The notes beneath the pieces are model-generated. The model worked only from the letters and a program-made list of their open reading frames with translations, had not been told where the DNA came from and ran no database searches. The position numbers and the translations under genes were made by a program. A stretch of 20,000 bases of DNA from Stramenopiles sp. TOSAG23-2 (taxonomy: Eukaryota): positions 58,759 to 78,758 of the forward strand of contig LT649239.1 in the NCBI GenBank assembly GCA_900128395.1, written 5' to 3'. The first letter of the stretch is position 1. Every line of letters starts with the position of its first letter. This document shows positions 1-20,000 of this stretch, in pieces.

Positions 1-425
1 ACTGTGGGTAGAAATAAAAAATTAAAGAGATACGCGTACATTTATAATATATACGATTTGTAATATTTTTAAAATTAATACTCGTACTTCTCGTACGTAT
101 AATTTTTTAGAGACCGGTGTGCCGGTGTGTGTGTAATAACACATTAAATGTGGTTTCCTCAGTCTCTGAAATTTTTACCGATCCTATCATATATGGCATA
201 ATATAATGACACACATATGATCATATGATATGCATAATAATAACATCCACATGCATCCATGTTAATATTATGAAGTTTATTCTCCCTTCCATTTGTCACT
301 CTCTACATGGTATATGAAAGAACTGATATATGCATATATATATATTAATATAATATTTTTTAATATAAATACATTGAAGTCCGCTGTATGATAGATCTAG
401 GATCATCTACGCATATATAGTATTT

Positions 426-2994
426 TTACAAACCAATACAATAATCTTTATCATCGGGGCAAAATTTACCATGGAAATTTGCTGCTAATTTTCCTGGCAT
501 ATCTGCGGTGCCAAGCGTTGCCATTGTTTTTCCATCCAAGATATACAATGTTGAATGGTCTTTTATACTATTATACCCGACAAATATCAATGCACCATCA
601 TCCTCGCTAACTGGATTTGGATTTGGTACGAATAATGGTTCACATACATAGACATTGTCTTCTTGAAATTTCGCCATCACTTCCCCTTTTTCAATATCAA
701 CTTTAATAATCTGATCAATAAAATCAGAACTTCCATCATGCCAATGTGTGTTTGCATCGACGAAACTAGCACCCCATGTATAACGATGAGGCTCCATGTG
801 ATAATTGACCCAATTAAATGTAGCCATTTCAAATGTTTTATCGATGACATCGAGCATCGACGAAACTAGCACCCCATGTATAACGATGAGGCTCCATGTG
901 ATAATTGACCCAATTAAATGTAGCCATTTCAAATGTTTTATCGATGACATCGACACATGTTGGTCTACCTGTAAATACAGGGACGGTACAACGTGTTAAA
1001 CGCGCTTGCGAATAGGTACCGACATAATTTTTTGGTTGGTCCACTAAATTTTCCAAATACATACCATAGGTTATCAACGTATCGTTTTGATACTTAGATA
1101 AATCTACAATGATATTATCGTTCCCATCATCGTACGCATTTAAAATATGATAGACGAACCATGCACCATCAGCAGAATCGACTGAGCGGATCAATGTTCC
1201 ATTATTTCGATCTAAAATATGAAATTTCACTGGAATCGTATCATCCCATGTCATTGCATCTATCACTTTTTTTGCACTCAAAAATTTTAAAAAATGATAA
1301 TGCAATGGACATTGTATCAACAAAACGTATTTCTTCGTTAAACCAAAACTGTGTATGAAAGACGTCATTTTATCTTTCACAGTTCCTATAATTTTACGAG
1401 GTGGCAACGGCCCTGTACCGTTAAACCCAGATTCTTGATATGTCCAAACATTGTAATGCGCACCACCATTAACACCGTCGTTCCATCCAAATTCCAGCCA
1501 ATAATGTTTCTTTTCATGTCGATCGTATCGGCCATGTGCTACGCCTAAACCTAATAAGCCTATTTTTTCAATCTCATCATCAGACCAAGCTTCATTTGCC
1601 CCGCCAATTGTTTCCAATGTTACAGGATCAAATTGAGTAAATAAATTTTCATCTGTTGTTGCAATATATTTATTATCAAATTTCCATAAATTTACTAATG
1701 GGTTGGATGCAAATTTTTCTTGCCATTTTGGTATAGGCGATGATGACTTTTTGCTATTCTTTTGTTGTTTTTTATCTCCAATAACAACTTGATCCATTGT
1801 TGTTGTTATTGTTGCCGTCACTTTATCATCGCCATCCGTTACCGTTCTTGTCGTTGTAGTATTTGGTGCTTCGATCGGTAAATGGGGTCGTGGTCCTGGG
1901 GTTTTAGGTGTGCCATATCCAGGTTCTGCATATTCATTTGATGTTTCGCTTTTATGGAAAGATGTTGTATTTAAATATTTACTTAAATGTACAACTGTGC
2001 CTTTCTCACCATTAATCTCCCAACGATGAACTTGTGCCCATCCATCATTCCAATGGCGTATTTGATCATTTCCATTTTCATATTTTCCTGGTGAATTGCG
2101 CAATAATGCACCATTAAGCCATTTAGGTATCGTACCTTGCAATTTGATCTCATTTCGTGCTACTTCAGGCGTTGTTTCAAAATAACCACTGGCACGACTA
2201 GGTGTTATATATTGAATTGAAGTCGGTGCCGTCATATTAAATAGACCATCGACCATTTCAACTTTTGTTTTTAATACCGTATCACTATTTTTAAGCATGG
2301 ACAATGGGCTTGTACTTGGTACATTCAAAATCGCTTCCTTCAACAATTTTACGCCATATTTTTGTTCTGTTGCACTGTACAATAATGTTTTTGTATCTTT
2401 TACGCTGATTCCATATGTATTGATAATTTGATGCATCAATGGAATTTTAATTGCATTGTCATTAAACGTTGCATCAATAATAACCGCAGCTGCCTCGTTA
2501 TTTGTTACGTCTTTTACGACTACATGTTGTAACTCTGGTGAAGTGTTACGATCCCATTCAAACGTAGCCATCTTTTTAGGTAATCCCCATACATTAATAC
2601 CAGCATCCTTTGCCATTTCATTATCAACGTATATAGCATGGACCCAATTTCCTTTTTTTCCTTCATATTGGACAGTTGCACATATGAATATTAACTCACT
2701 ATATTCAATAGTTGACTGGTTATTATATTTTGCAATATATAATGAACCTTCTGTTAATCCACTACCTTCCTTTGTTTCAACAATATTAAAGTCAGATGGG
2801 ACACATTCTTTTGCAACGGACAATGGAACATCAAACACTTGCACATATGCATTGCCTTTTTGCACCCACGGTGGTGAAGGGAACGATTCTGTTGTCACTT
2901 GCGCAGAATATGACGGTACCATATTAACAAACAAACAACTTATCACAAGTAGTATTACTATCATCATTTTCTCATTATTATTATATTTCCACAT
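426..2994 (-). CDS. Signal peptide + ADC/NXD1-like domain + carotenoid cleavage oxygenase (RPE65/CCO family) fusion; split by a 100-bp duplication frameshift in this sequence
   Basis: Joins ORFs 838..3138 and 426..956. Removing one copy of the 754-953 duplication leaves 2469 nt, an open 822-aa frame from ATG 2994 (alternative ATG 3096 in the duplicated copy). CCO motifs: GTIPKWLNGALLRNSPG, HWNDG, four candidate Fe-binding His (VAHGRYD, FIHSF, VYHILNAYD, NFHGKF), EPLFVPNP..EDDG. ADC-like N-domain (~2225-2884): PPWVQKG, EYSEL, IYVDNEMAKDAGINVWGLPKK. Hydrophobic N-terminus MMIVILLVISCLFVNMVPSYSA. Confidence 0.85.
754..953. repeat. Exact 100-bp tandem duplication (754-853 = 854-953)
   Basis: GCATCGACGAAACTAGC...TCGATGACATCGA occurs twice with period 100 and no mismatches; it frameshifts the oxygenase. 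Confidence 0.97.
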
Positions 2995-3145
2995 GTTTGA
3001 GTATAATCTATAATATACAATATGTATATATATCACGATACTTATCACAAGTAGTATTACTATCATCATTTTCTCATTATTATTATATTTCCACATGTTT
3101 GAGTATAATCTATAATATACAATATGTATATATATCACGATACTT
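2938..3145. repeat. Exact 102-bp tandem duplication covering the start codon and most of the signal peptide
   Basis: 2938-3039 = 3040-3141, followed by 4 further matching bases (ACTT). It appears as a duplicated 34-aa stretch at the start of ORF 838..3138. Confidence 0.97.
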
Positions 3146-3920
3146 TAATTATACGTCTATGTGTTGTGTTTCTATTATTTAATCAATAATCTACAATAAC
3201 ATTAAATATAGATTAAAACACAATTGCAATTTATTATTATACTTCTTCTATGTTTCACCGTGTTGATGGTATATTTCGATAATATATAAATGCACAAATA
3301 ATACCAGGTACTATTATATTTTTAATTAAAATGATATAAAATTCATCAAAAATAATAATCTGAATCACCACCACGGTTTTGCTGAGAAATATTGGTGCTA
3401 ATCACCTCGTATTTGTATTGTTGAAAATATAATATCAGGGAGAATATAATATTAATATTATACCGGAAGACGATGTTTGATGCAAGGTATCTATAGCAGG
3501 GCAGGTCCAAATATTTTTCTTCCAGATTTTTCAGCCGACGCGTGTGCACGTGCCATAAAATTATTATTTTGGAAAAATTAATAAAATGCCTATCCATTTG
3601 ACCAATTTCCAAAGCTTTTCAAGCCTGTGTCCATTGTATTTAGACAGTACAGCATTGTTTTCTTTACTCCTATCTGAAATATGTTTAAGGAGTCTATTTG
3701 AAAAATGAGTGGTTATGGTAGTGTAATCCCTATCAAGTTTTATTACTTAATTAATCGCTTATGTGTATTATTATTTATTATTATTAGGCACTTAGCAATA
3801 ATTTGAAATAATAATAATTGATGATGTGCTGCAAAGATACGAATCTAAAATCTAAATCAGATGTAATATATTCGCCGTTTTTATCGTGATAGTGAACGTA
3901 GAAAACATTTGTTACAAATA

Positions 3921-4283
3921 ATGATGGAAATGAAAGCATATAATCAAGAACAAAATTGTGTCAGTATAAATACAAGATTTACAATGCCCACTACCACCAC
4001 CACCACCACTACAACAACTAATACTGGCAGAAGTAGCAGTAGCAGTATTAGCAGCAATACAATTGTGTGGAATAAAACAAGTGACTTGAATGTTGCTGGT
4101 TTTAGATTCAGTGTTAAGCAACAGCCGGAAGAAATAGTACATCGGGAATGGCGAGTAGCCATGCAACAAGGCACGGGTCGTCAATATTATTATAAAGCCT
4201 CTTCTCCAGAAAACACAACATGGGAAAAACCAATTAATTTAGGTTCTAGGCCATTAACTAGAGTTGAAGTTAACGACTCCTAA
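3921..4283 (+). CDS. Small WW-domain protein (~120 aa)
   Basis: EWRVAMQQGTGRQYYYKASSPENTTWEKP (4146-4232) fits the WW consensus W..G(R)xYYY..TxWExP. The N-terminal half is Thr/Ser low-complexity. First in-frame ATG is 3921; upstream exons cannot be excluded. Confidence 0.75.
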   Translation: MMEMKAYNQEQNCVSINTRFTMPTTTTTTTTTTNTGRSSSSSISSNTIVWNKTSDLNVAGFRFSVKQQPEEIVHREWRVAMQQGTGRQYYYKASSPENTTWEKPINLGSRPLTRVEVNDS

Positions 4284-4645
4284 AAAGTCAGGGGATTTAC
4301 TGCTACACAATTTTTATCGGAACATTTCGGAAACGAACATCTTACACCTTCATATTCGCTAGAACATTGGCATACACCGGTCGATGTGGTACATGTCCCT
4401 TGAGAATTACTGCTACTAGTGCTAGATGAACTCCCACTTGGATTTATTGATGAACAAGTCTTTTGCCAATAATTCCCTTTACACAGACAAAAGCCACCAC
4501 AATCTACCGCTGCTCCGTTAAAATCATTCATAGACTTATCCATACTACTACTACTCCTACTACCAGATAATGTATCTTCGTTTGGATTAAATTTCATTAC
4601 CGGTGTGATTTTCACAGGCGGTATTTTCGCATTTGCTTTCGACAT
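4280..4645 (-). CDS. Small Cys-rich protein with a degenerate EGF-like (tenascin/EGF_2-type) motif; possibly a gene fragment
   Basis: GTCTTSTGVCQCSSEYEGVRC (4337-4399) matches GxCxxxxGxCxCxxxYxGxxC. No signal peptide, and one expected Cys is replaced by a Ser-rich run. Confidence 0.55.
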   Translation of the reverse strand: MSKANAKIPPVKITPVMKFNPNEDTLSGSRSSSSMDKSMNDFNGAAVDCGGFCLCKGNYWQKTCSSINPSGSSSSTSSSNSQGTCTTSTGVCQCSSEYEGVRCSFPKCSDKNCVAVNPLTF

Positions 4646-4679
4646 GATGTTTAAACTTTATTTTCTAAAATTAAAATTA

Positions 4680-4764
4680 GATATGAGCTATATCTAGTAA
4701 AATGTAAAATAATTTCTTTAAAATAGATGATATGAGCTATGCATATATATATATAGTAAAATGT
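4680..4764. repeat. Imperfect short direct repeat
   Basis: GATATGAGCTAT at 4680-4691 and 4729-4740, each followed by TAGTAAAATGT (4695-4705 and 4754-4764). Confidence 0.6.
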
Positions 4765-4966
4765 CAAAAAATAATATTTTTTTCCCCTCTTTTTTGTTAA
4801 TTCTTTTCTTTCGTCAATTTTTTATTATACAATAGACGACAAAAAAGGGGTGTTTAATTTTGTTTGTTTTGCATTATCCCATTTGTGTTTCTTCATCCGA
4901 CTATACTTATAATATATGTATATATGTGTATGTATGAATGTGTTAATCGCGTGTCATATTACCGTA

Positions 4967-5856
4967 CTCCGGCACCTTCCCTCTGTGTCAACTGTCAGGC
5001 TGCCAATGTTATCGCAATGCTAAATTTAACATATATACAGCACCAAATACCCAATTTTTAAGGATTTCATGCCGAATTTTACACCAAATATATTGATTGA
5101 CATCATAAATGATTTGACTTCCAATTTCCTATCCGATCTACCAATACAATTAAGTATAATAAGTAGTAGTCTATAGCTAGATGTGTAAAGTTTGAGAGAA
5201 TATTCCATCCTGTGTGCATACTAGAGATTAATAACTCATATAACAATGGGAAAAATCTGAGGAAATCTGAGAAAATCGGTGGAAATGGTCTAAAAAAAAT
5301 TGGAAATATGTACTTTATTCCATATTTCATGTGAAATTATGCGGATATAAATATATTTAACTTTACATTAAGGTTGTTTTGGTTATTGAGTAGTAAAAAA
5401 AGACGTGATTAAATAGAAATATTATAACATATGAAAATTTAATATGAACGTTGGAAAAATAAATATATTAGAGAAAATTTACCCATATTCAAATTCAAAT
5501 ATGCGGATATATATATATATAAATATATAAATGGATATATACAAAAATGTACAAATCCACTTTCCTAATGTTTTTTTGATGTTTTTTCAGCAGGGATTCT
5601 ATGGGGACCAGGTCCCCATACTAACCGTTCTTTCTTTTTTCATTTTGGACCACAGGAAAGTGGTTTTGTACATTTTTCCGATGGATATGATCATTTTTTC
5701 CTGTGGTTGGTATCCAAAATTAAAACGTATCACTATAAGATAATTAAAGATATTGTTTTTGCATCAAAAAATAAAACGTATTATAATGGAAATATTTTAT
5801 TTTCCATGCCTGAGGCAGGCTCCTTAATCGAAAATATTAGATGGAAGGTGCCGGAG
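4967..5856. mobile_element. Non-autonomous TIR element (MITE-like), probably of the Tc1/mariner superfamily
   Basis: Perfect 14-bp GC-rich inverted termini: CTCCGGCACCTTCC (4967-4980) and GGAAGGTGCCGGAG (5843-5856), extending 3 more bp after one mismatch. TA on both sides (4965-4966, 5857-5858). 890 bp long, with no transposase ORF. Confidence 0.8.
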
Positions 5857-6386
5857 TAGTAGTATTATTATTTATTATTTTGTTATAGCTACCACGTGGT
5901 ACTATTGTTATATTAATAGCAAATCAGTTGCAGTTATTATAATGCCTTTTTCTTGGATTGTGACTAAGCGATAGCAGGTACACATCATTTGGAGCACAAT
6001 CTTTTTTATCTTTTTGACTAAAATTTCTTTTAGGTATAACGCTCTTCGTATACTGTAAGCATGATGAAAAGCTTATTTACCCTGGTAGTACGAAGTACAC
6101 ACCAAACTATTTTAATTAAATACTGCACACTACTGGCATATATAATACTGTATTTTAATTAAATAAAGAAGACGTGGCATAAGAAATTTTATAAAAATTA
6201 TTTTTATACGAAAGTGTAAATAAAAATTGGGTCAAATTTTTTTATTTTTCATCACTAAATCACAAATGTGTCTTTTTTTAATGGATTGATAGCACCTTAG
6301 TTTTTTAATGAGATTAATCATTAAAATAAAAAACGCACACTTTTTCTACGTAGTTCTCAGTTAAAATACGAGTCGTTCTTACTTTT

Positions 6387-9233
6387 TTATGTCAAATCAA
6401 CAACATCATCATCGCTTTCGCTCTCATCACTACTACTACTACTACTTTTATCACTGCCACTTTCATCATCATCATCGTCATCAGATGATGATTCCATTAT
6501 TTTGTTGATTTTTTTTTTAGCATTCAATGCTGCTTTTCTCGATGAACCACGGCGTGCAGCAGGTTTTTTTGTTTTAATAATGATAGGTTCATCATCATCA
6601 TCTTCATCTCCAGAATTTTTCAATACTTCTTCATCTTCTGAACGGCGTGATAAATCCTCCTCATCATCATCATCTATTTGCATCATATTTGACTTGTTTT
6701 CTTCTTCTTCTTCTTCTTCTTCTTCTTCTTCCTCGCCCTCTACAAAAGTAATTCTACTTGGCACAATCGGTTCAGGTAGATTATTTTCCTCATTTGGCAT
6801 TAAACCACGTAATAGACGAAAAACAACATTTGGTCTATTCAATGCATTATGTTGCATATCAAATGCGAAATTAGATGCATCCATAGTATTTATTGGCAAT
6901 AAGAAACAGTTTACACGATCGTCCTCTAAAATTTTACCTTTTTGAACAATTTTTGCTAATTCTCCTTCATCAAATTGTTGCACAGATTCTGTTAATTTTT
7001 CTTCCAATTTTGTTTGCGTCACTTTGCCTTTTTTCACCATTTGTAATAATTTTAAAATTTTAGGTTGTAAATTTAATCGATTATCCTCCAGTGTCTTTAC
7101 ATCCGTCGTACTACTACTACCACTACTGCTACCACCATCACCACCATTTTCAATGCGATCAAGATGTACATCTCCTTTTTCTTGACGATCAATGATGCCA
7201 TTTAATACATGCACGATAGATTTACAAACACTTGGTATAAATCGTGCCATATTTTTTAATCTTTCTGCTTTTGCACGATTTGATTTTCTAGATTTCAACG
7301 TCTGCTTCAACTGGTTACAACATTTTCGTATTGCAGTAGTCACCGCATTGTAATACTCTTTATTAGCTGCACTTATAAATTCCTTCCCCGTGCCTTTAAA
7401 TGGAATTTTTGTGGATACAATACTAACAAATACACCAATCTTATCAATATTTTTTTTGATATGATACGAGCTCCAAGTAATATTGTTCTTTGCAACGCGG
7501 GTAGCGACGTCACTGTGTCCTTCAAATAACAACGGTATACGATTTGCAAAACGATATACATGAATACCTTCTTTTTGTTCTTTTCCACCAATTGATACAC
7601 CGGCTTCAACAATAAATGGGTGTCCTTCAAATACGCATACATTTGTTCTTCCAGTTGCTACATGATCTGGTATATATTCTTTCATAATTCCTAATTTTAA
7701 ATTGTATTCACCAGCTGGCGACAAACAATTACCAGATGGTTTATTAAACTTTGCCTCTTTTAAAATTTTAGTGATATTATGAACTAATTGCGTATCATTG
7801 GTTACTTCGCTTACCCTAATTTTCGGATCAAATTTTAATTCTACTACAAGTTTTTTTGCCAATGCGGGGCTAATTACTTGAAATTCAGAACTTAGAAATT
7901 GCCATAAATATTTTCCTTGTGAAAAATTATGTAACAATTTTTGTACAATTAATTGATTAACGGACGTTGGGTGATGCTTAATCGTCTTTGCTGGAGGTGG
8001 AATGCGCTCTGATCGTCGTTCATACTTCAATGTAAACGGTTTGCTAGTTTTATCACTATCGAAACTTAGTGTGAAATCAGCAAATGGAGTCACAACTGCT
8101 AATGCACTTAGATATTGTTGTATTTTACTTTTTGCCCACATCCAATTACCTTCTAAGACAACTGTAAATTCCGTGCCGCGCCATTTCTCCGTATTTTCAG
8201 TAATTTCTTGCGATATAATTTTAGGTTCATTTTTGTATATATTAATATCTAATTTTGTTTGTGAAGTAGTTTCACCAGGTATTGAACCACCATCGATACC
8301 ATGCGCCGTTCGTATTTCAATCGGTAAACCAGTGCTTTTTTTCGACCAAATCAATGCCATTTTTGCACCGAGGCCAAATTTACCACGAGTTTGCTTAACA
8401 CCATAATTACTCCCGGATAAAACACGGCCAAGGAATTCACTAACTTTTTTCGTTTCCATACCCATTCCATTATCACGGCAAACAATTTTAAAAAAACCAA
8501 CACGATTTATACTTTTACGTTTCGTTTTCTTTCCTTTCTTTTTTCCTCCAGCAACTCCTTTTTTATTATTTGCACCATTCGTAACAACATTTGTTTGAGA
8601 TTGAGATAATTCAACATCTTGTGACATGGATGGCAATGAATCCTCCTGAGTTAAATCAATATTATTATCATTTTGCGATTGACTCATTGCAGATGCAATG
8701 CTATCTTCACTTTCATTTCGTTTGCGTTTATTAGTCGAACCATTGTCGATATCGGAAGATGATGATATTGAGATGATATTTGTATTAATATTATTATTAT
8801 TATCATTGGCTGCATCCTCTTGAATGGCTTTGTTATATAGCGATAAATTTTGTCGTTCTTGCTTTTCGTTACCACGTAAAGCATCGAATGTTTTTTGGCT
8901 CAATTCTGTCACTTCAATTTGTATACTTGGCAATACTTGAATTGATTCAGCTGCATCTAACGAGTTTTCAACTAATTCACGTATTGTAGTATAAAGTGCT
9001 TTCCCAGGATTGTCAAAACCAGCAATATTTTGATTTTCAGCAAAAAATTCGGCTGGATTTTTTTGTTGCACTTTTTTTGATTTCGATTTCCTTTTAGAGG
9101 AAGAAGAAGAGGAGGTGGAGGAGGAGGATCCATCATTTTTTTTCCGTCTCTTGTTTGAGGAGGAGGAAGAAGAAGAGGATTTCTTACTGCCACTAGATTT
9201 ACTTTTTTTTTTTGGTGGATATATAGTGGGCAT
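6387..9233 (-). CDS. TOP6B: DNA topoisomerase VI subunit B (GHKL ATPase, H2TH and transducer domains), 948 aa
   Basis: QKNPAEFFAENQNIAGFDNPGKALYTTIRELVENSLDAAE, DNGMGM, QTRGKFGLGAK, WRGTE, RFANRIPLLFEG and VSTKIPFKGTGKE are hallmark archaeal/plant TopoVI-B motifs. Basic Ser-rich N-terminus and acidic C-terminal tail. Confidence 0.96.
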   Translation of the reverse strand: MPTIYPPKKKSKSSGSKKSSSSSSSSNKRRKKNDGSSSSTSSSSSSKRKSKSKKVQQKNPAEFFAENQNIAGFDNPGKALYTTIRELVENSLDAAESIQVLPSIQIEVTELSQKTFDALRGNEKQERQNLSLYNKAIQEDAANDNNNNINTNIISISSSSDIDNGSTNKRKRNESEDSIASAMSQSQNDNNIDLTQEDSLPSMSQDVELSQSQTNVVTNGANNKKGVAGGKKKGKKTKRKSINRVGFFKIVCRDNGMGMETKKVSEFLGRVLSGSNYGVKQTRGKFGLGAKMALIWSKKSTGLPIEIRTAHGIDGGSIPGETTSQTKLDINIYKNEPKIISQEITENTEKWRGTEFTVVLEGNWMWAKSKIQQYLSALAVVTPFADFTLSFDSDKTSKPFTLKYERRSERIPPPAKTIKHHPTSVNQLIVQKLLHNFSQGKYLWQFLSSEFQVISPALAKKLVVELKFDPKIRVSEVTNDTQLVHNITKILKEAKFNKPSGNCLSPAGEYNLKLGIMKEYIPDHVATGRTNVCVFEGHPFIVEAGVSIGGKEQKEGIHVYRFANRIPLLFEGHSDVATRVAKNNITWSSYHIKKNIDKIGVFVSIVSTKIPFKGTGKEFISAANKEYYNAVTTAIRKCCNQLKQTLKSRKSNRAKAERLKNMARFIPSVCKSIVHVLNGIIDRQEKGDVHLDRIENGGDGGSSSGSSSTTDVKTLEDNRLNLQPKILKLLQMVKKGKVTQTKLEEKLTESVQQFDEGELAKIVQKGKILEDDRVNCFLLPINTMDASNFAFDMQHNALNRPNVVFRLLRGLMPNEENNLPEPIVPSRITFVEGEEEEEEEEEEEENKSNMMQIDDDDEEDLSRRSEDEEVLKNSGDEDDDDEPIIIKTKKPAARRGSSRKAALNAKKKINKIMESSSDDDDDDESGSDKSSSSSSDESESDDDVVDLT

Positions 9234-9265
9234 TATTATTGATAATACTTTTTTGTTGAAAATTA

Positions 9266-9533
9266 TATATATCTATATATATATATATATATGATTTCTG
9301 ATATTTATACCGTCAAATCCAGAACGGATGATCAAATATGTTCAATGAGACAATATATGACTAATACATATATATATATATCTTGCTCTGTCGTCTATGT
9401 ACGTCTATGTTCTTGATGGTGTTTGGATTTGTCTATTATATAGTACTATATTATATATTTTACGACTTTGAAGACTTTTACCTTTTCATTTATTCAAATT
9501 TCAAAAAAAAAAAAAAAAAAAACACAAAAAAAA
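9266..9533. repeat. (TA)n microsatellites and poly-A tracts in the divergent intergenic region
   Basis: TA runs at about 9266-9292 and 9368-9381; A runs at 9503-9533. Confidence 0.8.
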
Positions 9534-9885
9534 ATCCTCTGATCCTCTGGCCCACCACCTTAAAAAAGTTTTAGTTTTGTATTAATATTATATAGTATAA
9601 TATTAATATTTGCCTGGTGGTTTGCCCTTCTTCTCTCTGGATTTTAATTTGTTGCAACCTTAAACCTGGCAACATACATAAATATAAATGCGCCCCAAAA
9701 AATTTTAAATATATATAATAATAAAAAAACTTCAACAAAAGGTGTGTGCGGTATAGGTATAGATATATAAATTATTGTTGCATGATGTTGTTGTTGGTTG
9801 GAGATCGATAGGCATAGAAAAGTTTTAGATAAATGATTATAAAATATTATTCATATAATCGAATAACATAGAAAAACATACAAAT

Positions 9886-10521
9886 ATGAATAGAATAACC
9901 ACCTTTTCTGGTTTAAATCGATGGATGGCAATATGTTGTTATTGTGTGGTGATAAATATTTTTTCTGTTCTTGGAGAAAATAATATCACATCAACAACAA
10001 ATAATAATATTGATAATAATAACGCATTAGAAGCTATATCTGTATGTAATATTATATCACCACATTTACCCCAGTTTTGTGAATGTGTTAATTATATATC
10101 CAATCCAACTATGGCACAATTGAACTGTAGTGTTACCTTACCTTACCACGTTGATACACTTAAAGTTGTAAGCACATTGGCGCCTTGTGCAGATCCTGCA
10201 TATATTAAAATAAGGGTAGTAGATGGTAAGAAGCATATTGATCATACATTTGGCCCTATTACAGCAACTGGAATGAAAGAACTACCAATTCCATATCTAT
10301 CCATCCATATTCCAGAAGTTGGGGAAGCTGGTGTCACTGCTGCTGTTGAGCTTGGTGGAAATTTAGAACAATTAGATGTTTCTATTGGAATTGATGCATG
10401 TATAAAGGTTCGATCAAAAGAAGAATGTGGAAGTGATTTAACCAAAAAATTACCAATATGGATTTTAAAGCATGATTTCAGTTTTTCAAGTTTGTGCGAT
10501 TCGACAAAAGGTTTTCCATAA
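9886..10521 (+). CDS. Uncharacterised Cys-rich, probably secreted protein (211 aa)
   Basis: Clean ATG-TAA ORF in AT-rich flanks. Hydrophobic segment MAICCYCVVINIFSVLG (alternative ATG 9925), 8 Cys in the predicted mature part, sequons NIT and NCS, and beta-strand-like patterning. Confidence 0.8.
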   Translation: MNRITTFSGLNRWMAICCYCVVINIFSVLGENNITSTTNNNIDNNNALEAISVCNIISPHLPQFCECVNYISNPTMAQLNCSVTLPYHVDTLKVVSTLAPCADPAYIKIRVVDGKKHIDHTFGPITATGMKELPIPYLSIHIPEVGEAGVTAAVELGGNLEQLDVSIGIDACIKVRSKEECGSDLTKKLPIWILKHDFSFSSLCDSTKGFP

Positions 10522-10560
10522 ATAATAACCCGCGGCCATTGTAGAGGTTTACTAAAAATT

Positions 10561-10590
10561 TATATATATATATGCTCATGCATATAAAAA

Positions 10591-10625
<35 letters not shown>

Positions 10626-10709
10626 CATCCTCTTTCTTTCTCTCTTTCTACCTTTCTCTCTTTCTTTCTTCCTTTCTTTCCTCTCTTCCCGCCTTTTCCT
10701 TTTTTTTTT
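10561..10709. repeat. (TA)n microsatellite plus C/T-rich tract between convergent genes
   Basis: TA runs at about 10561-10573 and 10594-10622, then a nearly pure pyrimidine tract at about 10628-10709. Confidence 0.8.
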
Positions 10710-10714
10710 ACGAA

Positions 10715-13700
10715 CTATGAATCAATCGCTTGTTGCAATAAATGTTTAATCTCCTCCGTTTTAGCGGAATTAATTGCATTTGTTACACCATCTTTTGCTA
10801 ATTGTGTAATTGATTTTGCCATGTCTGGATTTGGCTTACTTAGTATTAATTCAACTATATCAGCATTGGAATATTTCGCAGCATACCATATTGGTGGCTT
10901 ATTATTGTCATCAGCCAATAATAAATCCGTCCGTTTATCATTAATCAACAATCGTTGAATTTCGAAATGACTTTTACTCAAAGACCAATGCAATGCTGTG
11001 GAGCCGGCATTATTTGTTGAATTAACTTTCAGTGTCGGGACATTTAACAAATACGCTACGACATCGACTTTGTTTGCCCATGATGCCATTATTAAAGGGG
11101 TGACACCACTCGCGCCACATTTATTGACATCTTCATTTCCTTCTTCAATTAAAAGTTTCACATCCTTTACGTTGCCACTTTTGGCTGCTTCGACCAGTGC
11201 TGAGGATCCATCAACACTATAGCGAGTTCGGCATTCTTTAATTTGATCGAATATCATTTCTTTTCTAAAAATTAATGCTTTGATATTATCTTTTGAAGAT
11301 TTACCAGATGCATTTTTACCATCCAAATTTTTAATTCTTATATCAATGTCCTTCCGATTTGTAAGCATTTCAACAATTTGTAAATTGTTATTTGCGCATG
11401 CCCAATGCAATGCAGTATCTCCTTTTTCGTCTTGTAAGTTAACATTAATTTCAGGATGTGACAATAACACTCGTACAATTTCAACGTGGCTAACAAATAT
11501 AGCTTGTATTAGCGGTGTGATTTTATTATTTGGATCGAATTGATTTATATCTTCGCCACAACAAATTAATGATTTAACATCTTCTAAATTTAACGCTTCA
11601 CATGCTTGTACTAACTTATTTGCTCCAGGATATTTATTCTTAGCAACTTTAAGTTCGTCGATTTTATCTTGTATTGCAAGTTTAACGTCTACATTTGATG
11701 CTTTTCCTAACGGTGTGTTGCCATTTTCACCAGCTTTTTCAAGCGATTTGCCTATAAACGGATGCTGTAACAATAATTCTACTACTTCAAAATGCGAGTT
11801 CCAACTGCACATCAGTAATGGACATCGATTTTTATAGCCGCCTTTGTTTACATCAATACCAGGTACAGTCAACAAATATTTGCACACTTCATAATGACCG
11901 CTTGCAGCTGCCCGTGTCAATGGTGTATTATTGTCTTGTGTTGGGGCAATTTCATTGATATCAGCTCCACATTCAATAATCATTTGTACATCTTCCAATA
12001 CGCCTGCTTTACATGCTTTTACTAGGACATCTTTATTGCCATACTTGCTATTGATGAGCGCTAATGACTCTTCTGTATCAACAAACATTTCTTGGATCAT
12101 ATTTTTAATTTCCTCCGTCTTTGCTTTAGAAAGTGGTGTATGCCCAGCTTTTCCCGGTTTTAATAACGATGGCTTAATATCAGGATGGCGTAATAACAAT
12201 TCCACAATTTCTACATGCCCTTCCCAGGAACACATGAGAAGTGGGGAACGATTCTGATATCCGCCTTTATTCACATCAATATCTGGATGGTTAATTAATA
12301 ATCTAGCCACAGCAGTATGGCCAGAAGCAGCAGCTCTAGTAAGCGGTGTATTATTATCTTGCGACGGCGCTGTTCTATTAATATCTTCCCCACTATCAAG
12401 TAAGATCTTAACATCTTCCAAATCACCAGCTTTAGCAGCTTTTACTAATTCATCCTCACAACCATACTTATTTTTCACTTCATTTAATGTCTCGATAATT
12501 CCATCGTTGCCATCAATTTTTGCTTGGATTAAATTCCTGATTTGAACCGTTTTAGCTTTTGTTGTAGGTGTTTCATTATTTTTATCAGGCAAATGCAAAC
12601 TACTTTTAATATTTGCCATTGCTAAAAGCATAATAACCACATCCATATGCCCATTCAAAGCAGCAATTAACAACGATGTTCTTCCTGTAGCAGCTTGTAG
12701 AGCATGAAGTTTAATATTTGATTTGCTAAGGAGAAGGCGACAGATTTCTGTGTTGCCTACAGACGCAGCGGCTGTCAATGGTGTATGTCCATCATACCAT
12801 GTATCTGCAACAGCGTTAATATCAGCCCCACCCTCGATTAAGACTTGAACATGTGCTAAATTTCCTGCTTTGCATGCTTGAACTAATTCATCTTTATTCC
12901 TATATTTAAGTTTAACCTCACTTAAAGTTTCAAATGGAGTCTCGATTCGTTTTTGTATCATAGCTTTAATTGCATCTGTTTTAGCTTTTGATAGTGGTGT
13001 ATTGCCTTGTGTTCCTGCTTTTTTTAAACTAGGTTCAATCTTTCTTTGAGCTAGAAGTAGCTCAACCACTTTTGGGTGCCCATTCCATGAACACATAAGG
13101 AGTGGCGACCTATTATTATATCCACCTTTGTTTATATCAATGCCAGGCAGGGTGAGTAAATAACGACATATTTCAACATATCCACTTGCTGCTGCACGTG
13201 ATAATGCAGTATTATTATCTTCACTAGGAACTTTACCATTGATATTCGCACCATCTCTTACTGCAGCTTTTACTTTGTCTATCTTATTATGCTTGCATGC
13301 TTGCACCAGGTCGTTCGTGCACTCTTGTTGTGATCTCGCATTATTTGGGGTGCCATCGATCTTATTTTGAATTAGCTTTTTTATTTCTGTTGTTTTTGCC
13401 TTGTTGAGTGGTGTATGTCCACTTGTTCCAGCTTTTTTTAGCGATGGTCCAATATTTGTATGTGCTAGGAGCATTTTAACAATTTCAGTTGCACCTACCC
13501 ACGAAGCCATCAATAATGGGGAGCGATTGTTGTACCCCCCTTTATTCACATCAATATCCGGATGATTGATCAAGAATCGACAAACTTCAATATGATTACT
13601 TGCAGCAGCACGAGACAATGCAGTATTGCTATCAACACCAGAAGAACCTTTGTAGTTTATATCACGCCCACCATTTATTAACTTTTTCACATCTTCAACA

Positions 13701-16700
13701 ACCCCAGCTTTCGCTGCTCTAATCAGAGCGTCGGCATCATTACCATATTGCTGCAAGATGGCTTGAAAATCTCGTCCAGTGGGACTTTGTGGAATTTCTC
13801 TGCCATCTAATTTTGCTCGAATCAACGCTTTAATTTCATCGCTTTTTGCATAGGATAGAGCAGTATGCCCATTCTTAGTTTTCTTTTTTACATCAACATT
13901 TGGTTTTTCAAGCAGCATTCGAACAATTTCTATATGTCCAAACCACGATGCATAAAATAACGGAGATTGATTCGTCTTTTCGCTTCCTTTGTTTACATCA
14001 ATAGATGATTGAGACAATAATAATCGGGCAATCTCCGTATGGCCTTTCCAAGCAGCCATTACAAGTGGCGTGTCTTTATTGATGTTGTATTTATTCACAT
14101 CTAATCCACCCTTCAATAAAACTTTTACATCTTCTAATGCTCCATCTTTACAGGCAGTACACAAAGGATCTTTTGTTCCATATCGAGCTTTTACAATTGC
14201 AAACGGTTCAGCTTTCCCTTCAATTTTATTCTTTATCATAGTTTTAATTGCAGTTGTTTTAGCTACAGACATTGGTGATTTTCCCTCTTCGTCCGTTGCA
14301 GACAAACTTATATCTGAACGTTGTAGCAACAATTGTACGCATTCTACGTGGCCTTCCCATGCACACATAATAAGTGGAGTTCGATTTTTATATCCACCAA
14401 GATTTACATCAATATTTCTTCGAGCCAACAATATCTTGCAGACTTCCGTGTGCCCGGAAGCACAAGCTCTGGTCAATGCAGTATTATTATTCACAGCAAC
14501 AGATCCTTTCAAATTTACATCAAAACCTGCTTCAAGCAGTACCTTTACGTCGGAAACATTCCCTGCCTTTGCAGCTTTAACCAATTCATCTTTGTTGCCA
14601 TATCTTGTTTGTATCTCATTGACATTTCCAGCACCATGCTGCTTTAACAATTGTTTGATATTGGCATTTCCTGAGCCACAACAATACATTGCTGTGCGCC
14701 CAGAAACGGTTTTTAAATGAACATTGATTTTTGGATGTTTCAGCAATAATCTCACTATTCCAATATCCGATTTGCTACAAGCCCAATGTAACGCAGTTGT
14801 CAAAGATTTATTTGCTGCATTTACGTTAATTGTTGGTTGTTTTAACAATAACTCGACCATTTGATCTTGTTTTGACCATGCTGCTTGAATCAGAGGTGTA
14901 ACTTTGCTCGTGTTGTTGCATTGGTTGACATTTTCCGTGCCGCTGTTTAACAAAACACGAACACTTTCTATATCTTTTGCTTCCACGGCTTTTAATAAAA
15001 GATTGGTGGGGTTTTTGTATTTCTTTCTTATAGCTTTCACTTTTTCATTGATGACAGAGGATTCTTCTATTGCAGCTTTTAATAAGGCTCTTATTTCTGG
15101 TGTCTTTGCTTTAAGCAATGGAGTATTTCCCCCTTTTCCCTTCGCCGTTAATGATGGCTTGATTCCTGGATGGTGCAACAGCAAGTCAACGCATTCCAAA
15201 TGCCCTTCCCACGCACACATTAGTAATGGAGATCGGTTATTGTAGCCTCCTAAATTCACATCAATGCCTGGGGCGGCCAGTAACAGCTTGACTATTCCAA
15301 CATATCCATTTGCACATGCTCTTGATAAAGGAGTATTATTATAATCTGAATCCCCTTTTGCATTTACATTAAGTCCACCATCTATCAAAACTTGAACGTC
15401 CGCTGTTGCTCCAACTTTAGCCGCTTGAAGTAACGCATCTTTTCCATAGTTTTTCTTTACTTCCTCAAAATTGCCACTAGGCGTATCGATTGCAATACCA
15501 AGCTTCTTTTTCAACATTTTTTTTATTGGTTCAGTTTTTGCATAAGTCAAAGCGGTATGGCCATCTTTCGTTTTTGTTTCTATGTCTACACCATCTTTTT
15601 CCAAAATTATCTTCACAATTTCTTCATGCCCAAACCACGAAGCATAAAACAATGGTGATTGATTTTTATCTTTGTTTACTTTGTTGACGTCAATGTCTTC
15701 GCATGCTAATAGGTACTTGGCAATATCAGTATGGCCTTTCCATGCTGCCATAAGTAATGGCGTATCGTTGTGTTGGTCACATTTGTTAATATCTTCCCCA
15801 CCATCTACGAGTACTATTACATCTTCAAGATTTCCTTCGCGACAAGCTTTCACTAATGGGTGTGGATTTTCCCCATATTTTTTCTTTACTGTTTCTAATG
15901 CACTAACAATTTTCGCAGCCCCATGTTTGTCTAGCAATGCCTTGATTTCATCTTTTGTTGCTTTTTTCAACGGAGTGTTTCCCAATCGATCTGCTTTATT
16001 TATGGTTTTTGGGTCAAATTTTTCATGAGTTAAAATCAATCGCACACACTCTACACGATTTTCCCAACACGCCATTAACAAAGCAGTGCGATTTTGATAA
16101 CCGAGCTGATTGATTTTAATTTCTGGACATTGTACTAATAATTTAACAATTTCAACATGGCCTCGTACAGCAGCTTGTAGCAAAGGTGTCATCTTATTCT
16201 TGTCGTACTGATTAACATCTTCACCGCTATCAATCAATATCTTTACATCTTCAACTTCATTTTTTGCACAAGCTAAAACAAATGCGTTTACATCCGCTCC
16301 ATATTTCTTTTTAATTTCTTCTACCGGTTTAGATTTTATCAAATTAGCAATTTCAATAGTTTTTGCCTTTGAAAGTGGGGTATTCCCTTCTACATCGGAC
16401 TTAAAAACGTCAATTTTAGGATGCGTCAATAAAAGACTGACACAATCCGGATGACCATTCCATGCTGCCATTAGAAGTGGTGCACGATCTTGGTATCCGC
16501 CTAAATTGACATCCACTGCTGGAATTGCAAGCAAAAATTCAACAACGTGTTTTCTATTTCTAGCGGCTGCCATTGCTAAAGGCGTATTCTTCATTCCTGT
16601 GCTTGATCTTTCCAACATATTTGGATCATCATCGCCAACTTTAATTAATGTTTTTACATCTTCCAATGCTCCAGCACCAGCTGCTAAGACTAAAATATTT

Positions 16701-20000: not shown

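Follow-up and report, generated by a model that had tools for sequence, protein, structure and literature searches.

We detected a gene in which an acetoacetate decarboxylase (ADC)-fold domain and a carotenoid cleavage oxygenase (CCO) are joined in one protein, a fusion of two known families that is real, conserved and apparently undescribed. The host is probably a phagotrophic marine protist, and we suggest, at slightly less than an even chance, that the protein is a single luminal digestive enzyme working in two steps, in which carotenoids of the prey are cleaved and the resulting carbonyl compound is processed as a Schiff base, with the food vacuole as the probable site.

The fusion gene and its domains

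The window, the whole stretch of 20,000 nucleotides analysed here, is AT-rich and eukaryote-like, with long single-exon genes. On its minus strand, a match to PF06314 (ADC; 63.1 bits against a Pfam cut-off of 29.8, E 3.6e-17) is followed by one to PF03055 (RPE65; E 4.6e-62) in one open frame, with neither a stop nor a repeat at the junction. An earlier note on this DNA, made from the letters alone, had likewise placed an ADC-like domain in frame directly before the CCO, without duplication or break. The features are as follows.

2994-426, minus strand: fusion gene, a single frame from 2994 with leader, ADC-fold domain and CCO domain
2938..3141, no strand: exact 102-nt tandem duplication across the start region, an assembly artefact
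2905..2994, minus strand: N-terminal leader, residues 1-30, signal-peptide-like, with a hydrophobic stretch after Met10 (2967)
2224..2883, minus strand: ADC-fold domain PF06314, residues about 38-257, of the subfamily that contains NXD1 (Pfam, model, hhalign, HMM)
2695..2727, minus strand: Tyr90, Tyr98 and Glu100 (Y-x-E motif), putative acid/base residues by column conservation
2575..2577, minus strand: Lys140 (WGLPK; codon AAA in a WGLPKK context), equivalent of the acetoacetate decarboxylase Schiff-base Lys
2200..2223, minus strand: inter-domain linker of 8 residues (6-23 in relatives)
854..2199, minus strand: CCO domain PF03055, first part, residues 266-714 (Pfam, alignment)
1735..1881, minus strand: Thr/Lys-rich insert in place of the animal PDPCK loop (alignment; pLDDT <50; length variable in relatives)
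1651-1653 and 928-930, minus strand: CCO residues Asp448 and Glu689
1534-1536, 1351-1353 and 1147-1149, minus strand: CCO residues His487, His548 and His616
754..853, no strand: extra copy of an exact 100-nt tandem duplication, an assembly artefact that causes a frameshift
426..753, minus strand: CCO domain, final part up to the stop codon, with Glu752 (639-641), His808 (471-473) and C-terminal C...YCIGL

Assembly duplications and gene integrity

The assembled sequence has a frameshift in the CCO, where a 100-nt stretch is repeated exactly in tandem (754-853 = 854-953) and puts the final 108 residues of the fusion into another frame; a second exact duplication, of 102 nt (2938-3039 = 3040-3141), overlaps the gene start. 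Both are assembly artefacts. The 100 nt are skipped by contigs of runs X1 (which may be the source run of the assembly), X5 and X17 (an RNA run), and in the start region X1 contigs skip 102 nt and X5 contigs 101 nt; the RNA run X9, with 4 of 30 bins covered, reaches neither duplication. The intact frame is also present in L001 and in the 822-aa protein P0003, with 8 differences from the window among the first 714 residues and none in the final 140. The two duplications and the frameshift could be taken to mean that the fusion is an assembly chimera or a pseudogene, which we regard as extremely improbable, as independent contigs do without the duplication, record 13 of X5 spans the ADC-CCO junction, intact 822-aa proteins exist and the gene is under purifying selection. 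The fusion that the earlier note had proposed from this one contig is present both in an independent contig, that same X5 record, and in relatives, through 11 clusters with both domains.

No RNA contig bridging the domain junction was found, which speaks against a two-step enzyme; the pieces from X17 end at 2231 and restart at 2315, and this gap is a lack of cover, with no sign of two transcripts. In the orthologue L002, a run of G at 1699-1703 contains a frameshift that is probably a sequencing error, since the cluster mate P0035 is intact. A viral origin was also considered and dropped, with none of 51 pattern matches in IMG/VR confirmed.

Distribution, selection and origin of the fusion

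When proteins of 394-1257 aa were searched with the ADC part, 7 of the 671 candidates matched, and each of the seven has both Pfam domains. With the CCO part we obtained 19 matches at E<=1e-20, of which 11 carry both domains, three start within the ADC tail, two are free CCOs and three are distant (25-26%); a profile search added two further partial fusions. The fusion occupies 11 clusters at 90% identity, at least ten of them related clusters of environmental sequences, and the database names of these proteins mention the CCO half alone. Across 11 near-complete fusions, identity is 39-83% in the ADC domain and 53-86% in the CCO, with linkers of 6-23 residues. Against L002, the ADC domain has a dN/dS of 0.047 and the CCO parts have values of 0.02-0.09, and the fusion is under purifying selection.

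Both halves also occur alone. Free CCOs with a leader at their start are P0236 and P0235, the latter with a complete cluster mate, P0262. In our trees, P0236 groups with the fused P0234 (97/98), so that free CCOs are nested among fused ones, and the free ADCs P0012/P0014 are sister to the fused P0007 (100/100); of the ADC trees, that of 139 rows is a quick tree, and that of 52 rows leaves out 81 bacterial and 6 protist rows and has unsettled bootstrap values. Because free forms are nested among fused ones, the simplest reading is that the clade descends from a fused ancestor and that fissions came later, and the tree suggests a single Rosetta-stone event that was long retained. Free ADC domains of the protist clade comprise P0012-P0015, P0074-P0078 and P0084, of which most have a leader as well as 2-4 sequons; beside P0007, the four proteins P0012-P0015 resemble a paralogue expansion, and P0078 is a free secreted ADC from the diplonemid Namystynia karyoxenos. 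Grouping with P0078 is P0081, a 635-aa protein with a leader, an MRJP/yellow domain and a C-terminal ADC domain of the same protist clade.

These forms bear on the weight of the fusion as independent evidence for a shared pathway, as the earlier note had used it: its conservation stands, but it counts as one evolutionary event, and the ADC domain has once been fused to an unrelated MRJP. They also tell against a two-step enzyme, since an ADC domain that is free or joined to MRJP in the same clade may be a promiscuous secreted module. It is conceivable, though in our view unlikely, that two digestive enzymes with unrelated substrates are delivered together behind one signal peptide, the ADC-fold domain being an aldolase/hydratase for small prey carbonyls and unconnected with carotenoids. 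A single fusion event with later fissions, the MRJP-ADC protein, the free P0078 and the absence of ADC-CCO clustering in cyanobacteria are in keeping with such joint delivery. Retention of the fusion in 11 clusters with a short linker is not, and the NXD1 phenotype, the cyanoglobule localisation and the HCP adjacency described below point instead to carotenoids or lipid droplets.

The ADC-fold domain

Five ADC-family chains match the structure model at Z 18.0-20.8 over residues about 27-265, the best being 3bh2 (Z 20.8, rmsd 4.1, 220 aligned), with 4zbo at Z 18.6 and 4jm3 at Z 18.2. These fold matches come from the full-length model, in which the ADC region has a pLDDT of mostly 55-83 (overall pLDDT 57.6, pTM 0.47; domain packing is not reliable from it); the N-domain modelled alone has a pLDDT of 41. 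With the PF06314 match, they bear out the ADC-like assignment of the N-domain. The Lys codon is AAA at the position first given for it, and the G-x-P-K Lys, read by the earlier note as the Schiff-base residue, does fall in the Schiff-base column of the superfamily by alignment. The equivalent residue in the reference enzyme is the Schiff-base Lys115 (PMC11388336). All 13 fused domains, all 10 free protist domains and all 107 bacterial rows have Lys in this column, and in these alignments the conservation of Lys140 is not specific to the fusion; that free protist and bacterial domains keep it equally argues against a two-step enzyme. Glu100 is present in all 138 rows counted (six groups), and Tyr90 in all except 3 classic ADCs.

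The classic acetoacetate decarboxylase (3bh2; NF002614) resembles the fusion domain in its fold (Z 20.8), Lys and Glu. As an assignment for the domain it was rejected, given a NF002614 score of 29.7 against a cut-off of 150 bits and a long branch separating it from the subfamily. The non-decarboxylating Sbi00515 (4zbo) and MppR (4jm3) have the same fold (Z 18.6 and 18.2) and also carry the PPW start and the Y-x-E, W..IYVD and G-x-P-K motifs; both act on keto acids, and where they have Arg114/Gln118 and Tyr24 the fusion has Ala131/Trp136 and Gln45. Sbi00515 catalyses enone hydration/retro-aldol chemistry. The Arg columns of the keto-acid enzymes, which bind the keto-acid carboxylate in classic ADC and Sbi00515, are Asn48 and Ala131 in the window protein; the Arg column is Arg in 3 of 3 outgroup rows and mostly Asn, Thr, Asp or a gap in the fusions. 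Loss of the carboxylate-binding Arg would fit a neutral carbonyl substrate. MppR uses an active-site Lys, according to the available part of a preprint (bioRxiv 10.1101/2023.03.21.533663).

Relationship to NXD1

The ADC-domain profile retrieved 556 proteins at E<=0.001, and the best 150 of these run from the protist clade through bacterial PPW...WGLPK proteins to four plant proteins. The nearest ESM Atlas clusters of one of the four, P0210, are named NEOXANTHIN-DEFICIENT 1 (0.97); the plant rows are four NXD1-type proteins, named through the Atlas for P0210 only. The fused domain aligns to the plant NXD1-type proteins with hhalign at 98% and E 5e-14, and an HMM built from the plant rows gives fused domains a median of 70.5 bits compared with 0.4 for classic ADCs. 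By these profile comparisons, the fusion domain is closer in homology to NXD1 than to classic ADCs.

Plant NXD1 (At1g28100 family) and the cyanobacterial all0736-type proteins share the PPW start, Tyr90, Glu100 and the GLP motif with the fusion domain. However, the Lys position is Ser in 4 of 4 plant proteins and the Tyr98 column is Phe in 4 of 4; this GLPS and F-x-E signature is not found in the fusion, which has GLPK and YSE. In the tree, the fused domains and the plant domains fall into two clades of their own (100/100 and 100/99), but a constraint to one clade with four plant rows is not rejected (p-AU 0.358). The NXD1-like character claimed for the N-domain holds at the level of the subfamily, with orthology to NXD1 no more than a possibility, and the tie to carotenoid chemistry drawn through NXD1 is real but looser than proposed, as the plants lack the Lys. 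With Ser in its place, Lys chemistry cannot be the mechanism of NXD1. The PPW start, offered as a sign of NXD1, does not serve as one, being shared by 4zbo and MppR.

In the available text of one study, NXD1 is cytosolic, required for neoxanthin and thought to make an unknown factor (PMC8151144). The plant proteins are accordingly cytosolic, unfused and in a separate clade, whereas the fusion has a hydrophobic leader. Excerpts of two further studies report that NXD1 yielded no neoxanthin in E. coli (PMC12317632) and that Anabaena all0736, an acetoacetate decarboxylase family protein in cyanoglobules, is a homologue of At1g28100/NXD1 (PMC12923008).

The CCO domain

Residues 271-813 of the model match the CCO 6vcf, with its seven-bladed propeller fold, at Z 34.4 (rmsd 2.8, 417 aligned), and the four Fe-binding His (487, 548, 616 and 808) are present in all 11 near-full-length fusions. 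The CCO domain is complete, as the earlier note had held, with PF03055, all four His and an intact counterpart in P0003. Its second-shell acidic residues are Asp448, Glu689 and Glu752, Asp replacing Glu at the first position, and the animal PDPCK loop is absent in the alignment. A protist-only CCO profile scored NdCCD at 267, BCOLg at 168, NinaB at 166 and RPE65 at 158 bits, followed by ACO (79-89), plant CCD1 (70) and stilbene enzymes (<=43). Stilbene cleavage oxygenase was rejected as an identity on these last scores and on an NCBIfam equivalog match of 34 against 800 bits.

The accessible part of a study of lancelets (PMC13734108) describes BCOLg (PDB 9plv) as a secreted, gut-expressed enzyme without PDPCK that converts beta-carotene to all-trans retinal, and reports that Asp for Glu at the first second-shell position is harmful in RPE65 and present in BCOLg. 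BCOLg is thus like the fusion in its signal peptide, its lack of PDPCK, its Asp at the RPE65-Glu148 position and its proposed digestive role on algal carotenoids; unlike the fusion, it is a single-domain animal protein, and its Asp408 corresponds to Glu689 here (Glu in 11 of 11 fusions). The likeness is one of features, the CCO tree being built without animal sequences. Because the active BCOLg carries the same Asp, the His/acidic set is in place and the profiles match, the CCO domain is probably active on carotenoids or apocarotenoids.

The best match in both sequence and fold is NdCCD of Nitrosotalea devanaterra (6vcf; 267 bits, Z 34.4), which differs from the fusion in being archaeal, about 25% identical, without leader or ADC domain, and with Glu at the first second-shell position. 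NdCCD is apocarotenoid-specific in the portion available of its description (PMC11142922), and this, together with the homology to NXD1, suits a scheme that begins with the N-domain, which would cleave or isomerise keto- or epoxy-xanthophylls of prey (fucoxanthin, echinenone, violaxanthin) with iminium assistance and so make a substrate for an NdCCD-like apocarotenoid oxygenase. Although such a scheme is the closest to NXD1, we consider it improbable: the Lys is missing from plant NXD1-type proteins, no neoxanthin was obtained with NXD1 in E. coli (PMC12317632), and free CCOs occur in the clade.

Leader and localisation

We also observed a hydrophobic N-terminal leader that is absent from the earlier note. 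It reaches a maximum 11-residue hydropathy of 3.44 in the window protein, and 10 of the 11 near-full-length fusions have a peak of 2.25-3.44 before the domain, the eleventh being cut at its start. None of the 11 has a later transmembrane-like stretch (19-residue hydropathy <2.0). Each fusion carries 6-10 N-glycosylation sequons, above the composition expectation (p<0.05) in 1 of 11, which counts against a luminal two-step enzyme. From the leader, the protein is probably secreted or in the secretory pathway.

The N-domain could be a carrier without chemistry of its own that holds an aldehyde such as retinal as a Schiff base or presents carotenoid to the CCO, letting a soluble luminal CCO act without anchorage in a membrane. 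The lack of any transmembrane stretch after the leader (11 of 11), the missing PDPCK loop and the neutral-carbonyl pocket are compatible with this; yet all 13 fusions retain Glu100 and two Tyr, beyond the needs of binding, and the free CCOs P0236 and P0262 of the clade do without an ADC domain. We regard a pure carrier as a minor possibility.

Cyanobacterial gene neighbourhoods

Among 401 cyanobacterial genomes, 54 carry the subfamily gene. No CCO gene was detected in the flanks of 82 cyanobacterial loci, in a scan whose seed HMM picked up 7 of 8 CCO loci already known, nor in a wider set, some loci of which have a 1.5 kb flank only; in the 17 genomes with both genes the CCOs lie on different contigs or at a distance of 390 kb or more. 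These counts are for cyanobacteria only, and about 63 of the 80 loci in one set are Microcoleus-type near-copies. The bacterial ADC-CCO neighbourhood that the earlier note had put forward as a test was thus negative for CCO genes in cyanobacteria, which weighs against a two-step enzyme.

The commonest neighbour is a short gene for a carotenoid-binding Carot_N protein (HCP, PF09150). It stands tail-to-tail with the subfamily gene, at a distance of 50-780 bp, in 24 of 76 distinct loci, which are spread over three parts of the tree (Microcoleus relatives, L077 and L081), compared with a chance of about 0.002 of an HCP neighbour at one locus. Because the two genes converge, the HCPs share 71-89% and the pattern was noticed post hoc, the pairing is one weak hint that probably reflects one old event; convergent genes form no operon, which again does not favour two steps. 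The HCP-paired loci include L011, L031, L077, L081 and the Microcoleus-type loci. A plasmid search found the subfamily gene in two cyanobacterial plasmids only; in L004 and L005, which are Nostocales plasmids, it adjoins dnaN and an AAA ATPase gene. We also observed long frames of 670-825 aa with weak split PF03055 matches at G001:C1:1757743-1759542 and in G008, G014, G032, G096 and G118.

A proposed two-step digestive enzyme

We favour a two-step enzyme because the fusion is kept with a short linker across 11 clusters, its catalytic residues are conserved and it is under purifying selection, and because of the likeness to NdCCD and BCOLg and the subfamily hints from cyanoglobule all0736 and HCP adjacency. 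The signal peptide would direct the protein into the ER lumen. There, by family resemblance, the Fe(II)/four-His propeller would cut a C=C bond of a carotenoid or apocarotenoid with O2, giving conjugated aldehydes or ketones, with retinal as one candidate. The ADC-fold domain would then bind the carbonyl through Lys140 as an iminium, and Glu100 and the Tyr residues could provide acid/base catalysis for hydration and retro-aldol shortening, or for re-isomerisation to all-trans.

Such an enzyme could possibly supply retinal, and the fusion gene is thus a candidate for retinal supply in MASTs. In the accessible text of PMC8163842, MASTs have rhodopsins, blh is present in few species, the retinal pathway is poorly recovered, and an RPE65-family gene is present and suggested as an alternative. 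A MAST-4 VDE-like gene is described without an N-terminal extension in the part available of PMC3998028. Secreted CCOs, presented as a novelty in lancelets (PMC13734108), would be extended to abundant marine protists and could be an ocean carotenoid sink.

A bolder reading, which we think unlikely as a whole, takes the PPW/GLPK ADC-fold subfamily (protist fusions, all0736-type and plant NXD1) as an unrecognised apocarotenoid-handling class. In grazing protists the fusion would work in the phagosome as a two-step machine, with all-trans retinal or shorter products made from the carotenoids of prey, and the Lys-less cytosolic NXD1 would bind or convert an apocarotenoid. If true, the chromophore source of blh-less MASTs would be answered, and a cytosolic apocarotenoid handled by NXD1 would be the 'unknown factor' for neoxanthin. 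No substrate is known for the NXD1 subfamily, and the fusion makes CCO products candidates. We found no description of the ADC-CCO architecture in the open-access literature searched, and the available portions of PMC10016063 and PMC5643517 do not mention it.

Other genes in the window

Upstream of the fusion gene, the region 3270-6327 does not align to L001. It contains two short abutting frames, at 3909-4283 (plus strand) and 4280-4645 (minus strand), one WW-like by eye (no Pfam match) and one with an EGF-like match. The frame at 9886-10521 (plus strand) encodes a protein of 211 aa that contains Cys, begins with a hydrophobic segment and falls in no clear Pfam family. The frame at 6387-9233 (minus strand) encodes a topoisomerase VI B subunit (PF09239), which in L001 is about 1.4 kb from the fusion. 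The longest of these frames, at 10715-19900 (minus strand; 3061 aa), has a helical N-terminus, which we take to resemble an MLKL-type four-helix domain (without a Pfam match), together with a protein kinase domain (PF07714) and many ankyrin-like repeats.
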